DNA of 64,000 nucleotides from Dicyema japonicum (GCA_011109175.1 RDEW01000010.1:417837-481836), one strand, 5' to 3'. Numbered from the stretch's first letter, positions 1 to 64,000 are shown. Translations and numbers: made by a program. The notes: generated by a model not told the origin, from the sequence alone.

Positions 1-420
1 CATCGTCGAATTTGACATTAAATATTTGCTCCGTCGAGCTGAGGAAAGACAAATAAAAGTGCTTAAACTGCTCCAGTTGGGAATAGTACGGGGCTGTCCT
101 GAGTAAATAGGCGATTCTCTGAATGTTAAGACTTCTTTTCATGAGGAATAGTGCTGAGTGTGAGTCAAAAAGCTGTAATCTGTCCAGCGATTCGCATAGG
201 AGTTGTTTTTTGTCAAGGAAGACATGCTTCATCGCATTCCTAGTGATCGGTGATCCAAGAAAAATCAATTCGTTTTCAGGGGTCGAAATCCCACCAGGAA
301 ACAAGGAGTAAAATTTTGGAACAATTGAAGATAAGTCATCGTCAGCAAGACCACAGTTTGTTATTTCACATTTCGTTGTATTCAACTCAAGACCCACCTC
401 AGACAACGCGGGTATGAGTC
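1..420 (-). mobile_element. CRE-like non-LTR retrotransposon relic, RT C-terminal part
   Basis: Minus frame reads PALSEVGLELNTTKCEI...ELIFLGSPI...RIAYLLRTAP, typical of the RT/thumb region of RLE-type (CRE clade) elements; truncated. Confidence 0.7.
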
Positions 421-531
421 AATTGGACAGAATAATTCAAGAATCCACGAAGCCGAGGAATGACAAGTCTCAATGGGTAAAGCGGATCACCAACATTAGT
501 TTCTAAGAAAATATCTTAATAAAAAAGTTAT

Positions 532-870
532 TCAGTTCAACTGTTCACCAAAACATGCGTATTTCTTCAACTTTAGGATCTCACCCTTTTCCGAAGCAGA
601 GCCTGGATTAGTTGACGTCATAACAAGGTTAGAAAGAGAGAGGCTATCCACAGTGGCGTCCCAGGAAAGGTATCTACCGCTTTCCAATGGAAAGAGAGTA
701 GTTCCGTCCGGTCTTCGGTTGGCCGGGTCAAGTCCGAGCGGCTCCAATTGGACAGGAAATCCATCAGCCTCAAGTCCCCATGCAATAACTCCGTTGATTG
801 CGGCGTGTCTTGAACTCCTTCCAGCACTCTTCAGGTAGGATAGAGCGTGAAGACCTTTCGCGTCGACCAT
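532..870 (-). mobile_element. CRE-like element relic, restriction-like endonuclease region
   Basis: GLHALS..GRSSRHAAIN..LEPLGL..RRPDG..WDAT motifs (end of Zn knuckle, RH helix, PD-(D/E)xK). Confidence 0.8.
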
Positions 871-1203
871 TTTGTTAGTTTTTGCATTAACTGCTTTTAT
901 TGGTCGTTCAATTATCTATTTCGCCGATCAAGATGATTTGAAAAAATAAAACTAAACACCCTCATTGAATATGCCACAGTAGAACATAGAGTAGCTTTTT
1001 ATGATACATAAAGATTAAGAGAGTCTGGACGATAGCTTGGGGATTGTACCATATTACCAACCAAACTATATGATAGTCACTCAGTAAGGGAAAGAGGACA
1101 CAAGACAACCAATGAATCCGACAACTTAAATAAAACAGGATTTATTTGGGAAAATATACAAAATAGCATATTTAGTAGAAAAAATATACTCAACAAAGAA
1201 AGA

Positions 1204-2203
1204 TCACGATCCCGTATACTTGATAAACTCCAATGCTACGTCAACATACTCCTAAAAATCAAACAGACATCACCAACCTTTTTCTCTGCCGCACTAAGAG
1301 TCCTCCATCCAAAATGACTCCTCCACAAGGAGGTAAAAGGAAAAGTAGGCAAATGGACATAAAAATACAAACTCAGACCAAATAGCTGGTCAACGTCCAC
1401 CACATTAAAAATCTTTATGGAAAGCAGTTCAGCCAGCATTCTGCTCCTTTCTAACCTCTGATCCTTATTCAGAGCTCCGCGTGGGACTAAAGTAAACAAC
1501 CCAGAAAAACCAATGTGAAAATTCCCGAGGGAAATCATCTTAAAGACCCACTCGGCCTGTTTCAGACTCAGACTGTTTTTTAGCTGCTCACTGGCACGAC
1601 TGAAGGCTACCTTTTCGGCATTGTTGAGTTTCTTAAAGGAATTCATAGAAGATTTAATGGACATCTTAGCAATCAGAATCAAACTACGTTTGGTTTGGTG
1701 GATAAATTGTCTAGAATGAAGAGATTCATCGGTTTGTAGTTAGAAGGCGGTTTGTCGTACTCTTTTTGGAGTTTCCTTATTAAAGATTGAGTATTCTTTT
1801 CAATTATTTTCTTTGGTCGGAACGATACTGGGTAATTCTCAGACATAACTTCATATTCCATCTCCCCTTTTAGGTGGGCCTTTAAGAACTTCTACAAAAT
1901 TATTTTAGCCGTTTTACAAGGTGAATTCCTGGATCGAGTAGATTCCAATCGTTGCGACATCTTTCAGCAAATTCGACGAGGTTTATTGGTTGTAAATCTT
2001 GGATTGCTTAGCGGTAAAACTGCACGGAATACAAGTTTTAGGTCCACAAATTTTTCTGATATACTGACTATAGTACAAAAAGAAGGGGCTCGTGGCAGAC
2101 ATTTTCCACCTGGAATTACTTCTAATATAAAATTTCGTGATTGATGAAATCATACAAATTCTAAAATTAAAACCACTAGTCACATTTACAAAGATTCCAT
2201 CAT
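1204..2203 (-). CDS. Multi-HMG-box protein, TFAM-like (6 short GT-AG introns, in-frame SINE insertion)
   Basis: Spliced product: box 1 (EFAERCRNDWNLLDPGIHLKFLKAH..EYE), linker ..LIRKLQKEYDKPP, box 2 (MNLFI..FKKLNNAEKVAF..KQAEWVFKMISLGNFHIVPR, resembling TFAM [20 protein letters not shown]), and a third HMG-like segment (WRTLSAAEKKEYVDVA). Confidence 0.65.
2064..2119 (-). mobile_element. 3' fragment of SINE family B inside the HMG gene exon
   Basis: Matches 10296-10340; flanked by a 10-bp TSD ttctgatata (2054-2063) / ttctaatata (2120-2129). Confidence 0.8.
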
Positions 2204-2289
2204 TTTTTTAAATTTTTTATAAAAATTTATTTAATTAAATTAAAAATTTTAATTTATTATATATTTCCCGAGCCATCCAAAGTCTGTAA

Positions 2290-2470
2290 TCTCCAATTGT
2301 TCCCACTACCGTAAGAAAGAGCCTTCTCTCATCCTTGCAGAGGAATCCGATAAGGGAACTTTTAACCAATCGGATTTATTTTTCCTTATAAATGGACAGG
2401 CGAAGCGAGTTTCTATTCTCCTCACAGACCCGAAGAAATCCGGATTCCGCGATTTCGGATCGTTTCTTCC
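2290..2470 (-). mobile_element. LINE 3' fragment
   Basis: Reverse-complement homologue of ~17035-17170 (ttgcagaggaatccga...caggcgaagcg...cctcacagac.cgaagaaatccgga). Confidence 0.65.
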
Positions 2471-2829
2471 GTGAGTCGATTAATTAAATTAACTACAGTC
2501 TCGATTTTGAACACCAAGCGTTCCAAAAACAGGTTGATTCAAAAATCGATGTTTTTAACTTAAATGTTGAAAATAATATATAAAAAATTTAACAAATTTT
2601 ATTGTGGCTTATTAACAAAAATGTTAAATTCTACTCCAAAATCCATATTTCTTTCTAAAGTTTAGCTGTAGTTTGTCCTAAACGAATAAAAATTTTTCCA
2701 GAGTGATATCTAAATTGGATTCTTCCAAGTCATTAATTTGTTAAGGGTTCCTTTTACTGTTTTATTTTCTCTTGACTCACCACTATATAATATTTCATCA
2801 TAGTTTTTTCTCGTGTAATAATTTCTCTA

Positions 2830-3500
2830 TAATTTCTGATATCCTTTCATCGTTTTGATTGGAGTAGAATTCTTTGACAGGAAGGTATGAATTTCGAATG
2901 CACCACATACTCTTGTTTTTTTGCATTGTTCCTGATCTCTCTTTCTAATTTACGAATTCTCAATCTTGTTTCCCAGGATTGTTTTTGGAGGCTTTTTAGA
3001 TAATTTCTTTCTTTTATGAGTAGATCGGCTCTGGGGGAAAAATTCTTTTTTGAGGTCAGTGGCCTTCTTTCAATACAAATTTTCATTCCCTCGCGTACCA
3101 CTCTATTAAAATAGTGTAGTGCTTTATCGATGGAGTTGAAATTGGATAAATGAAAGTCGAGTAGATAATAGTCGACAAAAATTTGAGAACTTTTTCCAGT
3201 CGACATTTTTGTAGTCGGTAAATAAAACAGGTTTCTTTACAATTGACACTCTCATTCAACGTAATCATAACGAGATTATGGTCACTGCTCATATAGCACT
3301 GTCCATTTTGTTAATGTTGCGATGTTCGGTGAGGCAAGAGTGAGATCGGGGGACGATGTCCTGTCATTCGCTCTGTAGGAAGTCTTTGTATTGAATGTGG
3401 GTTGTTTAATATTATCAGGTCATCCAGATTTGATAACAATTGGTTTCCTCTGACATCGCATGGTTGGTTCTTGAATGAGCTTCGTGGATACAGGAACGTA
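2830..3500 (-). mobile_element. LINE relic, AP-endonuclease end and linker
   Basis: RGNQL..LIILN, SDHNLVMI motifs; frameshifted. Confidence 0.65.
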
Positions 3501-3569
3501 ATGGGAATCATGGAGGAACATCATAAAATCCTCGCGCGCCTATTGAGGAACAACGTAATCACCTAATTT

Positions 3570-3917
3570 GTTGAATCTGGAAGATCTTTGGTCTGGGACG
3601 CAACTTGCATAGACACGTTCTCAAGCACAAACATTTTTAAATCGGTTCAGACACCTGGAGCAGCTGTTTCGACTGCGGAAAACCTAAAAATCAAGAAATA
3701 TTCTTGCCTCGGGGATCGCTACCGATTTACTCCTGTTGCGACAGAATCATCGGGAGCCGTTGGTCCAATGACGGCTGAATTCTTGCAAGAACTCGGAGGA
3801 TTGCTTGCCAGAAAGAAAAGGGATCAACGAGAAGGGTTATGGCTAAGACAAAAGATAGGAATAGCCATACTCCGAGGGAACTCGTTCACAATCCACGCAG
3901 CAGGCTTCCTCAACTGA
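3570..3917 (+). mobile_element. CRE-like element 3' fragment (RLE C-terminus)
   Basis: VWDATCIDT..KIKKY..FTPVATESSG..WLRQKIGIAILRGN. Confidence 0.85.
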
Positions 3918-4999
3918 CATTTGTTTAATTGTTAAAAAAATTTTTTGTTTAAAAAAAAATTTGTTGAATTAACAAAAAACAAAAATAGTAATTAAGTGGT
4001 CTAAAAATGCAAATCTATTACAATTATTTAAAGATGAGGCCGCTGTTGGAATGCATCGGGATTACATTTAATTAGTTTCGTTTTACAGTCCTCTTGGGTT
4101 GTTGAATAAAATAAATTAAAAAAAACATATGTCAATGACTCGTCTAGAAATAAAACGTAAATACTTCATATTGGGTTTACGAGGAGTATGGGATCAAAAT
4201 ATAGGAATTTGCTCCCCATGAGACATATTAATCACTGATCATAATTTCTAATGCAACCATAGATATTCACTTTTAGCACGTTTGTATCATAAAAATTTCA
4301 TTTGGTTGTCAGAATCTGTCATGAACTTAACTCTACTAATCTTTATCTGATTTGACAATGGAATGATTTTGTCTTTAATATTGAATTTATTCAATTCAGT
4401 AGGATCAAATTGCTTTGAGAAAAATCTTTATTGAGCAAATTTAGTTAATGAGGGCAGCTCTTGTCTGAGTCCGCCTTCGAGTCTTGCAGCACAAAAAACA
4501 CACGACAGACCGTAAACTCTTGGTTGTGACATTCCTGTTAACCACTGGTTTCCTTCACTTAAAAAGACCGGAGATAAATAAATAAAGTAACGAGGCCGGC
4601 TTACAGTACTTCATTTCTTAATTGGTATGGAGTCAGTTCTTAGTTTTCAAGGTATTTGAGAGGGACTTAATTGGGAAGGCTGTTTTGAAGGTCGGTCACC
4701 CTTAAAAATTTTCATTGTCTTCAGTTTGTTAGAAAATGTCAACCATGAATTTAAATACTCTGATTGAAAGTGCATATCCCCCAAAAATTTGTATGTTGTT
4801 CCGCCATATCAGCCATCACTTTTCACCACTGTTTCTTATCCACCAGGTTATTAATGACATAATATGTCACGGTCCGTTGGTGTGCTTATGACGAGTGGTC
4901 CCGAACTGCAACCAAATTTTTTAAAGGTCTTTACAAAAATTAAATTTATTATTTATAGATCTACTAAAAATCTTCTATGTCCTTATTTACCTCAGACAA

Positions 5000-5640
5000 A
5001 CGACAGTGGATATATTTATCAACCAGACGAAAATACCTTTCACGAAGAAACTGAAAATCTTGAGGATCACCTACGACACAAACATGTACTTTTCATCTCA
5101 CGTCGATGGCATCTCTGGAAGCTGCTCAAAAAAGCTAGGGATAATCAAAACTATTTACGGTGGCATTAAAACTCATTTACCAGATTTTAAATTGTTGTAC
5201 AAATAATGCATTGAGCCATCTATCAGCTATGCCTGTCGTCATGGGGAATCAATCTGTCCTGGACGAACAAACAAAGAATCCGGGACATTCAGGCTTAACA
5301 GCCACTACAATTAGTAATCTCGGGAAACTAGAAAAACTAATACCCTCATCACTTGAAGACCTTATCCGACAAAATGGAAAAAGATTTGCTACCCTATGCA
5401 GGCAGTGCAACTCTCAACAATACACAACCACGACGTGTCTTATGAGTAGAGTATACATCAACCCTCCCAATTCCCAATCCCCAAACCACCCCGTCCACAG
5501 AGAAGTTGCGTTGGATACCAGAAGGGGCACAAAACAAGACGTTGTAGGTAGAAGATTGACGCAACAGTTGAAGAGGATGGAACCCTTCCGACACCGTGTT
5601 CTATCTCAATTCCAATCAACCGCTGCAGCCTAATATGCTG
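5000..5640 (+). mobile_element. Jockey/I-group LINE 3' fragment
   Basis: KIPFTKKLKIL.ITYDTNMYFSSHV; same family as 54530-56120; frameshifted. Confidence 0.7.
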
Positions 5641-6139
5641 TTTTTCCATTTTTGTAATAAAAAAGTACTTTTACTTAAAATCTAGATTCCAGATAATTCT
5701 TAATTCCGCATAAATCGTTACTGAAATACAATTTTTACAATAACAATTACCCCTTCTGGTAGAATTACTTTGGGTATATAGCCAATTTCAATAAATTTTT
5801 CTTTTTTTATCAAGAAATAAGAAAATCAAAACGTGATTTTTAGATAACAGTTTTTGAGATTTAGAATTTATATAAATTATTATGTAAAACTTTCAATACC
5901 TCGAGTCTATCATAGAGGCAACTGGAGGCAATTTCAGAAGAGGAAAAAAAAAAGACCCCCGTCCGTATAGAAAATGCGTGGGATCACGGTCGGAGCATCG
6001 AGAAAAGATGGCCCGAATACTGAGAGATGCCGGGATCACCTGAATATTAGTTATTGGTTAAGACGGTGTTTCTTTGGCTTAAATAATAATAATACCTGTT
6101 CAGTAATATCATGTATTATATATATATCGATTTCGTTGA

Positions 6140-7590
6140 CTTGCACAGAAATTCCAGAGCGAATAAAGTTAGTCAGGGATGTGAGGAAGCTCGTTGTAGA
6201 CCGATCCTTTTTGAAACCATGCTGGAATGGTTTATCGGGAGTCCTTTCAGTGATTTTTGCGAGGATAAGCTTTTCCAGAATTTTTGACATGGAGCATAAG
6301 AGAGAAATAGGCCTGAAGGAAGCTGGGACTTCTTTCGGTTTTCCTGGCTTCAATACTGGGCGAATGTTTGAAGTTCCCATATCGTTGGGATTGAGCTATA
6401 ATTAATCGACCAGTTGCAGATTTTGGTCAGGGTACCGATTCCCTCATTTCCTAGGTTTTTGAGGAGGATTATGGGAATTCCGTCTGGACCATGAGAATGT
6501 GCTACTTTTGTTTGACTTAGGGATGCCATTACCTCCTTTTTCGTGAAATAAGTTAATTGATCCCTTTTCGGTTTTCTTAGCCGGTTTAAGTGGGTCAGTC
6601 CTCGTGGTTTTTGTGAGAGATTTTCGCATAGTATTTTATTAGGGCGTTTAGGTCCTTTTGGCTGAATTCGTCATTTCCGGGTGTCCTCTCATCCATCTTC
6701 GAGATATTTCGAATTGTCTTCCAGACTTCGGATGTTGACCGGTTACGATTTAATGACGTAAGGACCATCTTCCATTTAGCACTCTGTATTTTGAATTCAT
6801 TGGCTTTTATTTCCTTGTTCAGCATTTTTAGACAGATCTTTGCTTCGGAGGAACGGATCCCCGTTCCTTGACCAGAGCCTTCCTTCCGTATTCTCTCGTG
6901 TAAACAATATATCTTTTAGGGACAGCCATTGTTCTTTTTCCAGAATGACATTGTTGACGTAGACAACCACTATATCAAGGGAGGTAAAGTTTTCCAGCTG
7001 TATATTAGCCAAATGTTGGTCGTAACTGATCGGAATAATTGCCAATTTGCAAGATTGTATATATATGCAGGTTTTTCTTTCCACCGTTAATTTCGTTTTT
7101 GATTTTTAGCAGAATAGGGTTATGATCTTCGGGTGTCGTAAATGGCGGACCAATTAATCGTCGTTGAAAGCTGTGGTAAACAGAGTGTGATATCTGAGGA
7201 GGTTGGATTGTCTAGGTTCTTTTGAGGTGTTCTTGTGTTTTTTGATGGGTCAGATTGCCAGACTGTGTCAACAGCAAATTTTCTGCTGTATCTGCAGACT
7301 GATTTAACAGCCAGGGAGGGTGTTTGGCATTCAAATCGCCGCCTATCACAACTACGTTCCAAATCTCCAGTGCTGATAAGTCCGGCATAGTGTAATGTTT
7401 CGGACATGAGCCCGGAGGCGGAATATACATGTTTACAAAATATAGTCTTCCTTTTGTTGTGCCATAGATATTCCGATTGTCTCCGTGGTTTCATCACTCC
7501 CAAAAGTTTCTTCCTTCGAGTGTATGGTCCTCATACTTTAGGCCTTTTTTGATTAATGTAAGTAGTCCTCCTCCACGGCACGTATATTAG
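6140..7590 (-). mobile_element. Jockey/I-group LINE relic (endonuclease + N-terminal RT)
   Basis: YIPP, GGDLNAKHPPW (APE); IRPVLKPGKP..SFRPISLLCSMSKILEK..FQHGF (RT). Confidence 0.85.
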
Positions 7591-7989
7591 CTATAGCTTC
7601 TCCAAGCAGGACACATTCTACAATAAATGCATGTAAAACACAAAAAAGCTTATTTTAATAAACTATTTTTGTTATTAATAAACAATTAATTCTAAGAAAT
7701 TATAAGTTAGGGAGCTTGAATGGTCATGCTGTTTCCGCTGACGATAGCTATCGATATATGCTTTTGAAACCACGAGGGTAAGAAGGAGGCATTTGACTGA
7801 ACTCTTGGGATCCTCAGCAAGTCTGCAAACAGAATATCGAGAGTGTATATCAAATTCTATCTTAAATGTAGGAACGGAGTTTCCACAGAAAAATGCATGG
7901 CTCGAAACTGTGAGATGAATTTTTTCCGCGCTTGACAAACACTTGGGAAACCTAAACTCTACTGCAGCCAGCATCATCAAGACGTGTCA

Positions 7990-9720
7990 GCCTTACTGAA
8001 TCTGCAGAAGGATTTAAGGATCAGATTCGAAAATACTATGGATCCGCAAGCTGTTTCCATACTGTAACAAGAACAAAAGAAAATCGAGAGGAAAATGAAA
8101 CTACATCAACCATCCAGTTGGAAAACAAGATTAAAGAGATCGAACATTTTAAAAACAACGGTGAAGCATTTCTAGTGATACGACTAATTTGGAGAAAGGA
8201 CCAATCAGGGAAGCCTCTTTTGCACGACAGAAATAGAAAAACAATATGAAAATGACTTTGAAAAGCTGTTCTTTGTGAAAGAAGAGAAATCGGATCTCAT
8301 GGTAAAAGACTCCAAACTAGAACCGATCATCTTACTGGAGGAGGTTACCAAAGCGATAAAGACGCTCAAATTTGGTCGCTCCTGGACCAGACAAAATATC
8401 CTCAAAATTGTTTAAATTTGTCCCAGCAGAACTTGTAGATAAACTCTCAAGATTGCTGAATGATATAATAGCAAATAAGGAATTTTCAAAGCTATGAAAG
8501 GGCTACAATATCAGTCCAGAAAAGAAGTAGAACCCCCGATCTGGTTGAAAACTTGGGCCCTGACATCTTTATAAACACCCGTCTGAAGATACTTGTCCTG
8601 ATCGTACTTAATCGGATACAAGAACTAGTGGACGGTTACTTTGCCCAAGCCAAATTGGTTTCAAAACTGAGAGATCACAGCGTGTAGTATGGTGCTATAG
8701 GTGGAATTGTGTTATTCAGCAAAGATTCCGAAGTTCAAAGACTATTCTTGAGATTGATCTTACCAGAGCTTTCAACACTGTCCGTCGATAAACTCATTGA
8801 AGTGCTGGAAAGTTTCCGGGATCAGGACGGTCATTTTAATACGGATACTCCTATCAAACAAGGTGTTGCGAGTGCCTATTGGAAACTGTATGTCACGAGA
8901 AATCATGACAACAGTGGACATACCTAAAGGAGATTCCCTCTCTGCAGTATTGTTCGCTTTATACCTGAATCGGCACTACGAGATCTCCGGAAGTAAATGT
9001 TTACCCCGATTATGTTGACTTTGTCTCAAGTAACAAAAAACATTTCTAAGTCTCTTTGAGGTAACACCAGACCACCTGACCGAATGGCCTCTATCAATGA
9101 ACACTTCAAAAACGGGTATTGTCGAGATCAAGCTGATGGAAGCACGCAGTTCTAAAAGCTGGAGGAAGACCATAAAGCTTGTCTCCCTTCTGGGGGACTC
9201 CGAAGACTGCGAGAAAAAAATTGTTATCTACAGTGACCATGTAAAAGCTTATGAAAGATGGATCCAAAGACGTCTACCAATGTAACTCTGTTGTATGAGG
9301 CTTCCATGAAACCAATCCTTACGTATAACTCCGGCACATGAGGAATCTCTAAAACCAATGGACAAACGTTCGACTAATTTCATAAAAAACAAATTAGGTC
9401 TCTCTTGGGACTTAAGTCACCAATGCGTATAAGGAATGAAAAATTGTACAAAAGATTCTCCTCTGTACCTCTGAGTCCCCTGGTCTGGAATCTGTTTGGT
9501 CATATTCTAAGAATGGAGCGAGACATGCCAGTAAAAAGCATCATGGAAGAATTCTTCGAAACATCTGGGGAAAAGTTTCGAGGTTCCCGAAGTCCACCAG
9601 AATGGTGACCTGGCACCAGTGAACAGAAAATTAAGGGGCGATGAAGACCTCAGTAGTCTCAGAGTCTGTCATCGAACAGGAGATGGTAGGAGAGACTAGT
9701 ATACAGACGTGACATGAATA
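7990..9720 (+). mobile_element. Degraded RTE-clade LINE
   Basis: IDL.RAF.T, PKGDSLSAVLF, KL.SLLGD, LFGHILRM motifs across frameshifts; homologous to 17862-20810. Confidence 0.85.
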
Positions 9721-10285
9721 GAATTATAGCTTATAATAAACCTGGACATAATGACTGGTTCATAAAGTCAAGTCGCTGCTTTGATATTCACCAGGTATGC
9801 GACAGAATGTACCTTAAAACTTCAAGAGTTATGATGTTTCTATCTGATATCTACAAGAAAACATGATTGAAACAAGTCTGGACGAGAACCACGGAAAATA
9901 TTGACTAATGTTTACCCAGAGATTCAAAAAAATGATGGACTCGGATTTTTTGTCATTCAAGATTGGTCCCTGGAGTACACCGAATAAAGCGCGTGTGCTA
10001 TGTAAATACATCTCTACATCTATTGTCCCCTAAAGTTAGCTTAGAAATGTTTATGCGCCACAGTGTGTAAGGTTACGACCTGGACTCTACTAGATCACTG
10101 GCTAACGATCGAGAATGTCGGAGAGACTGAAATTTAAGATTTATCCGCGACTACGCATGTGAAACTATAAGTAAAATAAAAAAACAGCATTTTCCACGAG
10201 AACGGTGATACTTATAGCTCCGCACAGGAAAACATAAACTTTATTAAAGCATGTTGACTAATCGAGGGAATATTCCCATAAATTT

Positions 10286-10475
10286 TGACTATAGTGACTA
10301 TAGTACAAAAAGAAGGGGTTCGTGGTGGACATTTTCCATCTGCTCATTTGGGTCACTCGTCTAACCCAAGGCACCATAGTACGTGGAACTATCAGTCGGA
10401 ATGTACATCAGCAAGATTCGAACCAGGAACTATCCTGATATCGGTCGGAGCTTGTGACACTTTGTCATCTGGTCA
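10286..10475 (-). mobile_element. tRNA-derived SINE, family B
   Basis: Minus strand: A-box-like TGACAAAGTGTC, B box GGTTCGAATC, core shared with family A, tail (ctatagtca)2. Confidence 0.7.
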
Positions 10476-10563
10476 TAAGTACTATAGTTCACATAAAGGT
10501 TGCTTAACACAAAACCAGGTGTCGTATTAAAAAATATTTTTATCTATTTTTTTAGACTGAATA

Positions 10564-12204
10564 CAGTCCGACCCCAAAATGGGGCAGATTCAGGAGTGGG
10601 GCACCCTCGGATTTTGGGGCACCTTTTTTTAACTCAACATTTTGGCAAAATAAATGAAAAATCAATAAAAAATTATGGAAATTTTGGGGCATCGAAAAAT
10701 CATTTATTAACAATTTTTAAGATAATAAAATTATAATAAATTAATTATTTTTCGTTTTATTTACATTTTTGTTGTGGTTATGGATTACGAAACTATACTG
10801 AAAATTGCTAAAGAAATTATGAGGAACAATTTATCTGAAAGGCAATTAATCACAAAGTACATGACAAGTAAAGGAACTATTTCAAGAATCAAACGAAATA
10901 TTGTATCTTTCTTACACCGAGAAAATACTAGTTCTGAGTTTTATGGGCATTTAAAGCTGATAAAAAAATTGATGATCAAGTCTTTGAAGTATTTCAAAAA
11001 CTTCGGGTGGATAAAATTCCATTTCAGGCTTTATTTTGAAAAAAATCGCCTTAAATTGAATTTACTTCTTTTAAAGCCTCCAATGGATGGCTTAGATTTA
11101 AATTTCGACATGAGCTTCAATTCAATATGTGGAGAAAAGGCCTCATGCGATTTATCTCACGTTAAAGATTATTTTGAAAAATTTGACGAAAAGTATTAAA
11201 ATATGGACCTCAAAATGTATTTAATTGCGATGAAACCGCGCTTTTTATAAAATGAACTCTCCAAAAATCATTTGTCGAAAAAGGCAAACAGTGTTTTGGC
11301 TATAAACAAGGAAAAGAAAGACTCACTGTTCTTCTATGCTGCAGTTTAATTGGAGATAAACTTGACTTGAAAGTATAAACAACCTCGGTGCCTAAAAATT
11401 TTGATGTCCAAGATTTTGGGTTATTGTATTCGTCTTCAAAAATGCATGGATGACTGGAAAGACTTTTGTGAGTTGGCTTACACTAATAAATGAATTGTAT
11501 CGCAAAAACAACAGAAACATATTATTATTGTTCGACAATGCTGGATGCCATAAAACTTTTGAATGTTCAAATATCGAATTTTTATTTTTACCGAAAAATA
11601 CAACGCCCTATTTACAACCATTGGATATCGGAATAATCAAGGCCTTTGAGAATTATTATTCAAATTTCTTATGGAATTTTTGTGTTTTCACGATGTCGAA
11701 AACGATTTTGCACATTTATTGCAAAATTAAACTTGCGTCATGTCATGATGCTAATTTCGAAAGGTTGGGAGAAAATAGATGCGGCATGTATTGTTAATTG
11801 TTGGAAGAGAATCGACAGGAACCGTGATTCTTATGCGACAGACTGTCTAACAGATCAACTTCTAAATCATGTTATAGACGAAACAATTGATGTAGAGTTC
11901 GAAGAGTTTGAAAATAATATCTATAGGGGATATACTGAAACGGAGAATATTGAAAATGTCGTAGAGGAAACAAAGGATCTGCTAAACAATTTGGAAGAAA
12001 AAATTTCACGTGGCACCAAAAATGCTGCGAGACTTCTATGATTTCCGGCTAAAATTAACAAATAATATACGACAAAACTCTAAAACTAAATTAACTGATT
12101 ATTTTGGCAAAAATGTTATTTGATGTTAATTATTGATTCAATTTCAGAAATAATAATAAACCCCTGTTTTTGGGGCACTGGTGCCCCATTTAGGGGTCGG
12201 ACTG
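10564..12204 (+). mobile_element. Tigger/pogo (Tc1-mariner) DNA transposon, frameshifted DDE_1 transposase
   Basis: TIRs CAGTCCGACCCC(A/T)AAATGGGGCA, TA at both flanks; FNCDET, FDNAGCH, LQPLD motifs (DD29D). Confidence 0.92.
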
Positions 12205-13129
12205 TACTTAATGGACTTTTAATACCCTTTTGAGTGTTATTGGAATATTCTTAATATTACATCTGAGTGAATTATAAGCATTTATAAATCAAAGCACATT
12301 TCTTTCTAAATTGCCAATAAATTTGACATAGACAATTTTAAAGTGGTTTCGAAATTACAGAGCAGTCAGTAGTTGTGTTAACTGTTAGTTCTTACCATTC
12401 ACTATTTTTAATCAAAATATTTGCATTTTACGCTTTATTGATTAATGAGAATTGTGCTGACGAAATGCGCTTCCTTGGCATTGAATTATCGTTACTCTTC
12501 AATTTACTAATTTTATCAATTCTTTTAGATATATTGATATTTACTCATTTGTGACATTAAGAACTTACGAGAATTAATAACTAATAATTCCCTTCTTGTC
12601 CAATGCAGACGGTTATATTCAAGTCACCAATTTTGGACAGATAGTATCTGAGACATCGAGTCCTATAATTTTGACCAGAAGGATTCTTTCTTCTGGATTC
12701 AGATTTCATCTACTGAATTTCATATTATTCAACTAACTGAGGAATTTTAAATTTATTCAAAGGATAGATTTATAACTTATATGACAGTTTTTCTGGGCAA
12801 GTCTAAACATGATGTATCACATAAAAATAAAATTATAACCCACTAATCGGGAATTCATTATTGAACCACAGAAAACCATTAAATAATTAAATTTATTGAG
12901 GAGAGTGATCATTCGCCAATAAACGATGGTGGATTCTATGTTCCAAAATTTTCAGCGTTTTCCTGAGCCCAAGACGTCCGCCACGAGGAAATTAATATTA
13001 TTTTAAATATATTTAATCATTGGATAACAAATTCAAAGAATTTTAAAATAAAATATTGTCACGTTCTTGTACATGGTTTAGTTTCTGTTGATAGCTAAAT
13101 TCGCCAGAATTTCTGGACTCTAGTGTTGA

Positions 13130-13330
13130 AGGTTAAGCCAAATCAAACGGTCTTCCGGTTGGTCCAGATCATTCTGATGATACTTCAAGGATAGACTAAT
13201 CACTACTGTGAGCCTCAATTATTGGCCATCTCAAACATCGGCTGTACCTTGTTTTACATAGTTTGTTAAGTAACCCCAGCCTCACTAACTTGTAGGAGGC
13301 CAGCAGCTATTAAATAGGACGCAGCAGATG
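13130..13330 (-). mobile_element. Short CRE-like relic
   Basis: ggtcttccggttggtccagatc resembles 710-735 (RRPDG region); heavily decayed. Confidence 0.5.
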
Positions 13331-13681
13331 TTGTCCCGGCATTGTAGTCCCAGCATTGTAAGTCCTGGCATTGTAGACGAACGCTGTGCTAATTCATGAC
13401 ATTCAAATAGGTGATTTGTTGTCAACTCGTAGAGGTTGCAAAAGAGACAGAGGATATCATGTTTTGGATAGTAGAATTTTAAAATTATTTTTTTATTTAA
13501 AAAATTTGATAAATTGTTAGATAAATTATTCGAATCAATAATTAAATTTAAACTATTGATTTATTTTATTTAAATAAAAATAGTAATTTTCAACGTCAAT
13601 TTAACGTGATCCAACTGCGTGCTAAAATTAACGTATTTTTAAAATTGCATAAAAATCAGATTGTAGGAACTCTCACAACTA

Positions 13682-16259
13682 ATGACATTTTCCAAACACA
13701 TTTCAACCTACAAACTTAATTCCAGTCCAAAATACCCGATTTATGTTGACCTTCTCGACAATTCCACCGTACTTTTAAAGGTCCATTCGTATGCCTTGGG
13801 CTTCCAAGTCCTGGAAAGTGTCTGCCGGCACATTGGACTGACCACAGTATAATGATAAATTGATTCAATTGTTATAGACCTACTACTTTTCGTTGAAATA
13901 TAGTCATAAGGACGGAATTTCTCGTTTTGCGCGGTTAGAAAAGCCTATTATGAAGCAAATGCGCGAAAACAGTGATTCCCTCCATCTCACGTTTGCTGTC
14001 CTGCATTACGTCTCTGACATTTCTCTTTTGGACCCCTTTTCAACGTTTACCCGTTTTAGTAAATTTAGGGAGTTATTTTATCTTCAATTAAAGAAAAATT
14101 ATTTCCTCACAAATTTTGAATTTGCGAAACAGGAAATAGTCTTCCTCTCCGCTTGTTTGCTTCACGGTTTTATTTTTTGGCTTAATTCCCAGTAAAACTA
14201 ATAAAGAGAACACTACTGAGGTCACAAAATCTGTTGTGACCTCTTATCTACCAAGAACGGTAAAAAGATGTCAGTACCAATTTTATGTTGCTCAAATTGT
14301 GGAGGAGTTGGACAACTTCTCGGATATGTCCATGCGGGATGTAAAAATCACGTTTGTTGAGGCATTTTCGCGGATCAGTAACTACGGAACGGAATTTTTT
14401 ACTGCCAAAATGAACGTTTGATTTTAAGGACCGATTTAGAATGAGTCCGTCTCTTTTGGTCTTTCAAATAAACACTTTGTGTTTTGCCAAAATTCGACTC
14501 AAAAAAATTACGGGTTTCTGCAATTTTTTAATTTTAAGCTGGGAATCATTCAAATCCGTGAAAGTGAACAACAAAATTGTCATTTTTGAGAAAGAAGACT
14601 ACTCATTCCGTTTTTTGATGGTAAGCTTATTTTTTACTTCACAGAGATCAAACTGCTTGGCAAAGTACATTGCTTGGTTTTCTATCGCACTTAATTTTTT
14701 TGATTTCTTGTATGTGGGATTTTATTAATTTTTAAGTTCGTGTACTTATATTGAAAAAAACGGCCAAGAAGAGACAATAAAGTTAGTGGCCTTAGTTACG
14801 TTATAGTGCTACTGAAATCTCCAACAACAGTGAGTGGTCCTTAGCACATTCTGGTTCGGTGTTTGACCCCTCAGAAAATAGTTTTACTACAAACTACGAA
14901 ACCTTAAAAAATCATTCACACTCAGAAAAAAATCTTACAAAGTAAAATATTTTGTTTATTTTAGGTCAAACATAAAAAAACACTCAGTTTAATATTAAAT
15001 TAATTTGTAGTTAAACTTTTTAAATAATTTTTCTATGAAAAAATTTAAATTGAAGAAAAATTCTGTAAAAAACCCAAGTTTGGGAAGCCTCTTTTTTGAT
15101 TCATCTCAACCGCTGAACAATGAGTCGGAAACGACCCTTCCAATGGGCACTTTAAATTCATTTCAGCCTGATTTGACTGTGCTTGTTAATTTTCTTATTC
15201 TAGTCTCACCTTCCTATTTGGGGACCTTATTTGACTTCACTTTTGAGTGGAACTGGTTTCAATTGTCGACTCGACGAGTTTGTTAGCGAACAGCTTATTC
15301 CCAATTCCCATGTTTACATACATCTAATTTCTAGAAAGTAGAGACTTTTTCCAATATTAAAGATAACTTTTATCCACGTGCGATGGAATTTTCGGCAATT
15401 AATTTTAGATTGTCGACCGCCTCATGTAAAATCGGTGAAAATCCAATTAATATGATCCACAATAACGATCCCCGAGTTTTACCATATGACAACAATTATG
15501 TGCAAGTCCCACATCATTCTGTTTTTGTTTTGGCATAAATTTATAGAATAATCCTTATGGATATCAAAATGCCTCTCGCATGTCCTTTTCTGTTGACTCT
15601 TTCATCCTGGATTTTATTGTTTCCCAAAATCCTGTTTTTTCTAACGATTTCTGGGCTATGGTATGGAATCAAAGAGTAGGGCTCATTATCTGCTTCGACG
15701 ACTCTAAATTGAATTACATTCCAGACACGAAAACCCAAAATTTCGGCCAGGTTGTAATTTATTTTTTATTTGCTTTTAGGTTAACGTTAAAGTACTCGAA
15801 CGTCACAACTGGAACATCTGCATGGCCTATAAACTTTCGGCAGAGTCGCATAAAGAGCGGAGAACTATTTGGCAGCTGACTTATTTGTCATGGAATATGA
15901 ATGGGACTCCTTCTTCTTTCGAGGAATATATTGGTGGGGAATATTTTATTATATGTTGATCTTCTCGACGAGGTTGACTCATTGAGGAGAGCTCTTGCTG
16001 AAAAGAACCTCAACTGTGTTTTGGTTCACTGTAGTAACGGAGCAGGGAGATCTGGGCTTCATGTACTGCTGGAATACTGCAAATTATGTGTAGATAATTC
16101 AAAGGTTTTAGTGATTTTCGTTTATTTCAGAATGTTGACTTTCCCTCCGTGATGGAGTCCATGAGGAAGCAGAGAATGATGGTGGTGACTTCGCTGTCTC
16201 AGTATTTGTTTGCTGTCGGATTTTCGGTAAATTACAAGCAAAAGTCTTTGTGTGTGTAA
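13682..16259 (+). CDS. FERM-domain tyrosine phosphatase, PTPN14/PTPN21 (Pez)-like, about 15 tiny introns
   Basis: N-terminal FERM (VDLLDNSTV..TYYFSLKY..RLEKPIMKQM..ELFYLQLKK) aligns with the PTPN14 N-terminus; PTP domain VLPYDNNYV, GYQNAS, DFWAMVW, VHCSNGAGRSG, MRKQRMMVVTSLSQY. One homopolymer frameshift near 14196. Confidence 0.9.
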
Positions 16260-16924
16260 ATATTTGTTATTAATTCTTTATTATCACGAATTAAATACAT
16301 TTATTTCTGTGTGTTTTTGAATTTCCGTTTAAAAATTGGCTGTGGTAAAGATAACCTAAAATATTGTTTAAAAAGCTGATTTCAAGTGAAACAAACGGAA
16401 TCTGGTGCAACATTTGTTGAAACATCTATCTTAGAATTAGACAGATTAAAGAAAAGATATAGACTTTTCAGAAGACACGGAAGTTTGGATAGCCTTAAAG
16501 CCACGACGTTCTTGAAACCCAGTGACTCCTCCTGTTGATCTTAAAGGAAACCGACAACTAACATAATGGTAATGCTAAAATTTGGCGCTTCCAAGATATC
16601 GGCGTGGATAAACAGTTATTAGATGTTTCACCAGCTTGTATATTTGGCTTGTGTATATGGCCAGCCTCTGATCGAGTCTTTGTATTTGATTAGTTCATGA
16701 GATAATAGACATATACATAAATACTTAAGGGTTTGCTTGTGCGGAAGTGTATACTATACTTTTTGATAATTTCTTCCAAGGAGTCTAGGCGGATTTATGA
16801 CCCTCGGTTGATTGTTTCTTTAAAATTTATAAAAAAAAAAAAAAAGTTTTCTTTTAACCAATTTTCTTCCTTTTACGGTTCCGTATTCCATCAAACTCAT
16901 CTGTTGTTTTTAATTGTTTCCAAA

Positions 16925-17260
16925 TTCGGGAGAATCATGATCCATAAAGAGGAAGTCAACTCGATACACCAGAAAACAATCAGTATGCTTTGCCCACGAA
17001 ATGGATCAACATTCGACCCACTACTCATGGAAGCTAAGATCCTTAGTCGTGGCTCCGGATTTCTTCGCGTCTGTGAGGAAGATGGAAATCCGCTTCGCCT
17101 GATCCTTTCCATGGCAAGAGAAAACCGATTGGATAAGAAATTCCCCGATCGGATTCCTCTGCAAGACCGAGAGAAGGCTCTTCCGGAAAGTAGTGGGGAC
17201 GATGGAAGATCACAGACGTCGAATGACACAATTGATTGCGAGGACTGGGATCACCTAACT
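16925..17260 (+). mobile_element. LINE 3' ORF fragment
   Basis: Ends in actgggatcacct like 38211-38224; homologous to 2290-2470. Confidence 0.55.
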
Positions 17261-17684
17261 GTTTGACTCTTTTGTCTTTCTTTCTCGGTGTTCCCGGGGT
17301 TATTATAATAAATAAAATAAAGAGGAAGTATAATTCTCGACCGTCCAAGAAAGCCCCCAATTTCATCTTCGTTAATTAAGTCTTCCACGATAAGGTTGCA
17401 AGATGTCATCCCATCAATGTCCAAAGAGTCGTTAGCGTCATCTATCATTTCCTCGGTTATTGACTTTGTTTTATTTACTTACGATTTTCCTCAGTTGATT
17501 ACTGTAAATCTCTCAAGATTTGTTTTCGGTGTTACTCACCTTCCCGAGTTATAGAGTAAGATTGGTAGTAAAGAACGCATTATATAAACGTATCTTGAGA
17601 TTCTGATAGGGTGCTTTCTACGCGTACAAACGCCACACATTTTTCATCTCACAGATGCAGTATTTTTAAAACCATTTTCTACAT

Positions 17685-17790
17685 CAGTAATTCTAAACGG
17701 TGGCGCCAGCGCCTCTCCTAGGACCCCCTAGGGGCGCTGGAACTTATTATCAAAAGGGGGCGCTGGCTTAAAAAAGGTTAAGAACCACTG
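17685..17790. mobile_element. 106-bp hAT (Buster/Charlie-type) MITE
   Basis: Ends CAGTAATTCT...AGAACCACTG; perfect 8-bp TSD ttctacat (17677-17684, 17791-17798); internal inverted repeat ccagcgcc...ggcgctgg. Confidence 0.85.
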
Positions 17791-17822
17791 TTCTACATGG
17801 TTTAAATAAAGTTGTTTAGATT

Positions 17823-20812
17823 ATTATTTATTATACAGCACTTATCGCCTTGCCATAATAGTTATAGCAAAGCATGTGCAATACAAGAAACAATGTTATT
17901 AGTTAGCCTCTTCCATCCTCCACGGTTACACGCAGTCGATCTCAGCATGTCCAGATCGTCTCCCGTCTTTAGGCATTTCTTTATCCTTTGGAGGTCTTTG
18001 TGCAGCATGATAGGTAGGGTCATCCTTGGTCTGCCACGGAAGCATTTGCCCTCGAACATGAAATGGTCCTCCATCGCCACATTAGCCGGGGCAGCAAGAT
18101 CCATGCGTAGTACGTGACCAAACAGTCTCCACCGGGCGTCAGTGATTTCCAGGCTTAGAGGCCTACTCTTGCATTTTTTGTAAATACCGGTATTCGAGAT
18201 TCTGGCCGGCCACTGCATGCCAAATAATACTCTAAGCTGTTTTCTGTGGAACCCATCGAGAGCCATTGATTCCGCACCTGTACAGGCCCAAGTACCAGCA
18301 TTGTATGTCAGTATCGGTTTCACAAATGCATTGTACATGCGTATCCGCAGATTGACATCTAGTCCTTTCAGCCATCCCTTTTTGAGTTTTCGCATTGCTA
18401 CTCCTGCAAGTGTTTTCCTTTTGATGATGTCTTCTGTGTCCCCCAGTAGGGATCCAAGCTTATTAACATGTCGCCAACGTTCATTAAGGATGTTGTCCAT
18501 TCTTTTGATTTCCGTGATTTCCGTTTTGGCCCGGTTAACGATGAGGAACCATTCCCCCAGTTTGTCCGGTGCATTTTCCAGCAGATGTGTGAGAGCTTCT
18601 GTATCCTCGGATATAAAATCCACATCATCCGCGTATACGACTTCGTTTATTTTTCCTTCATAGCAAGTTCTTAGATCCTTTAGTGCAGCTTCGAGATATA
18701 TCACAAATAGTAAGGGGGAGAGGGAGTCTCCCTGAGGAGTGCCGATTGTAGTTTTGAATGGTCGGGATAGAGTTCTCCCAATTCGGACTGACAGTTCAGT
18801 ACTTGAGAGAAGTACTCTGATTATCCGTAGCAATGATTGGTCCACAAATTGATGAAGGACAACCATTAGCTTGTGTCGGCTAATGGTGTCGAAAGCTCTT
18901 GACATATCGATCCCCAGGATGGTCGTGGCATTTTTGTATCTTTGAGCCGTTGCACACCGCCACCTGTGGCTCCACAGAATGTCCGCTGTCGACCTTCCTT
19001 CACGAAATCCACTATGGCATGCTGATAGGTAATTTCCTGCAGGATGTTTTAAGCGGTCCAAAGCAACAGATGCAAGAACTTTTCGTAATGTGTTTAACAA
19101 TATGACTGGGCGTAGGCTTTCTAGTGGTCCCTTTGGTTTGTTAGGCTTTTGTATAGGTATCAATGTCCCTTTCCCCAGTGGTAGGACAGAGTTGGATGTA
19201 AACATTCCATTTAACAATGTCGCAATGGTTTCGAATAGACGCATAGGTCCATATTTCAGCAGTTCGGGAGGGATGTTGTCTGGTCCAGCGCTCCTGTGAT
19301 TCTTTAGCTTACTGCACGCACTCTGAACTTCCTTAGATGTGATAATTGTTTCCAGCATCCGCGGTTCTCCGATGAAAGGGGCCAGTTCTTGGCCGTTCGC
19401 ATTGAACAGTTTTTCAAAATGGGCAGCAATCAATTCGATCTGTTCGTCTGGTTTTAAGATAAGTTTCCCCTTCCCATCCATAACATGTACTGTCGCTTTT
19501 TTCTTTCCTCGCATTAGTCGGACTGCAGCGAACATTTGTGCATTGTCCTTTAGTTGCTCCAGCTCTCTAAGATGTGATAGGAAGACATCCTTCGAGTGTT
19601 CATTATTAAGCTTCATGATTCTTCTCTTGATAATATTTCGTTCAGTTCGTAGTTTGTTTTTGATATGTATATCCGTCGTGTTTAGACTCTGTATCCATAT
19701 TTCTCGTTGTTGTTTTGCCAGTAATAAGGAGTCTGGATGGCCAAGTGACATATTTCCGGTTGTCTGCCGTCTCACTCCAAGGTGGGTGTTTGCGGCAAGG
19801 CAAATAATGCTTTTGGTCTGATCCCATAGGTCTTGTATAGTCATATTAGCTGGTAATGTATATAGGTGGTTCTCTATATGTTTTTGGTAGTTTGTCACCA
19901 GCAGCGGCTGAGACCAGAGCTTCTCAGTCATATATACATGGGTATGGTAAGGTGGTAGCGTTTTGCTTAGACTCAGGTTCTTCCTGCCAATGTAGTATTT
20001 CTTCAAGGAGAACTTGCCAATAACCATTTTATGGTCACTATTTATCATCGACCCTCCATAAGAACGGGCATCATTCAGTAGGTGTTTGTCCTTGGTCCGA
20101 CAAATGATGTAATCAATTTGATTATAAATATTGACACTTTTGTTTTCCGAGTTCGTTCTATGGCCAGTCCATGTGCTCCTGTGGCGAGCTGGGTGCATAA
20201 AGGCAGTGTTTCCTATGAAAAGATCATTCGCTTGACAGAAATTGGCCAGTAGTGTTCCCGGGGTGTTTCTCCACCCCCGTCCATGCCTGCCGATGAACGA
20301 TTCCTCTCCACTGCGTCGCATCCCAACTTTAGCGTTAAAGTCCCCGGCAATAAATATCAACGACGAAGATTCGTATTCCGAGTACGTCCTCAATAGTTGA
20401 CAGTAGAAGTCATCCAGTTCCTCAGGATTTTTCAAAAATCTGCCACTATGTGGAGCATACACGTTAATGACTGTCATGTAGCTTTTGGAAGGGCACATGT
20501 CATTCATCCTAATTTGCAGAACACTAATCCTGTCGTTGACTTTCCAAAATTGATGTATCCGTGGTACAAGATGTTCATGGACTGCGAAACCTTGTCCGTA
20601 ATGTTTAGACTCACTAGGGAAGAGAATAAGTTTATAGGTTCCATAGTATTCACAGCATCCATCAGAGACCTTCGTTTCTTGCAGACTTCCGATAGAGACG
20701 CGGTACTTGTCTAAATCATCGCACAGTGTTTTCCTAGTCCATGTCTTCGAGATCCCCCTGACATTAAACGAGAGTAGGTTGAGGCCATCCCGAGAGTAGG
20801 TTGAGGCCATTT
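17823..20812 (-). mobile_element. Young RTE-clade LINE with intact ORF
   Basis: TSD ttgtttagatt (17812-17822 / 20813-20823), short 3' UTR ending in a (TAA)-like tail, single APE+RT ORF. Confidence 0.93.
17862..20810 (-). CDS. RTE ORF: AP endonuclease + reverse transcriptase (982 aa)
   Basis: SFNVRG, LQET, GDFNAKVG, QIDYI, SDH; IDMSRAFD, PQGDSLSP, YADD, RWRLFGHVLR, RGRPR; uninterrupted. Confidence 0.95.
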   Translation of the reverse strand: MASTYSRDGLNLLSFNVRGISKTWTRKTLCDDLDKYRVSIGSLQETKVSDGCCEYYGTYKLILFPSESKHYGQGFAVHEHLVPRIHQFWKVNDRISVLQIRMNDMCPSKSYMTVINVYAPHSGRFLKNPEELDDFYCQLLRTYSEYESSSLIFIAGDFNAKVGMRRSGEESFIGRHGRGWRNTPGTLLANFCQANDLFIGNTAFMHPARHRSTWTGHRTNSENKSVNIYNQIDYIICRTKDKHLLNDARSYGGSMINSDHKMVIGKFSLKKYYIGRKNLSLSKTLPPYHTHVYMTEKLWSQPLLVTNYQKHIENHLYTLPANMTIQDLWDQTKSIICLAANTHLGVRRQTTGNMSLGHPDSLLLAKQQREIWIQSLNTTDIHIKNKLRTERNIIKRRIMKLNNEHSKDVFLSHLRELEQLKDNAQMFAAVRLMRGKKKATVHVMDGKGKLILKPDEQIELIAAHFEKLFNANGQELAPFIGEPRMLETIITSKEVQSACSKLKNHRSAGPDNIPPELLKYGPMRLFETIATLLNGMFTSNSVLPLGKGTLIPIQKPNKPKGPLESLRPVILLNTLRKVLASVALDRLKHPAGNYLSACHSGFREGRSTADILWSHRWRCATAQRYKNATTILGIDMSRAFDTISRHKLMVVLHQFVDQSLLRIIRVLLSSTELSVRIGRTLSRPFKTTIGTPQGDSLSPLLFVIYLEAALKDLRTCYEGKINEVVYADDVDFISEDTEALTHLLENAPDKLGEWFLIVNRAKTEITEIKRMDNILNERWRHVNKLGSLLGDTEDIIKRKTLAGVAMRKLKKGWLKGLDVNLRIRMYNAFVKPILTYNAGTWACTGAESMALDGFHRKQLRVLFGMQWPARISNTGIYKKCKSRPLSLEITDARWRLFGHVLRMDLAAPANVAMEDHFMFEGKCFRGRPRMTLPIMLHKDLQRIKKCLKTGDDLDMLRSTACNRGGWKRLTNNIVSCIAHALL

Positions 20813-20968
20813 TTGTTTAGATTTCAAGTCAATTTTTTTAAATGAAATTTAACTTTATTTAAAAATTTAATGAATATTATTTTTTAATTAAAATTTAATT
20901 TTATTTAATTAAGGAAAACGTAAATATATAATAAATTAATATAATTAATCATAAAAGTTCTAGTGTGA

Positions 20969-21744
20969 ATGGTTTTACAAGTTTTAATTATTTTTAGTTT
21001 CAATTGTCAGACATTTTAGACTCGGGAATTACTGATAAAGTTTCACGTAACTTTCGTAAAATAACAATTGGGATCATTACAGTAATAAAGTTATCTCATT
21101 GTAGACACTCTCACTCCTTTCGATTTTCCTCATTACTTCAGTTAACTCCACAATTTTGATTCGTTTAAATTGTCCGATTCCTGATGTAATTACCATCAAA
21201 TTTAAGTTTCCATTCAAGTTTTGGTTTCTGAACATTTTTTAGAATGGGGGACGTGATTTACTCTAAAGGATGTCAACTTCCCTTTATAGTGAAAAAAATG
21301 TCTACCATTCCAGGGAAACTGTTCATTACAGCGAACATTCTGACTTTGTTTTATGTACTCCTTGCAGTTTACATTTATTATTTCAAAAAGAAAAATTACA
21401 AAGCCAACGAAAATATGAGGAAATTGGTTAAATTAAGCATTATTTAAGGATTCTCTTATTATCTTTTTTCTCGTAATTTTTTGGATCATCACTTTCATCA
21501 TTTGGATTCCGTTCTTTCTTGAAATCACAAACTTCACCCATACTGTTTTATTGTGCCAGAATTTCTATGAGACATGCGATGTAATCAAATATCCCATCTG
21601 CAAGCAAATTTACGTCTCTTTTGTATATTGGCTTCTAATTTGTAGATTTTAGGACTTAACGTTGTGTTTTTCCTAATTGCAAACTTTTGGCATGTCTTCA
21701 GCCAAACTTCGTGGATAAACAATGGAGGAGACCTACCAGGATAA
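20969..21744 (+). CDS. Synaptophysin-family (MARVEL) four-TM vesicle protein, 5 tiny introns
   Basis: Spliced product has LNCP..FKFPF, LFITANILTLFYVLLAVYIYYFKKKNY, DSLIIFFLVIFW, a Cys-containing loop 2 and ILGLNVVFFLIANFWHVFSQTSW, matching synaptophysin EYPF, FFVTVAVFAFLY and GNLWFVFKETGW. Confidence 0.85.
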
Positions 21745-22229
21745 TTCCCGGTTTGAATTGGCGAGTCAAGTTTCTAATAAGAACTTGGAAATTTAGTTAA
21801 CATTTTTCTGTTAAGATAATTTTATGGTTAATAATTTGTTCCTTGCATGATATTTCTTAAAATGGAGTTTATAATGAACAAATTTAGCAAAAACTCCGTC
21901 TAAAAAGATCAAGGACTTCTAGTCATTAATTCAGTAATTCTACAAAGGTTTTCAGCCATAGTAAAAGGTCCTACCTTTTGAGAACCAAGTCAAGAAGACA
22001 GGTGAACGGTTCATCTCCCACAAGGTTCTGCTTCTACAACGAGATTACATGAGTCAAGGTAAGGAGGCTACTGAGAAAGACTGAGATCACCTAATGGCGA
22101 CGCTTCCTCTTGTTTAATTGGTGACTTCTTGGTCTTTAATAACAATGTTTTGTAATTTAGTCTCACAAATTGGCTGAAAGCATATATTACTCACCAAAAG
22201 ACGCTTCAGTTTTATGCCTATGTTCTATT

Positions 22230-22500
22230 CGAAACTGCACTTTTACCAAGAGCTCTATTAGCTATAGCTCCGCTCAGGCAGGACATTAACTTTATTTAAG
22301 AGAGACAGTTATGATAACTAATCGTAGAAGAGAATAAAGAGATTCTCTTCATTTCTTTTTTTTCTTTTGTTGGGTCTATGTCCTTTATAGACGATCCGGT
22401 TCAGCAGTGAAATATTCACTGATGACGTCGTCACTCGTCGAGCCAAAATGATAGATTCTTGGAATCTTCAATCGGAATGCATCAGCGAAATTCGAATTAA
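22230..22500 (-). mobile_element. SINE family A, degraded copy
   Basis: Reverse-complement similarity to 36590-36830 (actgatgacg..gtcactcgtc, taactaatcgtaga, gcagg.cac). Confidence 0.8.
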
Positions 22501-22844
22501 AAATCGATCATTTCTATTTTTTCAATCCAAAAAATGTCCCATAGCAGTTCCACAGATTGATTATAGATTGCTACTTATAGTTTCTTAAATACGATTAACC
22601 GAATGTTTGTACGTCACTTCTTGCGTGGAAAATTATCCATATCTTCCATAATACGGCTCACTATAATAATTTTTACTAGAGGTTACTAAACTATAGAAAA
22701 TCGATAAATAAACATTTATGGTCTAATAATATATTTTCCTTCCAACTTGTGAAAATCTGGTTTTTCTGAGGAGAGACGACTAGCTCTTAGAAGAGAATGA
22801 GGATGAGTTAGCAGTTAACTTAAAAAGAAGAGGGATAGGAATAA

Positions 22845-23720
22845 TAATTATTATTACTTAAAGCACTTTCTCTACGCCACGTCATGGCAAAGCAGCTAAA
22901 ACTGGAGAAGTTAACAATAACGTCAGTCTCCTCCACTTATCCTTGTTACGAAGAAGCTACCTAAGTCCTTTCTATGAGAGGTCTTTCAATCTTTTAGGGG
23001 TTTCTTTCCAGGATCATCAATAGGATAGTCTTTGGTCATACACAGAATTTGGCAGCGTCAAAGGAGAAGACCTTCGTGACCAAATAGTTGGAGCTTCCAG
23101 GTCTAATCTCAATACAAGAACCTCCATCAAGCTTGCGTGATTTCAATCTAGATAAGCGAACATTCAGTTCTCTAGTTAACGATTCTGTGTAATATAACAA
23201 CCCCGGATATACGAGAAAAACCTTTAAGGGTTAATTGATGTCTAATTATTGTATATCCAATTCCTACGGTGGGAGAGGTAAATTCTCTCCAAGCATCACG
23301 TCCATTCATGTCTGTTATTGTGGAAACCCCTCCAGTGGAGTAAGAAAGAGAGTCCAAAACAAACAGTCATAACTAATCCAAGAAGGAACCCAAGGGATAA
23401 CATCTCCTTGTGTCGACCAAGTCCACCTACCAATAGTCCATTACAGGCTTCCGTTCAGAAGAAAGGTGTAGAATTAGGCCCGCACTCTTCCATTTTCATC
23501 TCACGTCCTACCGTCGCGGATTTCACTTCAATCTTAAGCGGAAGAGTTTTCATAATGGTAATCTGGTCAGGAAGGTAAGGAGATCCCTTTCAACAACTGA
23601 GTTGGGAAGATGGATTCGTCGCCTCAAGAGTGGGATCTGTGTGACGAGAATTGACCTTCGCTAAAAAGTCCATCTTTCGGATTTTCAACGTTTGTAAAGA
23701 ATCTTTCGGACTCCACTAAA
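22845..23720 (-). mobile_element. Degraded 5'-truncated RTE LINE
   Basis: RTE-like 3' tail at 22845-22890 and QLFGH motif near 23080; many lesions. Confidence 0.6.
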
Positions 23721-23849
23721 GTAATGGATTATTTACTTTGTTCTTATTTTTAATAAATATAATTATTAAAAAATGTAATTATTGAATTATTATATAAAAA
23801 TAATTTAAACAGAGTATATCTTAGCAATAAATCGAAAAGTCAAGTCAGT

Positions 23850-26800
23850 ATGTCAAGTAGACCTAACAAGCTGTACAGACAAAAATTAAATGTAAAATTA
23901 AATAAAATCGTTAAGCTCCCGTCAAAAGTAAGTCTACCGCCAATAACGGTTACTTCGCTGATTGAAGCCTTAGATTGCATTATGAAAAATGGTTTGAATA
24001 TTTTATTATAATTTTTAAATTTCTAAATATTAAATTTTAGAGAAAATTGAAAACAAAGTTTAATTTCCGATTATTTAGATTTTTCAAGTTAATGTTGATT
24101 CCGAGGAGTATAGCCTAGTGAGTCACGTCAACAAATTACTCACATCAAAGGGAATCACACAAAAAGTAAGTTTAAATTAATTTTAGAAATTCCCACAAAA
24201 AATATCAAGCATAGAAATGATAGAATATTTCCTAAACTGCAAAAAACAACAAAAATTTGAATTTATGACCTTTTCGTTTGATTTTTATGATTTGACTGAA
24301 ACTGAGAAAATTGTAAAAATTAAATTAATTAAAATTAAATTAAAATTAAAAATAATTTAAAATTAGAATAAAAATAATTTAATAATCGGATTTTTTGGTG
24401 TCCTCGAAATTGACCGTCAAGGAGTCGTCGAATATTTCAGCCTTGAGCGATATCGAGTACTGATTTCAATTTATTACGTCATCAGAAAATTTAAATTTTT
24501 CAAAAATTTTTATTTATTCAAATATTTGTTAAAGTTAGTATATATATAAATCCCAGTTTCAAGGAAGGAGCCAGAAATTCAAAACTTTTGAATGCTCAAC
24601 GTAGCATAACAAATTCATTTAAATTCAAAAATTTAATCAATTCGACCAGGTGGGAAAATTTGTTATTTTAGTTTTCTGTCGCACAAAGGCTCTGAACTCG
24701 TCGTTTCAGAATCCCATGTCGATTTTGAAGACTTTACCGGAATTATAGTTCATTACATTTCCGCAAACAACATAAAATCATTCATCAGGTTGTGAGGTTT
24801 TAATATGCAGGAATACTGAATCTTTGTCCACAGATTCGGACGGTCCGAGGTTGCTTGAGTCCAAATGTTGTAGACTAAAAATTTTCATGAACCAATTAGT
24901 GGCGGCTAAAATATTCAATTTTATCCAATCCCTGGTTGAATTCGCAAGAAAAAGCAGGATTTCATCAAAGATGGATTTTATCGATAGTTGTCAGTGTTAT
25001 GATTGCTAGACCACTTTCACTTTGACAGCGAAAAAATAGTCAATTTTTACAACGACATTGTGAAGTTGCTGAATTTTAGTTTTGTGCGGAATTCTGAAGA
25101 GGGGGACAGCTTGGAATTCTGTATAGTCCATAGGCCTTTGAATAAAATCGAGTCCAGGGAAATTCGATTTTTGAAAAATTTAACATTTTAAAAATGTGAT
25201 TTATCTTTGTATTTTTAGGGATTTGAACACTAATTTGGTGGATTACTCCATTTCACTCTGGGGGGAAGCGGTAACAAACATTTTCGATCGCCTAAAACGA
25301 TTTGAAGATTTTATAAAACATTCTGAAATATTTTTTTTAAAAAATTGAATTAAGAAAATTTGAAGTTTAACATTTTTTAATTTTAGAAATTTACTAATGA
25401 TTTTTTGCTGGCAAACCAAGAATTAAATAAACTAAATGTCGATGGTCAAAACAAAATTATACTCTACCACAAAAATATCGCTGTCGACTGCACAACTGCA
25501 ATTTTTAAAGCACGTGCATTTCTTTTTGGATTATTTGAAAAAGGAATGGTCAAAATATTGAAACTAGTAAATGATCAAGTAAAATTGGTGCAGAAAGATA
25601 ATGAGGAGATAAATGAAGTATTAAGTTTGATTTATTTTAGTTTTTTAGCGACAATCCGACATGTCCAATGGATTATGTACTTTTAAGGAAATACGCCGAT
25701 CAGAAGATGCTCAAAAGTGCCGAAAAAGATGGGGAGCTAACAATGAGTGATGAATTGATACAAGTTTGAATTTTTCAAATTTTATTATTTTTATTTGTTT
25801 AAATCAAATTTTATTAAAAAATAAATCAATCCAATTTTATTGAAAATTTTAAATTTAATATAATTTTTGACTGTATTAATAAATTATTTAGATTATCGAA
25901 AAAACGAAGATCAAAAGTTCAGAATTTCAACAAACAAAAAATTCAGTAAAAAACGCACAAATGCTGCAAAATTTTCTTAAAGAAAAATATGAGCGAATCA
26001 AAAACCATTTTTCCGATTTCAAAAGTCAATATAAACAGGATTATTTATCCCTACTTCGCTCACTGAGGGATAATATGGATCAGATAAAAGATCTGTCATC
26101 AAAAGGATCTCTTAATCGCGTTTGGGACACATATAGTGCAATCCATTCTGTTTGTTGTCTCACATAATTTAGATTTATGAAAGCTTTGATAACAAGGTTT
26201 TATTTTGGCGGGAAAAAACGAGCGTTTGCAGTGAATTCTTTGACCTGCCAATATCTGGATTCCCTAGTGTCGAGGAAATATCAGAAATTGCTCAAATATA
26301 TGAAATTTGGCAAATTCTTAGTAAATTAGAGGAATATTTAACGAAATTGAATAATTTTGATTCATCAAGAGAGGTTGACTTAAGGCAACTCAGCTCACTG
26401 TTAAATCAAGAGTTGGAGAAGGCCAGGGAACTCATGGATGGTGAGGAAACCTACGAAAAGTCACTTCTAAAGAGATTTTATGACCTTGTTGTGTCCAAAT
26501 TTGACCAGTTTTTCCCACAATTTGAAAATGTGACGACATTCGAGGATTCTCTGATAACCGAAATTACCGGACGGCTGAACTTTTCACTCAATAAAATGAA
26601 AATTGAATTTTGTATGTTCTAATAAGCATTTAGATTATGACAAAAATTATAAATTTGAAGTTTTCTGGCTTAAAAATACATCAGAACTGTCGCAATTAAT
26701 AAACGTATAAACTGTAAACAATTTAGTACAATTTTGCCGCCATTTCTAACATTAGGTTAACCACAAACGAAAAGAATTTGGAAAAAATAAACAATTTTAT

Positions 26801-29800
26801 TGAATTTCTTAGAAAATTTAAAAAATTTATAAATTTATTTAGTGAAATTAATGATAAAGTATATTATTGTTCAATTTAGATTTTATCTGTCCAATTTGTT
26901 GCTAGTGAAATTTCCGAAGCGAAGATTTCGAGATTGGAGGTTGAACAGTTCAGTAGCTTTCTTCAAATGTGCCAGGTATGGTAACCAATGTGCTAAGTTT
27001 AAATATTTTATTTACAACTTGTTACTTTAACTAATTTTAGAATGATTTGGCGGGAATTGATGACGAATTTATTTCTGGAAAACTAAGTGAAAATAACGTC
27101 ATCAAGTGGTCTGATAGATTATTCAATATTAATAAAGCGGTAAAAATGGTCAATATTTCAGAAAATTTCCTTGAATTATTGTAAGGTGAAATTATACAAA
27201 ATTCGTAAAAATTTTCCAAGATTTTCGATTTTAACAGACGATATAATTATTCGATTATTCGCAACCCCCGATATTTTATATCTAGAATTTTGTTTTGTCA
27301 CACTTTTCCCTCCTTTTAGGAAGCTTATATTCTCAATGACTGGAAAGGATTCTCTTAGTCCTGATTTGTGCCACACAAAAGAAGGAATTTACATTTCTGG
27401 AATAGAATCCGTCCATGGGGAAGTAGTTCCTGTCCACGTGGATATTCATGATAGAGATTATGGGATGGTATTTTCTGAAATTGATCGAAAAATAAAAGAT
27501 TTTGTTAAAAATGACATACTTAAAATGTTAAATGAAAATTGTATTATGAAGTGTTTATTTTAGTGGAGGATTTGTCTTATATTAGCAACCTCATAAAATT
27601 ACGTCATCGACAATTAACTAGGCGGGAATTTTTGGATTTTTGTGAATATAAATACACCGAAGTCATAAAACTTATAACCGAACATTCCGTCCAGGGCGGT
27701 TTTGTCGCCTTAAATGTCTCAGTTTGTAAACAACTAAGCAAACTACTGTGTGGAGAAATAACTGATATAAACGACCTAATGTTTTCAATTTATAAATTAT
27801 TACCCAGAGAGAGGATAATTCGGGAAATTGAGGACCTGAAAATTTTACTGCTTTACTTTCCAGCGAGATGGGAAGACGATTTGATTAAGAAATTTTATAA
27901 CATTGTCAGCCATATGATTCAGCAAAGAGAATACTTTAGAAATATTTTCCCGTTTTTTGAAAATGGCGGGAATATTTGTGAGTTTTATAAAATGCCGAAA
28001 TATTTTTACAATGAAGGTATCAGTGGAACTCCTATTTAGAAAACTGTGAACTTATCTTCAGCTGTTTCGGTTTTAGATTTGTATACGAATATGACTTTAT
28101 TGACACTGATTACTTAAATTACAATTTTAACGAACAATTTCAGATTCTCTCTTCTTTGTTCCACCACAGATCACTCCGAACCGACAATTATGTCCAAGCA
28201 AAAGCCTCCCTTTCAGTAATTTTAATTTTAATTTAACCAGTTTATTGGAAAGGGGTTTTTCATCTTTGATGGAAAATCAACCAAATTGGGGGACAGTTTG
28301 ATTCAAAACATAAAAGGCTGTTTGTTAAGTGGGCAAATGTTTGTGCTTAGCAATTATGAACATTTGGAGGAAGGTTGACCTACTTTATATCTCAGAATCA
28401 TTGAATGACCTTTTAACTTTGATTATGAACGTGGACAGTCAGGCCTCCGTTGCTGCTGGAAAGAATAGTAAGTTTTCGTTTATTGAGGAGGTGACTGTAA
28501 TTTTGATTGACAGGTTAGCCAATATGAGACTTTAAACTTTAACACCGCTATAATGAAGAATTTGATAGAAAATGGTACAAACTAAACTAATTTTAGAAAC
28601 TGAATATATTGAACAAATAACATTTACATGTGACTACTCAGATGAGTTGGTCACTTCTACAAACTATTTGGGGACTATTATTGTATCCCAGAAGAGAGAA
28701 GATTGCTTAGCTTTGAAGGCACTGCCTTGAGTTTTAGTTTAGGAGTGCTTCAATCGGGCAGACAACCTCTCAATGGACTTTGTAAGATATTTTGAAACCT
28801 CCCTGATTTCTCTATCTTTTGAATATTCAACAATTATTGCGTCCAAATTGTGCAATTTTCTTAGAGAAAACAATATTCTTGTATACGTGCTGCAATCAAT
28901 TTAGAATTTGTCAAACCTGCTTTTATTACTCGACAGAATCAAAGATTTTAAAATTGAAATAAGAAAATACAAAAATAATGATAAATTAGCAAGTAATTTG
29001 GTTATTCCTTCATCTGAGAAAAATATTGAAGAATTTACAGTTTTATTCAGTCTCAAGAAAGTATTCTCGCATTTGTGGAATGTCCATACGCTTTTTTACG
29101 AAATGTTGAATGAATACTTCCCACTAACTATTAAAATGCTGAAATTCAGAGACTCCACATATAATTTGAAATATATTGAGCGAGAAATTAAACGACAAAA
29201 TATTATATTTAGCGAATGTGTGAAGGAAAAAGTCACGTACTTGCTTTCTGCTCTGGAAGATAATCGGCATCTTGTAATAACGGGGGACTCCTGTAGTGGA
29301 AAAACCACGTTGATCAACGCCATAGTGAATGGGATCAACCAGGAGAGATTCCATGTAATAAAGCTTTAAGCTAAAATAGGCCAACTACGATAATTTTATT
29401 GTGCTTGTGGATCTGAAATCGCGAAATTTTGAAGTCTTAGACCACTTTCTGATAGATGATTTTACTCACGTGGGCTACGAATGCTGGGAAGATAAGATGA
29501 GGCTTGTAAATGTTAGAATATGGATAACCTTAGAACTTCAAATCGAAGGAAATTTGGTTTTTGGTGGAAAATGACATTGACGAGAAAATATACTACTCTA
29601 TTGGAAGCAAAATAAAATACAAATTAATATTCGAGTCAAATTCTCTAGGGAATGCCTCGCCAGCTTTTCTTAGAGATCTTCCAGTCATTAATATGAGTGT
29701 TGATGATAATTTCATGGAAAGCTTAATTTTCCAAAATAAGTGTAAAGTGAAGAGAATGGGAAATATAAAGTAAATGAAATATACATATTAGCATTATTGA

Positions 29801-32800
29801 TGATATTCTGGCTCTTTTATGCAAAATGATAATAAATTACGAAATCAAGACGATTTTTCCCTCAAAGGGAGACTTTCGTTGGATTTGCTATAATTTGATA
29901 AATTCTTTCTTTAAACTACTAAATATTACTTTGGAGGAATTCACCGGTTTACCATTATTCTATATGACAGAGTATGGACCAAGTGGGGAAGAATTTTCCA
30001 TTGGCAAGGACAAAGCGGTGACTTATGCTGTGATCTTTTCTCTATTTTGGTCATTTTCTGGCATTTTAAAAGATGGGTTTGAATTTGAATAATCTCAGTG
30101 AGGAACTTCGCTTAGAAATTATACTCAAATCTCATTTTGAACGCATTGGAGTTACTTTTGCGGGTGTTCAACTTAGTGATTCAGTTTATGACCGACATTC
30201 AGGGATTGTCTCATGGGAAGACTTTCATTCATCAAAACTTTTGAAACTCAAAAATTACATAGAAACATACCAAGTATTGGTAAATCGATGATTACAGAGC
30301 ATTAAGCTAAATTGGATTTGTTCAAGGCTCATAAGTAAGGATTCCGTTGTTATTACGGGGGAATATGGTTGCGGAAAAACTCTGCTTATCAACGTAAGAC
30401 ACTGAGTCAAGTTTAGAATTACTTTGGGAATAATAATAAATTAAGCAAAGTAATAAGGCTGACTAAACAAAATGAAACCCAAAATCTTAAGAAACTGATA
30501 AACAGTCACTCAATTCGTTCTGATGTTAACAAACCAATTTTCATCGAGGACTTTAACATCAAAGATACCGAACTCTTTGATCTAATCAGACAAGCTAAAT
30601 CCAGAAAATGGTTCAATGATGAATCTAAAGAATATTTAACCTTCCACAAAGACGTCCAATTCATTCTAACTGCTCAATCGAATAATTCGGAGATCCAGCA
30701 AGGAAGCTTTATAAAGGAGTTTGTTATATTCAACATGCTTCCAAATATATCAAAGTATATATTCAAAATTGCGCAAAAGTCTATGAATAATTATTTGTCA
30801 TATTTTGTTGATAATCCAACAGTTACTAGCAATGTAAACTTTGTTGTGAATGTTTAGGCTTTGGCGAGTGGAATAGCAAGGACCTTTGAGATCAAAAATC
30901 TCAAAATTCGCGTTTTGTGGAAGTTTATCAAATTTCTTGACGTTTGTGATATTATCAAAGGAAAAAGTAATCAATTTGTGAAATTTAGGCTCTGACGATG
31001 AATTTCTGTATAAGTTTGTCGAAATCGTTAAAAATGGACTGTGCTTTGTGGGTATAGAAGACGTTGAAGACTTTATTGAACTTGATTCTCAATGTGTAGC
31101 ACCTTTTTGGTATCCCATAAAAAATAAGCGATCTTTAAGTATATTTCCATAAATAAATCTAGTCACCAAATTATCCAACATTGACTCCTTACAAATGGAC
31201 GAACGGCTAAATTATCCAATATTGACTCCTTCCCTTTGTAATAGCATAAACCTAAGCAATCAATTCAATTTGTCGGCCCAAAAAATAATCCTAAGTCTAG
31301 TAATAATAACATTGGTCATTTATAGTCACTAAACATGCACTTTACCGTTATAAAATCACCTAGTCTCCCAATTATTAAGCCGAATATACTTGTGGGCAAA
31401 ATCTGCAGTGAAATGAAGAAGAATGTCTGATTTGTGCTTATTTTAGTTATGTACCTTTTATATCTACGAATTTAACAAAAGAATAGAAAATGAACTGAGA
31501 ATAGAACTTGAAGTAATCAATAATCGGAGATATGCCGTGGTTTGTATGGTGGATCTCCGATTAAGTGAATATTTTTACAAAGTGTTTAAAATTATCTCGG
31601 AAACTGTGATAAATGAAAATATTACATTTGTTTTCAATTTCAGAGGTTTTTTATGTTCACAATTTTAGATGAGCTGAGATATCCCGACAAAGTCATGAAT
31701 TTGTGCAAAGTCAACCAAATCGAAGCGATTCCTCAGTTTAGCAAATTGGATTTGATAAATTCAGTTAAAAACTGGCTCGTAGTTGTGATTTAATCAACGT
31801 TAGCAAAATTCTGACATTTACGTGGATATTTATTCCCAGAATGTAAACAAAATGGCAGAGCTGCTGTTTTTATTCACTTTTTGGCAGAAAAGTTTCATTT
31901 TAAAAGTCTTAACTGGACATTCCCTGACATTGACTGGATGGGTCAGTTTGTGAGAATAATTAAAATGTTGTGGAATTATTTGGGACAAAAACGCGTAGTT
32001 TTATTCTCATATCGTAGAAATCTGAGTATACAAAAATTCTCAATATTATTAACAATATCAAGGAAATTGAAGATAAGGCAAGTGCTAGGCAATCTAAACT
32101 CGATTCTCTTCAAACTAAACGGGAGGCGGTTTTGGTTAAATACAAGAGTGTTTCCTCACGCCTTGAAAAAGAGAAAAATTCTTATAAAAAAGTAACCCAA
32201 ATAAGCATTGAGTAGATCGAAAACGAGGCGAAACGGATAAATGAGGAAATAGAAAGAGCACACAAAATATCGAAGTTGCAGAATAAGGATGCCGAAGAAG
32301 AATTGGGCTCAGTAAAGTGTCACTTAATTACAGGCACAAACATTGTCGAGAATAGCAGTCGATATGTACAAAAACCTTAATTTCAACGATTTCGAAGAAA
32401 TTAAGAGTTATTCTCGTCCGCCAGAAATTGTGACTGCAATTGCGATTTGTGTCTGCAAAATGTTCAAAAGGCCACTAAAGTTAATTAATCTTTAACTTTA
32501 GCTGGGAAAGTGCCAAGAATTTGTTTTTATCGTCAAGATTCTATGAGAAAATGGAGTTTTACGACAAGGACAATATTGATTTTAGACTTTTAAGGTATCT
32601 CGGGAATTTCACTCGCAATCCAAACTATTCCCCGACTCTGTGGGTTACGTTAGCAGAGCAGTCGTCTCCTTGTCAATGTGGATTAATGCGGTCTATAATT
32701 ATGCAAATTTGTTGAGAAAATGGAAAAAGTACTTCAGCTCAAAAAATCAGAATAACACTTTCAAGGTATCTCATTCCCTCCAATTAGATGCAACAACGAT

Positions 32801-35800
32801 TGGGAAAGCTGAGGGATCAAATGTTCACTAAGAAAAGGGAAATTGAAAATTTTGAAAGCACAGCGAATGGCCTGTTTGATGATTTGTCCGCTTTGGATTA
32901 TAAAATGAATGTTTTAGTAGATTTAAATTTTAGAAAATTCGAACTAAATTGCAAAATATTTCAAATTTTATTGCGAATTTGGGGAATTTCATCAAAAATT
33001 GGAAAACTAGAATAAATGACCTCACTGATGCGAACAGTCTAATTGCCCACGTGCTATATTCTGCCGCCATTTACAGATATTGTGGAATGATGACTGAGGA
33101 CCAAAGGCGTATCTTCAAACGGGAATGTGCTAAAACTATCAACGATATTTTTGGATTCTCATTTAAGACCGAGGCTAACCAGGTTATTACCCCATGGATT
33201 GTCATTCACCAAGAAATGGTATTTTTATTAAATATTGTAGAAAATAAATGCGGAAAATCATCTGGATTCCGTTTTTGTTGATTTTAGGGACATTTTAAAG
33301 TCTCAGACGGAATGTCAATCCTTGTATAAAAACAGGGAGTTGGATTCTCTAATAAAAAATGAGGAAACCCCATTTAATCAGTTTTCAGTGAATAATTAAT
33401 TAGTGAACTAAAAATAAGCAACATATTTAACAAAGAAGAGCAATACAAAGTCGGACACAAATACAGATGTGACCACGCTGTAGAAAATTACTCAATGTTT
33501 GTCTTGTCACGTGTCCTCAGAGGTCACAGTCAGTGGTCACTTTTTATCGATCCGAATGACAAAATTAAATCTTTTGCCGATAAAAGTCCATTATAACTCT
33601 CACCTTAGATTATCAAACTCTTTCCCTTAAACACAACAACATCACTGAAATACTACGAAACTCCGTTAAAACTGGTAATTCTGGATAATTCCCATTAGGC
33701 GGCTGTTTTATTATACATGACATCGAGAAGGTGTCGTTGAACGAGGATCTAGTGAAGCTGTTCAGCAGAGAGTTTGTTTTTAGTGACAACTGTGCGCGTA
33801 TCACCATCGGAGGGGACAATATTTCCGTACACGACGATCTCTGTTTAATATTTGTGGTAGAAAATGTGACTGCTTTGGTCGAAAATTGTGATTATTCTTG
33901 TGATTTGGCAGCCTCTTTGAATTTGGGAAAAATCATTTCTTCCATGTTGATCGTTGATCTCAGCGACAGTTCCAGCGAATGCTTGCTGAAGGTAAACTCT
34001 GAGCTGTCGGGGACTATTATGAGGGACCACTATGCGCAACTTGAGAAATTGAACAAAAACATGTTAGCACGAAGGTTGGAATGTTTGAAACTATTTGTAA
34101 TAATTTGAATCACCTGTTAGACCAAAGCTGAATGCTTGGTTCAGTGTTTTGACGAATCAGGGAACTTTTCCTCCCACGTAGAGGAATTAATGGAAGAGGC
34201 TCGGAATCACCAGAACGAGTATAAGATCGCCAGTCTACGGAAATGCTACATCGATGAGATGAAGCAGTCCTTTGATACATTGATTTACGTTCTAACCTCA
34301 TTTTGGGTCAATGTTAAGTGGTTGTTTCCTACAAGCGACTCAGTGGTTGACCGCAAATTTATTTCCGTGATACAAATGTGTATTAACAGTGAGATTTCCG
34401 ATGGCAATACTGGTACATGTTGCTCATATTTAGCTATTATGAGCCAGGTTTCCACAGATTTACACTTATTCGGCATATTGAGACAGCTTGTTGACCTTTG
34501 TAGAGTTCAACTGCCTCATATAACCCATACGCTGCTATTTTTTACGTCATTCTCAATTTTGTGCCCACGTGGTTCTATTACCCGGGAAGATGTTGAACAT
34601 GCCATTCATTACTTCTTTTCATTTGATCCGCAAAGGAGATCAGATGAATTGGCCAAGAAGGACCTGTTCGGCAAATATTACTTAAGGAGGGACCTCACTG
34701 ATAAAGATAAATTAGGAGAGACTTTAAAATTGCTTTATAGCAAACCCGAGAAAGTTTGCTGGTTTATAAATTGAAGAGATGTGAGATTATGGAAGAATTT
34801 GTGAGGGATATTATGGGATTCTCTGTTGAGTGGGACAAGAGAAAGTCCATTGAGACGATTCTGTCCTATTCAGATTGTAGATCCCCCATTTGGATCGATA
34901 AAGGAGGTTAACGTCTTCAGTTTAATCAGTAGATGACTCAAGTAGCTATTCTGAGATATTACAGAAAATATGTAAGCGCAAAAAAACTCAGCCCCAATCA
35001 ATTTACTTTACAAATCACCGAACTATTACCCGTTTGTTTGATAAAATCAGAATTACGCCTGCTTATTTAATTTTGTTTGCAAAAAACAAAAATGATACCA
35101 ACTTTTATGTTTGACTATTTTTTAATTTCAGGACATTTACAGGGATTTTTCAGGCTTCCACGATAGATTCAGGCTTATCGTTATTTTTGGGACAAATTGT
35201 ATTTTTATTTAGATTTATATATTTATTTGATTATTTAAATTTATATTAAAATTATTATTAAAATGAATTTTAAATTTTTATTGAAACTATAATTTGTAGA
35301 TTTGAGAGAAAGCACAATAAATTTCATAAATTATGTGTTTGATGAGACACCGGCACGTAGTATTTCCAATTCTCCATGTACTTTCAACAAGGATCTTAAA
35401 AATATTATTTTGTTGAACAATTCTAAAGTATCAAAGAACCCCACCTCTTGCACCCACGTGATTTATGATAATTTATGTTTATTAGGTGGAAGACTCGGAA
35501 TGCGCTCCGTTTATGCCAATTTGGTTTGAAGGAGGATGCGAGCCGCTTAATGATTGAGAGATGGTGGGAAGTCTTAGAAGAATTGGAAAACAAATTCCAC
35601 GAGAATAGTCGATTGCTGTTAAAGGAGGTTGACTCATTACTGAGTTTGCTGGATGTTGAGACTTTGGGAATTAAAAATGGATTACAAAAATATATTTTGT
35701 ATGAAATAAATTACTGGCGGGAAATTTGGAGAAATTTAAATATAAAATCAATAAATTAATAGAGAATAAAAAATTAATCAAGAATATATATTTATATGTA

Positions 35801-36283
35801 ATAATAAATTTCCCTCCAAATTGTTTGAACATCGGGGGTTAAATTCTATTGATTGCCTTGATAAACTAAAGTACTGAATGATGATATTTCCAGGGATATA
35901 TTATTGTACCAAATAAATGTTCTGGAGAGCTGTCCCACTACTTTGAGATTTGATATGTTTGCTAATCCTCATCATATGTTTGACTGCTTATTTGAGGATA
36001 TTGGGGATTCGATAACCTGTGGTGACTTAGTATTAGATTCTGTATGATTTTGTGTGAATTGAAGACTGAGACTTCTAAGGATCGTCATAAAATCTTCTAC
36101 AGGCTTAATAATTTTAGGGGAAGAAGCACTGCTGGAGTTGATATTATTGGCAATGTTGTGCTGTCCTCCTCTGTTGGACTGATATGGGACAATATAATTA
36201 TCTGGGATTGTATTTGTAAATGTTAATTTGTAGTGTATGGAGTGATGGGTTGCACAATATTATTGCAGTTAACAATAATTTAA
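23850..36283 (+). CDS. DNHD1: Dynein heavy chain, DNHD1-like (degenerate AAA1), about 60 mostly 21-30-nt introns; 3' end approximate
   Basis: N-terminal FYDL..FGVLEI..FKFFKNFYLFK; linker IRKNFPRFSILTDD; AAA2 GDSCSGKTT (~29283); LIFESNSLGNASPA; AAA3 GEYGCGKT (~30358); MTBD DFEEIKSYSRPP..WESAKNLF..FYEKMEFY..VSRAVVSLSMW, closest in my recollection to DNHD1; WSLFIDP (AAA5). About 5 homopolymer frameshifts. Confidence 0.85.
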
Positions 36284-36371
36284 TTGATATTATTAAATCT
36301 GAAAAATAATTTAACATATTTAATATTAGTGTTTTTTGGTGTGGCGAGTATTTAGACCAGTTAGTAATTAT

Positions 36372-37547
36372 TAGGGCGGAAATTGTCTTATTTGTCCTAT
36401 TTCAATAATAAAATTGTCCTAAAATAGGACATAATTATTTTAATTATTTTTTTTAATTTTGTTAGATTTTTTCATTTCTTTTTAAATCGCAAGTTATAAA
36501 TTGTTTTTTGTATACTAGCAGTTTTCAGCCGGGTGGCATAGTGATTAGGTGTCAGGCTAAAGTGGCTTAGGTTACGGGTTCGATTCTCGCTGCTGTTCAC
36601 CTGGTGGAAGGTTCCACGCATCTACGATGCCAAAAGGGTTTGACGAGTGACGCCGTCATCAGTGGATATTCACTGCGGAACTGGATAGTTTAAAATGGAC
36701 CCACACACAAGAAAAAGAAGTGAAGATCATTCCTTGGTTCTACGATTAGTTAGAATTAACTGTTCTTTACTTAAATAAAGTGTGTGTCCTGCCTATGTGA
36801 CGCTATAGATATTATGGCTATCGTGAAAAGGCTATTATTATTAGCAGTTTTCATTTAATGGCAGGTTTATTTTTTCTCAATTATTGAAACTATTAGAACT
36901 CAGAGGCAAAATAAAGAATTAATTTCTAAAGCAATTAATTAAAAACTCATACATATTTACAAGAACACCTAAAGGAGATTTATTCTACCAAAATGCTCTA
37001 AGATAGAAAATCATCTAACAATACTACACCGATCTACATCTTAATAGAAAAGACATCAGACTGAATGCTTCAAGTATAGAAACCAATCAACTTTTCCTTA
37101 CTTAAGATAAAAAAAACTGGATATCTTTTTGGTTAAAGCATTTTAAATGCCGATATTCCACTTAAATCAGGGAATATGTTTGCCAATCCAAATTAGGGAA
37201 TTAGAGAATTGTTATATAAAAAGCTGTTAAATTATCCTGTTCCTTCATTTATATTATTGAATTACAGAAAACATTAAAAACAATTCTATTTAATTATTGA
37301 TGAAAGTAACATTATATTTTTTTTAATTTCCATATCAATGCTCTAAAATGATTCTTGATTAGTTTTTTTGAGAAAATTTGAGCCCAGATTAAGTATTTGT
37401 GATATTTTGTTTATATTTGAACGCTAAAAATACAAAATAATTCAAAAATAAAAAAATAATAAAATTGTCCTATTTTTGTCTTAAGATGTCCTAATTGTAC
37501 TATTTTGTTTTAAAATGTCCTAAAAATGTCTTATTATTTCCGCCCTA
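36372..37547. mobile_element. Non-autonomous hAT element (TAGGGCGG TIRs) carrying a nested SINE
   Basis: TIRs TAGGGCGGAAAT/ATTTCCGCCCTA; perfect 8-bp TSD gtaattat (36364-36371, 37548-37555); subterminal tgtcct/aggaca repeats. Confidence 0.9.
36528..36841 (+). mobile_element. Full-length tRNA-derived SINE, family A
   Basis: A box TGGCATAGTG, B box GGTTCGATTC, RTE-like tail + (TAT)n; 12-bp TSD tagcagttttca; empty site visible in the second MITE copy (~56425-56445). Confidence 0.92.
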
Positions 37548-37699
37548 GTAATTATCGTCGGAAGGTTGAGTTGATGATAGGTATTAACAAGGAAATCAAA
37601 GAGTGTATTAGTTAGCTTCTCCAGTTTGTGGTGTACTATGACGCAGTTATGGTATTTTAGCTTTTTCGCCCACTAATGTATATAATTTCTAGTCTATTT

Positions 37700-38400
37700 T
37701 CTTAATGGTCTCAAGAATAAGTCTCCAACAATACTAGGATTAAAGTTGGATACTCTCCTGACATTCGGCCAACATGTCAATGACGTTATTACCAAAGTCA
37801 GGAGGAGGACCAACATATTGAAAATTTTGTCCCGATCACCAATCGGGCACAACACCTTCTTACTACAGAAAATTACAGACAATACATACTGCCAGTAATC
37901 GAATATGCATGTCCCTCCTGGAGCTCGATGATTTCTGAATCGTCGTCTCAAAGATTAGAAGCCGCACAACTTGCTGCCTTGAAAATAATAAATAAGAAAA
38001 CTGTGGATAACGTATTGAATGTTAAAGAACACCTAAGGTGGAGAGTGAAGTCATTTCTACAGTGGGCAATAAAAACCGACTGTCCGCTTTCACTTTCTAT
38101 ATCTGACTATCTAGAAAATGCGGGAAATCTATGGAGAATGAGACCGTCCCCGTTTCTACCAATTCTGTTGGATCTTCGAGGACCCCGAACGAGAGCCAGA
38201 ACCCGAAAAACTGGGATCACTTAGTTAGTAGTTAACTTTTAACTTTTTCTAATCCGGTGATCTTGGGGTAAAAAATGGTCTCAAGAGTTTAGGAAACCCT
38301 AAGTTTTGAAATGGGTAAGCATCGGATCCACCAATGTCCGGGTTCAAACCCGTCTAATCTAAACTGATGGAACTTGCCTTGAAAAGGAATAAGGGAATTA
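37700..38400 (+). mobile_element. Jockey/I-group LINE 3' end with 3' UTR
   Basis: ILGLKLDTLLTFGQHV..RRRTNILK..YILPVIEYACPSW..RLEAAQ. Confidence 0.8.
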
Positions 38401-38579
38401 TTAATTCTAGAATGTTCCTAATAAATTGTTTAAACTTTAGTAAATTTAAACTAATGAATTAGTCGACTGAAATCTATGTAAACGGGAAAACAGTTTATTA
38501 CGAAACAAGACAAACAAATAATTCAGCTGATAGAATGGAATTTTTTTGGTTGCGGTTGGTGACACATCTCAAATTGCAC

Positions 38580-41340
38580 TAATGTCTTTTCCACTCTTTT
38601 CAAACTCTCTGTTCACGCTAGCATCCTTCAATGTTCGAGGACTAAAGTCGTCGGTCATTCTGCCAGGATCTGAAAAGGTACAGCATTACTATCTGCTGCC
38701 TGCAAGAGACCAAAGTCAAAGAAGGAATTAACAAACAAAATGCTGACCACGACCTTATCTTGCTTCCTTCGGCCTGTTACCACTACGGAATGGGCTTTGC
38801 GGTGGATATCAGAATCCGGGAATATATAAAAAGAATATGGAAAGTGAATGACAGAATATGCGTAATTCAATTGGAAACTGGATCTAACTCTACAATTATA
38901 AATGTATATGCACCTACATCTCCAAGAGTCTCTAAAAACCCAACGGAACTGGATGACTTTTACAGTTCACTATCCAACCCTTATGGAAATATCCACGAGC
39001 TATCTACTTTACATAAGTGGAGATTGGAACGCGAAGGTCGGACCCATGGGAGAGGTCGGAGGAACATGTCTGGAGCAACTATGGCCAACTTGCGATTAAT
39101 AAACAATTATTCATTTGCAACACAGCATTCCAGCACCCTGCAAGGCATCTCACGACCTGGACTGGAGAACGCCGAGATTCAAATGGACATGTAATCAAAA
39201 TATATAACCAAAATGACTACATTCTGTGTCGACAATCACAGAAGGCCCTAGTCTCAAATGGCCGAACATATGGAGGAACGTAACATCGAGTGACCATAAA
39301 CAATTGGAAATCAATCTTCTCCTAAAGAAGATATGCAGTCGAACTCTTAAGAAACAATTGTCCACAGAAATAACAATTCAGCTAAAATATCACAAACCTT
39401 AGAACTGATCAATCTCAATCTACTTGCTGGAAGTTTATGGAGTAAACTCGTGAACAAAATAAAATCAGTGGCTAATCACACGATTGAGACAATTTCCAAA
39501 ACCTTCAAAGGAGTACATGACTCACATATAGATCACCTCTCACATTTACAAAAGGATCTACACATCAAATGCATGAACACCAACGACAAAGTGAAGGCAA
39601 TTGAGTCCAAAATCTAAAGAAACAAAATTATGCGAGAAATTATGAAAAAATGCCAGATAAACCACGAAACAGAGCTACAAAATCTTGCAAAAGACTTAGG
39701 AAAGTACAAGCACGAAGCGCAAATGTATGCATCTGTAAAAGAAGCTAGCGCAAAGAAAAAATCTGAAAATCTAAAAGTTCATGATGAACTCGGAAGAACC
39801 ATATACAACAACCAGGAACGCACAGACACCATAGCTGATCACTTCGAAAAATATTTCAATTTTGATAACGAAGAAACTCTTTATCCGTTTAATGGAGTCC
39901 CAAAAAGCTATCATTAGAAATAACTTTAACAGAAGTTAAAAAGAATGTGACCAGACTAAACAACTCAAAAGCCCCAGGCACAGATAATGTTAATGCAGAG
40001 CTCATGAAATAAACTCCTGAAGAGTTTCAAAGTTAAGACCAAGTATACTACTCAATTCACTGCAAAATTCTATCGCTAATTGCTTTGGACAGAATAAAAG
40101 CCCCACTACGTGGATTTATCGGAGCCAGCCAAAGTGGGTTTGTTTCTGGAAGATCAACTTCCGATGCCGTTTGGAGCCACAAATGGATGTGTGCTTCATG
40201 CCAAAAACATAAAGAGGAGTACTGCATAATGGGAATCGATCTATCTAAGGGATTTGACTCAATCAGCTGAGTCAAGATGATACAAATATTAACACCATTA
40301 CTCGAGGAAGATTGCATCAGAATAATTCGTTATCTACTCTCCTCCCTCAACTATTTATCCAGCTCGGAAATCAGAAATCCAGAGTATTCGGAACAAACAA
40401 GAGCACCCTCAAGGAGACGCCCTATTTCCGGTCATATTCATCGCATATCTGGAGGCGACCCTACGAGATGCCAGGAATAATATCCCCAGACATATATTGG
40501 AAGTCATCTTCGCAGATGACATAGATCTCACGGCAACAGACCACCAATTAGAAAATATTATCGACAAATTGGCCAAAACATTTGAAAAATCATTCCTAAA
40601 AATTAACACCGAGAAAACAGAATATGCTATAGTAAGGCGATGCAAACAACACACGAGAAAAATGGAGCATACGAAGAAAACTCGGCACTTTCTTAGGAGA
40701 TACAGAAGACATACTACGAAGAAAATCACTAGCATCCTTCGCTCTTAAAAGACTAAACAAGGCATGGTTACGAGGTAAACAAATTTCTGCCTCTTTAAAA
40801 ATCAAATTATACAATATGTTCGTAAAACCGGTTTTACTGTACAACTCTTCTACCTGGGCACTCACAAAGCCTGAAATGGAAAGTCTGAACTTTTTTCATA
40901 GAATGCAGCTCAGATACATTCTAAGAATTTCCTGGCCAAAGCACATCTCAAACAAATACCTCTATTCCCATTACGATATCCACCTATTGGACGGAGAAAT
41001 AAGAAGTAACAGATAAGGCTTCTTTGGTCACATCTTAAGAATGGACAAGAATACTTTTGCTAATCTCGAGATGGAACACCACTATGCTCCTCACCGGGAT
41101 CGACTTTCCGGGGAAGACCACGAATTACTCTACCAACCCTTCTACATCAAGACCCAACTTCGATTGGGAAAGGGTTGACGTCGGCAGATGATCTTGATCA
41201 CCTGAGGGACTTATCGAGGAACAGAGATAACTGGAAGCGATTAACAAAACGCATCCAGGAGATGGGGTGCTCATTAATAATAAGCGAGATAACTTTACTA
41301 ACGTTGTTTTGCGGTGTGCTCATTAATAATAATAGAATGA
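38580..41340 (+). mobile_element. Near full-length degraded RTE LINE
   Basis: ASFNVRG, GDWNAKVG, IDLSKGFD, FADDID, FFGHILRM; many stops and frameshifts. Confidence 0.9.
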
Positions 41341-41954
41341 AATGACTGTTTCCCCTGACAACTTCCAGAGAAATCCTTTGGAACAACCATTCGGTTTCCC
41401 GACGCTCAGTTCTGTCTCATCTATATAAATTGTTTAATAAGAAAAATTATAAAAATTCATTTATGATAGATATGAAGTGAACTGAAATCCGTGATAATAT
41501 TTTTTCCAGACAGTTACGTTTTTTTGGCAAACGAATTTGAATAGTGAATCAACTACAAAATTCATGTTATTCTTCATATTTGAAATTATCGTAAATAAGT
41601 CTCTTCGGATCTTTTAACTTTGATTTGGTTTGTCTAGTTATTAATTTTTAATTTGATTTTTAAAACACTGATCCATTTTGGAATAAAGTACTGCGAAAAA
41701 CAATTTGAGACAGTTGGCAAAGATAGAAATATCTAGGATTATAAATAAAAGCGCCTATTTATCTTTTGATCCACGGATATTTGGTCTCTTGAATTAATGA
41801 TATACGATTCAAAGTATTTTAAAGAGAAAAAAATCAGTTTTTCAATTAATTCAACATAATTTCATATGGAAAACTAATTATCGTGGTCCTTCCTAGTGGT
41901 TAATTGATCGGAAGGTCGAGTTGGTTTGTTGGTGCACTGTGGTATAGCTCAAAA

Positions 41955-42200
41955 ACTGCTCTTTTACTCAGAGCCATATAAGCTATATCTCTGTTCAGGC
42001 AGTACACACACTTTATTTAAATAAAGAACAGTTATGATAACTAATCGTAGAGGGATAACTAAGGAATATTCTTCAATTCGTTTTTTGTTGGGTGTATTTA
42101 CTTTATAGACAAAATGTTCACCGATGAAGGCGTCACTCGTCAAGCAAAGGCTCGTAGATGCGTGGAACCATCAACCGGAATGTACATTAGCGAGAATTAA
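41955..42200 (-). mobile_element. SINE family A, 5'-degraded copy
   Basis: Reverse-complement match to 36590-36830. Confidence 0.85.
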
Positions 42201-42219
42201 TCATCAGGACTCTTTCACA

Positions 42220-43450
42220 CTACGAATGGAAGAAGACTATTGTATGGATCGAAGCGAAGACAGAGAGACCGAAGAATGATCCTGCTAACTACCGCCCGAT
42301 CAGCCTGATTCGGTCAATTTCAAAAATTATTGAAAAATTGTCTTCTGGAAGATTACAAATCAGCTGGAAAAAGAAGACTACTTCAGAAATGATCAAGTTG
42401 GTTTTCGCCCAGGACGGTCATGCGGTAATTGCTTGTTTCATCTCCATTCCGAGTTATGCATAGCCAAAGAATCCAAATGTCTCCTGAATGTCATATGTCT
42501 CAATATATCAAGAGCATTTGACAGTGTTAACCACAGAGTCATAATCGATCAGTAATCTCAGACGGGAGCTTAAAGGAACTAGTGAATTGGGTGAAAGTAT
42601 ACCTAGAAGGAAGAAAGTCCCATGTTAGATGCGGACGCTATTTTTCGAATATGATATTATTGAAGAGAGGAGTCCCACAAGGATCAATTTTGAGCCCTCT
42701 ATTGTTTAATGTTATAATGGCCGGTTTCCCGTCTCCGTCTACACCGAGTACGAGATCTCTGATATACGCAGACGACGTGCTACTGTCTGATATCTCGAGA
42801 TCGAGCACGATCTCAGAGAAGAGACTCAATATGTACATGGAAGAGATAAAAGACTGGTGTTGTCTTCATGGGCGAAAACTGTCAAGAAAAATCTAGTGCA
42901 ATAATGTTCCTCGGTCGGAATGGTAAAGTAAATCAGAAAGACTCCATATGCGGAATCAACATTGTGAGCTCCCTGAAGTATCTCGAAACAGCTTTTGAGA
43001 AATCTGGGAGTACATTGTGCGATTTTAAACTCAAAAGGAAGAAAGCCCCCATGCGTTATTGTGTATGAGGAAATTGAGACTTTCATTTTTTCACGTACGA
43101 TCATTCCATCACTCCTTTATGGACTGGGAAAATGGTATTACACTGCATACAAAGAGCGTTTTATCTTGCTTCTTGAAAAATCGAGGAGAGCAGGGATCAA
43201 GATTGCCTTACACAAAAGGCTCGACGAGAAGCTAGATGAAGATGAAAATTTGCTAGTAATGTCGATAAAAGATGCAGCAGAAAAAAGGATGGTAAACTAC
43301 CTGAAAAAAAGATGCCATCATTGACTCTTATGTTGCAGCACAGAATATACGCAGAAAAGAGTCCAAGCATTTGCAGGACTTGCGGCATGAGGCCAAATGA
43401 CTCCCTATTTAATTTTTCCTTGCTAATAAAGTTGTTAAAGTTAATAAGTC
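42220..43450 (+). mobile_element. LINE RT 3' fragment (Jockey/I group)
   Basis: NYRPISL, QVGFRPGRS, ISRAFDSV, GVPQGSILSPLLFN, YADD. Confidence 0.88.
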
Positions 43451-44067
43451 TATTTTGAATGGAATTATATGTTCATGAAATGAATTATCAGTTAGTTAAT
43501 AATTCCCCAATGTTCTTATCATACTCGTGTTCAATGTCCCAAAAATGGGAGATAATTGTACGGGCTTATGGGGACCTCAATCACCAACTCACTCCTTATT
43601 TCCCACTTTCCTACAAACTAGATCACCAGAGCGTCGGTATTTGGTTTGTGTTCTTGTTAGTGACATGTTCCTTTACAGGGGGTAAATATTTATCGATCCA
43701 CTCTATTGGTTAACAATATCAGCAAATACAATAATTCTTATCTGAGAAAAGTCAGCTCACATTCCATAAATACTACATTTTTTGAAATGAATTAATAGAC
43801 TCAGGGACGCTGCAACATAGAGAAGGTATATATTTATTCACTACGTCTCGCTCTCAGAGAACGATGGTTTCCCTTAAAATCCTCATCGATGTTGCAAAGA
43901 ATAAACTCAAGCATGTTGATGTAGTTAATTTACTTACCCCCAGTCACTTCAAGTGAAGGAAACAGATGGCTGACAGAAAAGTAACAGCCAAAATGGACGC
44001 TCGTAGTGATCAGTCAGATATCCGGTGTGGCGGAGAAATAGATGATGCACCTGAACAGAGAAAAGAT

Positions 44068-44486
44068 TATTATTAGCACTTTCACGAGAGCCATAATATA
44101 TGTGCAACAAAAAATATAAGAATTAGTTAGCGTGTTCCAGGATTTTCTGTTCTTAGCCAGATCTCTCAGTGTGTCCAGATCATCAGCAGATGCCAATGTT
44201 TTCTTTGTGTCTTTCAGATCGCCTGTAAACGGTTTTCTTGGTCTTCCACGAAAGCGTTTTACATGGGAATAGTAATCTTCCATGGCAATATTCGGTGAGA
44301 TGTCGGGTCCAACCTCAGGAGGTGTCCAAAGAGTCTCCTACAATAGCTTATGATCTCAAGACTTATTGGTGTACATTCACATTATTATTATTTAAGCACT
44401 TCACGAGAGCCATACTAATCATAGCATGTGCAGCAAAAGAAACAAGGTTAGATGTCATCCTTTTCCATGCTCCCCTGTTCCTAGCC
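44068..44486 (-). mobile_element. Two short RTE 3'-end fragments in tandem
   Basis: Each ends in gcactttcacgagagccata (44076, 44396) with a TAA-type tail; RFRGRPR motif. Confidence 0.8.
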
Positions 44487-45050
44487 ATATACACAGACGA
44501 CGTGCTACTGTCTGATGTGTTGAGATCGAGCATGATCTCAGAGAGGAGACTCAATGTGTATATAGAAGAGATAAAAGACTGGTGCGGTCTTCATGGGTTA
44601 AAACTGTCAGAAGAAAAATCTAGTGCAATGAGGTTCTTTGGTCGGTTTTATTATTGAGACTCAAAACGTATATGTTTTTATTTATTTTTCGATCATTCCA
44701 TCACTCCTTTATGGACTGGAAGGATGGTATTACACTGCACACAAAGAGCGTTTTATCTTGCTTCTTGAAATTGCAGGGATCAAGATTACCCTACACAAAA
44801 GGCTCGACGAGAAGCTAAATAAAGATGAAAATTTACTAGTAATGTCGATAAGAGATGCAGCTGAAAAAAAGGATGGAAAACTTTTTAAAAAGAGATGCCA
44901 TCATTGACTCGTATGTTGGAACACAGAATAAACGATAAGAGGGTCTGAGAGCTCAGATAAGAGTCCAAGCATTTGCAGCACTTGCGACATGAGGCCAACT
45001 AACTCCCTCTTTAATTTTCCTTGCTAATAAAGTTGTTAAAGTTAAAATAA
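44487..45050 (+). mobile_element. Second, internally deleted copy of the 42760-43450 LINE 3' end
   Basis: High identity to 42762-42920 and 43070-43450. Confidence 0.88.
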
Positions 45051-46705
45051 GTGACCAGTTATCCAACCAGTTTATTAGTCAGAAGGATAGAGGTGGTGAA
45101 TACCTCCATTGCACTAAATCTCTACTTAGTTTCATTATGGATAAAAGACTTGGTCTTACTTGGCGTGGAAAAGATGGCAGACCTAGTTTTGAACTAAGGA
45201 AGTTTTTCAATAAATCAGTAAAATTGCGAACAACAATGCAATGTTAATTTAAATGAGGATATTAGTGACGAGAATATATATTATTACGAGATAGCCGTTG
45301 AATTAAGGGAGCTTGGAATTAATAGGGGAGCTTAGAAGAGGATGTGTAGTAGTATACATGAAAATTGAATCAATTTATGATTTATTCGTGCTAATTAATG
45401 ATGATATTTATTTACCCCATGTCACTTCGAGTGAATAAAACCGGTAGCTAACAATAACTTCACAGCCATGAGCGGATGCTCCAGAGATCCGAAAAGTGTA
45501 TTTTGTTCAGATGTATCTGAGGCGGACCTAGGAAATAGAAGAGGTGAAGTCAAAAAGCAGGGTGGGCAAAGTGGAGAAGACGATTGTTTAATCCTGTACA
45601 GATATATATACTGGATGCCTTCGAGAGCGTATCCCGATAGCCATTGTCAGAGGAAACAGCATGTCTATTCAAGATCACTAATTAAGTGCTTTTTTAACAG
45701 TTTCATTTTTTAATAAATTATGGTAGCCTTCTAAAAAATGTTAATTATTGAATTTTTATTAAATTAAATAATAATTTTTAATTTTTTTTACTTTCCATTA
45801 ATAATTTCATTTTTTATAAAAATTCAGCCGATTTTCAGCCGATAGCACCACATGGCGCCATGTGGCGATATATCCAACATGGAATAACGACTGGAGGGGT
45901 TTCCACAACTGCAAGTAATGGACGTCTTTTACCTTTTATACTGATTTCGATGGACTCTGTTTCTGTAAAAGTGGAAACTGGATACACTTAACCCGTTGTT
46001 TACTTTTAACTTCTTTATCGGTGTCCAATTTTGGCTATTTCGCCCAGGTTGAGAACCACTTGGTTAGAGTTCTATATTTCTACTTATGAGCATATAACTA
46101 AATTCTTTTTATCAAATATTTATGGAATTTAGTTTCATATTATTTAGCTTTTTCCCTTTTCAATATTATTATAATGTTTGATTAAATATCATAATTGTGT
46201 TGGAAACTGACTACCATTAGGTAATGGGTCGTCAAGACAGTATCCTCTAATTTCACGTCGATTCCTGATGGTCGTCAAGTAAAGAGAATTTGAAGTTTTC
46301 TATCACCGAGAGATGAACCATGTCTACACCGTAGTCGTGCAACACCCACTCTGATGTTCGTGGGGGTGATTGTAATAATTAAGAAATAAATAAAATTATA
46401 ATTTTCATGATTATAACTATGAAATTAATACCCAACACGGAATAAGGGGAAGAGTTCATCTTTGTCTCCGACCAACTTGTGGAATGGGAGACAAAAAGGT
46501 ACGATTGACTTGAATGTTAAGAGAGGGGATAAGTTGCCAATCAAATCCTCTAAGAAGAGAAGGATGATTCCCATTAATTTGGATGAATAACTATTTTTTG
46601 TTTAATAAATCGACATTAAAAATAATATTTTTCTACACTTAAATAAATTAGTTTAATAAACACCCACAAAATATCTAAACCCAAAAGTGAACTAATGACC
46701 AAATA

Positions 46706-47229
46706 TTAAGAATATGCGTTGGCCGTCATGATAGCACACGCGATTGTGTTACCTTCATGACTTTCGGCTTTAAATTCGATTCTAACTTCGTGATTCTATA
46801 AATGCTCAGATATATTACCAGCTGAAAATTAGAAGTATATCTTCTGCTTAATAGAATCCTATAAGTTCTACCCGAAACTATAGTGAATTCATTGTAGATA
46901 ATCTGGATACTGCATACTTTATGCAGCCGACCAAGTCTAGTAAATAAAATATATGTTCGTGTTTCCAGAAAATGATGTAGCATTCAAATCTAATAAGGTA
47001 GCTATCACAAAATTACCTGCTTTCGAAAGTCAACATGCAAAATATACGGGCTCCCCTTCTTACGTAAATGGTTGGTCATGAGTATAATTATGTAGATATA
47101 CTCTAATAGTATTAGTTTTACCCTCTAAATATATATTTCATAATATTTAGTACCACAGTTTTGAAAGGCGATTTCACTAGACCCGATGATAAAAAATAAA
47201 ATCAAGAAAATTGTGGCATACATTTTCAT
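46706..47229 (-). pseudogene. NPC2/MD-2-related lipid-binding (ML) gene with at least 2 frame disruptions (pseudogene or assembly errors)
   Basis: Signal peptide MKMYATIFLILFFIIGSS, then IAFQNC; C-terminus IVSGRTYRI..EVRIEFKAESHEGNTIACAIM; three 23-29-nt GT-AG introns. Confidence 0.6.
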
Positions 47230-47344
47230 TTAAAATTTTATTACTTTTAAGTAAACTTTGGTTTACCATTGAAAAATTAAAAACAAATATTTAATGTAAA
47301 TTAATTTTTATATAATTTAAATTGAAATACATTTAACAAAACAT

Positions 47345-47440
47345 CTAAGGAATCGGATTTCTACGCAAACAGGAGATCCTCGTGCTGGCTATTTGAGCGA
47401 ATCTCGCAGCCATCTGGGAAGGAATAGCCACTCAGTCCGT
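47345..47440 (+). mobile_element. CRE-like 3' tip
   Basis: TGDPRA..LFERIS..WEGNSHS-like C-terminal motif, decayed. Confidence 0.5.
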
Positions 47441-48089
47441 TGTATGACTTTTTCTTTATATCATTTTAAATTAATAATAAAAAATTTAACAAAAACTGGT
47501 CATATAAAGAAAATGTTATTTTTATATATGAATACTGAGAAAACCGAATAGTTGAAGTCATACTGATTCATTTAAAAAGTAACTAGGACGTAAATTCAAT
47601 CACTTGTATTTACATAAACTCTTGAGAGTAATTTTTTTTATAAAGAGTAAAAATCAAATAGAAGTGCCTGATAAATAGTTTATCTCTATTTTCAATCAAC
47701 TTTTGGAATCGAGGTTATTATTGCAAAAACATCCCATTGAGTGTGAGAAGAGGAGAAATGAATGTAGAAAAAGGGTACAAGTTGGTTCTACTATGAAGAG
47801 AAGGGTGATTTTAGTGATTTGAGTGAATGACTGCTATAATACTCCAACCTCGTTACCTTGTAATAGTTCAGCTATCCTCAGTCGTCCAGTGCTGGACACT
47901 TCTACAAGTCTTCGATGTTCACCGGAAATCCGGGCATGAGAAAGTTTCTCATTTTAACAAAGATTTTAAATTTTAATAAAACAGTAAATTATAATGAAAT
48001 ATTTATTCCAAATATTTTCTATACACATTTAAATCAATTAGTTGAATAAACTCACAAAAATTAATAAATTAAATATTGTTTCCTGATTT

Positions 48090-48350
48090 TCAACATGGCT
48101 TCAGATCAGGCCAACGACGCATTTGGGTCTGTCTCCCAGTTCATCACAGACGGCTTCACCACGAAGACGCACTTATGGACGGCTCTGGTGTCAATAGATT
48201 TACAGAAAGCCTTCGACTCGGTTTCGAGGACTCTCCTAACAAAGTAAATCTTTAACTCAAATTTACATCGAGCATCATGCTATGCCTGAAAATTTCTTAA
48301 ATGGCCGATGTGGAAGAGTCCGGATTGGAAAAATTACTTCGAAATCAAAT
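48090..48350 (+). mobile_element. LINE RT fragment
   Basis: FQHGFR..TALVSIDLQKAFDSV. Confidence 0.8.
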
Positions 48351-48425
48351 TATTAATTATGATTTATTAACCTCGGGAATCAAATCCAGGACAAATTTAT
48401 AAGTACGACACTTTACCTGCTGAAC

Positions 48426-50240
48426 TAGTGGTTCCCAACCTTTTTGAGAGCACGGAACCCTATCGACATTTTTCATTTTATACAGAACCCTCATATATTT
48501 TTTAACAATTATCAATATTTTACTAATATAAAAAATACAATGATAGTGAGATGGTTGAGGCTGCTGTCTCTTGCATAGCTCTGTAATATTTGACAGGGAT
48601 AAACGCAGGTCCTCTTCCACATACAGTAGGTTAGCCCGTTTTTTATGCTTTATATTTGTTAATGCAGAAAATCCACTTTCACAGAGATAAGTCGTTGAAA
48701 ACGATCATAACTCTTAAATTTTTGTTTGCTAGAATAGAATATTCTTTTTTTACAATCAGCAAAAACTAATCAATATCAATGTTCCATTTTTAACGTTCTG
48801 TCACTTGAAACAAACGGATGTTCTTCCTCTTTTACTGATAGCTCGTTTCCAGTAGTTTTGTACTCAGCAAAAAGATTCCTCACCCAATCATAGAGTTCAA
48901 CTGATATGGGTGGAAAATAATTATTCGTACATGTAAATAGTGACTCCAAGTGGTCTACAATTTGTGGAACAATATCTTTAAAATTTCATTCTTGCATTTC
49001 CAAGTTTCCATTCGTGATATGTCGTTTCCATATTTGTAGTTTTTTTTTAAAAAAAACAGCTATTTTTTCCGCGCAACTCAATAGATTTTCATTTCTTCCC
49101 TACATGTTGTTATTGAGAACATTGAGTTCGTGAAAAATATCGGCGAGGTATGCTAATTTGCAACACCAACATTCATCATTAAGGCATTCTATGAAGTCAT
49201 CCAACTTCTCTTGTATACACAAGCAAACAATTCGTGTCTTAGTTCATAGAAACGAATTAACATGTTTCCCTTTGAGAGCCATCTTACTTCAGTATGCAAA
49301 ATCAAAACTGAATGTTCTGCATTTTCACAAAGTTTCGAAACTGTCGCAATTTCAACGGCCTTATTTTGGCGTAATTAATTATTTCGCAACAGAAACAAAG
49401 CCTTTAAATTGCCCAGTCATTGCTGGAGCACCATCAGTGCAGATACCCACACATGTATTCCAATCCAACTTTATATCCTCAAAATATGAATTTATAAGAT
49501 TGAAAATGTCATATCCCTTTGTTGTTCCTAGCAACTCTTTACAGCAAAGAAAATCTTCAAAAATGTATTCATCGTGTATATATCTAACGAAAACAAGTTG
49601 CATTCTTCCTGTCATTAATCCACTTGAAGCGTAGAAAACACAGATTTTTTTATTCGCCGAACCAAAGTGGTTTAATGTCATCAGACATATCCTTGATGCG
49701 TCTGCTCACAGAATTATTAGAAGTAGGAATTAAGTCGAGCTCTGCGGTAGCAATTTCTTCAAACATTATCTTAACTACTTCTTTGCATTCAGGCAAAATA
49801 ACAGTTTCGACAAGAGTATGCGATTACATTTTTATCGGTAATCTCATCAACAGCATAACCAGGATGCAGTGCTTTTTCGTTTATTTTGATTTTTTTGTAA
49901 AACGGGATGCTTGAACTTTATTCTGGTCCAATTTCCGCATAAAATATTTTTTTTCTTTGAAAGTTCTGGGTGCTTGGTTGAGAAATGACGTCTAAGTATC
50001 GTTGGAGTCATATTACAATTCACAAGTTTTTCACCGAAGACAACACAAAGTGGTAGAGGGCAATCCATGTCCCCAGTCCATGTGAAACCAAAAGCAATAT
50101 AACTTTCTCGATGAGATCGAACTTGAAGATATGCACTGCACAAGAATCCGTTTAGACACGCGCAAATTAAATTAATTCGTTTTGAAAAAAGAATAGAAAA
50201 AAAATTTGGAACTTTGCGAGACCCAGGTTGGGAACCTCTG
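48426..50240 (-). mobile_element. hAT Buster/Charlie (ZBED5/SCAND3-like) transposon, degraded transposase
   Basis: TIRs (T)AGTGGTTCCCAACC / GGTTGGGAACCTCTG; TSD tgctgaac/tgctaaac; YIAFGFTW..PLC..LRRH (BED finger), EDFLCC, CTDGAPAM, STTYLCESGFS. Confidence 0.92.
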
Positions 50241-50330
50241 TGCTAAACTATTTAATAAATATTTTAAATTTACTTTTATAAATAATTTTTAAATTAAATT
50301 GAATAAATATTGCTTGCCCAATTCAAAGTA

Positions 50331-52327
50331 ATGTCAATTTTGACAAATAACTATTACCCACACAGCGGTCATTCAAAAAACACAATTAACTACGAAAGTA
50401 AAACCCAATTTATTACAAGAAGAAATTAAGTTCCCACTGACAATAAAAAGTTACTGCATACCTTCAAACGGCTTAATCAACGGAGTTCACAGACAAATCA
50501 TAAACGATAATAAGATGCACGTGGAAAAACGAAATATTTGCGAATTTCTCCAAGTCGTTTGTACAAAAAGCTTCAAATTTGAGTTACTTGGATGCAACAA
50601 AAACTGGGGTTTATTCTTCAAAGGTTCTTTTTTCTTACCATTTGGGAATAAACAAGTTCGTGCAACTAACAGGCAACGACAAACTCGAAATTTCAAATAT
50701 CACAGAAAAATTTAAAGTAATATTTAAAATTAAATATAGTTTGAATTTATACAATATTATAATAATATGTGTTTATTCAACGATTTGATATTTTTCATAT
50801 TCTCGCAATTTATCGGTAGTCTTATAAGAGTAAGTAACTCTTTCATGCAATTTAGGGATACTTTTACGCCACAAAAATCTCAAATAAAAGTAACCACGTG
50901 GAGTTCTACAGAAAAGACATGTGGTTTGAAATGGTCGCGAATAATCTTGTCGAATTGACAGAAAGTGGTTTTATTGAGCGGATAAATGCAGTTTTTGATT
51001 TATTTTTAATTAGGAAAATGACTTTGATGCTATAAAACTTCGTTTTGTCCCCAAGTCTGATTCTCTGAGACCAATCTTCAATTTAGGAAACCGACGAGAT
51101 CCTCTCTCTGCCAATAAACTGCTGGAGCCGCTTTTTTTGCTTCTAAATAAGATCAAAGTATTTTTTACAAAAATTTAGGTGGGAAATATTGCTGATTCGG
51201 TGGGAACTCTGTTCAATAGATTTGTCAAATTTAAGCTAGAAAATGAGGAGTGGTCTCGTTTTTATGTCGTGAAATGCGATTTAGTCTCCTTTTTCAACTG
51301 GATTGATAGAAGTCGCTTGCTGAAGATCTTCGACTCGGAGATCTCTTCTTTTTGTGCCTTTCAGGGAATTTCAGATTCCTTTGAAAGACATAAAACGAGC
51401 CTCAGGAACCTCTTTGATTCTCCCGTGTCGGTATTTTTGCTTTGATCTAAGTTGTAGATTTATAACATGATGTTTAAAACCAAACGAGGAGTCCTTCAGG
51501 GGTCCATCGTGGCCAAACAGCTTGGAGACCTTTATCTAAGAGATCTCGAGTCTAACCTTAACCTTGTTGGCTGTTCTGATAAACTTTTGCTGAGACATGT
51601 GGATGATACTTTGTTTATCATTACAAATTACGGAAACGCGTTGGAATTTGTCACGGAATACACAAAATGTCGTGTTTTTCTCACATTTCAGTGCTAAGTC
51701 AGTATAATCTCCATTTGAATGGGATTAAATTGTGCGCAAACTTCATGATCCCAGAGATCAGCTTTTCAGGTACTGCCGTGTCTGGCAATTTAGAATCAAT
51801 TCCCTGGTTTTGGCATATTCTGGCTACAAAAAGTCTCGAGTTCGCCTTGGATATCCCCCATAGAATGGAGAAGAAGAATATTACTCATAATGAGGGGAAC
51901 ACTTGGATTCAAACCATCAGGAGGATAATGCAGCCGTTTACGGGATCTTCCGTTATGTCATATCTCATGGATTCGCGGGTATTCTTTCTAAGTTCTTCAG
52001 ATTACTAAGTTCCCTACTTTGGTCTCCAATTTGTATGAATTGGGGGTTGTTGTGTGTGCTAAGCTGTTTTATGGACTTTTAAGGAGAGCTAATAAGCGGG
52101 AAATTTACTTCAAATTGGACTGTAAGACCAAGAGTGACTTTTAGGGATCATTTTGACGTTGTCTAGTCGGCTCTATAGGGCGGTGAATGTAAATGATGGT
52201 TTATGAGTTAGAAAGTGAATACAATCGTGTGGGAGGGAATCGTTGAATGGTTGTAACTCGGGGTAATTATAGGATTGTTGGGGAGGCGATGAGATATGTG
52301 CTGAGGCTTAAAGATGAGGGGACATAG
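50331..52327 (+). CDS. TERT: Telomerase reverse transcriptase, minimal form (~570 aa, 12 introns of 21-29 nt)
   Basis: CP (IKSYCIP), QFP (ICEFLQ..ELLGCNKNW..INKFVQL), T motif (LIRGYFYATK..VEFYRKDMW), motifs 1/2 (LRFVPKSDSLRPIFN), A (YVVKCD), B' (GVLQGS), C (LLRHVDD), D (YNLHLNGIK), E (IPWFW) and CTE, all in order. 1997 nt minus 284 intron nt = 571 codons. Confidence 0.93.
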
Positions 52328-52539
52328 GAAACTCATTTGAAAGGCAGGGAGGATATGTAGGCGAAAGCAGTGTCAGTCGAATGTGGAGATGGATGCCTGT
52401 GGAGATTATCATGCTATAATTGGTAGATCTAAGTTTTGTGAATTGTGAATTTTTCTTTCTTTTTTATTTTTTTATTTTATGATTTACCGATCAGTTGGTC
52501 GTGGTTCTTTTGGTGAATTTATGAGGCCTTATTATTAGT

Positions 52540-54010
52540 AAGCTGATACTGAACACCGAAGAACAAACTGAAGCCATCGCGGCTTACTTTGAGAAGCTTT
52601 TCAGCATCAAAACCATAGAAATCCACCCACTTGATGGAAGGCCAAGACCCCTTGAAATACAAATCACGGCCGAGGAAATCAAAACGACCTGCCGAAAACT
52701 CGAGAATAACAAAAGCCCCGGACCAGATGCGATAAACCCAGAATTACTGAAATGCGGCACCCTTTTTGAAAAAATCGCTACACTACTAAATGAAATGTTT
52801 TCAACTAACTCAGCTCTACCTCTGGGTACGGGACTACTAATCCCCATACAAAAAATCAACAAAACCAGAGGACCGCTCAAAAATTTGCGACCCATCATAC
52901 TACTAAATTCATTACGCAAAGTCTTGGCAAACATTGTGCTTGAACGAATAAAAGGATCTGCTTACAAATACCTACCAGATAGTCAAAGTGGTTTTCAAGA
53001 AGGGAGATCCACAGCCGATGCGGTCTGGAGTCACAGATGGAGGTGTGCAACATATCAAAGATACCGTAACGCCACCAATATTCTGAGAATTGACCTATCA
53101 AGAGCATTTGATACGGTTAACAGTAACAAATTAATGGGGGTACTGAGCGGATTTCTTGCTAAGGATGACCCGAATTTTACTTTTCAACACTGAGCTCTTT
53201 GTGAGAGTCGGAAAGACCTATTCAAGAAAATTTGAAACAAACACGGTCACTCCACAAGGAGACTCTTTCTCCTCTACTATTCACAATTTATTTGGAAGCC
53301 GCTATGAGGGAACTTAGACCTTTATACCAAGGAAAGACGGAAGAAGTGATCTACGCGGACGATGCAGACCTAATTTCTGAAGACAAAGAGGTCCTGGAAA
53401 ACCTATTAGAAAAAGCAGCAGATGTACTATGGAAATGGTTTTTTACTGTGAACAGAGAGAAAACAAAACTCACAGAGATAAGAAGGATGAGTATCCTAGA
53501 AGAGAAGTGACGACAAGTAAAGAAACTCGGTTCACTTATGGGAGATAGCGAAGATATTTTATTTAGGAAAACTCTAGCCAATGCTGCGTTATATAAACTG
53601 AAGAATCTATGGCTCAATCAAAGAGGTATCGACACGAAAATGAGAATCCTATTATACGACTCATTCATAAAACCCGAACTTTTATATAACGCTGGAACTC
53701 GGGCGACCTCATCAGCGGATATGGAAAAACTAGACTCGTTCCACAGAGGTCAGCTGAGAAAAATAACAGGAACTACTTGGCCAACGAGAATATCGAGAAT
53801 ATAAGAGATGCAGCACTAGACCTATCAGCTTAGAAGTACTGGAATCCCGATGGAAGTTCTTCGGACACGTGCTGAGGATGGAATTAACATCCCCATTATC
53901 TATGGAAACATACTATGTTAGTCAAGAAAACCGCTATCGTGGAAGACCTAGAACAACACTGCCAAAAGTCTTACAAAAAGACCTGGTCAACATCAAAAGA
54001 AATCTAAATA
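52540..54010 (+). mobile_element. 5'-truncated degraded RTE LINE
   Basis: Close relative of 17862-20810 (LRPIILLNSLRKVLA, WSHRWRCAT, YADD, RGRPR). Confidence 0.92.
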
Positions 54011-54189
54011 AAAATTTCAGAAATTTTTATCGAAAGGTAATCCAATATTCGATTCAATAAACTTAAAAATGGCAATTTTTGTTTGTTTTATAATCGTGAA
54101 CAGTTAAGTTTCATGAAAACAACAATAAACAATGACAACGTGCTAATAAGTTAATTATTTACCTATAAAATTATTTAAATTAAGAGACA

Positions 54190-54302
54190 TGGCGGATTCA
54201 TTAAAAAATCTGACGGATTCGAGAAATTTTGTTAGAAAAAATGGCGGATTCGAGAATTTATTAGTTATAATTGGCGGATTAGAGAAATGGCGGACTTTAC
54301 TG
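54190..54302. repeat. Terminus of a Tc1/pogo-like MITE with five G(G/A)CGGA(T/C)T subterminal repeats
   Basis: Repeats end in ggcggactttactg followed by TA; partner end not found. Confidence 0.5.
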
Positions 54303-54529
54303 TACTACAATTAGGACATCTTAAGAAAAAAATAGTACAAATAATTTTAGGACAATTTATATAGAAATTAACGAAAACTATGTATTTTAGAAAAATTATA
54401 ATTTAGCATGGAATATTTTTCAATATTGTTTTCATTGAAATTTCTATCTTTAGAGATCTGTTTTTCAAAATGGAAAAAGATTGTTTCACTGCAATTGAAG
54501 TAGCGGACATTTTAGAAGGTTGCAATATT

Positions 54530-56120
54530 TTTTTTAACACCCAAGACCACGGTAAAACCAAAACTAACTATCACGTGATCCCGATGCGCTCCGCCAAAAT
54601 CCTCCACGTGTGGTGACAAACATAGGTGTGTATCCAGTGTCACGCCCAGGATCTTCTGACATTTGGTGAAGGGGATTTCAATGTTGTCCAATTTTAACTT
54701 GGCAGTCATCTTCCCCAACCTTTTGTCCGAAGTAAACATAGACGTGACCGACTTTCTGGAATTTATCGTGAGTCGGTTCTTCATTACCCAGGCGTTGAGT
54801 CGGTCCAGGTTTATTTGTAATCTTTCTGTAGCATTTTGGATATCCCGATCACGCGAGGCCAAAACAATGTCGTCCGCATATGTGAGTAGAACATCGTTAT
54901 TGGATTCCGGTGTCGGGAGGTCTGCCAGGTATAAATTGAATAAGGCGGGGGATAAAGGAGATCCTTTACGCGAGGCCAAAACAATGTCGTCCGCATATGT
55001 GAGTAGAATCGTTATTGGATTCCGGTGTCGGGAGGTCTGCCAGGTATAAATTGAATAAGGCGGGGGATAAAGGAGATCCTTGGGGGACACCGTTTGGGAG
55101 AAGACGTGAGACAGATTTCAGTCCTCCGAGGCATACACGTCCTTCGTCCACTTAAGAAATTTGTTATCCAAAGTTTAAGCTTCCCCGGGATCTCGGACTG
55201 GAAAATTTTATTTAATAATATTTTTCTCGAAATAGAATCAAAGGCCTTGTTAATATCAATGGAACACAAGACTGTCTTCAAATGCCTTGGTTTGTTTGAA
55301 AAACCATCTTTAAAGAAGTTGGTTAATTTCTGTAGGTACGTTGATGTAGAACAATCGCTCTTGAATTCGTGTTGAAAATCCTTTTCTGGTAAGAAAGCCT
55401 TGATTCTCCCAAGCACAAGCCTTTCCAGAATTTTCGATATGGAACATAACAATAACACAGGTCTAAATGATGCCGGATCTTCCTTAGGTTTTCCAGGTTT
55501 CAGTATAGGTCGGATGTTGGCTTGCTTCCATAACAACGGTATTACAATTAATTGAATAGTTATACACCCGACTCCAATATCTTCAAGGTTCTTCAATAAC
55601 ACTACTGGAATGTTGTCGGGACCGGCAGAGTACGTTGTTCTTGTAAAATGCAGCGCATTCTTCACGTCTTCATCCGAGAAGTAAACTGGGTTAGAATCCT
55701 TCTTCAGAAGAGAGAAGCATTTCCGACTTCCTGTGTTCCTTGTACGAAATTTTTGTGTTGTATTTTATCAAATTGTTAACGTCTCGTTGAGTATAGTCAT
55801 CCTCGGGGAAGTTTCCTTCTCCTTTGCAACATTTCGGATGGCTTTCCACACTTCTCCGGTACTACGGTTGCGATTTACCTTTGTAAGAATCCGATTCCAC
55901 TTCAAAACAATTCTTCAGTCTATCATCAGAGATTGCGCGATACAATTCCCAATTAGCAGCTATGTAGTTATAACTAGCAGTTGTTCTCCTCACTGACTTC
56001 TCTCATGACCTTCATCACAATTGGATTATGGTCGCTTCTTGTTTCGTAGAGGACTGACCAATCAATTTTTGATGAAAGCGACGATGAGCAGAGTGTTACA
56101 TCCGGTGAGGTAAGCCGATC
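54530..56120 (-). mobile_element. Jockey/I-group LINE relic with internal RT tandem duplication, apparently inserted in a hAT MITE copy
   Basis: SAGPD, SFRPVLL, IDINKAFD, GVPQGSPLSP, YADD twice; MITE pieces at ~54305-54360 and 56122-56570. Confidence 0.88.
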
Positions 56121-56121
56121 C

Positions 56122-56570
56122 AAAAAAACCCATTTAAAAAAGCTTTAACCAAAAAGATATCAGTTTTCTTCGTTATCTTAAGTAAGAAAAAGTTGAATGG
56201 TCTCTATACTTTTAGTATTTAGTCTGATATCTTTTTCCATTAAGATGTAGTTCATTGTAGTATTGTTCGATGATTTTACTATCTTAGAACATTTTGGCAA
56301 AATAAATCTCCTTTAAGTGTTCTTGTGAATATGTATGAGTTTTTGGAAATTGCTTTTAAAATTCGTTCCTTATTTTTTCTTCTGAGTTCTACTAGTTTTA
56401 ATAATATAGAAAATACAAACCTGTCATTAAATGAGGACTGCTAATACACAACAAAAAACAAATTATAAAGTGTAATTTAAAATGAAATAAAAAAACTAAA
56501 AAAATAATTATAATAATTATGTCCTATTTTAGGACAATTTTATCTTTAAAATAGGACAACGTCCGCCCTA
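56122..56570. mobile_element. Second (inverted, partial) copy of the TAGGGCGG hAT MITE
   Basis: Reverse-complement match to 36372-37150 without the SINE; ends in ccgcccta. Confidence 0.88.
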
Positions 56571-56842
56571 CTGATAACTCATCGAATTTCTGCAGAAGTT
56601 AGGAAAATCCTTTTCAAGAACTGTACCATGCCAGAAGGACTCGTCGCCGAAAAGGTTCACATAATGAAAAATACTTAGGAGACGTGATTCTGGGAAAAGA
56701 TACATTCCATTCAGTTAGGGGGAAATAGATAAATTTATTTTTGGTATATCTTGGGTTATTTCAAAAAATATCTCCACAAAATTTATATTACTTAAAAAAA
56801 TGAGGAGAATAAAATTTTTAATTTGAGTAATAAATATGGAAA

Positions 56843-57158
56843 CGGGTGGCATAGTTGTTAGGTGTCGGGCTTAAGTGGCTTAGGCTACGGGTTCGATTCT
56901 CGCTGCTGTTCACCTGGTGGATGGTTCCACGCATCTACGATGCAGAAAGGGTTTGACGAGTGACGCCGTCATCAGTGGATACTCACTGCGGAACTGGATT
57001 GTCTAGAAAGGACACACACAAGAAAAAAAAAAAAGAAGTGAAGATCATCCTTGTTTCTACGATTAGTTAAAATTAACTGTTCTTTACTTAAATAAAAGTG
57101 TGTGTCCTGCCTATGCATAGCTATAAATACTATGGCTCTCGTGAAAAGGCTTTTAAAA
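56843..57158 (+). mobile_element. Full-length SINE family A
   Basis: Closely matches 36528-36841; TSD aaatatggaaacg (56832-56844, 57159-57171). Confidence 0.92.
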
Positions 57159-57215
57159 AAATATGGAAACGAGCAAAAGGTAAAGTTGGATAAAGAAAGT
57201 GGAAGAAAAGCTATT

Positions 57216-58491
57216 GGCCGTCAGATATTAGGCCGACAGACGTTCAGCTGACAATTCAATTAAGCATAAATGATCAATAAATACACTATGTATTTTAATA
57301 ACGGTAAAAAATAGAATTTTCACAAACCACTCGTGGAAAGAAAACTTCTGCATGATGGCTATGCGTACATTATGGATAGACAGAGAAACAATGTCATATA
57401 TTGGAGATGTGAGCTGAAAGGAAAATGCAAAGGCTGAGTAAGAACTGTTAGCGAAGAACTTAATGGAACTATGACACCACACGAACATCCACCAAATGCA
57501 GGACGTTTACATGCGCTGAAAACCGTCAATAAAATAAAGAAGAGAGCGAGAGATTCTGAAGAAACTACATCCACAGTTATCCAAAATTGTTTAAGCACAT
57601 ACCCCATGTGATGGTACTTTTGATTCAGCTCCATTAGGTTTTCAGTTATATACATGTTGCATTATGTGAAGCATGTACGGTTCCATTAGTGTACGCTATT
57701 GCTCGAGAAAAATCTCAACAAATGTATGAACAAATATTTTCAACACTGAAAGAGAAAAGGCCACAATTGAATCCACTATCATTACCATAGATTATGAGCG
57801 AGCAGCGATCAATGCTATCAACAGAATTTTTCCAAATGCAAATGTGTATGGCTGCTACTTTGGGCAGTGTTTGTGGCGAAAAATACAAAATCTAGGACTG
57901 CAGGCATGGTACAATGACCCAGCAAATGCAAACTTAATTAAAAGTATTGAAGCACTGGCATTTGTTCCTGTACCTCAAGTCATTGAGACCTCAAGTCTTG
58001 AAATTATAGATGACGAGACTGATGACGTGTTGGGAGATTTTCTGACCTATTTTGAGACAACATGGATCGGAGTTTTGCAACGTGGAAGGGGAAGAAGACC
58101 ATTGTTTAGTTTGGAAATGTGGAATGTATACGACAGACAGGCAGAAGGCCTCCCAAGAACTACGAATTCACTTGAAGGATGGCACAGATCTTTTTCACAA
58201 AGAGTGTCTATAAAACATCCAACCGTTTGTCGGCTTGTTGCAAAAATACAAAAAACCCAGTCGGAGTGGGAGCTCACAGTAGAACAAGTGATGGCCGGAA
58301 TAAAAATAAGACAAGTAAAGAAGAAGTACCAGGATGTGAACAAAAGGATAAACAGCATTGTTGAAAAAAATGATGAATACATTCAAGTATAATTTTTGAC
58401 TGCGCTTTCTCATAACCTTTAAGTAAATGTCTTGAATTTTATCTCTGAATTTTAAAACTAGAATTTCCTGTCGGCCAAATGTCTGGACATC
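57216..58491 (+). mobile_element. Mutator-like (FLYWCH-MULE) transposon, internally deleted
   Basis: DGYAY..YWRCE..CKG..HEH (FLYWCH), CDGTF, TIDYE, GCYFGQCLWRKIQ, PRTTNSLEGWH; 16/18 inverted repeat at 57222-57239 / 58468-58485. Confidence 0.9.
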
Positions 58492-58727
58492 ATAAAGGTG
58501 TAGTGTTTATCTTATCTCAAGGAAATTATAATATTCATGAAATTGAGAAAAAGGAGTTTGAAGGCTTAAAAAATAATATCATTGGCTAACAATGAGGAAT
58601 ATGGACTAAACTGACAGTTTAAATAAAGTCTTGGGCTGCGCATGCAAGGTTGCAAATACAGTTAATTACATTAAAGTGATTAATATATAAAGGAGTAGTA
58701 TAATATGATTTAGGTAAGTTACAATAT

Positions 58728-58799
58728 CCCTAGGTAGCTCAGGGGTAGAGCGGGAGACTGTAGTTCTCTAGGTCCCCGGTTCGAATCCGGGCCTGGGGA
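58728..58799 (+). tRNA. tRNA-Tyr (GTA), intronless
   Basis: Cloverleaf CCCTAGG/CCTGGGG, GCTC/GAGC, GGAGA/TCTCT with loop CT-GTA-GT, CCCGG-TTCGAAT-CCGGG; C1-G72 and A73 Tyr identity elements. Confidence 0.95.
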
Positions 58800-58806
58800 T
58801 TTTTTT
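58800..58806 (+). terminator. Pol III oligo-dT terminator
   Basis: T7 run directly after the tRNA discriminator base. Confidence 0.85.
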
Positions 58807-59229
58807 GATTTGATTTTTTTTGCTGGGGTAAAAAATTGATTCTTAACTTCATTCTTGATTTTTTGAGTAATTTTATCTTTTCTCTGCTCAGAAAAAATTT
58901 TATGGTAACACGTCTGAGAGAGACAAATTTTTCCATCAAACTTGCTAAATCACAGTTGTACAACCAATCAAAGGAATAATCGATTGAAGTGTGGAAGATT
59001 AGATAATCCTTTTTTGATACTTTCCTGGCACTGAGACAAGTGAATCTCATGATGTTACCATAATTAGCGTTGATTTTATTAGTAAATAGGGGAGCCAATA
59101 ATACCATAATATAAAAAATATTGTAAATGACTCCCCCTCTCATATTTTAAGTTAATAAATATCAGAGATTAATGACCTTTCAAAAAATCGGGATGAAATT
59201 TTCAGTAAAAAGCTAAATGAACTTGGAGG

Positions 59230-59530
59230 GTTCATGGATATCCATAGTTGCATATTTCTGAATGCAGTATCTGCTGGGAATCCTGGTTCAATGTTTTTCG
59301 GGTACGGGCTATCGGTCTCTGCTTGACAGGAATACAATCTGTTTTGGATTTGCTCTTTGGCTAAGCCTTGCCTTTTGCTTGGAACACGGATGCCGATGTG
59401 GTGGGATGGTTGACAGGAAAAAACACCCGTTGTCATGGAGACAGAGTTTCGGGAGAGTCCCTCTTACACCATGCTAGACCCGACTGTCATGAAAGCTATC
59501 GAAGACGCCGGATTTACTCGCCTTTTGCAG
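59230..59530 (+). mobile_element. CRE-like relic (Zn-knuckle region)
   Basis: CLEHGCRCGGMVDRKKHPLS.RQSFGRV. Confidence 0.7.
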
Positions 59531-60099
59531 AGGTGATGACAAGAAACCGATGGCGTAAAAACCATGTCTTTTTTCGAGATTATCGTGGAAGTGGGTCTTT
59601 GCTGTTACCACAAAAACAACATTTGTTTTTTTTGTGGAAGGAATTCACTTTCCTGAATACCATATCTTTTTTAGCCAAATACCGGAAACTCAAAGTTCAA
59701 ATAAAGAAACTAGAGTTCTTCTCAAGAGAACTTTTTCTTTGAAGCTATTCGAGTGTGAAAAACAAGCTGACATCAAGGCACTTTTACTTTCAAGCTGGAC
59801 CCAAAAAACCAAATATCGACACACAACATTTTGTTAACAAAAGACACATTACCATTTTTCCGCTAAAGTGGGTCACCTGACAGCGTCAAGTGATTAAAAT
59901 TTCTCTCAATATGAAATTTGGCTAGTGGGGGTCTTGATGGGATGAGACTGAGTCATCCAAAGACCTGACTTCTCTCTCCGTTTAAGATCTTGGATTTTGC
60001 TTTATAAATTCAATTACCTCACTTAATAATTGAATTTTCTCAGGAAGACTTCCGAAGTGGTCAGCAAAGTCATGTCCTAGGTTAACCACATTTCTTCCA

Positions 60100-62250
60100 A
60101 TAGGAATGGCCTATAAGTATTTCTACTTCTCCTTTATTTTCTAGATTCCCAATCACTAAAAGTGCGATGGTTATGTGTTAGAAGCCGCTTACATGAGAGA
60201 ACTCTCGATGTTTACTAGGCCTACACACCTCATTATTCTTCATGAGGAACAGTCTCGCTATACAGAGGATTGCATATATCCTCAGGAAGGCTCACTATTT
60301 TTGTCAGCATGACCAACTCAGATGTATCGACGGTGTCTTTCGTTAGACACCTTGACACATCTTCAATATTTATTTTGATGAAGCTTCATAAAAACAGGCC
60401 TCACAGCAAGTGAGATCTGGTGGCTGTGGAATTTACTGGTCTTCAGATGTTTATCCTTCCTCTCTTGCATCTTCCGATATATTGGTCAGTTGGATACTAA
60501 ACTTCATTCCCGAATTCTCAATCGACCTGAACATCGGTAGTGTACAGTCCACATTGGATTTTTGGAGATCAGTAAAAGAAGTAGCGTTTGTCTTCTAATA
60601 GATAGATTCAGACCTCTCATTCTGCACCAAGTCGACACAGCTCATATATTTCAAAACCCTTCTTTCCGAAACTCATGTTCCTTGGACATATGAGACGAGA
60701 ACATTGTGGCATAAATTAATAATTGTGCTACTCTATCTCGGCGGTAGAAAGTTCGCCATAAAATGTTGAAAAGAAGCGGGTCAAGGTGGATCCCTAGGGA
60801 CACCTCTTTTCAGAGATATGAAGTCTCGGCTTGACAAGCGATTTTCTTTCACATAGGAAAGCTATGATATAATCGTACAGACAATTCGGTGTACTCGCTC
60901 CCTGAAGCTGTTTCAGTAGGCCTCATCTCACATGACGTTAAAAGCCTTGCGAATATCAAGGCAAATGACATTGAGATCCCAATGAAAGCACCTATGAATT
61001 GAGTTAAAATAGGCAGCAGGACTTTTTAGGACGGAATCTAAATTGATTATTGATTCAAGCTTATGTGTCGGTAGTTCGAAAGGGTATTCTCAAGTTTCTT
61101 CGATTTAGGAACCATTCTGATGATGGGGTCTAGTATAATGAGACACCATCAGTCTCCTCTTCAAATTATTGACCCCTTGCACCAAACAAGATTTATTTTT
61201 TTCAAGTGGTCCAATATTTTTTCAATAGATCTTGCACGTCTCCCATAATTTGGATTTTAAATCAAGTACAAATGCCAATTCAATAGAATATCTCCTCGAT
61301 CTATCGAGAAGCTCTACTAGAATACTTCTCTCATCACTTTCAGACCATCCCTGGAAGCCATAAATCAGGAATGATTCTATACAAGCTGTATAAACTTAGA
61401 GAAAAGTTTCCGGACTCAAGTGAAGTCGTAGAAGCGATTTTGACATCGCTGTAGCTTTTTTCCTTTTGTTCTTGATATAATCTTTAAAAGAACCCTTCGA
61501 ATTCACACATACTCAGAGATATTGTAATTGATCCATGCATTTGATTGCTCCAGTATTCACACAAATTTTTCACTTTTTTCTGTTGCTCACAATCTAGGAA
61601 ACAGTACATTTTTCTAGAGATAAGGATAATTTATCTAGGCACCAACAATCAATTTTTCCAATATGGTTTGAAACACGTTTCCAAGAAATTGATTTATTTA
61701 TAAGATCTAACAGAAGTCATCTTCAAAAATTAGCATTTTTTGAATTTTAGTGTTCTACCTTCGGAATGTCACACATAACACAATTAAATAAGAGAGGGAC
61801 TTAAGACAGACCCATGTGGGACCTTTTTTAACAAAATTTTCGAAATAATTTAAAATTTTCAATTTTCGAATATTATCCAATTTCATAGTAATAAAAGAAT
61901 TAAAATGAGCCCAATCAATTCTGTTGATATTATATCCGAGAAATATTTCATCTGGATCCAGTTCGCAGCTCCAAAGTTTGAGGTAAGTGATCACTCCCTA
62001 TATCATTTTCGACATAAGAAATTCCACACAACAAACCAAAGTTTTCTTGAATAACGAAAAAACAAAATCTGTCAGAACTCTGTTGTTGGAAATGATTAAG
62101 TTCTTTAGACGTAAAAACTTCTAAATTTTTTGATTCCATTATTTTCAATAAACATTTATAGGTGAGTTAAAGACAATGAAAAGTTCAACCTTATCTCTGC
62201 CATTCAGAGAGAAATGATAACCTCCTAAGAGGTTCACTACAAATTCCACA
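60100..62250 (-). mobile_element. Highly degraded EN+RT LINE
   Basis: IGSDHLP (~61990), ICLDIRKAF (~60950), RGVP.G (~60800). Confidence 0.7.
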
Positions 62251-62289
62251 TTGTCCGATAGAATTTAAAAAAAACGTTTATCTAGTAAA

Positions 62290-62510
62290 GATTCACTCTG
62301 ATGTAGGTTACAGGAGCGAATGTCTCGGTGCAAGTGACGTCTCAGACAAGCGGATTCGCGGCTTCAAAGAGGAAGGTTGTCATCCCACCGGGTCGTTTCT
62401 CGTCACGTTACGAAGGCCGACTGGTTCGAGCATAGAAAGGTGTCCGGCAGCCTCCAAAGCTCGTCTAACGATTTCATTCAAAACCATGTGTCTGGGAGAT
62501 ATGCCCAAAC
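62290..62510 (-). mobile_element. CRE-like relic (RLE region)
   Basis: PRHMVLNEIVRRALEAAG..LEPVGL..KRPGG. Confidence 0.75.
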
Positions 62511-63139
62511 TCGAAACTAGACCTGATACTATTCAAGACACTAGGACTTCATGTCTAACACAATCAAACTTTTAAAGACGATCGGGTACATTATCTTTGA
62601 TTTTTGAGACTCATTTCTTGGATTGTCCGGTTTTAAGACAATCCAAATTATAAGACTTCCCAGTTTTCTGGGACATATCCATATCGTTTACTTGCATCAA
62701 ATAGACTTTAGAGAAACTCAATTAGACTTTTTGGTCGCTTTTAAACAGTTTCCTCCTCACTTGTTTATAACTGAATACGTTGCTCCTGTACAGGAATTGG
62801 GCATTTCCTGAGTAGAGTGGGTCCGATAACGCCACTAGAAGGAAGAGAAATCTTCAATCAAGTATACACGTGGCACGACGCGGTACAAATATTATTATAA
62901 GCACTCCCGAGAAGTCAAAAAGTTGATCAAGCTTCTCTTGTGTCACGTTCATAACAATTTCGTTAATTATCCTCTTCAAAGTAGTTTCTTGCTTTTTCTT
63001 TTAAGTAGTCAAGGTCTTCTGCTTCTTTAAGTTTCTTCAATATTTTTCAGTTCCTGGTTCAAAATAGATGGTAGTGTAGCTCTTGTGCGTAAAAACATAA
63101 TAGCTATAAATTCACTCATGCAGCATTCGAAACAGTCCT

Positions 63140-64000
63140 TCAAACCAACTTTTTAACCTCCTCGATCGTAAGACAGTTTCCTTAGCTCGTCCAGGTCGTC
63201 TCCACTTCTTAGACTTTTCTCACAAGCTTTAGATCTCCATCAAGTGTTTCTGGAAGTGTAGTACGCCGCCGTCCACGGAAACAAAGTCTCTGTCTCATGT
63301 AGTAATCCTCCATTGCTATGTTGGCTGGAGCACCCAAGTCCATTCTTTAGATATGTCCAAATAGCCTCCAACGCATATCAACAATTTCGAGACTCAGTGG
63401 ACACGTACACATCTCATGTATAGTGATTCATTGTTTATTCTTGCTGGCCAGTTCAGATATAAGTTTCCTTCGATGAATAGAATCTAGTTTAAGTTGTTCA
63501 GTTTTGGACGTCCCCCAAGGACGATGAATTGTATATTAGGATCGGCTTGACAAAGGCTTCATGCAATCTCAAACGAAGTGATGTGCATGTTGATTGCTAC
63601 CCAAGCGAGGGCCTTCCTTTTGGCAACATCTTGGCTGTCTCCAAGTAAAGAGCCGATCCACTCTCAAACGATAGCCAATCCACTCTTTCTTCAATTGTTC
63701 ATCGCTACCCAAGCGAGGGCCTTTCTTCTGGCAATATCTTGGTTGTCTCAAAGTAAAGAGCCAAATTTGTTCGTTTTATGCCACATTTCACTTGATCTGC
63801 TTTCCATTCTCCTGATTTCCACAATGTCGGTTTTTGTTCATTCTAAGGAACCATCTGTTCAGCTCAGCAGTGCCACCTCGAGGAGTCGAAGTAGGCCGAT
63901 TTGTCTTCTGACGCAAAGTCGACGTCGTCCGCGTAAGCAATTTCGACGATGTTGCCATCTTAGAACTTCCGAAGGTCTCGTAATGCCTTTTCCAGATATA
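63140..64000 (-). mobile_element. RTE LINE 3' fragment (runs off the window)
   Basis: YLEKALRDLR, AYADDVDF, RWRLFGHI, FRGRRRTTLP. Confidence 0.88.

Follow-up and report, generated by a model that had tools for sequence, protein, structure and literature searches.

A compact TERT gene in Dicyema japonicum with a Tribolium-like build, predicted to lack the TEN and TRAP regions

We take the TERT of the beetle Tribolium castaneum to be 596 aa in length, with structures under PDB 3DU6 and 3KYL. Its motif E is YCG, and it carries a Leu at the Pro position of motif B′. Landmark residues of Tribolium TERT are R194, D251, Q308, D343, N369 and K372 (PMC7274783). The protein retains two helices of the IFD, alpha13 and alpha14, described as conserved throughout the TERTs (PMC8740718). 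In the moth Spodoptera frugiperda, a TERT without TEN and TRAP is processive when reconstituted in cells with a tiny degenerate RNA, and this case shows a 'miniature' TERT to be a bona fide telomerase (PMC11892584). TEN is stated to be absent from many nematode and arthropod TERTs, and Caenorhabditis elegans TRT-1, likewise small and with a reduced N-terminus, is described as TEN-less (PMC11892584). Across protostomes, molluscs and planarians among them, the canonical GQ (TEN) motif is reported lost, and in nematodes it is reported retained (PMC5405514). That metazoan TERT survey includes no dicyemid, and telomeres and telomerase go unmentioned in the dicyemid genome paper (PMC6736024).

The TERT gene of Dicyema japonicum presented here is the first TERT description found for the dicyemid phylum; the architecture class is already known from the beetle and the moth. 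The window, the whole 64,000-nt stretch of DNA that was analysed, is G000:C2:417837-481836, and the genome searched is the D. japonicum assembly of 67,542,437 bases in 377 pieces. The published genome has 67.5 Mb in 377 scaffolds, 36.7% GC, 49% repeats, 1.24% heterozygosity and a mean intron of 38 bp (PMC6736024). Dicyemid introns show a median of 27 bp, and roughly two in three are shorter than 30 bp (PMC6543705). When the three plus-strand frames of 50200-52500 are translated, TERT motifs appear spread over all three, split by short AT-rich GT..AG segments. The gene model is as follows.

50331-52327, + strand: TERT gene of Dicyema japonicum, 13 exons, approximately 564 aa
50331-50397, + strand: exon 1, with the ATG; 22 codons plus 1 nt, joined to the exon 2 frame by a 22-nt GT..AG intron
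50420-50623, + strand: exon 2, with CP-like SYCIP and QFP-like FELLGCNKNWGLFFK; part of the RNA-binding domain
50624-50672, + strand: intron 2, 49 nt, the only intron longer than 27 nt
50673-50716, + strand: exon 3, GNDKLEISNITEKFK, placed by frame logic
50740-50829, + strand: exon 4, the helix before the T motif, flanked by 23-nt and 26-nt GT..AG introns
50856-50990, + strand: exon 5, T motif FYATK...FYRKDMW, with a Pfam PF12009 match
51014-51157, + strand: exon 6, RT motifs 1 and 2, LRFVPKSDSLRPIFNL, aligned with human TERT
51179-51430, + strand: exon 7, motif A VVKCD (Asp262) and a short IFD, read from the sequence
51458-51668, + strand: exon 8, motif B′ KRGVLQGS (Gln326) and motif C HVDD (Asp361/362), with TERT matches in the PDB
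51692-51978, + strand: exon 9, motif D NGIK, motif E IPWFW and the start of the C-terminal extension, assigned by eye
52001-52121, + strand: exon 10, C-terminal extension (thumb), placed by frame logic
52145-52188, 52212-52252 and 52273-52327, + strand: exons 11-13, with two small introns; a tentative C-terminus

The model coding sequence, built from genomic sequence, consists of 1695 nt and 564 codons with no internal stops; an earlier note on this DNA had expected a TERT of about 570 aa with a CP motif some 30 codons after the ATG, and SYCIP is indeed found at codons 33–37. The introns, all GT..AG, measure 22, 49, 23, 26, 23, 21, 27, 23, 22, 23, 23 and 20 nt. Eleven of the 12 thus fall at 20–27 nt, in line with the 27-bp median for dicyemids (PMC6543705), and this supports the model. 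The exon 1 ATG is the first ATG downstream of an in-frame stop at 50304-50306, and the frame of exon 2 is stop-free from 50344 to 50712 in DNA of 31% GC. All four public runs that cover the locus are genomic, with contigs collinear through the introns (e.g. 50786-51552, ungapped), and for this reason the model is a prediction at its 5′ end, over the 49-nt intron and for exons 11–13.

For intron 2, acceptor 50672 alone shifts the frame to that of exon 3 (49 nt from the donor at 50624, 64 nt from a donor at 50609). An alternative intron at 50624-50656 (33 nt) keeps the frame and then meets a stop. The 49-nt intron excises a stretch, INKFVQLT, that resembles human KKFISL; if this stretch is coding, the alternative would be a +1 frameshift present in both haplotypes. 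Toward the 3′ end, the exon 10 frame would stop at 52142-52144 were it not for the intron that follows. Path enumeration shows that more than 40,000 GT..AG paths stay open from 52121 onward, so the C-terminus is not fixable from sequence alone. The model stop, TAG at 52325-52327, was picked for the by-eye likeness of its pieces to human CTE helices, and another open GT..AG path, to the end at 52448 given in the earlier note, would lengthen the protein by approximately 25 residues. The model places about 145 aa after motif E, and a genome-wide search with Pfam TERT_C (PF21399) gave no candidates. The modelled C-terminal extension appears approximately 50 aa shorter than that of Tribolium, a figure that presumes the Tribolium length given above and an uncertain Dicyema end.

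The reading preferred here, with a probability of roughly 0.8, is that of a functional single-copy D. japonicum TERT of the Tribolium/Spodoptera build, i.e. with a short IFD and a short thumb and with neither TEN nor TRAP. What the analysis shows is the structure of the gene, its motifs and their spacing, its copy number and its constraint; activity, an RNA partner, a repeat sequence and the absence of further 5′ exons at the transcript level are inferred.

The predicted protein displays the Asp triad and the full RT series, motifs 1, 2, A, B′, C, D and E, in the usual order. The N-terminal part carries SYCIP and, at codon 76, a QFP-like FELLGCNKNW; SYCIP and FELLGCNKNWGLFFK resemble human CP/QFP by eye, and exon 2 gives no Pfam or PDB match. 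The T motif occupies residues 138–158, with FYATK at 138 and FYRKDMW at 152. Motifs 1/2 span positions 189–204, with LRFVPK (motif 1) at 189 and LRPIFNL (motif 2) at 198, which places the motif-2 Arg at Arg199. The catalytic Asp residues are Asp262 (codon 51278) and Asp361/362 (51602/51605), the same three positions that the earlier note had picked out. The motif B′ Gln is Gln326 (codon 51497), motif D is NGIK at 392 with Lys395 as its Lys, and motif E is IPWFW at 419.

Database and structure searches were run exon by exon, with single exons as queries, and the spliced protein served for measuring length, landmark positions and codon changes. In the Pfam scan the T-motif exon alone scored: exon 5 matches PF12009, Telomerase_RBD, with an E-value = 8.6e-4 and 19.9 bits over profile positions 101–130, and the score falls under the 25-bit cut-off, exon 5 covering no more than about 30 positions of the profile. 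Exon 6 aligns with human TERT 620–636, RLRFIPKPDGLRPIVNM. In the PDB sequence search, the top eight matches of exon 8 are all TERT (Tetrahymena 763–838, fungal, human 829–884). Exons 2, 7 and 9 show no TERT match in that search. Exon 9 has no database match at all, and its motif D/E pattern resembles human NLRKTVVNF...FPWCGLL by eye. A search of 1.84 billion proteins with exon 8 gave four significant matches, judged to be TERT-like fragments from their B′/C motifs; for one of the four, the contig also carries genes with TEN_TERT and Telomerase_RBD matches. None of the four comes from a close relative. One is from assembly GCA_000803305.1, which we take to be the Toxocara canis genome. The closest, P0001 (48% identity, on a 944-bp contig), was rejected as a gene of the dicyemid type, because no exons like those of the Dicyema gene flank it. 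The exon-level scores are individually weak (E-values of 0.001–0.1), and the identification as TERT is made from the collinear order T-1-2-A-B′-C-D-E together with the exact 35-residue B′–C spacing.

The Telomerase_RBD profile and the T-motif exon each match this locus alone in the genome, and neither shows the second full-length TERT that the earlier note had named as counting against its reading. Elsewhere in the genome exon 8 has weak matches only, with E-values of 0.1–2 and mostly to one multi-copy family at E ~1, presumably LINE RTs. These repeated copies, and exon 7, whose sole PDB match is a retron RT on motif A, would fit a domesticated RT from a Penelope-like or other retroelement in place of TERT. 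Such an origin is very improbable, given the match of the T motif to Telomerase_RBD, the best matches of exons 6 and 8, which are TERTs only, and the B′–C interval, which at 35 aa equals that of Tribolium and human TERT exactly. The gene is moreover a single-copy host gene with 12 spliceosomal introns and no endonuclease domain. Taken together, the evidence supports the locus as a genuine, intact-looking, single-copy TERT, predicted at approximately 565 aa and starting at the RNA-binding domain.

Comparison of read contigs with the assembly over the model gives 9 synonymous and 8 nonsynonymous differences among those listed. With 349 synonymous and 1343 nonsynonymous sites, pN/pS is approximately 0.23 for the differences listed (binomial P = 0.003). 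No indels of the gene occur among these differences, and the covering contigs are without gaps, whereas the upstream single-copy stretch 47200-47935 has eight 1–2-nt indels among the differences listed. The synonymous excess and the lack of gene indels against the upstream indels argue that the TERT is under purifying selection in the frames as modelled and that the upstream single-copy DNA is noncoding.

The assembled haplotype shows Lys142 at the position of the T-motif Glu and Asn268 at the motif A Asp of 'YD'. In the read contigs, a G at 50874 gives Glu142, restoring FYxTE, and a G at 51296 gives Asp268, restoring the Asp after the steric-gate position. From assembly to reads, run X1 shows 17 A>G and 14 T>C changes versus 3 G>A and 5 C>T. 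A bias of this kind, with A/T in the assembly and G/C in the reads, would follow from rare derived alleles in the assembled haplotype and the majority allele in the contigs. Three features are unusual in both haplotypes: the steric-gate Tyr is replaced by Phe267, the Pro of B′ by Leu, and the WCG of motif E by WFW.

Such changed residues, together with an atypically long intron or frameshift at about 50624-50656, raise the question of a decaying or non-catalytic relic. If INKFVQLT is coding, the frame is broken by +1; K142 and N268 stand in the assembly, with WFW as motif E; none of the Pfam matches reaches its cut-off, and the public runs that cover the locus are four in number and genomic, with no RNA run among them. 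A relic is nevertheless improbable. The polymorphism, among the differences listed, is in synonymous excess and free of indels, and no stops are found across the 13 exons. The catalytic Asp, Gln, Lys and Arg are all kept, the read allele has Glu142 and Asp268, and a 49-nt intron is within the range of this genome (mean 38 bp). A functional TERT is the reading kept here, and its product would be a catalytically active telomerase, for which purifying selection and the POT1 of this genome give indirect support.

The Dicyema counterparts of the Tribolium TERT landmarks are R199, D262, Q326, D361, N392 and K395. Before the motif-2 Arg there are 198 aa in Dicyema versus 193 in Tribolium, and from motif C to the motif D Lys 33 versus 28 aa; the B′ to C distance is 35 aa in Dicyema, Tribolium and human TERT. 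As in Tribolium TERT, the RNA-binding domain comes first in the predicted chain, without TEN and with no room for TRAP, and both proteins keep the catalytic triad and the motif D Lys. Motif E is WFW in Dicyema and YCG in Tribolium, and Leu at the B′ Pro position is common to the two. Phe267 of Dicyema stands where Tribolium has the steric-gate Tyr256 (PMC7274783). Tribolium is an insect, whereas Dicyema represents a spiralian lineage, with 12 tiny introns in this gene. Human and Tetrahymena TERT share the T motif, motifs 1 to E and the catalytic residues with Dicyema but have TEN and TRAP in addition; in human TERT the motif-2 Arg is R631, preceded by 630 aa (PMC7274783), compared with the 198 of Dicyema.

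The interval from the motif A Asp to the B′ Gln is 64 aa in the model, the value that the earlier note had estimated. If D712 and D618 are taken as the motif A Asp of human and Tetrahymena TERT, the corresponding intervals are 121 aa and approximately 155 aa (B′ positions from PDB alignments). In the Toxocara fragment P0002 the interval is approximately 135 aa, and nematodes are thus not uniformly TRAP-less. Tribolium TERT has 57 aa, D251 to Q308 (PMC7274783). An interval of 64 aa is too short for the TRAP hairpin but long enough for two IFD helices, and this supports a predicted structure in which TRAP is absent and a short Tribolium-like IFD remains. The claim of the earlier note that both TEN and IFD/TRAP are lacking thus holds in part: TEN and TRAP appear absent, but the IFD appears to be kept, the A–B′ interval being 7 aa longer than that of Tribolium.

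The region upstream of the gene contains the following features.

50241-50330, + strand: 5′ flank, 90 bp of AT-rich DNA with no open frame, between the hAT end and the ATG
48426-50240, − strand: hAT-type transposon remnant with TIRs and a target duplication, high copy
47936-48425, + strand: LINE-like repeat fragment, moderately repeated, with approximately 10-fold read depth

This arrangement agrees with the earlier description of 90 bp of AT-rich DNA, a hAT element and a LINE fragment, the flank being exactly 90 bp. The hAT TIRs, TAGTGGTTCCCAACCT and AGGTTGGGAACCTCTG, form a 15-nt pair that is 93% complementary, and 7 of the 8 bases of the 8-bp target duplication, TGCTGAAC and TGCTAAAC, match. 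The read depth of the hAT element is 20–150 times that of the TERT gene. Its minus strand carries transposase-like ORF pieces, and the LINE-like fragment carries RT-like ORF pieces, e.g. QHGFRSG and IDLQKAFDSV; neither set gives a Pfam match. The two elements take up the 2.4 kb immediately 5′ of the gene, in a genome of 27–38-bp introns.

No TEN-like exon is found in 45000-48100, in line with what the earlier note had claimed for the upstream DNA. The genome search for TEN also proposed there gave no match, either with the Pfam TEN_TERT profile, which has no candidate anywhere in the genome (a weak blank, since the model scored nowhere), or with an ORF from an unrelated eukaryote (L053) that carries TEN. 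Taken alone, such blanks are weak, since TEN domains show little conservation and may escape an HMM search made exon by exon; POT1 was found above cut-off by the same exon-wise search. The strongest argument is the landmark spacing. With the motif-2 Arg at 199, as against 194 in the TEN-less Tribolium TERT, the N-terminus appears to have its full length for a protein whose first domain is the RNA-binding one, and a TERT without a TEN domain is supported.

A longer gene, with TEN exons beyond the hAT/LINE block or further away and spliced over more than 2.4 kb to an acceptor near 50328/50363, would leave the same blanks, TEN being hard to detect by sequence and the Pfam blank weak. A usable AG at 50327-50328, just before the ATG, is a possible acceptor for an upstream exon, and the runs that cover the locus are all genomic. 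Nevertheless such a gene is quite improbable. Its intron would stand among genome introns of 27–38 bp, the length to the motif-2 Arg matches the TEN-less Tribolium protein (198 vs 193), and TRAP, with which TEN is partnered, is missing as well (A–B′ of 64 aa). The stretch 47200-47935, with its eight 1–2-nt indels among the differences listed, has no long open frames, and the in-frame stop at 50304-50306 closes the ATG frame 24 nt upstream.

An independent loss of TEN and TRAP in this spiralian lineage is plausible, although the reported loss of the GQ motif across protostomes (PMC5405514) suggests that the TEN part of the loss may predate dicyemids. A fuller version is improbable, namely one in which dicyemids lost TEN and TRAP jointly and separately from the losses in insects and nematodes, their telomerase working with a tiny degenerate RNA and adding telomeres de novo to breaks in addition to maintaining those already present; the last element is suggested by the chromatin elimination reported for dicyemid somatic cells (PMC6543705). 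Non-processivity, chromosome healing and an unusual telomerase RNA in Dicyema, as put forward in the earlier note, are speculation.

For the preferred TERT of Tribolium/Spodoptera build, the protein would pair with a putative telomerase RNA, probably small or divergent, and add telomeric repeats, probably TTAGGG, to POT1-bound ends. Recruitment and any processivity would then rest on something other than a TEN-TRAP-TPP1 interface. Dicyemida would be an added spiralian lineage among animals with a TEN-less, TRAP-less telomerase, a case that supports the idea of a joint loss of TEN and TRAP, in which the TERT ring alone can stay under selection. Existing knowledge of how telomerase works is unchanged by the Dicyema TERT. 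The compact gene of 564 codons is a starting point for finding the dicyemid telomerase RNA, and it lets one ask how an animal of approximately 30 somatic cells, with programmed chromatin elimination, deals with its chromosome ends.

A search for TPP1, POT1 and telomerase RNA, as the earlier note had proposed, was successful in one part: POT1 is found at C212:608784-609233 with 40.9 bits, and neither the TPP1 Pfam model nor the vertebrate telomerase RNA RF00024 has a match in the genome, both blanks being uninformative. The assembly shows no telomeric arrays, and no short-period arrays are present at 40 ends of large scaffolds. Spodoptera has the insect repeat TTAGG, whereas Dicyema displays short interstitial TTAGGG tracts only. 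(TTAGGG)5 occurs once in the assembly, as an interstitial (TTAGGG)6 tract. (TTAGGG)3 is found at five loci in the genome, versus 0 for the reversed control, and one of the five is an interstitial seven-copy (CCCTAA)7 tract in C202.

Transposons flank the TERT gene on both sides, since a high-copy LINE begins at about position 52538, downstream of the gene. The elements in this part of the window are:

42582-44907, + strand, two similar 5′-truncated LINE reverse transcriptase fragments in tandem orientation, with shared ORF motifs
52449-52490, T-rich low-complexity stretch, 3′ of the TERT gene
52538-53510, high-copy LINE, with RVT_1 matches on the + strand (52795-53190 and 53232-53507)

The ORFs of the two truncated fragments have in common the sequences YADDVLLSD...KDWC...HG.KLS and PSLLYGL..WYYTA.KERFILLLE.

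Between positions 47200 and 52700, the assembly differs from contigs of all four genomic read runs at approximately 1% of sites. The differences are strongly directional, the assembly displaying A/T where the reads have G/C, e.g. in run X1 the assembly-to-read counts are 17 A>G and 14 T>C, compared with 3 G>A and 5 C>T. Positions 50874 and 51296 are two such sites, and the non-canonical Lys142 (T motif) and Asn268 (motif A) that they produce at conserved TERT positions are present only in the assembled haplotype.

One of the TERT-like proteins matched by exon 8 (B′/C), P0002, is a 377 aa TERT fragment encoded in stretch L054 (JPKZ01003183.1) of GCA_000803305.1, which we take to be Toxocara canis. 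Its A–B′ interval is about 135 aa, thus the nematode TERT of this assembly is not TRAP-less. The B′-C-D segment is found twice in P0002 as almost identical copies, which may reflect either exons duplicated in tandem or an artefact of the assembly or gene model.

The D. japonicum assembly also carries a gene of the POT1 type:

G000:C212:608784-609233 (stretch L055), POT1-type gene with an OB fold, scoring 40.9 bits against Pfam PF02765

It contains one in-frame TAG, which is probably explained by an intron. The presence of this gene indicates that a telomeric single-strand binding protein is kept in the Dicyema genome.

An interstitial (TTAGGG)6 tract is found on scaffold C313 (G000:C313:7790-8090, positions 1300-1600 of stretch L002). 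It is flanked by inverted-repeat arms gcccgtcattgttacttg and caagtaacaatgacgggc, with about 190 bp between the arms; tract and inverted repeat together may be a repeat element, or alternatively an end that was healed or fused. The 6.1-kb scaffold C202 has another short telomere-like tract, also interstitial (positions 1844-1884 of stretch L056), which consists of approximately 7 copies of CCCTAA, with one unit variant.
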